Source of the DNA: Lophium mytilinum
Taxonomy: Eukaryota
Reading direction: 5' to 3'
Length of the DNA: 64,000 bases
Assembly: GCA_010093605.1 (NCBI GenBank)
Contig: MU004193.1
Location: 627,520 to 691,519, forward strand
Shown: in pieces, positions 1 to 64,000 of the stretch
How the letters are laid out: every line of letters begins with the position of its first letter
Numbering within the stretch: position 1 is the stretch's first letter
The notes under the pieces: model-generated
The model's input: the letters and a program-made list of their open reading frames with translations, nothing else
Databases searched by the model: none
Told to the model about the DNA's origin: nothing
Made by a program: the position numbers and the translations under genes

Positions 1-3000
1 ATAAAGGTATTCTTTAATTATATCTAGTAGTTATTCTTTATAGAAACGCTAGACTTTAGCTAGAACTAGAAAGCTATAGAGGGTCTTTTTATTAGTTTAA
101 CCTACTTAAATATTATTACTAAGAGAGGCAGCTAAAATAACTAACCTTCTTAACTATAACTATATAGATTTCTTATTTTTATAGTATTAGACTACTTTAG
201 TAATAATACACCCTAGATTATAACTATAATCTAGAACTAAGTATTTTCTAAGTAGCTTTAGTATTAAAATTAGCTATATTCTATAAATAGTCCTCTAGCG
301 CCTCTAGATAAAATAGGCGTATTAATACCTACTTTAGTAGAAGCTAGAGTAAATATACTAGGGGTTATATATATAAATAGAGTATATATAGATAGTAGCG
401 CGTATATAAATAGAGGCGCGTATATAAATAGGGCTAGTATTATAATATTATTAGAATATATACTAATACTATAGAGGGCAAGTATAGAGCGCTTTATAGA
501 ATATTACTAGTTAGTAGAAGTATAACTAATAAGTTAGTAGTAGAAGTAATAGTTCTTATTTATAAGCTAACGCTTTTAATTATCTATAAGGCGTTCTAGA
601 GCTAGGCGCTACTAATTAGTAGAAATATTAACGGGGAAGTTTATAACTTTATAAGTTAGTAGCGTAGATATCTAGTAATTCTAGGTAGATATATTTATCT
701 AGCCCTAGCTATAGTTATTCTAGTAGCCTTAGTTTTAGGTATTCTAAGAGACCTAGTTCTAAGTAGCTTAAAACTAACCTATTAGAGTCTAATTAGGGGG
801 GTTCTAATTAGAAGGGTTCTATAGGCGGTTACTGTAGTAGCTACTATAGTAGCTATTATTAGTCTAGAAGTTATTAGGCTATTAGCTATATTATCCGGGC
901 TAGTTATATAGTTAGTGTAGCTAGATATAGTTAACTATAGCTTAGTCTAGAAGCTAGTTATAGTAGGTATTAATAACTTTATATTCTTTTTTATAATATT
1001 TTTCTAGAACGCCTATAGGCTTAGTAATACCTAGGCGGATTTTTACCTTAAGCGCAGTAACATTCTAATAGTATTTTTAGTTTAGTAGTTATACTATAAG
1101 CGCTTAGTATTTTATATAGAATATATTAAGGTTATTATTACTCTATATTAGTTAGTTAAGTTACTAGAAGATAATAGCCTTAGAGTTATATAGTAGGTTC
1201 TTAATATTAAGGCACTTAATAGTATTATTAAGAGTATAAAAGGGCTAATAGCTAGTTATCTATATAATATAGTTGCTAAGAGGTATACTAGTAAGGTATA
1301 TACTAAGAAAGTAGAGGCAGAAGCCCTTATTATATTAGTAGAGGCAGCTACTATAAGTAAACTTACTAAGAACCTAGTAATACTAGGTAATATATTTAGC
1401 TTTATTACTATTATACTTAGAGGGGTATAGTATAGTTTTATTCTTATTTTAATTAGCGCGTGTTCCGCAATTAATATTATATAGAGGTAGTAGAGTGCTA
1501 TTAGGTTCTATAAAAGGTAGTATATATAATTAGAAAGTATAAATTAAATTATAGATATAGGAGTTCTTATTATTATTACTATTACTAGAATTAAAGGGGG
1601 GTTTACTACTACCTAAGTATATATAGGTCTATTAACTATAAAGAGGCTTATTAGGGCGGCGGGGTAGTAAGAGTTCTTATTACTAGTAGTTATAGCTATA
1701 GCCTTATAAATAATTATAGCTAGCTAGTAGAGTAGAAGGGTAATATATAGGCTTAGTACTATCTTTAGCTATAATATAGGCTATAAGCTTACGCTAATAG
1801 CCTATAGTAGCGGTAAGTTAGGTAGTAATCTTAGTAGGGGGGGGGGTACTAGTGCAAGTTATAGAGTCGCGGGTAGTAGTAGTCTAGAGGCTATTAATAT
1901 AGGCTTTAGTAGTAGTAAGAGCTTTTTTAATATTCTTAATATAGGCTTTAAGCTTAGTAATATACTTAGCTAAAGCTTTACTATAAGTCTTAAGCTTAGT
2001 AATATACTTTACTACTATTATATTAATAGTATCTATCTATATAGTAAATACTACTATATTAGCTATATATTTATATATAATTTTATTCTTAGTATTTCTA
2101 GTATAGATAGTATTATCTCTATTATAAATAGTATTATTATAGTTATTATAAAGGTTAGAAAGGTTAGACTAGTATTTAAATTTTATATTAGTAATAGTCT
2201 TTTCTAGCTACTTAATATTATCTTTTATAGCCTAGAGATAATTATTCTATTACTTAATTATTTTATAAGCTTACTTATTTAGCTTAGCCTATACTTCTAT
2301 AGAGGCCTTATTTTATTTAAGGCAGTTATATAGTTAATAAATCTTAGCTTTATATAAACGGGTTAATTTAAAGGCTATTACTTTATTCTTAATAATAAAG
2401 TCTATAAAGGCTTTAGTATTAGAGACCTTATATATAATAGGGGCTTTATTAGCATCTTACTTATTAATAGTAGAGTAGTTAATAAGTTTATCTACTTTAA
2501 GAATAGAATTCTTAAAGGCGCCGGGCATCTTAGAGTAGTAGATATAGCTACTAGAATTAGGTTAATTAAAGTGTTTCTAAAGCTTATTATCTTTAAGGAT
2601 AGCGTTGCCTTTAGTAAGGCCTTTAGTAAGGTTATCTTAGATATTATCTTAGGTATTATTATTATAGCTACGCGTGCGCTATAAGTTTCTAGTAATTATC
2701 TAGAACTCCTTAGCGGTATTCTAGAAGTCTTAAGTTAAGGCCTAGAAGTTTAAGAGTAGAATAGTGCGCTATAATAAAAGGTTATAAAGCTTTTATATAC
2801 TAGTTATACTAAGAGAGTTATAGCTATTAGCTATAGTATTAATAGCTGCGCGGGGTAATTATAGAGTATTATAGTTTACTAGTAGTAGATTATAGTTTAA
2901 AGACTTAGTAGAATAGTAGCTAGATAGAGCAACTTTATAGTATTATAGACTATAAGAGGTAAGGTATAGAGTATAGTATTAAGTAAGAAATAGAGTATAT

Positions 3001-6000
3001 TTATAAAGATAAAGTTATATAGAGGTAGAGGTTTTACGCGGCATAGGCTAAATATAGGCTAGAGGTATAAAACTATACTAGCGCATAGGCTTATATAATA
3101 TAGCTAAGAGCATGTAATATATATAGAGCTAGATCTATTATATCTTTTATAAGCTAGATAGGCGCTAATATACTAGTCTATAGAGAATATTATTTAGGGC
3201 TAGTAATAGTACTTATAGAGTTATATATAGGTTAAAGTTATTCTAGTATATCTAGCGGGCTTAGATTTATATATAGATTAGATAATATAAGTATATAGTT
3301 ATTTAATATCTAGAATATAAAGCTACTTATAGATATAGAGAAGATTATTAATAACTTTATAGTTACTAAGTTCTATTTATAGATAGTAATCTTAGTAGAA
3401 TTAGATAGAAAGCTATTACTAGTTATAGTATTTAGCATATTTTATAGCTTATATAATAGGGTTACCTTTAGAGTATTTTTAGACCCTTTAAAGAATCTAG
3501 TTATCTATAAAAACTATTTTCTTAAATAAATTATTTAGCTTATTATCTATAGGTAGTTTCTTAGTAGTAGAATTATATAGCTTATCTACTAGAGTTATTT
3601 TATTCTTTTTAGGGCGTTCTTATAGATAGGCTGGGCTAGAGTCCTTTATCTTATCTAGCTTAGCTATTAGTTAAGGTGTTTTTCGAGGGCGTCCTCTTAG
3701 GCGAGCTAGAGTAGAGTTATTTAGCTTATCTAGCTTAGCTATTAGTTAAGAAACTATAGATATAGTTATCTTCTTAAGGCGGCCTTTTATACGCACGCGT
3801 AGTCTAGAATTATTTAGCTTATCTAGAATAGTAGGTAGAGGGCGTATATATATAACTACTAACTAAACGCCTTTATTATCTAGGTAATTAAATTTACTAA
3901 AGTTATATATTATCTAGGCTAGTTTAATAAAAGTATACTTAAGCATATTAGTTAGAATATACGTAAGCTTAATAGTATAGTATATTTCTAGTTTATAGTT
4001 AGCTAGCTTTAGTATAACTTACTCTTAATATTTATACTAATTATTACCTAGGGCTAGTTTATTACCTAGTTATTAAGTTAGTAGGTTAGGTTTTTTATTC
4101 TACTTACCTAGTTTATAGGTAATTTTAAAGTTAAACTTAGCTAGAAATTCCGCCTAGTAAGCTTATTAATAGTTAAGGTATTTAGAAGTTATAAATATTT
4201 ATAGGTTTTTATAATCTAATATAATATTAACTAGACTATTATATTTCTATTCTTATCTAGTAAGTTTTAGCCTCTATTCTTTAAAGGCTAGAACTATAGC
4301 TAGAAGCTTCTTATTATAGATAGCGTAGTTAATCTATTATAGTATTATTTATTATAATATAAAGGCGACTAGGTAAAGTATTCTATTAGGCTAGACTTAT
4401 AATAGTATAGTAGCTATAGTATAATCTAAAGAATTATACTTAACCTAAGTATTATAGTTAGAGTTCTATAGTATAAGCTATAGTACTATATAGAAGCATT
4501 TCTTAATATTATAAAAAGCTTTAGCTTTATTACTATTATCTAGCTATAGAAATTTAAAGCCTTTTTATATAGTAGAGGTTAATATTATTAGTAGAGCTAT
4601 AAATACTAAGTAGTTAGCTATAAAGTATTAATAGAAATTATAGAAGCTAAGAAATACTTATATATTCTTAAGGTTTCTTAGCGTTAGCTAGTCTAGTACT
4701 ATTTAGACCTTAGCTAGATCTATTTAAACTCTATTAACGCTAATAAGTATACTAAGGTATTTAACTTTATTAATAGTAAATTTATATTTATAGATATTAA
4801 GAAATAGACCTATATTATAAAGTTTAGTAATAACTATAAAAATATATACTTTATATTCTTCTAGTATATTACTATATATTAAGATATTATCTATATATAC
4901 TATATAGAAATTATTAAGATATTTTTATAAGGTATTATTAATATATACCTAGAAGAAACTAGGTATATTATATAAACTAAATAGAAGGACTATAAATTTA
5001 AATAGCCCCTAATAAGTAAGAAAAGTAGTCTTATATTTATTGCCTTCTTTAATATAGAGGGCGTTAAACGCGCTAATTATATCTAGTTTTATATAGTACT
5101 TAGCTTTAGCTAGTAGTATAAGAGTATTCTTTACTAGCAGTAGTATATTACGGCTTTTAATACTAATCTTATTAAGGCTATAGTAATTAATATAGATATA
5201 GAGTCCTCTATCTAGTTTCTTAATAACTAGGGTTAGTGCGGCGTATAAAGAGAAACTTAGTTAAATAAAACTCTTTACGCGCATTTTATTAATAAAGGCT
5301 TTAATAATAGCTACTTAATCTTTTAAAAGGCTATATACTTTACAGGCTAGCGGCTTAGAGTCTAGAAGGACGTTAATTGCGTAGTCTATTAGTTAATAGG
5401 GTGGAAGCTTATTAGCTTTATGCGGGTTCTATGCGTCTACTATATAATAAAGCTAGTTAGGGAGTAATGCTTTAATCTCTATATTAGTAATAGAAGGCTA
5501 ATTTATTTTCTTAAAGAACTTCTAATAGTTAGATAGATTAATAGTAAAGATATTAGCTATAAAAGCTATAGTTTATATATTATAGAGAATGTTATTAAGC
5601 TCTATAAGGCTATATAAAGCTAGGTTATTCTCTAGTATAGAGATTTAGGGGTAAGTTATAGGCTAAGGCCTTTTACGCTTATAATTATCTATCTACTATA
5701 GCTTTTTCTAATTATTATCTTAAAGCTAAATAATATAGTCCTCTTTATTATCGCGCTAAAGCTTTTAGCATGCAGCTATTATATCTTTTATCTTATCTAG
5801 TTCTAGACTAAGTTTCTAATACTTACTAAAAACTTATTAAAGTGTAGTATTATATATACGCTTATCTACCCGGGTAATATTATAGTCTTTACTATTACTC
5901 TATACTTATCTATATCTATTAGTATAAAGGCAGTAATTATAATAGAAGTTCTTATTAAAGTTAAGAGTATGCTTACCCTATATAATATTAGACTTATATT

Positions 6001-9000
6001 TCTTAAACTATAGTATACCTAATATAATATTATATTCTTTAAGATTTATAATATAATACTATATATTCTCTATATAGGCTTCTAAGAATAGTATAAGTTA
6101 GGCCTTATAAGTTATAAGCTTTATAGGTATACTATTAGCTAAGTATAGTAGAATAGAAGTAGCTAGTAGTAGTATTATAAGCTTATTAGCTTTAGTATAT
6201 AACTATAAGATAAAGGTAAAGTAGAAATAGCCTATATTAGTAAGGTAGCGGCTATTAGTTATACTAGTAGATATATAAATTCTATATTTAAAATTTAACT
6301 ACTTACTATAAGTAATATCTTAGGTTAAGTTAGTAGAATAGGCTAATAGTTAGATTTTACTAGGCTTAGAAGGCGGCCGCTCTAACTTCTAGATATAAGC
6401 TATAATAGTACTTAGAAAGAATTCTATATAGCTCTATTTATAACTATAGTTAAAGCCTATATAAAATTCTTCTAGTTACTATTACTATTAGTATTACTAA
6501 GTATACTAGAAGAGGATACTTTATTAGTATAGGTAATAATAGTAAGGTTCTTTCTATTACTATTAATGGAAATTAAGTTATTATAGTCTTTATCCGCGTA
6601 GTAGATTATAGAAAGCTTAAGTTTAAGGCTATTATTAGCTTTAGATAGATATTTAGTTAGCTTACGCTTTAATAAAGGGGGTTTATTAGCGTATAGGCGC
6701 TTAGAGTTATTAGCTTAATAGCCCTTCTTAATATAGTAGAAGTAATAGCCTTTAGTATATAGTACTACTATAACTACTAGAGAAAGATAAATAGAGCAGT
6801 TACCTTAGTTCTTTTTATTATTGCGAGTAGATAACTATTATCTATAGCTCTATTTAGGGCGGCGGTCTTAGTTCTAGTAGTTATTTAGTTAGTAGTTACT
6901 TAAGTAGTTATTACTATAGCTATTATAGAATCTAGATAATTAAGAGGGTTAGATAGTTACTTTATACTAAGTATTATTCTAAAGAAAGGCTTTAGCGCGG
7001 AATACTATAGCGATAAGGGTAGGCTAATCTTAGTAGCTATTAGCGCTGCTAAATACTTAGCGGCTAAGATCTAAACGTAGTAGACGCTTAAGCTATCCTT
7101 TCTTAAAGGTAAAAGAAATCTAGTTCTTATTATTAATATTAGTTATCTCTTTAAAATGTAGTATATATATATTCTATAACTTATAGCCCTTTATCTTTAC
7201 TTTATTACTATAGAGAATATTATCTATATAGATAGGCTTATTAAAGATAGTAAAATATAGATCTATATAGGTAAATATCTTATTAAAAGTTTTAAAGTTC
7301 TTATTTAGTAAAAGCTTTTTAAACTAGGTATAGCTATAGATAGTAGCTTTTACGTAATTAATATAGTATAACTTAATATATTCTATCTTACTCTACTTAT
7401 CTAGGTAGGCTAGGCCCTTATATTAGAAGATAGCGTAGGCGTAGCTCTTCTAAAATAGGTATTAGTATTTATTACTCTTACTAGTAAATTTCTAGAGATT
7501 ATAAAATTTTAGCTTATAGTCTCTATAGAGCTATAGGCGTATAAGCTAAGTTATAGTATTATTATCTATAATAGTAAAGTTATTATAATTAGTATTATTA
7601 TTATTATCTTCTAAGTTATAGTTAAGGTTGCCTGCGGCGGCGGCGGCAGCGTAATGTAATTAGGCGGGCGCTAATACTACTATCTAGTTTACTTTTAGAT
7701 TAGTATACTACTACTTATAGATAAAGCTAAGCTCTTTAAAGTAATTATACTAGATTTATAGATAGTCTAAGTTCTATTATACTATAGTAATGTCTTATTA
7801 GAGGGCTTTATTTACTAAGCGTACTTTATCTAGAAGGAGAGTCTTAGCTTTATAAGCTTTATATTTAGTTATAAACTATTAAGTATACTTAGTATATACC
7901 TTCTTATTTTCTAATTAAAGACGCGTAATATCTTTAGTTAGTTAAGTAACTTTAGCTTATAGATATAAGATCTTATTAGGGTCTTAAGCTTAGTTATAAA
8001 GGGTAGTTAGCTCTATATCTTAGGCCCGGTAATTCTCTTAAAGAGATTCTAGGTTCTACTAGAATATAGTAACTCTATAGTATATATTTTTATAGTACTT
8101 AGAAACTATATTATAAAATACTTTAGTAGAGTTAAGATTAATATTAATAGTATTAGTAATTCTATTATAGTTAATATAGAATATAATTCCTTTAGCTATT
8201 ATAGTAAAGTATAACTTATAGTAGCTAGAGTTATAGCGTGCTAGGCCTAGTATAGGTAATTCTAGGTTAGGCTATAATAGTATAGCTATAGTAGAGGGAC
8301 TCTATACTAATAGAGGTAGGTTATCTATATACTTTTTAGTGCGCTAGGCTTTCTAAGTAAATAAAAGAACTAGGCTTATAGAAATATTATTATTCTATAT
8401 ATTAAGAAGGTTACCTTAAGTAAAGTAGACTACTTTATAGAGGTCTATAGTAGACTAGAATTAAGTATTATTATTTTTCTTATTAAGCTTATCTAGCTTC
8501 TAGTCTAGCTACTTATTATCTTTCTTATTAGAGGTAATATAGAACTCTTTATCCTCTAGATTAAGAGAGCGCCTACTATATTAAAGAATAGTAGTTAGTA
8601 GTTAACTATAGGCTATAGCTATACCTAGTCTAATAGTACCGGCCTTTAGTATATAGAGTTTACTATAAGTAGCTAGCTACTCTAGAGTAGAACTAATACT
8701 ATATTAAGATAGTTTACCTATCTTTTTATATAAGAATTTTATATATTAGGTCTCTTATTATATATACTAAGAGTTTAAGGCTAGTATAGATTATATAGTT
8801 TAGCTCTTAATATTAGAGTATAGATTAGTATTACTACTCTTATTAATATATATATTACTAGAGGAAGCTTCTAAATATACTATAGTATATTTACCGCAAC
8901 TTAGTATTATAGGCGGGTAGTTCTACTTATAGGGTCTTAAATAAGAAGAAACTAGTATTAAAGAGTTATACTAGTTAACTATTACTAGTTAAGTAATAGT

Positions 9001-11820
9001 AGATAGTATTCTAGTAGATAGATAATAGTCTAGATAGTTAGATAGAGGAAAAGATTAGTATAGAAAGAAAGGTTATAGAGCCTTTATAAAAGCTAGTAAG
9101 TAGGTATTTTATAGCTAGGCGCCTAGCGCTATTCTTAGTAGCTAAATTAATTAGTAAATAACTATACTTAGTTTAGTTAGTTTATGCGCGCGTAAATAGA
9201 GGCGCTATAGTAAGTAGATTTATAGGGTCTATGCGTTAGTTTATATAGATAATAGGGTATAGTAATATTCTTACTATAAGGTTATAGGGCCTTTTAAGAT
9301 TATAGAGTCTTCTTCTATTTTAGTTTCTTATTAATAAAAGTTATAGAAATTAAATTCTAGTAGCTATAGGGGCGCCGGTATATATATAGGTAAGTAGGTA
9401 GATAAAAAAAGTACTTCTAATATCTTCTAGAAGCTAGAAGGGTAGCTACTTTATATTATAGTATAATATAGAATTATAATAGAAAACTAATAGTATTAAG
9501 TATATAATAAAGTAGCTATAAGAAGAGAAAGAGTAGAGCGCGGAGCGCTAGCTAAGAGGTAGGTAAGGCTAGCGCTAAGTAAGGTTATATAACGGTAGCA
9601 TGTAATAGAGGCTACGTAATACTATTACTTATAATAGAAACGTATTATAATAAGGGTTACGTTATAGCTATAATAATTAATATTAGTTTCTTAAAAGTAA
9701 TTATTATCTAATTCTTTATTAGCCCTAGAGATAGTATTAAGGCGGCCCTAATAGTCTCTTATTCTCTTATACTAGAAGATTTAATACTTATTAGTAGTAG
9801 TAACCTATACTATCTATTTATTAAAATTAGAAGAGGCCTACGCTTAGGCATTAATATAAAACTTAAGGCTAGGTTTTAAACCTGCGCGGGCATATTAATA
9901 TACTTTAAGATTAAATAGAGCTATATTAAGAGGGTATATATAAGTAGCCCTAATAAGCTTATTAAAGAACTATTAAGTACTAGTTATCTATACTATTTTA
10001 TTAAAGTAGTATTAGTGTTACTCTAGCATATCTACGCTCTTATAGCGGCGGCTAAAGGTAGTAAAAAACTAATCTAATATAGTAAACTTAGTATTATCTT
10101 AATAGTACTATTAAATATCTTAGTTCTATTAAATAGCTATAGTTCTAGCTATATAGCTACTAGCTAGCTAAATCTTTTAAGTTTCTAGTATCTACTAGTA
10201 AACCTATTAATAGGCATCTACTTATATAGTAATAAAGTTATATATCTAAACTATCTAGATAGGGTATATATTATTATTAACTTTATCTAACTATATAGTA
10301 GAAGTTCTTATAAGAACTTTAGATAGCGCTATTAGATAAAATTCTTTTATAGCTAATATTCTTTTAAAGGCTTATTAAAGCTCTTATATAGTTTATTCTA
10401 ATAGAGGCTTATTATAGTCTAGTATTAAATAATCTAAGAAAGTATTAGATAATAGACCCTAAAAGTTAGTAGTACTCTAAAAAGTAGGCTACTACTAGGG
10501 GTTATTTAATATATTCTTAATATAGGTATAGTACTTAAAAACTATAGCTTATAGCTATTCTAGTATAGTAGCCTACTACTATTATATAGAAGAAGCTAAT
10601 ATAAAACTAAAAAGTTCTAGTTTTTAGTAATCTATTATATACTCTATTATAGGGGCTTAAAAGTATTAATAGCTATCTAAAAAAGGTATAAATAATAGCC
10701 CTTAATAGATAAGCCCTAGATTATAGGCTAGAGTACTACTATAAATAATTAAAGAATCTTAAACTAGTAGCTTAATAGGTTTTAGAGTAGCGGCCTACTT
10801 AGCCTATAAGGCTAATATTAGATTAGATAGATTATAAAATATAGTACTAAACTAAAAGAGCCTTTAAAAGAGTTCTTAAAGGTTAAAAGATAATCTATTA
10901 GAATAATAATATCTATTACTAGATATAAAAGAAAGCTAAGAGTTATAGAATATCTAAGAATAAGAAAGAGTAAAAAAGAGTTAATAACTATAATATAATT
11001 AAAGTAAAGAGTAAGAAAAGAGTACTAAGATAGTAATATTAAGTTTCTTTCTTAAATGCTTTTTAATATCCTATTAGAGAGGGAGGATTCTTAAAAGAAC
11101 TTCTCTACCTTCTTTTTATAATTAACTTATAAGGATTTCTAATTACTATATAATTATTAGGCTCTATTAAGCTATAATATTATTCTTCTTACTATTCTAC
11201 TATTAATCTTGCTTTAGTAGCTAATAGAATATATAGTTAGTTGCGTAGAAGTATTAAAAGAAATAGAAAAATTCTATAGTAATATTCTAGCTAAGGGCTC
11301 TTTAGACCTATACTATTTAATTTTTATAAGAATATTTATAATAGATAGTTATACTATAATACTGGCCTAATACTAATTAGGGGCTATTATTAATAGTTAT
11401 TATTAATTACTAATTAGGTTAATTTTTAGAAACTATTAATATAGCTTAGTATTATTATAATAATCTAAAAATTCTACTAATTATAGAAGCTAATATTTTC
11501 TATTATTACTAAGAGTTAATTATAAGAATATAGCCTTAGCTAGCTCTATACTATTAAGTTTAAGAATTTAATAGCCCTTTAAGAAGGCCTTAAAGGCGGC
11601 TAGAACTATAACTAAGCTACTAGATATAATATTTCTAATTATATAATATAAGAATTTAAAGAATAATAGATATTAATTCTATATAGAAATCTAGCTAGAC
11701 TATATATATATTAGAGAGGCCTATATAGGCCTTAATTATACTAGATTTATATAGAAAAGCATTCTTATAGTAGATCTATATATTATGTATATAATATCTA
11801 AATATTAACTGTATATTAAG
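1..11820. repeat. AT-rich, RIP-degenerated repeat/heterochromatin block
   Basis: TpA is overwhelming and CpA/TpG are nearly absent, while CG/GC survive. No ORF of 60 aa or more appears in the track. Composition shifts to normal around 11.8-11.9 kb. Confidence 0.95.
3113..9600 (-). mobile_element. RIP-inactivated Ty3/gypsy LTR retrotransposon relic (gag-PR-RT-RH-partial IN)
   Basis: Minus-strand translation shows transition-damaged motifs in gypsy order: Gag knuckle YFYY..KGY (~6750-6718, from CFxC..GH), protease YLTNIG (~6247-6230, from DTG), RT KLDIISAFNAL (~5085-5055) and VYIDNILIYS (4900-4871, from YxDD), RNase H NYAIYNKKLLAIV (4330-4292), integrase HHCC-like YKSKPARY/YY*P/AYLAYK (3280-3145). 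Outer boundaries are approximate. Confidence 0.9.
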
Positions 11821-12228
11821 AATTCTACAAGTTTACGCAGCTGTTAGGGCTTCTAACTTTCGCGTCCCGTCCCGGATATTAAGCTGTCGCTGGTGGCTTT
11901 CCATAGTCAATTAAAGATAGCATTAACTATTAAACTCGCGATTGCCTGGTCGACTGACGAGATGGCTTGTTGTTGAAAGAGGTGATGGCAAGATGATGGA
12001 ATGGTGTTCGTTTTGACAAGTGGAGATGCCTACGTAGTTTAATTCCTTGCAAACGCAGCAGCACTACCACGTCGCTGTATCATTCTATCACAGCTCTATA
12101 AAGTACCTATCTCCATGAAAGATTTCTTCTACAAGTTCAGTCATCTCCTGCACGGCCACTAAAGTAAAAAGATTCCCATTAAAAGGCCTAGTCACGTGAT
12201 ATTTCACCACTCTCGAACTTTTCTCAAC

Positions 12229-12423
12229 ATGGTTTCCTCAGAGCAACAGACTGACCCCGAGAGGCACAATCGGGTTCCCCAAGTCGAAGAATGTAATGGG
12301 ATGTACCCCTACCAGCTTAGGAGGTGCTGCAATTGCGAGCAGTATCTAACTGGTGCTGTTGGCTCCGTCCAATACTGTCTCTATTGCGCGCATATCTTGT
12401 GCCCAAACTGCGCCTACGGTTAG
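12229..12423 (+). CDS. Small Cys-rich protein, putative double zinc ribbon (64 aa)
   Basis: ATG at 12229; pattern CCxC-x13-CxxCxHxxCxxC; TATAAA at ~12097. The ORF is short and its expression unproven. Confidence 0.5.
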   Translation: MVSSEQQTDPERHNRVPQVEECNGMYPYQLRRCCNCEQYLTGAVGSVQYCLYCAHILCPNCAYG

Positions 12424-12886
12424 ACGAAATGCGTGTATCTCATTAGATAGTGCAGACGGTTCAAAAATGCGTATTTCTTAGTATGTGCATATGAATGTGC
12501 CTCGTGCTCGTAACAGCGACGATACAGATGGAGGACCTGTCGCAAAGAAAGAGAACTCCTCAACACGCATGATTGGATCAACATTCCAATCTGCACAGCC
12601 CCGTTCATCGAACCCAGAATCGCATTCGCCGTATCGAAAGCGATGAGCTGACTATCCAACCAATCAGAGCGCTGATCAGCGGCGGGGAATCTGCCTCGCG
12701 TCTTTCAACACCAAAAGTCAACCTCGATTCTCAAGCCTCATCCATCACAATGAAAACATGGCGGTGGCTCTGCTCACCCCACCGGCATCCACCACATCTC
12801 CAAGCCGCTATCAAAACCTATACAAATCCCTAAATAACCCTCAAACCCACTAACCTAACCAGCAAGCCATCCCCATCTCAACAACC

Positions 12887-13774
12887 ATGCCCACCACCCT
12901 CAACAACAAATCTCGCTCCCCTCCCCCCATCAACCTCGCCCTCATCTCCTCCACCGAGAAAGCAGAACTCCACTCCTCCGCCCTCTCCATCACCTCCTCC
13001 TCCACCGCCTTCACAACCTCCACCTCCACAACCCTCTCCCCGTCCCCCTTCGTCCCAGCATCCACCCTCCACATCACCACCCGCGGCATCCCCCTCCTCC
13101 GCCCCCCCCTCGCCCCCTCCGCCCTCACAACCCAAATCCAGCGGGTGGGCAGGGACGGCGCCCTCGCCTACACCTCTACCCGCCCCTCCCGCTGCTCCGG
13201 CTCCTGCGTCCTCGCCAACGCCGCCGCTACTCCTCTCATCAGCACAACCTATTTCTGGGGCCCGGGCCGCGATCCCGTGCTCACGTATCTACATCAGGAT
13301 ACCGATACCGACGCTGACGTCGTGAAGCCGTCTACGGATACGATAAAAACAACCTCGAAATGGACCTCCCGCGCGCAGACGTTTGTGTTAGCGGACGGCC
13401 GGGCGTTCGAGTGGGCGTATGTGCGGGAGCGCGCCGCCGTGCCCGGCGATACAGGTGATGGTGGGAAGAGAGAGGGGGCTAAGGTCGTGAATCTGGTGCT
13501 GTGGCGGACGGACCCGTCCACCAACCCACCCACATCCCACCCGCCCACCTCGAGGCGGCGGGTGGCGCAGTTGGTGAGGAACGACAAGACGCGGGCGGCG
13601 GGGAGTTCGCGGTCGAGTGCGGGGAATGGGGGGGAGTTGCAGCTAGCCGCGCCGCAGGCAGGGGATCTGGACGAGGCCGGGGTGGTGGCGAGTTGTTTGG
13701 TGATGTTGAAGAAGGAGGTGGATCGGCGGCGGACGGTGCAGATGATGGCGATGGGGGGTGGGGCGGGGAGTTGA
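12887..13774 (+). CDS. Conserved fungal hypothetical protein (295 aa)
   Basis: Single-exon ORF with TTYFWGPGRDP, DGRAFEW, AQLVRNDKTR..GS..SSAGNGGEL and VASCLVMLKKEVDRRR motifs typical of a common fungal family of unknown function. Confidence 0.8.
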   Translation: MPTTLNNKSRSPPPINLALISSTEKAELHSSALSITSSSTAFTTSTSTTLSPSPFVPASTLHITTRGIPLLRPPLAPSALTTQIQRVGRDGALAYTSTRPSRCSGSCVLANAAATPLISTTYFWGPGRDPVLTYLHQDTDTDADVVKPSTDTIKTTSKWTSRAQTFVLADGRAFEWAYVRERAAVPGDTGDGGKREGAKVVNLVLWRTDPSTNPPTSHPPTSRRRVAQLVRNDKTRAAGSSRSSAGNGGELQLAAPQAGDLDEAGVVASCLVMLKKEVDRRRTVQMMAMGGGAGS

Positions 13775-14067
13775 GGGTTAGACGGGGAGGAGAGGTGAGA
13801 GTAGTCCTATAGTGGTATGTTTCGTATATATCGTTCTTTATAAGTCAAATTTCAAATTTAATATTATTCATCGTTCAAAAGTGGGTTGAAGTAAAGAGAT
13901 AATTTCGATGCGTCTATGTTACGTACGGTCAAAGTGGAGTGTTGCCACTATTCTGCTTTTCTATGATACAGGTTTATCCCATCAGAGTCGCCTTCAAAGG
14001 CATGTGGGTATTTCTTCCAAACGAACGCCGGGTGATGCGATAATGAATAAACTCTTTCTCTTTTTCC

Positions 14068-15872
14068 TCAAACACTCTCCTCTTTTTCTTCGGTCTTTGG
14101 CGCCGGAGCTGCACTCGGCCCGCCTTCATTCTTCCCCTTAATACTCTTCCACTCCACACCCACCGCCCCAAAAATCGTCGCACAGGCCATCGCCACGCCG
14201 ACGTAGAACGCGTGTTTGATGGCAATATTGTACCCTTCCAACACCGCGCCCAGCAGCTCTGGCTTGACGACGTGGCGCAAGTTCGTGGCACCGCTGTTCA
14301 CCACCAACCGCGCGTCCAAGCCAGCGATGTTCGACATACTCTTGACAAGCTGGTTCGCAAACACGTTCTGGCCCACCGACACGAAAATCGCACCGCCTAA
14401 GTTCTGTGCAAAGAACATGAGCGCCACGCCGCTCGACACGTCTTTCTTGTTCAGCACGCACTGTGCGGCCATGGTCGATTGTTGCATGCCGAAACCAAGA
14501 CCCAGACCAAAGAATACCTGGTACCCGATCCACATTGCATGGCCGGAGTTGACCTGCCACGTCGTGATCAGGCCGGCGCCGATAGGCATCAGGATCGACG
14601 AGAGTAGCATAGGTGGGGTGTAGTACCCAACCTTCTGTACGAAGCCTCCGGCTATGAAAGAGGCGACGACAAGACTGATAATGAGAGGAAGGATGTCGAT
14701 GCCGGACTTGGTGGGGTTGACGCCCTTGATGGCTTGGAACCAGATGGGGATGTAGAAAGAGAAGATGAGCATGGCGGAGGCGCAGCAGAACATGTAGACG
14801 AAGGCGAAGAAGATGCTGCGCTGCAAGAAGATGCGCGGTGGGACGGTCCCGGTGTCGCCTTTCCAGACTTGGATGGCGATGAAGGCGATGGAGAGGAGGA
14901 TGAAGAGGACTAGGAGAACGATGATACGCGCGCTGGACCAGGCGTACGTGCTGCCGCCCCACTGGAGCGCAAGAAGGAGGCAGATGATGCTGGGGAGAAT
15001 CGTGAGCGTGCCGAGTGGGTCGAGTTTCTGCAGCTGGGCTTTGAAGCTGAGGCCACGGTTGTCGTGGTCGCCTGCCTGGCGTGGAACTTTCAGGATGAGG
15101 ATCAGGATGGTCACGGCGACGGCGCCAACTGGGAGGTTGATGTAGAAGCACCAGCGCCAGCTGACGTGCTCTGTAAAGGCGCCACCGAGGAGCGGGCCAA
15201 TGACGCTGGCGATGCCGAAGACGGCGCCCATGCAGCCGATGAAGACGGGACGCTTTTGGAGGGGGATGGCACGAGTGATGATGACGATGCCGCCGTTTTG
15301 CATGCCGGCGGCTCCTAAGCCGGCGATGGCGCGGCCGATGATGAAGGCGACAGATGAAGGTGCAGAGCCGCAGACTGCGGAGCCGACTTCGAAGATACCG
15401 ATGCAGATTAAGAGTGTCCATTTGGGGTCGTAGAAGGTGTAGACGCGGCCGAAAATGAGCTGGAAGCTGCAGAGAGTGAGCAGGTAGGACGAGCCGTACC
15501 AGCCGATGTCGCCGAGAGAGTGGAAGTCGTCTGTGATACGAGGAATAGCTGTTGCTATAATGGTTTTGTCCTCGAGGGTTGTCAGTGATCGTAGTCGAAG
15601 ATTACGGGTGGACAGGGAGGACTTACGAGGGCCACAAGAAACATGGTCAAGTATATCGCTATCATGACCGGAATGATCTTGGCCATGCTAGGGAATTCAG
15701 ATGCATCTTGTGGTGGTGTTGGCGCATTCGATAATGCGGTTGGAGACTCCCTGGGAGAGGGATTGTCATTGTGAGTGGAGGCGGCATTGTGAGGCAATGG
15801 CTTCTCAGTGCTTTTGATGGTATCCTCAGAAGGGAAATGTTTGATTTGGTTTGACTCGGGAACTTCTGCCAT
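14068..15872 (-). CDS. MFS drug:H+ antiporter, DHA2/14-TM family (toxin-efflux type)
   Basis: Exons 15872-15627 and 15570-14068; intron 15626-15571 is GTAAGT...CTGAC...GAG. Motifs [29 protein letters not shown] and [10 protein letters not shown]; 582 aa. Confidence 0.93.
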
Positions 15873-17162
15873 TGTGAGGGAATGTTCGAAAGACGGTCCA
15901 ACGGTATGAGAGAATTAATGCAGTGGTCGGATGTCGGAGAGAAGCGACGTTACTAGTGGCGGTGGAGTAACAGGAAGCGGCGCCCCAGGCTTTATAGATC
16001 TCGAGCTTGATTGCAACCACGTACTTTAAAGCGTACTACGGGGCCATAAACGCCGCTGAAGGTGCTCGGGAGCCAAAGACCACCGACGACGTCACGTGCA
16101 CGACCTTCGGGACCGAAGGGCTGTAGATCATCTAGCCCCTACGAGTCTAGTGGCTCGCGTTCAGCTCGCGTTACTAAGGAAATTCACCAATCAATTGCTG
16201 GACATATTATTAGTGTACGAGCATCCTTGACACTCTGCATATTGACGCCTGGTGCTCCAAAGACCACGCCTTTTTTTGCCCGAGATGATGCGTATAATGA
16301 TGCATGCCGAGTTTGTAGCAGAGATGACTTACGCCTTTACAATCTCCGCGAGGAATCCAAGCTCGCGTTCTCGCGTTCTCCCGTTGACTCGTCACGCTAG
16401 AGCCAGCTGCTTATCCCCATCAAGAAAAGCCTGGAGTGTCAAGGTGAGTTCCGCGAATATCTAAATAGGGGTGCTGTAAGTTCGGCCCCGAGTTGTGAAG
16501 GATGAAGTGAACGACTTGAGACAGTGACCAGGCTGCCTAGGTAGGTAGCATATTGTCATGGTACCGTACTTCGTGTTGGTCTTTGTTCCACACTCGGTGA
16601 TCTTGCAACCGAGCCAATAAGGTCGAGTCGCACTCGTGGACTTCTTTCTGATTAGCTACACACTCTTAGAATTACGATGCTCGGAAGTAAAACTACAAAT
16701 CATGTGCACAGCTGCTAGGGTACTAGAAAACGACTCGAGAGGTGGAACTAGCGGGGTGAATGGTTGCGTTACCTGGAGCAATATACGAGCATCCCCGCAG
16801 CGGCCGAACGGAGTACGCCATCTAAGTCCGAAGAAAGTACTGTTGGGGGGCCTTAGCCTCTTCAGAGGTACCGCAGTTCATAGTACTGACTCTTTGAAGT
16901 GGACTGGCAAGTTAGCAACCAGACTGTCTTTGTCCCAAGCCACAGGCCGAAAAAGATCGTTGAAGTAGCCTTGATATTGGTGAGCGATTGTGTATGCAGG
17001 GGCTATGGTCAGGTTGTAGATTCAGTCCCGGGAAGAACGGAACAGGGCATTCCAGCATCCAGCGATGTCTCATACGACGAACCAACAAGCACGTATAGCA
17101 ACACCGCCGACCCCTCTGACGACGCAGCCTAAAGCGCCGCGCGCCTCACACCCGAATCTCTC

Positions 17163-17960
17163 CTACAACTCCAGCACATTCTCCAACTCCGCCGCCGCCC
17201 TCTTCTTACTCTTCTCCACCTCCTCCCGACACTTCTCCATCTCCGCCTTCTCCTTCCCAATATCCGCAATCAGCAAATCCAACTCCTCCCTCTTGATCCT
17301 GTAATACTCCTCCTCGGACTCCTCCTCCGAGATCACCGGCTGCAACACCGCTTCTTCATCCACCACGTCCGGCAGCTCAACGTCTCCGCCCGTCATCTTC
17401 GAAGCCTGACCAGTGCTTTTAGAACGCAGGCTCGCACGTTCGTCGTCCACAGCCTCCACAGGCAACTCCGGCAGCGCGCGAACCAGTCCATGAACAGTAT
17501 CCGGAGACCCATAGTCACTGTACTCCTCCAGCGTCCAATTGCTTTTCTTGAACTGCTCGTAGATGGGGAGATGCTCCGGCGTTTTGGGTTCGGGGTCGGG
17601 CGTGGTGGTGCCTTCAGCGCGATGGCGGACGATCGTGACGGGTGTGATGTCGCGGCTGGAGAGCAAAATGGGCATGTCCGTCAAGATGGGGCCATCTATC
17701 CGCGGGGGAGAGTCATTCGTACGACGAAAGGATGAAGAGGGTGATTGCTTTTTTACGGCGGAGGGAGACGCGCCGTTTGGGTTGGAGAGGTGGAAGGCCT
17801 TTGAGGCGGACCTCTGAGCTTTGGAGGCGAGCTTTGAGAAGGTGCGGCGCGGTTTGGCGTCGGGGGATATTTCGGTGACTGAGTGGATGATGTCTTTTGG
17901 AGTTGAGAGCTTTTGGGAGACTGGTTTGCGAGGCATAAGCTTGGGGGAGATTGTAGACAT
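17163..17960 (-). CDS. Hypothetical low-complexity protein with C-terminal coiled coil
   Basis: Long open frame; likely ATG at 17960 (MSTISPKL); acidic/charged heptad-like C-terminus. Confidence 0.6.
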   Translation of the reverse strand: MSTISPKLMPRKPVSQKLSTPKDIIHSVTEISPDAKPRRTFSKLASKAQRSASKAFHLSNPNGASPSAVKKQSPSSSFRRTNDSPPRIDGPILTDMPILLSSRDITPVTIVRHRAEGTTTPDPEPKTPEHLPIYEQFKKSNWTLEEYSDYGSPDTVHGLVRALPELPVEAVDDERASLRSKSTGQASKMTGGDVELPDVVDEEAVLQPVISEEESEEEYYRIKREELDLLIADIGKEKAEMEKCREEVEKSKKRAAAELENVLEL

Positions 17961-18289
17961 GGCGGAAAATATGGGCGGTAGGTCATTCGAAAGGTGTAAT
18001 GTAAAGAGATACCTCTGGGAGAGGAGGGGGCGTCCTAGAGGTAGGATGTGGGGCCGAAGAGCTGGACTAATAATGGATGTAGTAAATCCATGGATCGCGT
18101 CGCGACTAAAATGACGTGTACTATTTACGCGGAGCCACTCATTCGAAGAGAGAACCACCAAAAAGATACATTAGAATTACAGGAATAGACTATGACAGGA
18201 CCCCAGCTCTGATCTAACTCCAAAAATAGATAGAAAGACGAATGAAATTACAAGACCTAACAGCATATCAGGACATCATGCCGAAGTCG

Positions 18290-18628
18290 TCAATATCGCC
18301 GCATGCCGTCCGCAACACTATCCGATTCACGGACAACCTCGTGATATGTCGGCGCGTTTTCGTATGCTGGAGGCATTTCTCTCTCTTCGCTCGAACTGCG
18401 TCGTCTCTCTCCTTGTGCTTCGATCTCCTTTGAGGTTTGCGCGTTCTCGGAGGTACGGCCATTCCGCGGCATAGATCGGGTGGCGGATTGAGCTGTCGAT
18501 AGGCGATGTTCCTCGTAAACGGGGGGCTCTGTGAGAGCTTGGGCAGCCTTTTCTGCTTTGCGCTGCTTGCGCTTCTGGTTCAACTTGTCGGCACCGATTA
18601 CAATGCCTGTAAGGACGAGGGCGGCCAT
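18290..18628 (-). CDS. Small hypothetical protein with PY motifs (112 aa)
   Basis: Hydrophobic N-terminus followed by a basic stretch; PPVY, PPAY and PTY motifs. Confidence 0.7.
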   Translation of the reverse strand: MAALVLTGIVIGADKLNQKRKQRKAEKAAQALTEPPVYEEHRLSTAQSATRSMPRNGRTSENAQTSKEIEAQGERRRSSSEEREMPPAYENAPTYHEVVRESDSVADGMRRY

Positions 18629-19473
18629 TGTGTTCTTGGAGTGATAGAAAGATTATATCTGAGCACCCGTTGTTAGCTTTCATACCGGTAGCAGGGATAT
18701 ATGTAAAGGATTAGGGATAGGGGAGGGAGATCATTGCTTCGTTTGAGGCGAGTAGTGCTGGAAACATACCTAGGAAGAGGGTATAAGTGGAAAAGAGATC
18801 GAAAAGCAAGTTGTCGTGGAAAAAATGCGATGTTTGAAGCTGTTGCTGTTGTCCGATATGCAACTCATGAGCAGTCTGGCGGTTTATATATGATAGCTTT
18901 CATGTAGTTCCCCACTCGCGAGGCGGTGATAGCTTCGGGGCGAAGGCTGAGATCCCTGGTGTCGTCACTGATAATCTGACCAATTAGAGCGACGCTGGCT
19001 CGCGCAGTATTTGAGTTCCTCGCACAGCCCCAATGCCCCTAAACTCAACACAGACAACCCAGCGAGACCCAGTTGACTCTAATCGACTCTCACCAGATGT
19101 TATTTGAATTCCGAATCTTTGTTACGAGCAGAAACAGCCTCAGCTGAGCATCCGCGTCGCGTCCGCCGCTGGCGCAGTCAGTTCTAGTTGATGAGAGCGC
19201 ACAGAACAACGACCTCCTTACGCGTTGCTGCACCTGGGCGCGATGACAAATTAACAACTTTTCACATCTTTTCTCGACGCCTCTGCAAACTCTCCAAGGT
19301 ATGCACGTCAATATCAGGAGGTAGTGTCTTCATAGGAGAGCCAGCGTAGGTGCTCTGTCGGTGATGGCCCGCGAAGGCGGCCTGCATTCCGACTTCCTTG
19401 AATATTCTAAAGTTGGCCAAGGCTTACTGAGCATCTCAGTACAAGTCGATGCTCATGCTGGCCCTTTGATTTT

Positions 19474-19699
19474 CTGGGGATGGTGAGCAGATACTCAACC
19501 GGAACATGGATCGCTGAACATTGGCCCTCAGAACCCTCTTACTCCTGTGTGGCTTTTGATAATCCTGGATGGTAAGTCTGCAAATAGAAAAGAATCATGT
19601 CCAATGGCGTCTGCCCGGGTCCTGGGGAACTGCATGTCTCAATATCGGGTGGTATGAGAACCTGACCATTAGGATGGTAGAGACATGGCAATTCTGGGG
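19474..19699 (+). promoter_or_regulatory. Three CreA/Mig1-type SYGGRG sites upstream of the sugar transporter
   Basis: CTGGGG at 19474, 19622 and 19694, two with AT-rich 5' flanks; TATAAAA at 20214. Short motifs that may occur by chance. Confidence 0.35.
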
Positions 19700-20320
19700 A
19701 CGAGACCCGTGTCGAAGGGACGAGTTACGATGTTCCTCAAGCTGTGCAACCTCGCATCTGCAAAAACATCAAGCAGGCCTCATGCTGTTGGTTCTGTCGT
19801 CGGTTGGAATGCAATCGCGACCCAGAAATCCGTTTTGGGATGGCTACATTCTTTTACCCCAGGCCCGGATCGGGTTGACCACGCCTTTGTTGCAGGAGCT
19901 GGGAATTGACATTTCTTAGCAAGCGCGAACCACGAACACGTAGAAGAGATTGCGCGTAGTCATTCCTGTCGTTAGAAAATTCTTAGAGCTGTCATGGTAG
20001 GTAAATAAAGAGAATAGAGTACTCATTTTACGACGAGTATGCAGCAACATCACACACTGCATAATGCCTTGTTGACTTGGTTTCTTTGTTGTGGATAAAT
20101 CTCCATCGTCACTTTCCTAAAGCGTCCTCACGATGTGCTCACGAGACCCAGTTCGCACCTGCGGATTTACCGCACGCGGTCTTGTTGATCTTTCTTCCGT
20201 TTTCGCGCGCTTCTATAAAACCTGCACGCCTCACCTACTCATTCCAACCTGCCACCTACAATCCATCAACCAGCAAACACTTACCGCATCTAGTCAACTT
20301 CTACACTAACTACTTGCATC

Positions 20321-22258
20321 ATGAGCCGCTGGGCTCCGTCCTCCAACCGTGCAACCGGCGACCTCAACCGCGTTGAGGCACCGGTTACCCTTCGAGGCTA
20401 CCTACTTTGCGTAAGTCGCTGTGGTCCTACGCATCGCCATGCCTCTGAGTAGACCCTTGCCTTTAGGTCCTCGAGGTGTTGAATATGTCGATTTCTAGTG
20501 AAGTAAAGGCTAACGTTCTCGTCTAGGCTTTCGCAGCTTTTGGTGGTATCCTGTTTGGCTATGATTCGGGTTATATTGGTGGCGTTCTCGCCATGAACTA
20601 CTTCAAGCAGCAATTTGGGCGTAAGCGTCGCCTATCTCTACTTCAGTTCAAACTCTCTTATCGTTGTTCGAAGTACTTCGAGATATTCCAAAGCTCATCA
20701 AATCACAGATCACCAGCTCCACGACGCTGATGCCTACAATGGCTACAACTACGACAGCTGGCAGAAATCTCTCATCACCTCAATCCTCAGCGCCGGTACA
20801 TTCTTCGGAGCTTTATTTGCTGGGTCTCTTGCCGACTGGATTGGTCGTCGATCTACGATTATTGCGGGGTGCGGTGTTTTCTCCGTCGGTGTCATACTCC
20901 AGGTTGCGTCCACCACGGTCAGCTTGCTCGTTCCTGGCCGGCTCATTGCTGGCATCGGCGTCGGCTTCGTGTCGGCAATCATCATCTTGTAAGACCACAT
21001 GCTCGTCTTCTGTCGCAGTACTAAACGACCACAGGTACATGAGCGAAATCTCGCCCAAAGCCGTCCGAGGTGCGATAGTCTCAGGGTACCAATTCTCAAT
21101 CACCATTGGTCTTCTCCTAGCTTCCTGTGTCGACAAGGGCACCGAGAATCGCATGGACACTGGCTCCTATCGCATCCCCATGGCAATTCAATGGGTTTGG
21201 GCGATCATCCTTGCTGTCGGTCTCTTTCTTCTTCCAGAATCTCCACGCTACTATGTCAAGAATGATAAGATGGACGAAGCTGCGAAGGCCCTCAGCCGTC
21301 TTCGTGGTCAGCCAGTAGACTCTGCCTACATCCAGGACGAGCTTGCCGAGCTCGAAGCCAACTATCGCTACGAATCGGAGAACATGCATAGCAGCTGGAT
21401 CGACTGCTTCCGTGGAGGGTGGAAGCCTTCCGGAAACCTTCGTCGCGTTATGCTTGGCATGGCCATGCAAATGATGCAGCAATGGGTACGCCCTTCTCTT
21501 TCTTGACTCTCTTTTGCCTACGCTAACGAACAGGAAAGACCGGTGTGAACTTCGTCTTCTACTACGGTACTACGTTCTTCCAGCAGGTCGGAATCCAGAA
21601 CGCATTCACCATCTCCATCATCACCACAGTCGTCAACGTATGCTCGACTCCGCTCTCTTTCTGGACGATCGAGAAGCTCGGACGTCGCACCCTCCTCATC
21701 TACGGCGCCGTCGGCATGCTAGTCTGCGAGTTCATCATCGCAATCGTCGGCACCGTCGCTCCCGAAGCGCACGCCGCCAACCTCGTCCTAATAATCTTCA
21801 CCTGCTTCTACATCTTCTTCTTCGCCTCGACCTGGGGCCCCGCAGCCTGGGTCGTCATCGGCGAGATCTTCCCCCTGCCCATCCGAGCCAAGGGCGTCGC
21901 GCTCTCCACCGCGTCGAACTGGCTTTGGAATTTTGTCATCGGTTACATCACCCCTTACATGGTCGATGCCAACCAGGGTGATCTCAAATCTAAGGTGTTC
22001 TTTGTCTGGGGCACGACTTGCACGCTGTGCGTCTTCTTCGCTTACTTTTTCGTTCCGGAGACGAAAGGCCTCAGTCTTGAGCAGGTCGACCGCATGCTCG
22101 AGGAGACGAACCCCCGTAATAGCGCTAAGTGGGTGCCGCATGATACGTATGTGGGCCGTGGCGCTCGCGATGGTGTTAAGATGGCCTCGTTGGGCTCTGA
22201 TGGCGGTGCGGACCACCTGGAGAAGGTTGATAAGCACTCGGAGGCTACCCAGGTCTAG
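20321..22258 (+). CDS. MFS sugar porter (high-affinity hexose/glucose transporter type)
   Basis: Exons 20321-20410, 20527-20620, 20709-20988, 21035-21485, 21539-22258. Motifs FGGILFGYDSG, DWIGRR, PESPR, QQWTGVNF and PETKG. Confidence 0.95.
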
Positions 22259-22649
22259 TCGGTATTGAGGAAGCCTTGGAATACACTGTCCGCGGGAAGG
22301 GCTCCGGTAAAAAGGTGGATCTTGCGGTATTGGTACGGTCAGGCGTTTCTGTAACGGCGGGGCGTTAACGTCGGTTGAGGAAAAGGGTTCATCAGCGTTC
22401 GGTCCAAATGAGGCGTTTGAGTGGCTGTTTGTTAGCGCTTACTATAGGTTATAGTCTTCGGTGCTGATTTATGTCTAGCCTCTGGGGGATCCCAGGAGAC
22501 ATGGCTTGTTCTAAACCCGGCACGAAAACGTTAGTAGTTCTTCTTTTTGGTCTTCGTGCTGTGATACGTGACATACGTCTTCCTTCAAATCTGATGGATT
22601 CGATGATGCCGAGGATAATCTTTAAAGTAAGGCATATTTCTTACTGTAA

Positions 22650-23715
22650 GCAAGGCGCCCTAGATCAAGTCGCCGTCAAAAGGGTAAGAAAGACCTACCG
22701 GGGCACTTCTGTAGAAACAATGCGGGCTCTAGTTTACAAAGAGTCACATTTCTAACCGTGTGAAATATGTTTTGTTAGACGCAGCGTAGTTACTTTTGTA
22801 CCTAAATTGGGGGGGCCTAAATCAGGTCACCGGTTAAAGGTTTCAAAAAGGCTACCGGAGAACCGCGAGAGGGAGATTGTGAGGCCTAGTTACAAAGAGT
22901 CACATTTCTAACCGCGTGAATAGTTCTTATCAGACGCGGTGTTGTTACTTCTTGTAACCGAAGCTGGGTGCACTAAATCGGGTCGCCGGTAAAAGGATAA
23001 GAAAAGGCTACAGAAGCACCTCAGTTGAGGTACGAAGAGGCCCAGTTACAAATAGTCACATCTCTAACTGCGTGAAATATTTCCATTACACTCGGCGTTA
23101 TTAGTTTTTGTCGAAGTAAGGGGCTCTAAATTAGGCCGCCAGTCAGAGGATGAGAAAGAGCTACTGAAGTGCTTCCACGGATAGATTACAATGCCTAGTT
23201 ACAAATAGTCACATTTCTAACCGCATGAAATATCTTTTGTTAGACGCGGAGGGCCACGCGGCCGAGTCGCTTTTTGTAACTGAACCTTGACGTCCTGGAT
23301 CAGATCGTCGCCAAAACGATGGAAAAGGCCTTCTAGAGTACCTCCGTTGAGGTACTTGGAGGCCCAGTCACAAATAGTCACATTTCTAACCGCGTGAATT
23401 TCTAACCGCGTGAAATTATTTTTATAATTAAAGCAAGACGTCCTAGATCAGGCTGTTGCCAAAAGGATAGAGAAAGCGTTCTGGGGCGCCTCTGTTGAGG
23501 TACTAAGAGGCCTAGTTATAAATAGTCACATTTCTAACCGTATGAGCCATTTTTTGTTGCACGCGGAGGGCACGCAGTCCAGTCATTTTCTGTGACTGAA
23601 GTCAGACGCCCTAGATTTGGTGCGCACGAAAAGGATGAGGAAAGCCTTCGGGAGTACCTCCATAGTGATACCGCGAAGCCTAGTTACAAAGAGGCACATT
23701 TCTAACCGCGTGAAA
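22650..23715. repeat. Diverged tandem array, 7 units of ~148-169 bp with conserved ~35-bp core
   Basis: Core C(T/C)AGTTACAAA(G/T)AGTCACATTTCTAACCGCGTGAA starts at 22729, 22886, 23042, 23195, 23364, 23512 and 23680. Confidence 0.95.
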
Positions 23716-23820
23716 CAGGTAGTCGTCGGTCTGCCATTGCATTGCGCTTCTCTACTTTGACGTAAGAGATAAGGATAGCTCGGACGGATTCCGTATGATT
23801 GACATGTTCATTCAGACTAC

Positions 23821-24624
23821 CTAGTGCCATGTTTCCTGCAATAAGCCATGATCCCCAGCGGTCTTCAGTACCCAACTATTGATGCACGCCTTTCCCGAAT
23901 ACTCACTTACATCTCGAAACACTTTACCCCCACACCTTTCCAGCAGCATCGCCGCTCTCTCATCCATACTAGCACACAATCTCAACCTCGCAACATCACC
24001 TGGCACAAACCTATCCGCATCCTTACTAAAGCCAGGCAGCGTTGTATCATACTCCGCCATCACAAGCCCACCACTACTCGGCCATGCGACGCACACCCAG
24101 AACCTCTCGCTCGCCGTCGGCTCCGGCTCCGTCCCTTCTTCCAGCGCGTCACGACAGCCTGCCTCATACAACTTCGCATCTAAGAGCAACGAAAAGCGGG
24201 CTCGGGAGTCCCACCACTTCGCCCCGAGGAGCAAGAGTCGCTGGCAAAACGCGTCCTCCTGCGTTGAATCCTCATATCGTTTTTGAGGTGGACGCAGGCG
24301 ATCGAGACCGAGGAAGTCAAAGTCGACGGTTCCTGCGTCTTCGAGGACAATTACTCCGCCTCGACTTGGCCAGCCGTAGATGAAGAGATCTGAGTCCGAG
24401 ATAAAAAAGCGAGATGTGACATCCTCCAGACACTTAGGGGGCGGTGATCCAAGACCTTGTCGCGGATGGATCGGCTTCTCGATGGGCGGCTCGATGGGGT
24501 GGGAGGGAGCGAATAGCTGTGAGCGGGAAGTTGGCTGCGATTTTGGCGTAGAATTGTTGCTGCCACTGAGGGATTGATACGAATAGGAATTTGTGGACCT
24601 TGGGAAATCGACGGTCGATGTAGC
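23821..24624 (-). CDS. Conserved fungal hypothetical protein (5' end unresolved)
   Basis: Stop-free frame 24624-23821 encodes FIYGWPSRGGVIVL..DFDFLGLDRL..EDAFCQRLLLLGAKWWDS..WPSSGG..ASMDER. There is no ATG in its 5' part, so an upstream exon is needed. Confidence 0.7.
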   Translation of the reverse strand, partial: ATSTVDFPRSTNSYSYQSLSGSNNSTPKSQPTSRSQLFAPSHPIEPPIEKPIHPRQGLGSPPPKCLEDVTSRFFISDSDLFIYGWPSRGGVIVLEDAGTVDFDFLGLDRLRPPQKRYEDSTQEDAFCQRLLLLGAKWWDSRARFSLLLDAKLYEAGCRDALEEGTEPEPTASERFWVCVAWPSSGGLVMAEYDTTLPGFSKDADRFVPGDVARLRLCASMDERAAMLLERCGGKVFRDVSEYSGKACINSWVLKTAGDHGLLQETWH

Positions 24625-25562
24625 TCAAGATTGAGAGACTATGGCGTGCTTTAGCTGACGCAAGAATCAGCCTGAACTCCTTTCTTGATACTCACATGAT
24701 AAATGTGAGAGCGACGGCTGTGCTGATGTATCGTGCTTCACCGCTCCAATCCACGTCGCGGAAGCGAGTCAATGTGAAAGAGAAACCGCGCTTGAAGGAG
24801 TCGTGTATTGCGGCACAGCAGGTTGGGGACGCTATCATCGTGACTGTGACGAGGGAAAACGGACAGGTCTCTCTGGAGCGGCTTCCAGATTTCTAGAAGC
24901 ACAATATACAGTTGTTGCTGGCTACAAACGGATGACATGGGACAGATTGGTGCAGGTTTTACCTTGTGTTGCTTTGGTACTTTTGAATCAGTTGAGTTGG
25001 TCCTGGGACAGAGGGACATTGGCACGCGGGGTGGCACCCTCCACCTAGATTTATATATACACGAAGTCAAGCTCGGCACCTGCTCACGCCGCTCAATAGT
25101 CGAGGTTTGTGAGTCCGTTCCCACGCGTGATTAGCTCATATACTGACTTTTTTCATGGTGTTGCAGTGCGGTCTTATCAGCACCAGATTGTGCCATCTTG
25201 ATTTGGACTAGCGTCATTCGTCCCTATTACTTAGCTATCGCTTCGCCCAACGCTCCGAGGCCATTCTCTTCCTCTCGAGATCTATATTGCCAGTTTACAC
25301 TTCAGTGCCACCATTTCCATTCATTGTTCAGGATTCAAAACGATGCATATTTCAACGACTTACAACCCCTACTAGGCTACCAGTCTGAGTTCTCTCATAG
25401 TACATGTTCTTGCTTCGATTTATCGAATCTCACGTTGCAGGAGGGAGCTACAACGGTCTCCCGAGGTGAACCTCAATCGTTGACGCCCATTTCATCATTT
25501 CATATCTTACAAGTCTCATTCAGAGTGGAGTATCATCTCATCCTTCCCTCCCCTATCCCCCC

Positions 25563-26261
25563 TCACACCTCCTCCCTCCAAGCATACTCCTCCAACTCCG
25601 CCACCCACTCCGCCGCCTTCCTTCCCACCAACCTCTCCACAACATGCAACGTCGCATCCAACCCACAACTCACGCCGCCCGCCGTAATCGTCACCAACCC
25701 CTCCCCCTCATTCTCCACCCACCGCTTCCTCACCACCTCCGTCGCCCCCGCGCCCGTCTCCTCGCTCGCCTGCGCACACAGCATCTTCAGCCCCTCCAAC
25801 CCCAGAAAATGCGTCGTCGCCCGCTTTCCCCCCAGCACCCCCGCCGCCGCCAGCAGAAACGCCCCCGTGCACACCGACACCAGGAACCGCTTCTTGCCCT
25901 CCCCTTCCTTCGCCTCCGCCAGCCGCGCGAACTCCCGGATCACGCCGAGCTCCTCGGTCCCGGTCTTGGCGAGCGCGAGCATGATCTCCGACCCGCCGCC
26001 CGGCACGATCAGGATGTCGTAGGAGGCGAGGTTGGCGCGCACATCGGCGAGGGAGGCGGCGGGGACGAGGGTGAGGGTGCCGTTTTCCGAGGAGACGGGG
26101 TTGGTGGCGCTGAAGGTGGTAACAGCGAAGGCGCGCGGGCCGGTGGGGTCGGCGTTGGTGGTGGTGTTGTTGAGGATTTCGGCGGGGCCGGCGAAGTCGA
26201 GGATGTCGGCGCCTGGGAAGAGGAGGATGGCGGCGCGGAGGGGTGGGGTGGGGGTGGACAT
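25563..26261 (-). CDS. DJ-1/PfpI (ThiJ) family protein, 232 aa
   Basis: Motifs LLFPGADILDFAGPAE, DILIVPGG, SVCTGA (nucleophilic Cys), RATTH and TAGGVSCGLD. Confidence 0.92.
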   Translation of the reverse strand: MSTPTPPLRAAILLFPGADILDFAGPAEILNNTTTNADPTGPRAFAVTTFSATNPVSSENGTLTLVPAASLADVRANLASYDILIVPGGGSEIMLALAKTGTEELGVIREFARLAEAKEGEGKKRFLVSVCTGAFLLAAAGVLGGKRATTHFLGLEGLKMLCAQASEETGAGATEVVRKRWVENEGEGLVTITAGGVSCGLDATLHVVERLVGRKAAEWVAELEEYAWREEV

Positions 26262-26623
26262 TTCGGTGGAGGGGGTGGAGAGTTTGGTGGGATTGGGGTT
26301 TTTGGGACTGTGGGGGTGGGGAAAGCACTTGTGGGTGGGACATGGGATTGGAAGACTGGGTTGAGGTTGTAGGGGAGATATAGGAGAGTATAAGTATAAT
26401 CTTGGGAAGTACCTAGTAGATGAGACTGTTTGAGCAAGTATGACCGTATACGGCTTCCTTTGTGCGCCCTTTACCCCGCTGCCCAGGCTGACATGCATAT
26501 ACGGGCGTATCGTCAAACTGCGCCCTCCGACTCGGGAAGCAATACTAATCTGGAAATACAGACGCGTTTAAAGGAATCAGATCTTATAGTCGCGTCGCAA
26601 TGCCCGTGTGCCAAGACTCGAAC

Positions 26624-27995
26624 CTATGGAAGCACTTTCTTCAACGTCTCCACGAGCAGTGTGACTTCTTCTTCGGTGTTGTAGTGCACCATACTAACCC
26701 TAATCACTCCTTCCGATCCAAGCTTGAGGACCTCATCGCAAAGCCTCTTACTGTAGAAATGTCCCCATCGGAACCCAAAGTTGGATATCTTCTCCGCATC
26801 CTCTACGACCTTGCGGGAACTAATACCAGCCACCGTAAAGCTGATCGTGGGGACTCGTAGGGAAGAGTCAGAGCTAGTCTCACCGTGAATCGTGACATCT
26901 ATACGAGACGTGAGATACGTCAAAAGGGTCGATTGCAATTTCTCTTCGTGTTTGGCGATAGCTTCGAAGACCGGCTTCGGAGATTCGCCCCCGAGGTACG
27001 ATACAATCAGCGGAATAGACTGAGTAAGCTCGTAGTTTGCTCCTGCAAGTCCGATCTTGTCTTCTAACGTAGTCGTGGGGTTGAAGTAGTGACCCATGGG
27101 ATGGAGTCTATCCTGGACCGCGCTAGACACGTAGAGCGCAGCAATGTGAGGTCCATATACCTATCAAGCTGAGTCAATATCATGCAGTGGGTACTAAAAG
27201 CAGCTTTTATACTTTATACCACGAGAATCCGTAAAAGTCCACTCCCAGCTCTTTCACGTCAATCTGGCGGTGCGGCGCGTAGGCAACACCATCGACGCCA
27301 AAGAGTGCTCCCGGGACTGAGTGCACCATTTTCGCGATTGAGCGAATGTCGTGGATAGTTCCAAGGATGTTTGAGGAATGAGTACATGCGACGAACTTGG
27401 TCTTGGGTGAGAGAAGGGGCTTCAACGACTCGGGGGTCAGTTTGGGATTCACGGAGTTCGCTGGTGACCACCACTTGATAGTCATGTTGGAGCGTTTAGC
27501 CATGTCTAACCAGGGATCAATGTCGGATTCATGGTCGACTTTTGAGAGGATGATCTCGTCTCCGGCTTCGAAGTTCAGGGAGAATGAGAGGTTGCGGAAC
27601 AGCTGCGTTGTTGATGCGCCGAGGACTATGAGACGTGATGAGTATAGTAGTAGAAGATCTATTGCTTGAATGAAGAGAATTATCCAGCTTACCAACTTCC
27701 CCAGGATCGGCGTTCATGTACTTCGTTGCTGCATCGCATCCTGCGCCATACTTCGAGGTCGATTGCTGGCTTGCGTTGTAGGAAGCACCGAGCTGGACAT
27801 TGGTATTGGAAAGATATTTCGAGACTCTGAGTATTTGAGCATGCAGAATGGAAGGAACTAGTCTACATGTAAGACTAACGACTCAATCACTTCTCCTAGC
27901 ACCTGACTTCCACCGGCGTTATCAAAGTAGACCTGGTCTTGCTTCAAAGCGGGGAAGAAGTCACTGGCTTTCGTGACGTCAAATGTACCAGCCAT
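26624..27995 (-). CDS. PLP-dependent class-V aminotransferase / cysteine desulfurase-like protein
   Basis: Exons 27995-27880, 27826-27693, 27625-27213, 27160-26624. Motifs YFDNAGGSQ, DGVAYAPH, SWYKVYGPH (PLP lysine) and RVSMVHYN. Confidence 0.93.
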
Positions 27996-28213
27996 AGTCC
28001 AAGGGACGGAAAATCAAATAGAAATGAAAACCGTATGTCTTTGACAAAATGATAGTTGTTCAGTAGATTGATAGTGTGGGAATGGTCATTTTGACAGTTT
28101 ATAGGACATCAGGAATGAAAAGCTAAGCCCATAGCAGGAAGGTGGACAAGGATCCGCGCTAAGTGACATACGGATCTTTTTTACGCCCTTCTCCGTACAG
28201 ATTGCAACCTCCT

Positions 28214-28291
28214 GATGCGGCCTCAAAACACGCGATGCGGCCTCACGATGCGGCCTCAAACGACACGATGCGGTCTTGCGATGCGGCCTCA
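28214..28291. repeat. Five direct copies of GATGCGG(C/T)CT
   Basis: Copies at 28214, 28234, 28247, 28267 and 28280, lying 220-300 bp upstream of the PLP enzyme ATG. Confidence 0.85.
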
Positions 28292-28917
28292 TGATAGAGC
28301 AAAGGGTCGTTCCAATGAGCGTGTCTGAAATGTCGACATCGGTTTGATTATGCGGTTTTTAACTTCTTACGGATATGGACCGTTCCGTCATTGGTCATCT
28401 TCGACTCCATTATGACCCTTGATCCGAGGATGGAGTAGATCACTAGTAAGAAGAGAACAAAGCGTGAGAAAGCAGGCTGTTCCGCACGGCCTGACAACCA
28501 GCTGACGCGTCACCAGTATGGAAAGTGTACGTACAAACTACGAGCTATGGCTACCACAAAGGCCGGGATTCATAAATTAGAAACGGCAGGGTAAGATGAA
28601 GAGCTATAAAGACCGCCGGGGTTGCGATGCTTAGGAAAGATGGAGCAAACAAATTCACGTGAAGAACACGTGCTTGAAGGTTAAGTTCTATCTCACTCCC
28701 CGCCACACATACTGCCTCCGCTATCCGGCATCAGCTTCATTCAAACGGAGTCCAATCTCCACTATGTTGGCCTTTACAATTTTAACTTTTTTTTTTGATT
28801 TCTAAAACCTATCGGTGCACCCCAACACTTGTAAGAAGCGCCTAAACCTACCTATGTCTCGGTGCCTTAGGTAGCCGCTCTCGCGTTCACAAGGCCTTCA
28901 CGTTATGCCGTCGGTCG

Positions 28918-30168
28918 TCATGGCTTCATCTTCCATACCTTAGTCTCAAACTGCATGGCCAAGTTGAAACTAAAATCATCGTCCCAAGGCAGAATCTGCG
29001 TAGCGTATACCCACGCAAGCCCCAGCTCCCTATTAATCGCCCACACCAGATTTGGCATCCCGCTCCAACTCAAAGTTCCTTTTGGCTTGTAGTAGACGTC
29101 GGTTTTAATGTCTTCAACAGTTACCATAGCGCCGAGTCCGAAGTTCAAGATTGGTCGAATCCCTTCGTGGATCGTCCCGCCCACGAGACCACGACTTGTC
29201 AATGCCGCCTGTTTGTACTCCCCGTCATGAGGCTTACTCCCTACCTCAAACTGCGGCGTAAACATCATGTCCACCGTCTCTTTCTTCAGCAACGTCGGTG
29301 ACTCTTTCAGAAGATCTGCCAGGACGCGAGTATAGTCAGGAACAGAAGTGTGCAAGCCAGCACCGCCCAGTTCATCAACGATAGGTCTCTCTGATACGAA
29401 GTTCGCTGGTCCAGTAACAAATTTCCCATCCGGCATTCTCAGAGATATTGGCATCAATCTCTCTTCAACGGACGGCTTCTGGTCCAATCTCCAAGTCGTC
29501 GACTCCATCTTCAGAGGCGTGAAGATATTCTCCTCGCAATACTCCCCAAGCGTCGTTTTGTTGAGTCTTCCGACGAGGAATCCGGCCCAATCTATTGATG
29601 GTCCGTATGACCACGACTCACCGGCCTCGAAAATCCGTGGGTGCCCGAATGCCTTTAGGATATCTGGCTTCGTAGCCATCGACTCTTCCCCACGGGAAGC
29701 GCGCCACGCCATGACAGTGGGGTCCATAACGTCGTAGCAAACCCCGCTCGTGTGGGTCAATAAATGCCGCAGGGTGATATTATTTGTAGCTTCTTTAAGC
29801 ATGAACGGCTGCTCAGCATTTTCAGCTGGTTCAATCAATGGCAATGCTGCAAGTTCTGGTAGTAGCTTATCCGTTGGCTCGTCGAGAGTGATCTGGCCTC
29901 GCTCCACGCACTGGAGTGCCGCAATGGTAGTGATGAGCTTCGTGAAGGATGCCACACTGAAAGTGGTGTCGAATTGGATTGGAGCAGCGTCTTCTTCGAC
30001 GGAAAGATAACCAGCCGTCTCCTTGAAGACGTAGTCTCCTGTAATACTTCTTAATATCTCCGACAAGCAAGGATCTCAATAGGCTTCCCTACCGTCCTTA
30101 TTCACTACAGCCATAACCACGCCGGGAACTCCGTTCGACCCTTTGGCAGTCGCCTTCTCAATATCCAT
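28918..30168 (-). CDS. Serine beta-lactamase family protein (LovD/EstB-like esterase or transesterase)
   Basis: Exons 30168-30093 and 30038-28918. Motifs ASFTK (SxxK), LRHLLTHTSG, WSYG and WSGMPN. Confidence 0.92.
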
Positions 30169-31322
30169 TTTTGCAAGGGAATTTTATCGATAAATTCCAA
30201 GCAAGAGTTGTACTTATGTTTCAAAAAATTGTCAAATGGAAATTTGGAGGTTGACTTCCGGCGTTGGCGACTTCCCACCCGGAGAGCAGATCCCATCTTT
30301 ATACACAAGTCATCATGTCCAAGTCATTACGCTACCTACGGTATTCAATTGGCTGGACACTATTGTCTCAAATATACTTCAGGCCAAAGTGGTACCATTG
30401 GCATGTATAGACTAGCGCTGCGGAGTTAATAAGCGGCTTTCCGCAGGGCGATCGCCGCTTCTCCGCAGCTTACCTTTTTGGGACCACTGATTAGAATATA
30501 CAAGCTTAGGAAAACACCCCGGCAGCTGGCCGATCGGGTGTAGCACGGTAGCACTGCACGTGCGTATTCTAGGATAATCCTAAAGCGTGATTGGAATCAA
30601 TTATTTTGTATTTCATATCCAAGGCAATCTTGTTTATAACCCACTACTTCTTCAGGGTAATCCTGACCAGCCACCCTACATCATACATCTCTCTCTCTTC
30701 TCGTCTACTTGTGAAGTTGCGCCCACATCATCTGGCATGGCAACTTCCTCTTCGGAAACATCAAACGCTCCATACAAAGTCGCTCCCAGCGGCTCACGGT
30801 ACGCCTCCGGATCGTCATCCTCTAACGAGAATTTCACGTCTATGAATCTCCGTCTTCTATTCCAAGGTCTCACAAGCTCATAATATTCAAATTGCGTCTT
30901 TTCGTCGCTCTTTCCTGCCTACCCTTCGTAAATATTCCCATATTCAATTCCTTCCCATCCTCTCTCCATTCTATCACCGCTAGTACGGTCCCTGTAACAA
31001 CAGTAGCAACATGCCCAATATTCGACTATACGCTTGGTATCAGCTCTTTGTCGGTTTCGACGAGCGGGGCATAAATCATCGGGATTTGGAAAAAGAAGTG
31101 GGTGCCTCTGAGGGAGATACCGGAGTATATTAAAAATAACGAGGTGTCAGCTTGGTGATGTTTATCAATTGGAGATCTTGAGGTTTAACAGGTTGTTGAA
31201 GAACTAGAAATGAGATCGAGTTGCTCAACGGGAAATTAGCCGACGTCCACGGGCTAACACGAGGCAGAACCGCATGACTGAGCAAGGCCGATCATATTCT
31301 ATCTTAGCCAAGTAGGTCTAGA

Positions 31323-32438
31323 TCACACCACGGTTTTCGCCCCCAAAGAGGCATCTACAAACTCAAGATACTGAGCCGTGAAATCCTTGATACCCTCCTC
31401 ATAAGACTTGAACTTGATCCCAAACACCTTCTCCGTCTCGCTCGCATCACATAAGACCCTCTGACTATCATGGAATCCCGTGCAAGGCAAAGTCCCGTCA
31501 GCCACACGCTCCGGAAAGAACTTCTTCACCACATCCAACGCATCCGCAATCTTGATCTCCCCAGGTGGTCCAGTGCTGATCATATAAGCCCTATTCCCCG
31601 GAATACTTAGATCCGTCGCCGCCTTGAGGTGCACAGCAGCCACATCGTCCACATGGCACGTCGCCGCCGGCCCAATATTCATCTTATTCCCCAGCACCTG
31701 CCCAAACCCTATCGTATTCGACCCATGCATAAGACTTCCTAACTCCTCCGCCGCCTCATTGCGCCCAAAGACAAACGCCGGCAGCACCGTCACGACCTCG
31801 AAACGCGGCTTCTCCATCTCAACAAACGCCTCAGTCGCCGCGAGCGCAGCGATCTTGGACGCGCTGTAGGCCTGGAATTCGCCGTCGGGGTACTCGGTCT
31901 CGAACGGCGCGCGGTCGGCCGCGGTGTACACTTTGTCGGTCGACTCGCGGAACCAGTATTTCCATTCGAGGACGACGGAGACTGAGGACGTGATTACGAC
32001 GCGTTTGATGGATGGGGTTTTGAGCGCGGAGTAGAGCAGTGATGTTGTTCCTTTTCGCGCGGGTTCTACGAGTTGAGCGGCATATTCTGATGGTGCGAGG
32101 CCTTGGCCTGGTATTGTACTCGCAGTGTGACTATGCGGGAGGTTGTGTCAGCGATTTGGTTACGATATGGGACATCGAGCGTGGACTTGCATGACATATG
32201 TTACACCTTTGAGGGCGTCGTCGAAGGCGCCGTCTATGGTTATGTCTTCTATTACTGGCGTCTCAAGGCGCGCGTCAGCGGCGAAGCTGGCGATATACTT
32301 GTTCGATCGAAGACTATGTGCTTTTGCTTCTGATCGGACTGGTGCGCGGACGTGATATCCGGCTTCGAGAGCGAGGCCGAGTATCTTTATCCCTATGAAA
32401 CCGGTAGCCCCGGTGATCAGAAGAAGTTCTGAGGCCAT
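31323..32438 (-). CDS. NAD(P)-dependent epimerase/dehydratase family reductase (aldehyde reductase II-like)
   Basis: Exons 32438-32191 and 32130-31323 joined by a GC-AG intron. Motifs TGATGFIG, VIHTAS, KRVVITSS and YSASK; 351 aa. Confidence 0.9.
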
Positions 32439-33494
32439 GACGAGCGGTCAGATGTGAATAACGATCAGAATTGGAAAAGTTGACAAATTTAAATCTTGAA
32501 AGCTTCTCTCGGGTGGTACAAGGGTAAGTCTTTATGTATAGTAATCTGCGACATAGGCTTAGCTTAAGATGTACGTATCGCGTTCTGCTCTAAAATAGCT
32601 TCCTTTCAGATAGCGCTGGCGGCCTAGAAGTAAGCTCGGTCAATATTTCGGGGTGGAACACCACTCTCAACCTATCACCTGTTAGTGACGAGCTTTAATT
32701 GCGGAGCACCCATGCCCTAGCCGCTATTTTAGCCTTGTCTTAATTAGTCAATTCTCGCGACCTCTAGCCTTTAAGGTATAAGGACAGTGGATTGACCAGG
32801 GATGCGGGGGTGGCTATAACTGTACGGCCGTACTTTTGTCCGTGGAGCTGGCTTTGCTTACAACGATACTACGCATAAAGCACAATTATGCAGCCTACTC
32901 GCAGCCCAAACGTCTTAGTATTGTCGTCAAAATCTTACATTATTACTTCATTCCTAATTGATTGCTTGCATCTAACTGCGAGAGAGGCGTTGTAAGCGCT
33001 TGCTGTCATTTCGTCCAAGACTGCTGACATGGAAGTAGCATTTAGACAAATCTAGTAATACATGCCCAAAACCGATAGCTCTGCCAAACAGGATAACAAC
33101 GCCTAGGGTGCAGGCGAATCTCGGATGTGGGTGCAAGACGTATGTGGCATCGCGTCCAGGAGCACTCTCGTGCGGCTTGCGTCAACTCTATAGGCCGGAA
33201 GTGATACTGTTATGTCAAGCGCGTATCGTTTCGCCGTTTGCGACGGCTATACAGCATCTTCCTGTATCCCGTGACCCAGCACAGATTTGACGCCACAAGC
33301 GAACAGGAGGAAGTAAATCAGGGGAATCGCTTCTATCGACATGTCGTACCGACATCGAGCTCAGTATCCTAAAGCTGAGTACTCTCAGCCATTACGCTTA
33401 ATGTGATTACCCCTCAATGAAGGCTGACTCTGTGGCTTGATTTTCGCGCTACACGCTAGGTTACCGGACGTAAGAAGCTGCTGTAGTATCGACT

Positions 33495-34437
33495 TCAGCC
33501 TTGACTTCCGAATTTCAATGGTTCTGCAAGGACCCCATCCGAGTCCCTTTGCGTGAAATCGACGTCTTGGGCAGTTACAGGCTTGCTACGCCGGCCGGCC
33601 TTCAAATCAGCTTGTCGTTGTTTGATTAAGTCTAGCATCATCTTGGCACCCAATGCCTTCTTCCTTCCAGGATGCGGTACAAAGGACTGGATCAAGCTTG
33701 AGTCACTGACGCGCCCCAGATCCAGTTCTATGAGATGTGTCGTTTCCCGCCATTCTCTAAGGGTGTTCGGAGTCGAGGTGCTCGGAGCCGAGTCGTCACG
33801 GTTCAATGGAGCATGTTGGGGTTGAGGAGTGGCTTCATCATCTGTCGGAGGGCTGAGCGTGTCTGGCCTGCTGTTTCCGCGTCTCTGTCGACTCTTCGTT
33901 CTCAAAAGGCGTAGCTCGGGGTCAATGCACGGCCTTTCTATCGCCGAGTCGTAGCAAGACGCGGTTCGGCGCAGTTTCTCGCCAAGATCATCATCTGTAT
34001 CCATGGCTCCAGTCGCACAGGCGACTTTGAGAAGCTCCTCTAGTTCCATAGAGATGTCTGAGATCACTCGTAGTAGCTCGTCGCATCTTTGCTCTTGAGA
34101 AGCAGTAGCGCGCTCTTTTCGTTCTCGGTATTTTTTCTGCGCACTTCGAATCTGGGCCCGGCGTTTCTGATCCGAGTGTCATTAAATACTATGGGAAGGT
34201 AAATTTGTCATCAATATAGCTGAAGCATCTTACATCTTTGCCTGCGTCATCGTTGTTTTGTGCTTTTCGTGGTCTACCCCTCCCTTTCGGTTTCTCAACC
34301 GGTCCACTTGGGGTTTCTGAACCGGGCTGCTGTTCTAATGTTGTTCCAAATGCCTTGTCAATGGGTTCAAACCAGTGGCCGTAACCAAACAAGGATCCTT
34401 CAAGCACCTTCTCCACCCCTGATTTGTCCGCGCTCAT
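33495..34437 (-). CDS. bZIP-type transcription factor with AT-hook
   Basis: Exons 34437-34234 and 34166-33495 give KGRGRPRK followed by the basic region KRRAQIRSAQKKYRERKE and a short zipper. Start codon and 3' end are uncertain. Confidence 0.75.
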
Positions 34438-34640
34438 ATTAGAACTACGGAGAATCGAAACAACGTCGCGAGATGGAAAGATATGATTCTGAAGCATCAA
34501 GATTTGATTGTTTGCAAATAATGAGAAAACGGATTTGACAGAGATGTATGTTGAGCGAGGATGCATGATCAATAATCAGAACACGTCAGCCGAGGACGTC
34601 GGTTCGGATCGCGGAGAAACTCGATCGCCGACCTGGCTAT

Positions 34641-35190
34641 CTGGTTCAAAGTTCACCTGCGAAACTTTGAGCCAGATCACGGCCATGGCCGAAAGAGGAA
34701 GGTTTCAGGAAACCGTGGAGCACAGATGCAAATTTGGACCAGAATTTGAAATTTTGCACCAGAATTTGAACTTGAAACCGGCCTGCAAACTTTGAATCAG
34801 ATCACGTGCAGAGCTGAAATAGGCCATCCTTTCTTTGAGGATAGACTTTACTTACTTAACAAAGTCCGTTAATAGTGCAGATTGTCTTCGTGCTTAATAA
34901 CGTTAATGCTGTAGCCTACCTAGGAGTCTTTTATTCTCTATATGGCACGTGACCTGGTTCAAAGTTTGCAGATTCTGGTTCAAACTTTCGCAATTCCGGT
35001 CCAAACTTTACATCTGTGCTCCACGGTTTCCTGGAACCTTCCTCATTTGGCAATGCACGTGATCTGGTTCAAACTTTCGCAGTTCTGGTTCAAACTTTCG
35101 CAATTCTGGTTCAAACTTTGCATCTGTGCTCCACGGTTTCCTAGAACCTTCCTTATCTGGCAATTCACGTGATTTGGTTCAAAGTTTGTA
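34641..35190. repeat. Composite inverted + tandem repeat element (110-bp units with CACGTG and ~21-bp subrepeats)
   Basis: Direct units start at 34946, 35056 and 35166 (partial); an inverted copy spans ~34810-34657. Confidence 0.9.
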
Positions 35191-35817
35191 TGCTGGGGTA
35201 TATAGAAATAAGAAGATAGGTGGTCCAGTACCGAGTGGTAATATATAAGTTTGGGCACTCCCTGGGAAACTTAGAGTACTCCCGGGTATGCTATGAAGAA
35301 TCCAAACACGATGTATAGATCAAAGGAATGGATATCAGCCTACCTCTTGACCAACCGAACGCAGATTGGCTAGGGCACTCCTGACAGTGGTGTCGAGAGA
35401 GCAAGATTGGAGGCGAATCAGTGCTTTATCTGTGTGGCTAGATTGATGACCTGGCACCTCCCTATACCTTCGAAACAGCAGATGATTGAAGTGCAATGCA
35501 CGAGTTGCAGACTTTACGATTCAGTCATGATACACTGTTGAGAAGAAAGGTATGACATGAATTGTAGACAAGAGCTGCTTGCTCAAGACAGTTACTATAT
35601 ACTCCATTTGCATACAACCAAACTACCATGATCATAGTCGTTTGAATTCCGAGCTACAAGCAAGTGAGTACTGTAAAGACCTTCATATTAGGCCACGTAC
35701 TGTAAGCCACACAATACCTCATACCGACAAAGCTCGGGGGAACCATAGCCATGGCTATGCACCCGCAGTTCCACTCCGCGACCCCGTTGATCCTCACGCC
35801 GTGTCCTCGCGGTCCCT

Positions 35818-37602
35818 CTAATCAGGGTCTGTGCCAGACTTCCGCCTCCTGAGAAGATCAAAGTCGGCCCTCAATCGACGGCGTTTATTTGACAACTTCT
35901 TAATCCTGAGGTCCGACTCGATCTTCTTCCGTTTGGCCTCTTCGTTGGCTCTGTTCTGGATAGCCTCTTTTTCAGCGTCAATGAGTGCCCGAGCCGCTTC
36001 TTCCTCGATTCTAGCGTCCTCCAGATCAGTTGAATCAAGGATCATCTTTAAAAAGTCGCCATCTTTGCGCTCCTCGTCCGTGATGCCCATTGTTGGAGTC
36101 TCCGACCGGCGGTTCTGGCCAGCATGCTCACGCACCGGGCTCTCCTCGTCGATGTTGTGGAGCTGTCCAAAAGGCTGGGTATGCGCGCGAGAAGCACGGT
36201 CGCTCGCAATCGTAGCCAAATTTTCCGTGTAGGCGCGAGTGAGTTGACGAGGTGCTGAGGACCGCGAGGTTGCGCGCGGGAGATTGGCAGAGCGCGTGCG
36301 TCCTAGAGCCACCTCTGGTGCGGGGCTAACAGTCACGGTTCTCATACGCTTCGTAACCTGCTGGATCTGATCGTCGGTCTCGATAGATGGTAAGATAGCC
36401 GGCAGCACGGGATACTCTTCGTCTTCGTCAGGCGTTTCACGCTGCCGATACGGCTTTCGCAGAGTTGGGGCCCGCTTGCGCTTCAGGATCGGCATAGCTG
36501 GGGGCACGCTGGACGTGGGGAATCGGTGCTGGCGAGACGGTTGTTGAGGGACGCGGCGTGGTTTTTGGTCTAAGTTCCGTTTCCAGTCTGGAGCGTAGCC
36601 GGAGGCGTCATCTCGGTCTTTCTCTGAGGCACGAGGGCGGCTGATCCAGTCTGGAATTCAATTAGTGTGGCCCTCTTGCGCGCTTTTGTCCACTTACTAT
36701 AGTCGCGGTAGTACCAGATGTACCGGTTGAGAACACCCCGAGGGCTCTGAAGGGCTGCGAAGCTGTATCCAGACGTTGGCACCTCGTGGACGGCTCCGGT
36801 GGTGTCGAGTCTAATTATGGTAAGAATAAAACTACAACCAGTATACACGCGACTCGGCTTACTTGGTATAGTACTCTATGCCATTGTAATAGTTGAACGT
36901 CGTCGTTACTGGGTTCTCTTGACGAACACACCAAGGCAGAACGTTCTGGCGGATCCGGCCATAATTAGGCAGCTGGGGAAGGTCTTTCTCTGCGCGTCCA
37001 AGCTGAACGTCGACGGTGATTTTTCCAACAAAGTTATGTTGGTGGATCTCGTGTTCTTCTGATAGCTTATACTGAGGATCTTTGTGTTATTAGAAGGCTG
37101 TTCGGCATAATATAACAGGTAAGATAGGATAGCACATACCAGAAATAAGATCAGCGAACTTGAAGGTTGCTTTCTGCAACTCGTCCTTCTCTTCACCAGT
37201 TCCGGTGGCATGCTTAGTCCTTAGTACGCAGTCCATGAGAACATACTTCTTTGCGGAAGATGTAGACTGGTTACGGGGTTCGAGCTCTGCGTAAGGAACA
37301 AACCGCTCGAAGTGCAGCGTGTACGCCCTCTCGTCTCGATCTCCATCGATAGTGATCGAGACGAGGACGCCGCCGTCTTCAGTCATTTTGCGGAAGGTAT
37401 GGGGAGGAATATTGACCTCAATACCGTACTGCTCGTTGGCTTGAACAGCAATGGAGGCCTTACGGGCGTATATCTTGACCGCGTTGGCAACATGACCTGG
37501 TACGTTAGGGCTCCCAGATTGAATAGACCCGGCCTCCTCCTCTTTGAAGCGGTTGCCGTTCCGGCGAACAACAAAGGCAGAGATGCCGGTTTCTCCTATC
37601 AT
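35818..37602 (-). CDS. Hypothetical protein, DUF7918-like N-terminal domain plus C-terminal coiled coil (534 aa)
   Basis: Four phase-consistent exons: 37602-37140, 37058-36863, 36810-36698, 36650-35818. Motifs SITIDG, FKF, GKITVDV and YIWYYRD. The domain name is from recall. Confidence 0.7.
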
Positions 37603-37649
37603 CTTGGAGGTTGTTTGTTGGAGTGATGATCGATGGTGTCAAAATCTTG

Positions 37650-37727
37650 GTCGAAAGTTGGATGTAGAGAAGTCTGGTCGAAAATTTCGTCGAGAGTTAG
37701 ATGTAGGAAACTTTGGTCGAAAATTTC
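37650..37727. repeat. 39-bp tandem duplication
   Basis: GTCGAAAGTTGGATGTAGAGAAGTCTGGTCGAAAATTTC followed by GTCGAGAGTTAGATGTAGGAAACTTTGGTCGAAAATTTC. Confidence 0.8.
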
Positions 37728-39144
37728 GTGGCCGCTGACTTTGAGTACGTTCGTCATGGCAGATCTTTGGTGAATGCAATCGCCTTGGATCATGTGGCGG
37801 GCTTCGAACGCCGTCCAAACCCGCTGGTCCCCGAGCTCCCTATCACAGCTTATCAGCTCCAGCTTTTCCACGCACGCCTCACTGGAGAGGCGTAGAAGCT
37901 CGTTCCTATCTGCTAGCTTTGTTGTACAGATGTTGCTATTCGATAGGGACCTAGATATAAAACCTCAGCTCGTGCTAGTTAAGGACAGCTCCGCGCATGA
38001 GATGAGAATCAAAACAGTTTCTCTAGTATCCTGCGGGCGTTGATAAAAGGATATGCCGCCCCCGAGGGAGCAGAGGCTTAAGGAAATCTCAAAGCTCCAT
38101 GCCTTGATAGAAGGATATGTGGATCGGGAGCTGATTGATACGGCAGAAGAGCAGTCATCCCGAGGCCACCGAAGAGTTGACGTCACTTCTAGACCTATTT
38201 GAGGACGCTCATTGGGCTTTGAGATACCCCAGGCCCAGCTAAAATGGGAATTAGAAGAGGGTAAATCTAACGATCCTGGAATAAACACAATCGAGATAGG
38301 AATTGATATACTTTAGGTGAGCCTGTGCCGCCTGCAAGCTTTTCTTAGATGTTATGAGATGAAAGAATACAAGCCAAATTGGGGTCTCTCCCACAAAATG
38401 CTCGCAATTTAATGCAATATTAGTAGGATTGCCGTTTCAGTTTAAGAATACAACGTAAGCTATAACTCTATCACCAGATGGTTACGAGGTTCGGGAGCCT
38501 GTTAGCATCTGGAATCGCGATGAGGTGGAGTGCGTCGTAGATGCTCAGAGGAGATGTGTTTACTTTGATGGTACAAACCCGTTCCGCTACTTTGACCTTC
38601 ATAGCGTTAAATTGCAGGCTGCAGCATCCGGAATAGGCCAGAACACGACGGTTATATATATGAACACCCTGTTTGCTACCCAGGTGATTGCTGTAGGTGT
38701 AGGCGATTGCTGTAGGGTGATTGTCATAATCCAACAGCGTGGGCATCAACTTTCGACATGGGCGACTGATGCTGACTGGAAGGCTGGACGGCAAGGAGAC
38801 TGCAAAGGGTGGCGAAGTCCTCTCATAGAACTTGACCAAGGATAATACTTGGAACAATGTTGATTGCCTTCGGTAGTAGCGTTGAAAAGGGCATACTTAG
38901 GTCCGTGACAGAACGGCAATGAACTCGTAGCAACCCAGCCGAGACCCCCATCAGGAGATCTACCCGAATCTCAATAGCTCGTTTCAATACTCGCCGGGTA
39001 GCATCAGCGGGGGAGTGATGGACAAAAACGGACGAGAAAGATTCGACGTGATGCCCAGGATAACGACAATGCGCTGGAAGAAGTCTGTAAACGGTAGCTA
39101 ACGTGTATGAAAAGATAAGCAATCGCCCCTTGAGATGACATATA

Positions 39145-39618
39145 TCATCTCCGCACGTCCTCAATCGTCGCAGTTCGAGAACTAGGCGTGCGAAACACTC
39201 ATCAGCAAACACACCACCATGAACATGCACGCTTTCATAACACATACCTCTCCTCCCGATCCCCCGTGTTTACCGTCCCCGCCTGCTCAATCATCATCAC
39301 ACTCGCCTCTTCCTCGGCCTCAGGCAAATGCTGCACGCCCTTCGGGACAACCCACATCTCGCCCTTTGTCAAAACCACCTTCTTCTCCGAGCTCTCATCA
39401 TCTTTCCGCTCCCGATAGTTCAGAGTCAAAGGGCCGCCGTCAACAACGTAAAACAGCTCATCCGTGTCAGGATGCGCGTGCCAGATGAACTTGCCCTGGA
39501 GCTTGGCGATGCGAACCTCGGTGGTGCTGTTGACGCAGGCGACCATTTTGGGCTGCCAGGGCGAGGTGATGCTGGAGATGACGGCGGGGATGGAGAGTTT
39601 GGAGGGGATTGAGGCCAT
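39145..39618 (-). CDS. Small cupin-domain protein (135 aa)
   Basis: Exons 39618-39248 and 39181-39145. Metal-binding motifs WHAHPDTDELF and VPKGVQHLP, plus AGTVNTGD. Confidence 0.9.
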
Positions 39619-40914
39619 GGCGAAGGTAGTGTAAGGGTAATTATGGTTGGATCTGGATGGGAATATTGAGATGAGTCCTGCTGTATTGGCTCAAACTTAC
39701 GCTCGCGCGGTCCAGGTGCCTTTTATACTATTATATCTATTCGAAGCAGTCCCTTCTTTAGTCCGCTTTTGGAATACATGTCAGCAATAGGGCGTGCCTA
39801 GTTTTACGGCCGTATTTGTTAACAGGTGGTGTGGAGTAGAAAGGGAGAGGTTAAGTTCCGAAGGGCGCGGTTGGGCCAGGTTTTCAAAACATAGACGCTA
39901 AGCCATTCTCGGAAATACACAGGGATTTGAGTATGTTGTCACTCTCAATATAGATTTGTTTATAGAAAGCTTATATTGATTTTAGTAACTCGCGACACTG
40001 GATCTACACAAACAACGTAATGATAGATGTCACGCTCTCAGATCTTAAGTCTTGTACCATCTTTTGCCCCCACCCTGCACTCATCTCCCCGTTCCTAGTA
40101 GGCATATTAAACCCAAAACCTCATATCATCCGCCACGCCGAACTACTCTGGATCTGCTGCTGAATCCACGAAACCGCGTTCTGATGATCTACATATCCAT
40201 TACATTAGCCTGCTACCTTACTACGCCTCCTAACCCAAGGGTCACCAGCTTCCTCTGTATATCCTGCGTATTCGGGTTCTGAAGCCCAGCATTCTGGGGA
40301 AGACGGCCCTGAGGATTTCGGAACGATGTCTGAAGTTACACAGGAGACTCCGCAGAAGGGCAAACATTGACGACTTCTAAACAGACTGGGCTGCATCAAC
40401 AAAGTGAGCCAGGGGTGCTTCCTGTGATCTTCACGAAACGCGTGGTGTATGTACTTTAAATCGACAGCGCCTTTAACCAGGAAACGTACTAGAAAATATC
40501 ATGGAACATTGATTTGGTCTCTGCTATAGGGCCAGGTTCGCGGAGTTTGGTAGGAGAAGGTCTGGTGACCAGATCGAGCTATGTCTGGACGCAGACGTCC
40601 TCTTATTGCGCGATATATGGCCACTTTTGGGATAGCCTAGCGACTTTATATCTCCTCTTCGACTATCCAATCAGGTCGGACCAGGCTTGAGCTTCATTGA
40701 GAGGCCTCATAGAGTGACAAGAAATGCGCACGGGCGGATGCCTAGGCAAGTTATTCATCTTCAATGCAAGCTACGAATCGGGAGAAAGCAATCGTATTGG
40801 GTATAAAGCCTAGCCTGCACTATTTACACGCCGCTGGAAACTCACCAGACCTGTCTGGAATGCTTTAATGTGGCCTCGTTCGTATCAGAGATTTCTCTAT
40901 CCCTGTTCAGTATT

Positions 40915-42728
40915 CTACGATCGAGGACTGTTAACAGCGGAAGCGTCTCCTTTCTTGATGAGGCCGGCGAAGAAGGAGGCGAGCCTGTCGTTCTCCGACT
41001 GTGGAGCTTGACCGGCGGTGGGGCTTGTTGGAGTAGCAGGATCTGTGTCAGAGGAGCGATTGGCCTCTCGGTCCTGCGATGGTGGCGTCAGTGTGTTAAA
41101 ACTTTAAGGAAAAAAAGAAGAAAAGTGGCATACCTGCAACCTCTTTACCATCTCATCAGCATTCACTTGGATTCCTCCCATATTAAATTGCACAGGCCCA
41201 ATATGCTCCTCAACAACACCACTAGCTTCGTCCTGAGCAACATAAGTACTAGCTCCACCCTTCTTCTTGTCAGCCCCTTTCTTCTCTCGGTCATCTTCTT
41301 GGCGCAAGCGGTCGAGTATCTCCACCTGCGACGCCAGGAAAGTCTGAGCTTCTGTGCTCGGAACTTCTAGACCATTGGCGTTCTTCGAATTCAGAGCAGA
41401 AAGAGCTGAGTCTTGCTCTGGATCCCGAATCGTCCCTTCGTACACTGATACCGCGGTAACCTCTTCCATCTCTGGAGACGGCTCCGGTTCTGCTGAGACC
41501 AATTCACCCGTCTCCGTTTCGGGCTCAGTGTCAGTCTTCGCGTGTCCATTCGACACGACTTCCGTGGGCGTCGGCGGTGGTAACGGAGCCTGTATATCTT
41601 CCGACCAAGCTTGGCTCACACCCTCAACGTCAAAGCCCTCCCTCAATATCCGAATTTTGCCCCATGAGTCCCAGTTCGGTGGTATAAGGATATGATCGCG
41701 ATCGATAACATTATGCTTCAACTGCTTTTGTCTTAGCATTGACTTGATACCGAGGCTGGAGTGTATGAGAGTTTGTAGTGGTCCAGGGGCAGAGTTCATG
41801 GTGTATATCAAGCTAGAACCGTGCTTAAGGAGTACTGTCCGTAAGTACTGCAGTACAAAGTCAAACTCCTCCTCTTTCCACCCACGCTCGCGCTCCAACC
41901 CTTCGATTTTGTCGGCATTCTGACACACCACACAAAGAGGGATACCGAGAGGCTCGTCCCATTCGCCTTGTCCTAAGGGGAGGACTGCAGTATCAGCAGA
42001 TCCACTTCCGGTATTGTCAGAGGACCCTCCGAGGCCTCGGTGTCGGTCTCTCCAGGCGTTTATGTTCTCTTCCATCACGTCTTTCGATTCGTCGTCGAGT
42101 GAGGACACTAATGATCGCAAGACTCGAATCCAATCGCGAAGCTGTCGCAGCCACAGCCAGGGATGTTCCCAGTCAAGTAGTATTACAATGAGCATGTTGG
42201 GCAGTGTCTTCGGTGTGAGGTATGGTTTGAGTAGAGGCGTGAAGGAAGGGGTAGGTTGAGTGAGGAGGTAGAGGGAAAGTCGGGCGAGCGTATCTGTTGC
42301 CAGTCAGATGGATGCGTGTATCGCAGTTGAGATGTTATAGCTATACCTTCTTGGTCTGAGTCTAGGACATCCAGATATGTATATCCCAGGGCGAATTGAT
42401 TCGCAATTGGGGGTCTGCGGCCGCGGTCTGGAGGCCTCCGACTTGTCGCGGGGTCTGTCGAGAGAGACTCAAGGAATCCTTTCTGTGTTTCTGGTGTTCC
42501 TCCTGTGAATCAATGGCATCAGCATCCCGCGAACAACCGTGGCGGCATACAGTGCATACCTAGAACCAGGAGGCTCTTCTCCGGCATCCGCTTCCCGCTG
42601 GAAACGCCGTCCAGCATAGGGATCCATATCTCTTTTTTAGAATCATCGCTACTTTTTGGCCTTACATCAAGATCAGTGGCGATCGACCGGGTTGCGTAGT
42701 TCGATACTCGACGGGTTGCGGCAGCCAT
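40915..42728 (-). CDS. Cytoplasmic dynein light intermediate chain
   Basis: Exons 42728-42560, 42502-42347, 42293-41134, 41073-40915. Motifs ANQFALGYTY, LLDW, DFVLQYLRTVLLKHG, IPPNWDSWGKIR and LASFFAGL. Confidence 0.93.
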
Positions 42729-43179
42729 GGCGGAGGTGCTTCGGGGGTTTCAGGACGCGTCGCGGAGGATGAGGAGGCAGAGCATGCGAGGGAGCTGGAG
42801 AAGAAGACGCGGGGATGAAGGTGGTGACTACAAATATTAGGCGGAATATCGAGACAGCACGGCGGTATGTCAGGCGCGGCTCAAGCTGGCATGGCTGCTT
42901 TGTTTCATTCGGGCGAGATGAAATCTGGGGGTTGAGGTCGCCTAGCGCGCCCCCTACAAACCTCGCCGGTTCATCACCAAGTAACTTCTTCGACACCACC
43001 ATTCTATAGCCCGCGCCCGGACTCGAATACGAGACAACCTCCTCCCCAGGCCCAAATCACCTCTATCTCTAGTCTTACTGTGTACCCTCGTAGTCTAGCT
43101 GAAATCCACTGGCGGTGAAGCTGAGCGCTTCGAAGAGCTGCTCACGCCGAAAAACTGGGGACCACCTCCAAGCGGAACC

Positions 43180-44208
43180 ATGAACACAATCCGCCAGATC
43201 CAAGACCTCAACAAGCGCGAGCTCGAATCCGCAGTCAGCACAGAAGGCTCCTGGCACACCGACTACCGCGACACCGCCTACATCTACATCGGCGGGCTCC
43301 CGTTCGACTTCACAGAAGGCGATGTCATCACCGTCTTCTCACAATTCGGGGAGCCCGTCTACATCAACATGGTGCGCGACAAAGAAACGGGCAAGTCAAA
43401 AGGGTTTGCGTTCCTGAAATACGAAGACCAGCGGAGCACGGATCTTGCGGTGGATAATCTGGGCGGGGCGACGGTTTTGGGGAGGGTGCTGAAGGTAGAT
43501 CACACGCGGTATAAGCGGAAGGAGGGGGAGGAGGAGGTTGATAACACCGGGTGGAAGCCTACGGGTAAGGGCAATGCTGAAGTCACTGAGGATGAGGAAG
43601 AGGGTGGGCGCAGGAAGAAGAGGCGGACCGAGAGCGCGAGCGAGAGTGAGGAGGAGCGGCCGATGCTGAAGGAGGAGATCGAGTTAGCGAAGCTGGTTAG
43701 GGAGCACGATGATGATGATCCTATGAAGGCGTACATGGTCAAGCAGAAGCGGGAGGAAGTTGAGGAGGCTTTGAAGAAATACATGAAGGGAAAGAGCAAG
43801 GAGAACAAGCATAAGCATCACTCAAAGCGGCATCGTCGAGACCGGTCGAGGGACAGGGAGCGGTCAGATCGACGCATCAAGGCGGGATCAGAGGAGGTTG
43901 ATTCGCGACGCAAAGAGCGTTCTCGACGTGATCACTCTAGGGACAGGGACCGGCACGTCAAAGCTGAGGCCGAAGAGCGCAGTTCACGACACAAAGAGGT
44001 CTCTCGACGAGATGCCTCTAGAGACCGCCGCATAAAAGGGGATTCTGAAGAGCCGGACTCACGGCGTAAAGAACACTCTCGACGAGATCACTCCAGGGAC
44101 CGTCGACGGGAGCGATCAGGAAGTAGGGACCGCCGGCGAGAAAGGTCAGGAAGTAGGGACCGCCGGCGAGAAAGGTCAGGAAGTAGGGACCGCCGGCACA
44201 GAGACTAA
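43180..44208 (+). CDS. IST3: U2 snRNP / RES complex RRM protein Ist3 (Snu17/RBMX2)
   Basis: Motifs SWHTDYRDTAYIYIGGL, GKSKGFAFLKYEDQRST and KVDH; RS/RD-rich tail. Confidence 0.93.
   Translation: MNTIRQIQDLNKRELESAVSTEGSWHTDYRDTAYIYIGGLPFDFTEGDVITVFSQFGEPVYINMVRDKETGKSKGFAFLKYEDQRSTDLAVDNLGGATVLGRVLKVDHTRYKRKEGEEEVDNTGWKPTGKGNAEVTEDEEEGGRRKKRRTESASESEEERPMLKEEIELAKLVREHDDDDPMKAYMVKQKREEVEEALKKYMKGKSKENKHKHHSKRHRRDRSRDRERSDRRIKAGSEEVDSRRKERSRRDHSRDRDRHVKAEAEERSSRHKEVSRRDASRDRRIKGDSEEPDSRRKEHSRRDHSRDRRRERSGSRDRRRERSGSRDRRRERSGSRDRRHRD
44095..44197 (+). repeat. 30-bp coding tandem repeat (RDRRRERSGS x ~3.4)
   Basis: AGGGACCGCCGGCGAGAAAGGTCAGGAAGT at 44125 and 44155, a variant at 44095 and a partial copy at 44185. 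Confidence 0.9.
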
Positions 44209-44390
44209 TAACATAGATACCCATGCTCGAAACTCCATCAAGAATATAAACAAGCAAATCAGTTCATACACACTTTTCTACCGTATCCAAGTGTAATCGC
44301 TGCGTTACATACCCAGCGCTCAAGCCCAAAACCCCCAAATCCCATCATTACATCCATATACAATACAATCCCAAACCCACCAGACCCCAC

Positions 44391-45736
44391 CTACCCAACC
44401 CCCCTCTCACTAACCACACTCCACTCCACCCCCTTCTTAATAATCATCCTCCTACTCCCCCCACTATCCCAACTCCCCCTCCCCACCCCCCTCTCCTGCC
44501 CCCGCTCGCAACTCGCCTCAAACAGCACCTCCTCCGGCCGCAACCGCACCACCCCCTTCGCATCCCCCAGGTCCTCTAGCACATACGCGCTGCGCACCCG
44601 CTCCCCATGCGCCGCCTTCCCATGCGACGCGGCCGTCGACAGCGCCGACACGTTGTAGTAGGCGCTCGCGGCGGGGACGTCGTAAACGCTCATGAAGGGC
44701 TTCAGATACGGGATGATGGAGGCGGTGATGGCGTAGCCGACGTGCAGCTGGGTGCAGCCGGTGAGGCGGGCGAGGGGGAGGAAGGGGTTTGGGGAGGAGA
44801 GGGTGGGGAGGAGGTAGTGCAGGCGGAAGGAGATGAGGATGAGGGTGCTGCGAGATGTTAGTAAGTGAAGGAGGGAGGGGAGGGAGGAGGGGTCGTACGG
44901 TAGTCGGCAACTGAAGGCGCCCACGACGATGAGTTTCGAGCTTAGCGGCATTTGGATGCCCCACACAAGGTAGAGGGACATGGCGAAAAGCAGGATTTCG
45001 GTAGTGGCGTCGAGGGCGGCGATGGCTTGCCAGCGGGCGAAGAGGTTGGAGCAGGTAGAGAGGGAGGTGTCGGTCCAGGGGTGGCTTGGGTGGCAGCGGA
45101 GAGACACGAGGAAGAGGGAGGTGAGGATCCAGACGACGGAGAGGGAGAGGATGGTCCAGATGGCGAGGAGGTGGCCTTTCGAAGGGGTAAGGTTCACGAA
45201 GAGGAAGCAGGTGGAGAGTTTGCAGAGGAAGATGGCGGTTACGTAGAGGATGTCGCTGGCGTAGGAGGCCTATATTCTACGTTAGGTCGGGTTGGAGTGA
45301 AGGGACGCGTTTGAGGGGCTCTTTGAGGGGTAATTTGGGATATTATGGGCAAGACTACCTTTTGCAGAGAGTCTATATTGAGGGGATTCAAAATATCGTC
45401 ACTCCTCCCGAGCCCCAGTTTTACTTGGTGGAATACCACCGCTGCTTGACAGCACGCGAAGATCTGCGAAGATCAGTAAAGTTAGCAAGGGTCCTGGTTT
45501 CTTGGGTTTTAATTTAAATCTTGAAGTCGTACTGCAGCAAGAAGAAACGTATAATCATCCAACCGATACGCAACGAAGTTATGTCGCATATACATCCGAA
45601 TGAGCAACGACACAAACACAAAGCCGACCGCAACGCCCGCCAGAATAGCTATCAAGCCGCCTTGGTCGTTGAACGTAATAACGGCCCATGGTTTCGAGAC
45701 GCCGGAGGGCAGGACGATAGAGGTGGGTGATGCCAT
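44391..45736 (-). CDS. Pth11-like (fungal rhodopsin-domain) integral membrane protein
   Basis: Exons 45736-45533, 45463-45359, 45269-44899, 44847-44391. Multiple TM segments with RLDDY, YASDILY, KLS, WGIQM..K..V..AFSCRL and IPYLKPF. Confidence 0.85.
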
Positions 45737-46604
45737 CCTGTTCACCTCACAGGAAAGATACAGAGTTCATTGAATAAGAAAAATCATAGAGATAGATATT
45801 AAGATTTTGGAATGTAGGGACAGAGTAGGTAACCAGTGATAGTATCGGCATCACAAGCAATGGAAACTTGCGGGATTATCACTCCTCCACACCACATCCC
45901 GCCGCTCCCTCGCGCCCATCCGTGTTCGAAATCGCGGCTGCGCCTCCAGTCGAAATGGCATCCTGCGTGCAGACGCCATCTCGCGGCCGTACCTGAGGGC
46001 TGCGCCGAGGGCACGACGGGAGGGAGATAAGCGTATGATAAGATGGATCGGTTGCAGAAGGGCTGGACGCTGAAGGCGTTTTGGGTGTCTCAAACCCTGG
46101 AGCATCAACAGGGAACGATACGCGGCAGGATTCTAGTGTCCCCTCTTTCGCCCCGTCATTGGTGTGGGGTATGGAGGCGTTGCGAGAGTCCCCCACGGCC
46201 CGAACGCCACAAAGCTTTATCGTCTTACTGCTCAAGTGGTACTCCACGGGCTGGCCTCCGGTCGGTTGAGGCCGGGTGGATATCAACTCCTCTTTGGTAC
46301 ACTTGCCGGCGGACTGGTAGCGAGGAACTGCGGAACGGTGAGAGATGTGCATCATTTGTCGGATCAGTAGTATCCCGGGTCCATAGGCGCGGGATAAGCA
46401 TTGTAGCATGTTAATTTAGATAGATACGATAGTCTAGTCCCTGTCTACGGCACGTCTATGATGACTTATTGCATTGAGAAATGCGAGCGAGAGCGTCGTT
46501 CATCCTCTGCCAGCCACCGCCTTCTAGCTTGCATTATCTACAGTACAATGAAGGTCGTTCCCGAGCCGCGTTGAACTCAGCTCCAGAAAGCTATTCGTCT
46601 CCCA

Positions 46605-48507
46605 TTACTCCAGACGCGCGGCTCTAATCTGCTTGACGGGTCCGAAGTAAACTTTCCTCCCCTGCACAACATACATGAAAATGCAAATGATGAAGATGCC
46701 CATAAACATAACAACGCTCCAGTTGAAACTCTCCAAATCCACCGGCGTTGTCGTCGGCCAGAAACTCCAAAAGAACGTGAAAGTGACATATGCCAGACCG
46801 AGACAGTTGACAAGCACACCCCAGCGCCCAAGACTCCACCGCGCTGTAGGCAGCATCTCTGGATAGAAGACGCGTCTGTACAGAACGCATCCAACACTGA
46901 CCATGTAACTGATCATGATTGCGACGACTTGGAGCGATATGATGGCGTTGAAAGCGACGTCCGAGCCGATGTTGATGAGAGAAAGCAGTGCCGTGATAAT
47001 GCAAGTCAGGGCAATAGCATTGCCAGGTATCTCGTTGTCGACCTTGCCAATCCAATTCGAGAATGGGAGACCTCTGTCTCGCGCGAAGGCGAATGTCTGG
47101 CGAGCCGTAGATGCGTTGAAGGAGATGTTGGCAGCAATGACGAGAATGAGAAGTATGATGGTAAGGGCGTTGACTCCTGAAGTTGGGACTGCCGATTGTA
47201 ACACGTAGAGGAATGGGTAGCCAGAGGGGTCGTTGAGAGCATCCTCGACACTAGCAATGGAGAAGAGGTAGGTGATGAGGAAGATGACGGCCACAACGCC
47301 ATTACCAATGTAGCTCCAGAAGAGTGAGATCGGGACGTAGCGACCAGCGTCACGTACTTCTTCGGCCATATGCGCTGTTGCATCAGAACCAAGCAGCGAA
47401 TAAATAGCGGTAATCTGGCCAACCATAAGACTCAAGCCCATCGAAGACCAGCCGCCGGAGTTGGTGAATTCAGTGAAGACCGCCTTTGCGGACTGGTGAG
47501 GTGCCATGACCCAAAGAACGACGATGGTCACCAAGAATCCAAGTACGTGGAGCACGAACAGTCCGTTTTGGATCTTGGGCCACATCTGCGCTCCCCACAT
47601 GTTCACAGCGTACACGATGACCACCATGGCGAAGACGAGAAGTGTTCCTTGGTATGGCTGGGGCTCATAGTTGGGGAAATTGATCCCGACGAGAGCTTGG
47701 ATAATGGTTCCTGTCAGGAATGAACCTGAGGCATTTCCGGCTTGCCAGGACAGCGTCGACATCCAACCTACGTTGCGAATCAGCTTTCAGTTAGATGGTT
47801 ACTGAGGGCACTCGAATATAATCGAGGTCATGTGGCATACCGGTGAAGTAGCTCAGAAACTGCTGATACTTGGGAGGAGCAAATTCTGAGACCCAATGGT
47901 ATTGGCCTCCGCTGATGGGAGCCCTGTGAACGGTTCATTAGTATACGCAATGGTAAAGCGTGCAGAATGGGGACTCACATTGAAGCCATCTCAGCCAGTG
48001 ATAACTCTACAAATCCGAAACCAATGAAGGTCCAAACGTACGCCCAGAAAACACCAGCAAGTCCTCCATCAATGAGACCTTGAGTGTTTGCCCTGGAGAA
48101 GCAGGAGAGGTAAGCACTTGGGAGCCAAAGTGGGATTGGAAGCCGTAATGTTGACTGACATCATCAAGTATTCCCATACTGCGGTCAAGACCATTGCAAA
48201 GCTGTAAACAGACAATGGCCGGTAGCTTCGCTGTCCGAGATATCAGCATTTCCTTGAAGTGTCTCGAGGTCTGTTGGGATAATCTTACTCTGAGTTCCTG
48301 AATCTTGCCCATCCTGAACATGTCCTTCTGGTCATTCCTGGTGAAACCAGGGCGACTAGGATTCGCCTGGTTGTAGAGGTCATCTCCAGCTTCAGTGTCG
48401 TCGACACCATCAAGGCTGTATTTTGTCTTGGAGACTTCAGTAGAGGAAGCTTGAAACTCCGTTTTGCTGGATACGCCAATGGCCTCGGCCTCAATCTTCT
48501 CGGCCAT
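46605..48507 (-). CDS. APC-family amino acid permease (GABA/choline permease-like)
   Basis: Multi-exon. Motifs DMFRMGKIQEL, LAEMAS, GGQYHWVSEFAP, HMAEEV and FAFARDRGLPFS. Confidence 0.92.
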
Positions 48508-49472
48508 GGTAGCGATGGGGACAATACCAAGTTTACAGCGCGAAAACCCTAGCAGGATGCCGGAAAAAGGTGCTATCGAAAAAGTCGCGAGGTGGGACAG
48601 GTTGACAAGAACTGGGGAGATATGGACAGACGATAAAAGCACGCTAGCATGCGGCAAAGCAGATGGGTTGTCTTACCCCAGCATACGTAGGCGAGCAGGC
48701 CGATGCCTGAGGAGTGGTCTGGAATGCATGCAGTTCGTACAATCGCCTGGGCGTACAGAAGCCGCTTTTGGGAGGGAATTGGGATTCAGAGCCGAGTTGG
48801 CTGTAAGCTGATTGGCAGATGCAGGCAGGGAGCGGGCGGGAGACCTGAGGCTTGATGAGCTTGAACGGAGAAAAGCAAAAGTAAGGTTGCGCAAACGATG
48901 GACACCCAGTAGCGCCCTGCATCCAGCTTATGCATGGCGTATCTCTCTCGGCTGAGCCCTTGGACCATCCCGCGCCATTTAACGCCAGTCCCGTTGTTGG
49001 CACCCCAAACCTTGCCCCGGCTCGTACCCAGGACGACGGACTCGGCTCCGCAATTCGTACGGTATCTTTCTGTCCATGGGGTGGGGAATGGCTCGGTGGG
49101 CTTGTGGCATGATCTCCAAGCCTTCTGCTACATTTCGTCTTTTTCAGAATGACTGGGCTAAGCGGAGTCCCACGCGTGCCCATGGTTCTCTCCGCTTAGA
49201 GCTACCATAATCATAATGAGTAGCGTTGCACAACGTCTTTCTGAAACCGGTCGTGACACCGCCTATCAATTATGCTTTGACAGGTAAAGATTTGCAACCG
49301 ATGAAGATAGATAAGAAAGCTCGTTCTAGATGCACCAAACGCGCGAGCCCTGTATCTCTTCACTGCAACTGCCGAGAATCGGACGTAAAGTTGAACAAGG
49401 CCGTGGTTAGCTTCAGCTGGTTAGAACTAATCATGATAGTGCGTTCAGTATGCAGGTTCTACCCCAGATCCA

Positions 49473-50503
49473 TCAGAGTTTCTGCCCCTCAACCCCGATC
49501 TCGACCACTTGATCCAACCCCTGATACGGCGGGACATCTAGCTCGTACTTCTCCGCTATGGCGGGGCTGAGAAACCTAGACACAATCAGTCAAGCTCAAG
49601 GGGTATATTAAGGATGCTCTTACCGTCCGCCAATGAAATGTCTCCCTTTGAACCATTTGACTAGAGGCTTCGGCGCAGTCAAAGAAATGAGAGCCTGTGG
49701 TTGGAAGCCCTTCCCAGGACCGGAGTCTGGCGGTCCATCTTCAATGTTCCAGGAAGAAGGCGCATCTACCGCTAGCACCGGAATCTTGGTGTCCCGGAGA
49801 GCCTCGATGACTTTGGGAAAGGGTTCGCGAACTTCACCGGAAAAGGAGAAGCCTGGAAGTCGAAGGATTAGATTGTTAAAGGGGCGTTGACAGAACCGCA
49901 GGGCATGCTGATACTTACCGAAGATGGCGTCAACAATGTGGTCAGTTTGCTTCACAGCCGAATCGAAGTCCTCAGTGAACGGGATGTCGAGGTCTTTCAA
50001 CTGCTTCGTGAGACGCTAAGGCAACAAGTCAACACGGGCGTCAGCTCCATGAGGCGAACCTCGTACCTGATAGAGTTCGCTCTTGCTCTGCTTTGGGTAG
50101 TACATTGTAGGCTGGTACCCGTAGTGGTAGAGGTGACGAGCTGCCACGAGGCCGTCTCCACCTTGAAGAAAATTTGAGCACATTGCCCACATGTTCATCT
50201 GAGAATAGTACCTACCATTGTTTCCAGGTCCACAGGCGACTAGAATTCTCTTCCCTTGGTTGAGTGGTTGGAGCTTGAATACTGTTTCGATGAGTTACGT
50301 CACCTGAGAACGAGTTGTTCATCATTCTTACCAGCTTGTGAGACTGATAATCCAGCGAGCTCCATCAGTTGATCAATAGAGAAAGCCCCAGAGCTCATCA
50401 GCTCTTTGTCCAGAGCCGCAGCGCTCTTTGCCGAGAGTGTCTAGGGGATTGGTTAGGCAGAGACTCAATACAGCTCTTGAAAGGTCCATACCCTCAAAGT
50501 CAT
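49473..50503 (-). CDS. NNR1: NAD(P)H-hydrate epimerase (YjeF N-terminal domain)
   Basis: Multi-exon. Motifs [44 protein letters not shown] and LISLTAPK. Confidence 0.92.
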
Positions 50504-50916
50504 TCTGGCAATGAGTGAGTAGAGACAGCAAATGAGATGTTAAAGTTCAATGAAAAGATTAGGACGTTTGATGATGCTGGCCGAGGAGGCAATCCGGATT
50601 ACATCACACCACGTCGACGAGCAATGCCAAGCTAAAATGGAGCTTGAGAGTCAACAACTGGCCCTTAGCAATGGAGTTTCTGTAGAGTGCAACTTCGATA
50701 GGTCTCCTGGCCGTTGCTACTTGTTCTGTTGCAACAGCAGAAACCTTAGAAATAGAAGTAGATTCTGATGCTGGATCGTTTATATTCAATCCCAGAGCCA
50801 CCGAATCGGGGAATTGTCCCCGGCGAAAGCATTTCTCCATCCCCGTCTTGGCGCGCTCCAAAAGTTCAGCAACCTCACCATTGAATCCGCCCTTCCATCC
50901 ACCAATCCACAGCATC

Positions 50917-51763
50917 ATGGTTCTCAGAATCCGCCTCTCGCGCTTCGGCAAGCGCCACGACCCGTTCTACAATATTGTCGTCTCGCACGCACGGTATGTA
51001 GCCCGCCTAGGGTCCATCCCATCCCATTTCCTCTTACACGATGTTAAGACAACACTCGCTCTAAACCCGGCAATGCCCTCAACAAAAGCTGGAATTGACT
51101 GCTTGCTATCACAAATTTTTATACTAACACCTCCCAGCACTGCCCGCGACAGCAAACCCCTCGAAGTCCTCGGCACCTACGACCCCATCCCGCAACCCCC
51201 TCCCCCAGGCTCGGTCTCCCGCCGCGCATTTAAAGAAATTAAGCTCGATGCCGCGAGGGCTCGGTACTGGATCGGTGTGGGTGCACAGCCAAGCGATTCA
51301 GCGTGGCGGCTGTTATCAATGGTAGTCCTACCCGTCTATCTGTGCTGCACTACAGGGACTTGAACAGGAGCTGATGATCTTGCAGATTGGGATTCTAGAA
51401 CCACGTTTCCGCGTTGCGCAGATAAAGCAACAAGTCGTGACTGCAGATAATCCACTGGTGGCTGTGGATGCGACGCGGAGAGCGGCTGAGGCGACGGCGC
51501 GGAGAGCGGCTGAGGCGGCGGCAAGGAAGGCCAAGAAATCTGCTGCTAAGGCGACAATTCCTCCACCGGGCATGGGACACATGGGTCGTGGTGGCACGTC
51601 GGGTGTCGTTCCATTCCGCGCTGGTGATTGGAAGTGCGGCTCCGACGGCTGCGGATATCACAACTTTGCGAAGAACGTCAGCTGTCTCCGCTGTGGTGCT
51701 AGCCGTACCAATGCCGCGATTCCGGCTGACTCGGGAGCAAAAGACAGTATGAGCACTCAATGA
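50917..51763 (+). CDS. MRPS16: Mitochondrial ribosomal protein S16 (bS16m) with C-terminal RanBP2-type zinc finger, 212 aa
   Basis: Exons 50917-50993, 51138-51321, 51386-51763. S16 motifs RIRLSRFG..PFYNIVV..RTARDSKPLEVLGTYDP and YWIGVGAQPSD, then DWKCGSDGCGYHNFAKNVSCLRC. Confidence 0.9.
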
Positions 51764-52780
51764 AGGGAGGGGGAAGTCTGAGCTGCATTGGATGGCGTTT
51801 GGGACAGCCGCGCTGTGTCGCGGCTTGTGTATAGAGTACGACCGGCGAGACGTGGGTGTATGATATTGTGCATATCGAGAGAATCAATGCCAAAGGAAGG
51901 CGAAATTACAACGATATAAGATTCGGGCCGGAAGAAGTTATGTGTTAAGTCGATGCTGAATCTCACAACATTTGAATCTAGCCATACTGATACCAAATCA
52001 CCAAGCTCTGTAAAGGGCTTTCTCACCTACGCATCTGTCTCTGCAAGGTTTTCATAAATTGCTCATGGTCCACCAATCTACCAATTCCTCCACTCAAGGT
52101 GTCAAATCTATTCCGTGGACTACAGCTCTTGGGTTGTCTAACTCTCCGCCTCCATCATATCACAAAGTTGTTGTGGTTTCGTTGCCTACAACGTCTATGA
52201 CAGATCTGCGGGACGTACTTTCCTGAGTATTTCGTACGCCGCTACTCATTCTGCACCGACTTCTATTCAGAGCCTAGGTTCTGTCGGATCAATTTTCAGC
52301 GCCGGCTATAGTTCCGACTCTTTCTTTTTCTTAGATCATTACTTCCTTCAAAGCATCCTGCTTTTCCCCCTTGGCGAAATAGATACAGAGTTACTACGCT
52401 TTGCCGAATTCCTTGTCACAAACAAATATTCTTCTGCCAACTTTCCGTGAACACCTCGTTTGTTCATCAATCACCCATTCACCAACCAAACTCATTAAAT
52501 GCGTCCCATGAACCAAACTCCTCGATGCATTACCTCTCCATCTCCGCCAAATCTCAAAGCCGGTGTGGTTTAGTCGGTTATAATGTGTACCGTCGCCTTT
52601 CGGAGTTACATTCGGAGACCTGCGTAGTGCAAGACCCAAGTTCGATCCTTGGCGCCGGCCACCATCCCCATTTTTTCCCCTTCTCATCATCACTAGATCG
52701 CATAAGGTGAAGTAATCTGCAAATACAAAAAGCGCAAAAAGAACGAAGCCCCGCGCTTCGAAACCAAGTTCCGAACCGAC

Positions 52781-52903
52781 AAAAATGAACCCTCGAACAG
52801 GCGAGGTAGACTTAGTTCTGGCGAGGCCGTCACTTGGTGATTAATTCCCCTCCCCGCATCGCGCCAATACTGACGATGTGCAGGGTGTTGAGTGGTTCAT
52901 TTC
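52781..52903 (-). ncRNA. Candidate structured small ncRNA (~122 nt), family unknown
   Basis: The 5' and 3' ends pair; nested hairpins rely on G-U pairs that exist only on the minus strand; it ends in TTTTT. Confidence 0.45.
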
Positions 52904-53378
52904 GACGATGGAAAAAACAAACGCAAATTTGTACACTGGTTTACAGGACCTCGGGCTTTCGCAATACCATGCACACCAAAGTTCCCCCCCACACAATCGC
53001 ACATCTTTTCACCTAGTCGCCTCATGTGGACGATCGTTTCTGCTGCTGACTGTGCAGAACCATACATGTCTAACGACCACTAGGGAAGCGGCCTGTTCTA
53101 CCTCTGGTGGCGTAAATTTTAATGCCAGCTCACATCTCATACCTTTTCCTATCTTCCTCATCTTCACTTGCCTCTCCAAAGCTTCATTCAATACGTTTCA
53201 GAAAATCTGTTTCAGGCATAGGGTATCCCTTTGATTCACTTACCACTAGCCTAGCAGTCTGCTAAAGGGATATCATCAGACCAGAACCTCAACCTCCAGC
53301 CTCAATACTCCCTGCCTAAGCCCTCGTAATCACTGGAATCACGCCCCATCGCCCTTCACCCATCCCATCCCCCCTCTC

Positions 53379-53994
53379 CTAATACGGTCCACACTCCACA
53401 CTCCTAATCTTCGCATCAAACCGCACCGGCAGCATATCCGCCCTCGTCCAGCCATAACGCAGCACATCCCCGTCCTCCACAATCTTGCAATCGAGGTTCC
53501 TGGCGAGCGTCAGCGAGCCCATACGTTAGCTTCGCCCCCATTCAATCCTCCAAGCTCGAGACGTGGTGCGGAGGGGGATACTTACACATAGAAGTCACAC
53601 CGATAGCCCGCCACCGTAACCAAGCTCCTGATCTTCTCGTCCCAGGCGTCGTCGAGGTTCGCGCAGCTGCTGGTGGAAGGCAGGGTGGTGGAGGTGCCGA
53701 GGAGGGAGGGGAGGGTGTAGACTGTTACTGCGGTGGTCTTAGGGTGTTAGTATTGGGGATGGTTGGTGGATGGTATTAGTAAGGAGAGAAGTGGGAAAGT
53801 TGAGACTAAGGTGGTGGGGAAGGGGATACATAGGGAGGGAGGGGTGAGGTTGAAGCGAGGGTTTATTTATGAGGTGCGAACTGGGATAATGGTAGGAAAT
53901 GAGTGAAAGCGCATACCCTCTTCTGGATCGCAAGACCATTGACGATGGCTGCAGTTATAGCCACGCCGGCGAGGAGGAAGGTCGCAAGGCGCAT
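53379..53994 (-). CDS. Small secreted protein, beta/gamma-crystallin-like (116 aa, 4 Cys)
   Basis: Phase-consistent exons 53994-53917, 53737-53586, 53499-53379. Signal peptide MRLATFLLAGVAITAAIVNG plus KR site; internal repeat WDEKIRS/FDAKIRS. Confidence 0.8.
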
Positions 53995-55690
53995 GGTTGC
54001 TTCTGTCTCGTAGGTAAATATTTCCGAGGTTTCGAGGTAGGTATCTCAGTTGTTTGTAGGAGTGGAGTAATCGAGTTGACAAACACTGTGCGAGCTTAAG
54101 TACCTCAACCAAACCTAAAAGCCGGTCAAATACAAAGCAAGCACACGCTTATTCGCGGAAGCCGCAATGTTGCTTTTCACTACCTCAAGGAGCCCGTCCG
54201 CCCTTTATACAACAAAGCCGCAGCCCTGCAGCCCCGTTTCACGGTTCAAGGATCCATCCCCATCTCACCGTTTCACCACCAACGCTGTTCGGGAACGTTT
54301 ATATGCTGTGCTACGGACCTCGCGTGGTATGAACCCCTCCCCTCCCTACTCACCCTAGCGATCCGTTCATACCTCCTGGATCCTCGTCCATCCTACCCGT
54401 CTCCCTTAGACTTCTCCACTCCAACACTAGTGGCGATGGACAGGCCTATAGTAGCAACAATCCCCTCCCACAGCTCCATAGACTGCACACTCGGGAGAAG
54501 ACTTGATTGAAGAACGTAATTCCCCAACCAGCCTTGTTGCTTCCATGTTTCAGAACGTCGTAGTGGCGCCCGCCCTCCTACCCAACACAGACGACAACCT
54601 CCGCTTCGAGGTCCCCAGTACCCAGTCGCCGTTATCCAGGTAACCCGCGTCTAATCCATCACCGGGAAAGGGAAATGTGGGCAGTGGCATGTGGCAGGTG
54701 CAGCCGATACCACACCATTCCACCCGTAGCTTTCGAAGGCTTTCGAAAAGAAGGCAGAGAACCGGCTCTAGGGACGCACTAGGAAATACACCTGTGCAAT
54801 CTTTCTTGCCAGCATTGATCCCGGCTCGCGGTTTCTAGAACCCCAGTCTCACAGCCCAAGCGCACGCACATAATCCTGCGATTCAATCATTAACAGAACT
54901 TCTTTTTATTCGTCTCACTTTCTTCCGTCCGTCCTATCTGTGGTACTAACGTCGCTCGCTCACGTGGCCTCTTTACCAGATCCGCCTATGACCCAAACCA
55001 CAGCCCGTCCTGATCATCCTTTCCCAGCTCGCCGTAACAGAGCGCCGTGGATGGTAGGCACAGGCTGGGGCGGCGGGTAGCAAGCCAGCATCCCACTTTC
55101 GTTTATCCCTCCCCCTTCTTCATCGCGCCTCAGATTTCGATTTCCTGACGCTTCCAACTACAAAATCACACGCAAGAAAAAAAAAAGCCAAGACGCCGGG
55201 CAAATGGTTACAGCAACAAGTGGACAAAAGGAATCCCGTTGGATATACCGGTACATGAAAACACAAGGAGGAGAGGATAAGATAATCGAGCCGTGGTGCG
55301 TGGCTTGACTATTGTTTGAGGTTGGTTTGCGGTTTTAAGAAAGTCGTTCGTCGACAGGCGGGATGGTAAAATAATTAATACGACAAGCCAAGTATTTGGG
55401 TATCGCGCGAAGGAAGTGTATAAGCTGAGACTTTGGCTGCGGAGTGCCGTGGCGGCGGCGGCGGCGTCGGAGGTGATAGCGGCGAGGTGTCGTGATGGAC
55501 GGGAAATCGCGTTTCAAGGGTATCCAGCCTCGACTCTCGAGCTTTTGAATTGAACAAAGACAAGTAGATATCCGTCGTGACCGTAGTCAATCTGCGAGGA
55601 CTCCAGAGAAGGTAAAGAGACTCCAGAGGATCAAGGAAATATAGTCATGGCAAGAGTCGTAAAGAGGCCAGGAGTTCCAGTCTCCGAAAC

Positions 55691-56811
55691 CTATAGCAGG
55701 ATCAGGTAATTGCTGGGCGCAATGCCGGTATCGCCATTCGGCTTCTTCGCTTGCCACCACCGCCCACTGACGTCTGATACTTCTAGAATGTCGTGCTTCT
55801 GGAAGCTGATTTCGTTGGCGTCGTCTGGGTTTGCTTCGTAGCTGTAGATTGCCTTGGCCCGGTAGGGGTATTCCGTAGCGGGATCTTGACCGGCGGCGGG
55901 GTCATGTGTTGGTGTCTGCACTTCTGATGTGTTGCCCATGTTGGAGGCACCAAAGCGGGGTTGAGACGAGTTGCGTTGATCCATTCCGCCGACAGGTCCG
56001 CCTGGGTAGCCGGAAACAGGTGAAGAGGTTTCGAACCCGTTCAGTTGAGCGGATGTGTACATCTGCGGCTGCGGGTTGGCAGTCACGGATGTGTCTGGTC
56101 GGTAGTTGTTGGACATTTGTCGGGAGTTTCGCGAGCCCTGGGCTTCCTTGTGCAGAGCATATGAATCGACAAAGGCGCGGTGGCTGGCTTGCGGCTGGGA
56201 GCCAAAGTAGAAGATCCAGATGATCTAGTCACGAATCAGTATGAGCCAATGAAGACTAAACATGGTTCCTTACCGCGATCATAGAAAGAAGAATGAAGCC
56301 TGCGGCAGCGGCTTCGAAAGCGGCTACAGAGGAGTAGACGAGGGAATTAACGGCCGACGAGGTAAAGACCAGTCCCGCAGCCAGGAAACCAACAATCTAG
56401 ATGATATCAGCACGCGCCTATAGAGCAATTATGGGATGGCGTGACATACGGCAACATGGTAGGTATGTGTTGAGTCGGACGCTATTGTCACGGTGACGCC
56501 AATAACGCAAAGGAGCATGTAACTCAGCGCCCACCAGGCGAAGTTAGGGAAGCCGCCGTGAACGGCAGAGATGATGGAGCTAATGAAGGCGATGATCCAG
56601 GCGAGCTAGGATTGTCAGCATCATTCAGCCTTACTGGGTCGAGCGAGCCGTGGGACGCGCGGAGCCTTACCATGCCAATGGAGATTGTTGCCAACGCGAA
56701 GGGGTCGCCAACGATACGGCCAAAGGAGAATGTCTGGCGATTGCCGCCATAGCTGTTACCGTTTTCCATTTTGCGGAGCGATGGCGAAGGAATGGAGCCG
56801 TAGGATGGCAT
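55691..56811 (-). CDS. SHO1: High-osmolarity signalling membrane sensor Sho1
   Basis: [11 protein letters not shown], four TM segments over several exons, and C-terminal SH3 domain [33 protein letters not shown]. Confidence 0.96.
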
Positions 56812-58370
56812 GAAGCTGAACAGCGCGGATTGCGGAGGTAAACAGGCGGTCGCAATGAGGTTGGTGACGGGCGACGGCAGCTGGGTCGAGACTCGCTCGT
56901 GGAATGGGTGCTGCGTGGGCGAAGAGAAGCGTATTAAAGAGACTTGTATGCGGTAGTGAGGTGGTGTTCAGCGCCTGGCCGGAGTCGAGGTCGAGGGGCG
57001 ATGGAGGGCGTTTGGGTGATGTTTGCGGCGCAAAAGACGACAGGCGCAGCGACAAAGCGGAGTTGGGGTGCGAAAAACGAAGGGAGAGCCACAACCAACG
57101 GCTACTGGGAAGAAGACAGCGGCTGTAGGAGGTTGTTGAGTGCTGGGCGTGGTTTGTCGAGGTGAGAGGAGAAGAGGCCGACTGGCAAAGGAGGGTCAGC
57201 CAATTCCGGGGGCGGCATACGAGCCAATCGCTGCCCACTAGAGGTTTCAAGCGTCGCAGGGCTCGATGCGACGCCGCCGCCGAGGAGTCTGCCCGTGGCG
57301 CGCGTTTAGGCAATAAATAGAGACAATGGACAGTGGGTGGAGGGCGTCTCTTTGTTGCGTTCTATATTCTACTTGCTATCTGCTGTCTACAAGCTGAGGC
57401 GGGGCTCAAAGCAGCCCTCATCGAAGGCGCAAAAGAGGGCAGCAACCTGGCACACTTGGAATTGGCTCGAGCAGGCCGCCGCCACAGTAGGGATTAATTA
57501 GATTGGATTGTGGCGCATCAGCCTAATTTCCAGCATTGCATTGTCCAGGCCTCGCCCGCTGCTGGCTGAGTGGTGCTTAATATCCCCCGTGATCCCTTCT
57601 CTGCTCCCATCAACTTCTTCACTACTTGCCGTCCTTTGCGCCTGCGTGGCACCTGTGTTCACTGCCTCCTCCGCGGTGCGCCCCCAGCATCCGGATACGT
57701 CGTCGCAGAGCTATCCCTGTGTTCGCGCTGCATTGGCCGTCGCCGATCGCGGGACGATGGGCGGGCATTGGCCACGCGCTGCTCGGCTGAAGACCTCATC
57801 TGAGACCAACATGAAACCACTGTCGACGGCGATAATTCAAATCCTCGAGCCTCATCGCCAGAACCATCCAGCAGTCGCCCTCACATGCTACATTCGGGTG
57901 CCGGTCTCCCTTCAAAGCCGAGACTTCGTATTGTGTGCCTCAGTATCTGCACATGACAGATTCAGGAACCGATCCCACAGGCTGACATATTCCTGCTTAC
58001 GGGCTTGTCTACCGCATAACTAGCATCCTCTTCTCATCGACCCGCCAGGTACCATCTTGTGCGTGTCACCTTTAACCCTGCATTGCTAAAGCTTGACCAT
58101 TTCCCAAACGGTATTCCCAAAAGGTATCTTGATGCCAAGCTCAAACAGCGCCCGCACCAGCTGATGGTGATGCCCAAATGTCGTCACAAACCTCCCCAAA
58201 CTTGGATATCGTGGTGAACGCTGTCGACAGGAAACGGCCAGTGCTCCTAAGCCTGCCGTATATCCCGTCTGAGCTGGCATCGTGGCACCTGGGAGTGCAA
58301 TGATCAGCTCATCCGTCTGTGGACCGACCCAAACAATGGCAAACAAGTGTAGCCTCTGCATGGGTCATCC

Positions 58371-59122
58371 TCAAGTCTCGTTCTTCTCTTGCTCCAGCTT
58401 GAACTCCTTCCGCCTGACCGTGCGCTCCACCTCCCTCAACCGCTTGTCAAACTCGACGAAACATCTGCCCACCCCCAGGATGTGAATTTCGCTCCAGCTG
58501 ATGATGGCACACTCCGTCCTCTTCCTCAACTCTGATATCTCCAGCGCTTGTTGTACCCGGCGATCGTTTATGGCTTGTATACGTGGCTGTAGTTCGACAA
58601 GGTGAGCCAGCGTTTCCGTCTTCGGGAGTGGCATCATGTCCTTTAGGGCTTTGAGTTGGGAAGCTAGGGCTGGATAGCCTGGAGCGCTCTCCATGACAAA
58701 GTCGAGATGCTGTAGCGGTTCTGGGAACTGAAGGCCTTCCTCCCTGTACTGTTTCGGTTTTGGCGGATAGACGAGCTCGGGATGGCGAATACCTGTGGTG
58801 GGAAATGAGCCTAGATTTCAATAAATACGCTGTGGTACATACGCAGCTGTTCCACCTCAGATATCAAGCTTGTCTTGGACGACAACGCTTTCAGACCATC
58901 CTCAATCCTCTTGATCCTCTGCAGGATGCTCCCTTGCTGCTTCGCCTTGAGCTGCTCCTCGTCCTGTGTCTTGCCGTCGAAGAAATACTCGATTTGTCTG
59001 AGCCGGCCGGTCAACTCCACCATGGTGTCGTACGCAAGATCCGCGAGCTCCTGGTCGGTTTCCAGGCGGCAATCTTCTAAGTCCCGGGCGACGGCCTTGG
59101 GCAGATCGCTCCTATGCGCCAT
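58371..59122 (-). CDS. ro-10: Nuclear distribution protein RO10 (dynactin p24-like)
   Basis: Exons 59122-58843 and 58792-58371. Motifs RLRQIEY, LASQLKAL.D, LQPRI, EISELR and RLREVERTVRR. Confidence 0.75.
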
Positions 59123-59427
59123 CGTTGCTTGATGAAGTGTTGTTGTATCTGAGTCGAGTAGCTCCCAGGTTTCTATGGGGAAAAGGCGTAGGTGCTTCGT
59201 AGATCTCCCCCGGGCCGTTAGCTAAGGAGGCTTGGCGTGCTGAGATCAACTTCGACTGGCTCAACGTCAGACGACTGCACGATCACGCAAACCCCGACTC
59301 CGCAGTGCATTCTTACTCACTGTTCGGGGTGAATACTAACCACCACTCCATCTACTCCTCCTCCACTTCTTCACGCCTCAGCACATGGTGTCGCGATTTC
59401 TGCCTCCCCATCCACCACGTTTCTCTA

Positions 59428-61144
59428 ATGGCTAGCTACGCCGCCATCAGCACCGAGCCCGATGACACCGACCACATGTCTGCGAGCACCGGCTCCTTGA
59501 GGGGTCGGCGGCCTGGGTAGGTCGTTTGCTCGAATCTGCTAGGAAATGCGCTGATAAGACAGCTCTCGTAATGGCAAAAAGAATGTTGGCGTCGTCGGCC
59601 AGGCTACCTGGATCAGCAGCGTTATCAACCTCGTCAATACCAGTATGATACTGCCCCGCACGGCTGCTTGGATACAAACTGATTCCGGTGCCTCTAGTTC
59701 TCGGAGCCGGACTCCTAGCCATGCCTTCGGCCATGTCGAAGATGGGAATAGTCCTCGGATGCTTCATCATAGCATGGGCAGGCGTCACCGCAGGCTTCGG
59801 ACTCTACCTTCAGACCAGATGTGCCCGATACATTGACCGTGGAAGTTCCTCCTTCGCCGCGCTATCTCAACTCACATACCCGAACCTGTCTATCTTGTTC
59901 GATGCGGCCATAGCTATCAAGTGCTTCGGTGTCGGGGTCAGCTACTTGATAATTATTGGAGATTTGATGCCAGGGGTTGTCCGAGGGTTTGCGGGAACTG
60001 TACCATATGACTTTCTAGTAGACCGCCAGTTTTGGATAACTGCGTTCATGTACGTTGACTCTGACCTCAGCCTAAATCTGGTGTCGGGACTAATGTTGAA
60101 GATAGGTTGATCGTTATTCCACTTTCATTCCTACGACGACTAGACTCTTTGAAGTATACTAGCCTCATTGCATTGGTTTCTATTGGATATCTGGTAGTTC
60201 TCGTAGTTGCCCATTTCATCAAGGGCGATACCCTAGAAGCTCGCGGCCCAGTCCGTGTTTTCAAGTGGGCTGGACCTATTCCGACTCTTGCTGCATTTCC
60301 AGTAATAGTCTTTGCATACACATGTCACCAGAACGTAAGACGGCCTATCTGATCTCTCTTCATCTGCTAACCCGAGTAGATGTTTTCGATTCTGAACGAG
60401 ATCTTTGACAACTCCCATTTCCGCACCACCAGCGTAGTAGGCGCGAGTATTGGATCTGCAGGCTTCTTCTATATTCTCGTCGGCGTCACGGGCTATCTCT
60501 CGTATGGCGACAATGTTGGTGGTAACATCGTCAACATGTATCCTCCCGCGGTCGCCTCCACCATCGGCCGTCTCGCAATCGTCATCTTGGTCATGTTTTC
60601 CTACCCCCTCCAGGTCCACCCATGCCGCGCCTCCGTGGACGCTTGTCTCAAGTGGCGTCCCCGCCGCCGCTCTCAACGCCCGGAGACATCGCCCTCGCGC
60701 AACTCACTCCTCAGCCCGGCGAAATCTCCCTCGAGACCAATCGCAGATATATCTGACCTCCGTTTCGCAATCCTAACCACAATCATCATCGTCCTCTCCT
60801 TCATCGTCGCTATGACCGTGTCATCCCTCGAAAAGGTCCTCGCCTACGTTGGCAGCACTGGCTCCACCACCATCAGCTTCATCCTACCCGGACTGTTCTA
60901 CTACAAGATCTCGGACCCGGATTCCGCGCACCACCAGAAGCTAGTCAAGGAAGACGACGACGAGAACAACGAGTTTGAGAATGAGTCTGTGAGTGAGGTT
61001 AACGATGGCCTGGCAGCGCAGCGGAAGACCAAGAACTGGCGATCGGGCCTGCTTCGAAAGTTGAGTCTGGCGCTGGCAATCTATGGTTGCATCGTCATGG
61101 TCACTTGCCTGGTGACAAACACTTTTCTCATTGCGGCTCATTGA
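59428..61144 (+). CDS. Vacuolar amino acid transporter (AAAP, Avt5/Avt6-like)
   Basis: Multi-exon. Motifs INLVNT|ILGAGLLAMP, IAIKCFGVGVSYL, FAYTCHQN and VGSTGSTTISFILPG. Confidence 0.93.
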
Positions 61145-61850
61145 GTGTTGGATTTTGAAGAATAGACTGCATTGATATTTAGCGGCTTGCATTCCAGAGT
61201 CTTTTACAGTCTTCAAAGCGTGCATATTGTGGTGTTATTCATACTTATTCTTCATCATTTTTACCTAGAATTACTCGGTCACGTGATTAGCAACTCTCAG
61301 GGCTGAAGTTCTTGGGACACACTATCAATGTGACGAGCCATCGAGAAATAAACCTGTTACCATCATACGTTTACTCTGCTATTTAACTCACGCTCTCGTC
61401 TCTACTTCGACCCACTTCGTCGCTTCTCAACCCTTGATTTTAGCTGGAGGGCCTAACGAGTCGTGGCATAGCGTCCTGTTCTGGGAATTTTGATCTCCAT
61501 TCGGGACACTGCCAAGCTCTGAGGCGTTTTCCAGCTCTGCGCTGTGGAAGGAAAACGCCACAGCGTCTGGAATCTACTCCATACCCAGGTACCATCTCTT
61601 CGGTCCACCCGGAGCAGCCGCACCTCCAAGACTTTTCAATACTATGATCGCGAACCCCTTGCGCTAGTACAGCAGTCGAGATGGGTGTTCTTTGGGAACC
61701 GCGACTCGTGCTTCGCAGTCCTCAAAAGGCGCACGTCGCCGTTTTGTAGTAGCAGTTACCTATTGCCTACTGACTTCTATTTCATATACGGAGTTTTCTC
61801 CATTTCCTGTCATTTCCTGAATACAATTTCTCGTTAATGATATTTTCATC

Positions 61851-62979
61851 ATGTCTGTCCATACAGTCTTCGCAATCGCGGCTCTCCTTGCTGTCTCTCC
61901 CTCGTTCGCGTCCCCTCTTTCACCAAGAGCTGTATGCTATGGCCTAGGCGATGGCACTTCCTTTACGACCGGCGGCAAGGAGTTCCTCATCACCGCCGAC
62001 GTTGTCAAATCCACCCACAACCTCGGCGGGCCGCTTTGGGACCTGACCTTCGAAGGGTGCATTGCCAGCTGCGCCGCCGACTCGGCTTGCGTTGATCTAT
62101 CCTACACCAGGTAAACCTTCCTCCCAGCTCTTTGTCGAAGCCAGTTACTGAACTCTAGCCAGCGGAGGGACTTGCTACCTAAAGGCAGGCATAGTCGTAG
62201 ACAGCGCCAGTTTCTCCGAGACAGGCACCTGCGACGCCATGCTCATCGGCGACGCCTCTTCTCCCTCCTCTACACCATCCCCCGCAGCATCAACCTGTGC
62301 CCCCCTCACCGTCACCGAACCCGCCTCCTTCTGCCCAACCATCCCCGCCATCACCGAAACCGCCTCCTGCGCCACCGCAACCGTCACCTCACCCGTCACC
62401 CTCCCTGCCTCGACCGTCACCGAATCCGCCTCCGCCATCACTTCCACCCTCACCGTAACCGCCTCCCCCTCCGCCGCCACAAACATCTGCGCCTCCCCGA
62501 CCCCCGCTGTAATCAACCCCTCCTTCACCCCCTCCACCGCCCCCTGGGCCCTCGTCTCCGCCGGCGACAGCACCCTCGAGCGCGTGTCCACCACAGCGGG
62601 CAGCGGCAGCGCCCTCCGCGTGCGCATCAACGCCGCCAACGCCAACCTCCCGCAGAGCATCCTGCAAGCGGTCCGGCTGTGCGCGGGGACGACGTACCGC
62701 CTCTCCTTCAGCGCGCGGCGCGTGACGACGTCGGGGGTGATTAGCGTGAGTGCGAGTGTTACCCACCCAGGAGCGACAGTAGTGGTGGTGCCAGTGACGG
62801 TAGTCGCGAGTTCGACCGGGATGGGGTTTGTGGGGTTGGATGTGGTGGTGCCGGAGGACCGCACCTACCCAGATGGAGTAGTGCCCGCCCTGGTGAGGGT
62901 GGTGGTTAGTTTTAGTAGCGGGGCTGGGCAGGCGAAGGAGGTGCAGTTGAGTGAGGTGGCGTTGGTGCCGGTTGTGTAG
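61851..62979 (+). CDS. Secreted protein: PAN/apple-like domain, Thr/Ser/Pro linker, carbohydrate-binding-like C-terminus
   Basis: Exons 61851-62110 and 62163-62979. Signal peptide; CIASCAADSACVDLSY..GTCYLK; NPSF...W...AGTTYRLSFSAR. Confidence 0.8.
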
Positions 62980-63570
62980 ATGGGGGGGTTGAGGGGGTTA
63001 GTGTATGGGTGTAATAAAATCTTGGGTCGACTTCGAGATCAGGGCGTTAGATTTGATTTGCTTGAAGCGGAGAGGGCAAGATGTTACGTGACGTTGAGAA
63101 CGACGGTTCGATGACCACTGAAGCGTGTGACTGAGTAAATTCCGAACACAGAAAGTTATCCCAGCCGATAAACATAGGATAAGGGCTACCTATCCTCTAG
63201 GGTATGTCGCAGCTAGGCATATGTAACAGAGAGACCGTTCGTAAAACCACCAACCGGTATCAGCAGAAGCGAAACAACCATGCATTACACGCCCACACGC
63301 CCCACGCCCGTTCTGTCCGTCCACCATCAATACCCATCCCATCCATCCTTGTCACGCCATGCCATTCGATACCTGACCAAAAGGTTATGCAGCAGGAGTG
63401 TAAAGAATCGAACACGCTCATGAGGAAGAATCAGGAAATCGAGGAAACGGGCTCACAGCCAAAGTGTGCTTCGCTTCGTTCCGCCTGTGTACTTTTACCG
63501 AAACCAGTCCAAGGGAGAAGAAACGCGGAGGAGATAAGAGGGAGAAGAGACTATGCCGAACTGAACGCTC

Positions 63571-64000
63571 TCAAGAGGGCTTGTCGCACCCAATACGCCC
63601 GAGCAACTCCTTCCGGTCGCCGTGACCGGGAATGCTAATGCCGCTCGACCTGTTGCCCCCGCCGCGCCCGGTGCTGCTCCGCTTGTAGTTGAGCACACCG
63701 GGGCTGTTGCGGCGGACGAACGTCAAGGACTCGACCCCAACCTCTTCCTCTAGAGGTACACCTTCCATGGCCATGTTAGCTTTGGCTTTGGACGGCGATG
63801 GGATGGTATGTTTGGGGTCAGAGTATTCTTCAACCTCAATCTCCTCTTCCTCATCGTCGCCTTCGTCGTCGGAGCGCACGTCGTCTGCTGCCTCCCCGTT
63901 GACGACCTTCCATGCGACCTTAACGATCAGGGCAAACCAGAGCAAAGTGATGAGTTGAAGTGCGAACAGGAGTGCCATGAAGCTCCATTCAATATTCGCG
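63571..64000 (-). CDS. Ceramide synthase (LAG1/LAC1 TLC family), 3' part only
   Basis: LQLITLLWFALIVKVAWKV..ADDVRSDDE and C-terminal RKELLGRIGCDK; runs off the window edge. Confidence 0.88.
   Translation of the reverse strand, partial: ANIEWSFMALLFALQLITLLWFALIVKVAWKVVNGEAADDVRSDDEGDDEEEEIEVEEYSDPKHTIPSPSKAKANMAMEGVPLEEEVGVESLTFVRRNSPGVLNYKRSSTGRGGGNRSSGISIPGHGDRKELLGRIGCDKPS

What the first reader, a model, noticed from the sequence alone, without database searches (positions are those of the whole stretch)
22650..23715. Seven-unit intergenic array with a conserved ~35-bp core and repeated hairpins: candidate structured-RNA array
Seen: seven near-identical cores at spacings of 157, 156, 153, 169, 148 and 168 bp, separated by ~115-135 bp segments that are much more diverged. 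The array sits between two convergent genes. Units carry inverted complements of their own core. In unit 2, ACCGCGT (22911) pairs with ACGCGGT (22934), and GTTACAAAGAGTCAC (22889) pairs imperfectly with GTTACTTCTTGTAAC (22944), giving a ~70-nt hairpin. A second stem-loop, GTACCTC-CGTT-GAGGTAC (23338-23355), recurs with variants in two other units. Inference: uneven conservation plus retained pairing suggests selection, e.g. a polycistronic small-RNA precursor with a fixed processing repeat and variable payload, or a protein-binding array phased near nucleosome repeat length. It resembles a repeat-spacer array but is not CRISPR, because the spacers are homologous to each other.
Basis: partly seen in the sequence, partly recalled or inferred. 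Interest (0 to 1): 0.85.

Follow-up and report, generated by a model that had tools for sequence, protein, structure and literature searches.

The report
Scattered fungal repeat with conserved box
Seven old, drifted copies of a roughly 155-base repeat sit between two fungal genes and keep one 34-base block almost unchanged; the repeat also occurs elsewhere in the genome, and the block looks more like a protein-binding site than part of a folded RNA, though what binds it is unknown.

Summary
The array is real: seven head-to-tail units of 148-169 bp between two convergent genes of a Dothideomycete fungus. The whole unit is homologous, so it is a tandem repeat, not repeat-plus-spacer. A 34-bp box is 90% identical between units against 58-64% upstream (0 of 100,000 permutations; 1-16 of 1,500 neutral simulations). 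The structured-RNA reading fails: no Rfam match at gathering score, no covariation (2 double changes against 2.5 shuffled), the box arm has 2 changes and its partner arm 14, and unit 7 keeps the box without the hairpin. The constraint is on sequence, not pairing. Other contigs of the same DNA carry the box, some in tandem order, so this is one array of a dispersed family (roughly tens of copies). A spliced-RNA run holds other copies, one at high depth; transcription of this array is undecided. Best reading: a short-array satellite-type family whose box is a protein-bound or exchange site, partner unknown. Earlier scan notes report similar arrays on other DNA of this genome; I could not show that they are the same family.

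The parts
22650..23716 (.). Tandem array, six full units and a seventh that is recognisable only up to the end of its box; unit starts 22654, 22811, 22967, 23120, 23289, 23437, 23605
22729..22763 (.). Conserved box, unit 1 (one extra T)
22886..22919 (.). Conserved box, unit 2 (window letters CTAGTTACAAAGAGTCACATTTCTAACCGCGTGA)
23042..23075 (.). Conserved box, unit 3 (hairpin weak, 13 of 22 pairs)
23195..23228 (.). Conserved box, unit 4 (long unit form; the region 23207-23249 is matched by a high-depth contig of RNA run X3 from another locus)
23364..23397 (.). Conserved box, unit 5; followed by an exact 16-bp duplication of its 3' half (23382-23414)
23512..23545 (.). Conserved box, unit 6 (long unit form)
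23680..23713 (.). Conserved box, unit 7: 94% identical to the consensus although the partner arm is no longer alignable
22944..22959 (.). Example of the degenerate inverted copy of the box's left half (partner arm of the long hairpin); decays mainly by transitions
23328..23364 (.). Upstream hairpin, best kept in unit 5; inner stem recognisable in units 3, 5, 6; not conserved by covariation
22618..22651 (.). Decayed left-edge remnant: fits an in-phase unit tail, and also fits a decayed box; ambiguous
23759..23779 (.). Decayed in-phase start of an eighth unit, 154 bp after the start of unit 7
   Evidence: profile score in the top 0.06% of positions 12001-64000, both strands
21545..22258 (+). Left neighbour: last coding stretch of a sugar transporter gene (PF00083), ends about 390 bp before the array
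23821..24624 (-). Right neighbour: open frame of a conserved fungal hypothetical protein without a Pfam family, stop codon about 105 bp from the array

Best explanation
This is one array of an old, dispersed, short-array tandem-repeat family (satellite-type, unit about 155 bp). Shown: the units descend from one ancestral unit that carried two or three inverted repeats; most of the unit has drifted to about 60% identity; one 34-bp box has not; the family occurs at other loci, partly in tandem order. Inferred: arrays grew locally by unequal exchange or slippage (adjacent units 1-3 share a short form, adjacent units 5 and 6 are each other's closest match, unit 5 has a 16-bp duplication), and the box is held by a sequence-reading partner, most likely a DNA-binding protein. 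That protein either gives the array a chromatin or regulatory role, or makes the box the site where units are exchanged and spread. The hairpins are inherited and decaying and are not the selected feature.
For: Whole-unit homology, no gaps over columns 5-79. Box 0.90 against 0.58-0.64 identity; 0 of 100,000 column permutations; 1, 1, 2 and 16 of 1,500 in four neutral simulations with rate variation and boosted CpA/TpG/CpG transitions. RIP-type targets inside the box are intact: two CA steps and one TG step in 7 of 7 units. Outer stem: 2 changes on the box arm, 14 on the partner arm, p=0.004. Box kept at 0.91-0.97 whether the hairpin has 19, 13 or 0 of 22 pairs. Dispersal: in the DNA runs X1 and X2, other contigs match the box and run on into different sequence; 10 of the 11 listed joints lie in the array region, and some read box then unit start, or unit start then box, which is tandem order elsewhere. 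The same pattern, divergent monomers sharing one conserved box, is described in Meloidogyne satellites (PMC3694981, passages; PMC8097292, abstract).
Against: No binding protein was identified, and the box matches no motif I could confirm. The absence of indels over 75 drifted columns (6 or more of about 7 indels fall in 55 of 164 columns, p=0.007 on a hand count) is not explained by a single box. An RNA run carries other copies, one at high depth with its contig end near the unit start, which would suit an RNA-level role. The partner arm is somewhat better kept (0.70) than the rest and changes almost only by transitions (56:9 pairwise), which could be residual stem selection. The dispersed copies were seen only as 20-64-base matches and 30-base flanks; X1 and X2 are one sample and may be the source of this window. 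The unit tree has no well-supported branch, so local duplication order is not proven.
Confidence: 0.55

Rival explanations
1. The box works at RNA level as a sequence element: the family derives from, or is carried in, one end of an abundant transcript (UTR element, RNA-binding-protein site, or an undescribed non-coding RNA), and this array is a cluster of such units.
For: X3 is spliced RNA: its contig 24 leaves the window at 27160, exactly at an intron acceptor. It holds contig sequence matching 23207-23249 at summed depth about 2,300, against 2.5-33 for the listed pieces of the neighbouring genes. The arithmetic gives one 43-base interval, with 95 letters before it and at least 255 behind, so the contig end falls about where a unit starts (my inference). 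The box contains the branch-point word CTAAC in 7 of 7 units.
Against: The tool warns that contig depth is a poor measure of expression and shows no strand, start or end. With tens of copies in short fungal intergenic gaps, some will lie in UTRs by chance. That contig comes from another locus. No joint in the array region is listed for X3. No Rfam family.
Confidence: 0.15
2. Concatemers of a tiny non-autonomous rolling-circle (Helitron-like) element: the box is the head-to-tail junction, that is the 3' CTAG plus the 5' 30 bases, preceded by a terminator hairpin.
For: The box begins exactly at CTAG (5 of 7) or CCAG (2 of 7), about 8 bases after a hairpin that is recognisable in 3 of 7 units. 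Short arrays of about six monomers of nucleosome length are spread by Helitrons in oyster (PMC8268682, passages).
Against: The junction reads TC in only 1 of 7 units (the TC/CTRR rule is recalled). Array edges fade and give no A|T target. A concatemer should decay evenly once inserted. No transposase or RepHel domain among the 102 open-frame queries scanned (overlapping sets).
Confidence: 0.1
3. One reading: polycistronic precursor of structured or microRNA-like small RNAs, with the box as the fixed arm.
For: One arm conserved, the partner arm less so and the loop least is the pattern of hairpin-derived small RNAs (recalled). The long hairpin pairs at 78-81% against 33-44% for slid controls. 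With a nearly invariant arm, the shuffle control has little power.
Against: No covariation; no G-U over A-C bias; 2 of 9 folded segments have z below -2; the box is kept in units 3, 5 and 7, where the hairpin is weak or gone; the box is 34 bases, longer than a Dicer product.
Confidence: 0.08
4. The box is a site-specific recombination or integration site, and units are cassettes added one after another at existing boxes.
For: 34 bp with an internal direct repeat of 10-bp period and an inverted partner; star-like, deeply diverged units; the left remnant 22618-22651 can be read as an eighth, decayed box sharing a rare variant with unit 7.
Against: The left remnant fits an in-phase unit tail equally well; adjacent units share features, as expected from local duplication; no recombinase among the frames scanned; no evidence of excised circles.
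Confidence: 0.05
5. Introner-like or intron-plus-exon repeat: the box is the 3' end of a multiplying intron.
For: Branch word in 7 of 7 units, a YAG 13-24 bases further on in 4 of 7; the X3 copy is preceded by a donor-like hexamer (read by eye); earlier scan notes report introner-like elements in this genome.
Against: Intergenic; donors do not fall at a common unit position; the acceptor is lost in 3 of 7 while 34 bases around the branch are kept, more than splicing needs; ILEs show compensatory changes (PMC3609843, passages) and this array does not.
Confidence: 0.04
6. Entirely neutral decayed minisatellite; the box is an accident of mutation context or of gene conversion.
For: Mild RIP signature (TpA/ApT 1.48); edges fade; the most permissive simulation reached the observed block in 16 of 1,500 runs.
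Against: The same block is the one retained at other loci (detection at 80% identity favours the best-kept block, but it need not be the same block everywhere). Mutable steps inside the box are intact. The simulations were under-diverged (0.16-0.19 against 0.205), which makes the test conservative.
Confidence: 0.08

Closest known systems
Meloidogyne satellite DNAs with conserved Box 1/Box 2 and the 19-bp centromeric box (PMC3694981, passages read; PMC8097292, abstract read)
   Same: Divergent monomers (32-64% identity in that paper) sharing one short, nearly invariant box; box proposed as a protein-binding site and as a junction for rearrangement.
   Different: Fungus, gene-rich intergenic site, 34-bp box not shown to resemble the CENP-B box, only about seven units, no centromere link shown.
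Euchromatic short-array satellites of Drosophila (1.688, Rsp-like; PMC7403614, abstract read) and Tribolium (Cast; PMC11610590, passages read)
   Same: Short tandem arrays scattered among genes; local growth by unequal exchange; spread by circular DNA or mobile elements proposed.
   Different: Units here are far more diverged within one array; no large parent block is known; circular DNA not tested.
Helitron/Helentron-carried short arrays of the Pacific oyster (PMC8268682, passages read)
   Same: About six monomers per array, nucleosome-range length, scattered.
   Different: There the conserved boxes flank the array as element ends; here the box is inside every unit and no element ends are seen.
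Introner-like elements of Dothideomycetes (PMC3609843, passages read)
   Same: Same fungal class, multi-copy, hairpin-forming, branch-point word present.
   Different: Not in a gene, no conserved donor, acceptor lost in 3 of 7 units, no compensatory changes, tandem arrangement.

Membership tests
Dispersed short-array satellite with conserved box | Head-to-tail homologous non-coding units | tested here: met
   no codon periodicity
Dispersed short-array satellite with conserved box | Copies or short arrays at other loci of the genome | tested here: met
   (partial matches, loose ends, joints in tandem order in X1 and X2); number only roughly estimated
Dispersed short-array satellite with conserved box | One short block far better kept than the rest of the monomer | tested here: met
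Dispersed short-array satellite with conserved box | Box binds a protein or marks exchange junctions | not testable with these tools
   needs binding assays or full sequences of many arrays
Structured ncRNA array | Match to a described RNA family | tested here: not met
   Rfam gathering 0 hits in the window; best E=7.2 on 22300-23900; ARAGORN 0
Structured ncRNA array | Compensatory base changes keeping the stems | tested here: not met
   2 double changes in 37 pairs against 2.5 shuffled; third small hairpin 1 of 7 pairs against 1.3; only 7 sequences, so power is limited
Structured ncRNA array | Transcribed and processed into unit-phased RNAs | tested here: inconclusive
   only contigs of one RNA run were available; they cannot show ends, strand or absence
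CRISPR-like repeat-spacer array | Spacers unrelated to each other | tested here: not met
   58-64% pairwise identity, gap-free alignment
MITE (features recalled) | Terminal inverted repeats at the limits of homology | tested here: not met
   the 16-17-bp inverted repeat is internal; homology continues on both sides (joints)
MITE (features recalled) | Target-site duplication | tested here: inconclusive
   none around the inverted repeat within units (by eye); array edges are decayed
Helitron, non-autonomous (termini recalled) | 5' TC | tested here: not met
   TC in 1 of 7 units, TT in 6; RIP could convert TC to TT here
Helitron, non-autonomous (termini recalled) | 3' CTRR with a hairpin about 10 bases upstream | tested here: inconclusive
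   CTAG 5 of 7; hairpin recognisable in 3 of 7
Helitron, non-autonomous (termini recalled) | Insertion between A and T; autonomous RepHel partner | not testable with these tools
   edges decayed; whole genome not held; none in window frames scanned
Introner-like element | Lies in a gene as a spliced intron with donor, branch and acceptor | tested here: not met
   intergenic; branch 7 of 7, acceptor 4 of 7, no common donor

The most novel reading that the evidence does not exclude
The 34-bp box is the recognition site of an undescribed fungal system: either a sequence-specific protein or recombinase that builds and spreads phased arrays in gene gaps and uses them as chromatin landmarks, or the conserved core of an abundant, undescribed RNA whose gene has seeded dozens of genomic copies. 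Several unrelated box-bearing arrays noted in this genome would then be parallel instances.
Probability: 0.15. Interest if true: 0.75.

Novelty: new member of a known kind. Interest (0 to 1): 0.33.

Why it matters
Conserved boxes inside otherwise fast-drifting tandem repeats are an open question even in animals. This is a compact fungal case in which the box is sharply delimited, has resisted RIP-type change, and is independent of the hairpin it sits in, so one 34-bp probe could pull down the partner. If nothing binds and no RNA is made, it is an ordinary lineage-specific repeat. My searches found no description of the sequence, but subscription journals and repeat libraries such as Repbase were not searchable.

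Tried and rejected
Whole-genome search and download: no genome held. Exact box patterns: 0 hits in metagenomes with 23 letters, 1 hit with 18; 0 and 2 hits in viral contigs with 21 and 16 letters; 0 in prokaryote genomes. The three hits match only the searched word, with no convincing unit homology around it, and are treated as chance. Plasmid blastn: no match. No RNA holder of the array itself was listed, and X3 shows no cover on two array bins; by the tools' own rule neither is evidence of silence. Scan look-ups by sequence found nothing and none near this place. A second conserved sub-motif in columns 5-79 was not significant (p 0.43-0.70). Protein-coding repeat: no codon periodicity. tRNA/SINE head, C/D or H/ACA snoRNA, hammerhead or hairpin ribozyme, telomere box, integron attC and Starship target: compared by eye with recalled consensus motifs, only partial matches, rejected; these are not tool tests beyond Rfam and ARAGORN. 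The bacterial promoter/terminator scan was uninformative. Paper searches gave nothing on such an array in fungi (listings only).

Full report
Setting. The window is fungal: positions 1-12000 are an AT-rich block with a strong RIP signature (TpA/ApT 1.6-2.0), the rest is gene-dense with ascomycete genes. The best named relative of the right-hand neighbour is a Zopfia rhizophila protein at 62% identity, and many of the named hits are Dothideomycetes (251 hits among 2,063 candidates). An earlier scan note names the species as Lophium mytilinum; I did not check this. The array lies between the 3' ends of a sugar transporter gene (+, stop at 22258) and a conserved hypothetical gene (-, stop at 23821).

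Observation. Seven boxes are present with the stated spacings, and the stated hairpin arms are at the stated coordinates. Alignment shows that the entire unit is homologous, with no gap in any unit over columns 5-79. A profile of the unit finds the seven units and nothing else significant in the window. In-phase decayed remnants lie on both sides, so the array fades out and has no sharp ends.

Uneven conservation is real. Mean pairwise identity is 0.90 in the box (columns 80-114), 0.64 and 0.58 in the two upstream blocks, 0.51 in the hairpin loop region and 0.70 in the partner arm. No permutation in 100,000 gave so conserved a 34-column block. Four neutral simulations with gamma rates and boosted RIP-type transitions reached it in 1, 1, 2 and 16 of 1,500 runs, although they were somewhat less diverged than the data. 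Mutable steps in the box are intact in 7 of 7 units at three positions. The minimum number of substitutions is 9 in the box and 85 in columns 5-79.

The constraint is on sequence, not on pairing. RNAalifold finds only -2.08 kcal/mol, with an unfavourable covariation term. A third small hairpin at the unit start behaves the same way. The stems pair better than slid controls (33-44%), which shows that the inverted repeats are ancestral, not that they are selected. Changes that keep a G-U pair are no more frequent than those that give A-C (20 against 28). In the outer stem the box arm has 2 changes and the partner arm 14 (p=0.004). The box is equally well kept in units with 18-19, 13 or 0 of 22 pairs. 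Of 9 folded segments, 2 have z below -2. Rfam and ARAGORN give nothing. Caveats: seven sequences give limited power, the shuffle control is weak when one arm is nearly invariant, and the partner arm changes mostly by transitions (56:9 pairwise), which fits RIP-type decay but also residual stem selection.

The family is dispersed. Runs X1 and X2 are one sample and may be the source of this window, so they describe the same genome and are not independent support. In them 48 and 39 records were laid, 25 in each only partly; these totals include the locus itself and sugar-transporter paralogues. Depth piles up on the boxes, and loose ends with different flanks begin at the box start. Ten of the 11 listed joints fall in the array region. 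Some join a box to a unit start (22914 or 23223 to 23429) or a unit start to a box (23452 to 23524), which is tandem order at another locus. A rough conversion of excess depth gives about 40 box-sized pieces per run; the tool warns that depth is no copy number, so I say only 'tens'. Read by eye, the 30-base flanks upstream and downstream of several outside copies are still homologous to the unit, so the dispersed entity is the whole unit and not a MITE bounded by the inverted repeat. The tables were truncated (73 loose ends and 128 pieces not shown).

RNA. X3 is labelled RNA by guess; I take it as spliced RNA because its contig 24 leaves the window at 27160, directly at an intron acceptor. It has almost none of the array's words, which decides nothing. 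It does hold family copies from other loci. One interval, 23207-23249, has summed depth about 2,300 with 95 letters before and at least 255 behind; the width works out at 43.0 bases, which suggests a single contig whose end lies about where a unit starts. Strand, true ends and expression level cannot be read from contigs. This is the main result that does not follow from my preferred reading: it may be a copy in the tail or leader of a strong gene, or the source RNA of the family.

How it most likely works. Shown: one ancestral unit, tandem amplification, long drift, a hairpin-independent conserved box, copies elsewhere. Inferred: local growth by unequal exchange or slippage (units 1-3 share a short form, units 5 and 6 are 77% alike upstream against 49-68% for the other pairs, unit 5 has a 16-bp duplication; the tree itself is unresolved), and retention of the box by a sequence-reading partner. 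A DNA-binding protein is the simplest partner because the box has a 10-bp-period direct repeat and is kept regardless of folding; this step is inference. The lack of indels in columns 5-79 (p=0.007 on a hand count of indels) hints at a spacing constraint that I cannot explain.

Comparison with known systems. It works like the conserved-box satellites of Meloidogyne, where monomers of 32-64% identity share a 17-bp box found at monomer junctions (PMC3694981, passages) and centromeric repeats share a 19-bp box (PMC8097292, abstract), and like euchromatic short arrays of Drosophila and Tribolium (PMC7403614, abstract; PMC11610590, passages). It fails or cannot be shown to meet the tests for CRISPR-like arrays, MITEs, Helitrons (PMC8268682, passages; terminal motifs recalled) and introner-like elements (PMC3609843, passages). 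PMC12910237 (passages) only notes two past waves of transposon expansion in Lophium mytilinum. No supplements were read; an introner or repeat catalogue in a supplement could list this family. A full-text search for a 14-base piece of the box found 0 papers.

Earlier scan notes describe several 107-163-bp intergenic arrays on other pieces of this genome, one with a 38-base core carried in an mRNA tail. I took the label 'short-array satellite' and the intron test from them. Sequence look-ups did not link them to this array, so they are leads and not support.

Verdict. Observation confirmed; structured-RNA array not supported; a real and unexplained sequence constraint on a 34-bp box in a lineage-specific dispersed tandem repeat. 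New member of a known kind, interest 0.33.

Noticed in passing
window 34640-35200: A second, unrelated repeat: a 110-bp unit in 2.2 copies (34945-35188) facing an inverted copy (34657-34823), with several GGTTCAAA motifs that resemble the recalled Pol III B-box and with CACGTG words. Possibly the same kind as scan note e1-7554317; not checked.
   Followed up: partly
window 1-12000: AT-rich (22-30% G+C), heavily RIP-mutated block with no open frame of 100 codons, probably dead transposons; sharp border to gene-rich DNA near 12000.
   Followed up: no
window 23821-24624 (-): The neighbouring hypothetical protein has 251 homologues across ascomycetes, no Pfam family, and is covered by X3 RNA contigs: a conserved, unnamed fungal family.
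   Followed up: partly
run X3, matching window 23207-23249: A high-depth RNA contig from another locus carries a family copy close to one of its ends, preceded by a donor-like hexamer about 66 bases before a possible acceptor; identity of the transcript unknown.
   Followed up: partly
window 22618-22651: The left remnant shares a rare box variant with unit 7 and could be a decayed eighth box bracketing the array, or an in-phase unit tail.
   Followed up: partly
window 28214-28291, 37641-37729, 44095-44197: Small tandem repeats of period 33, 39 and 30; the last lies in the RRM-protein frame.
   Followed up: no
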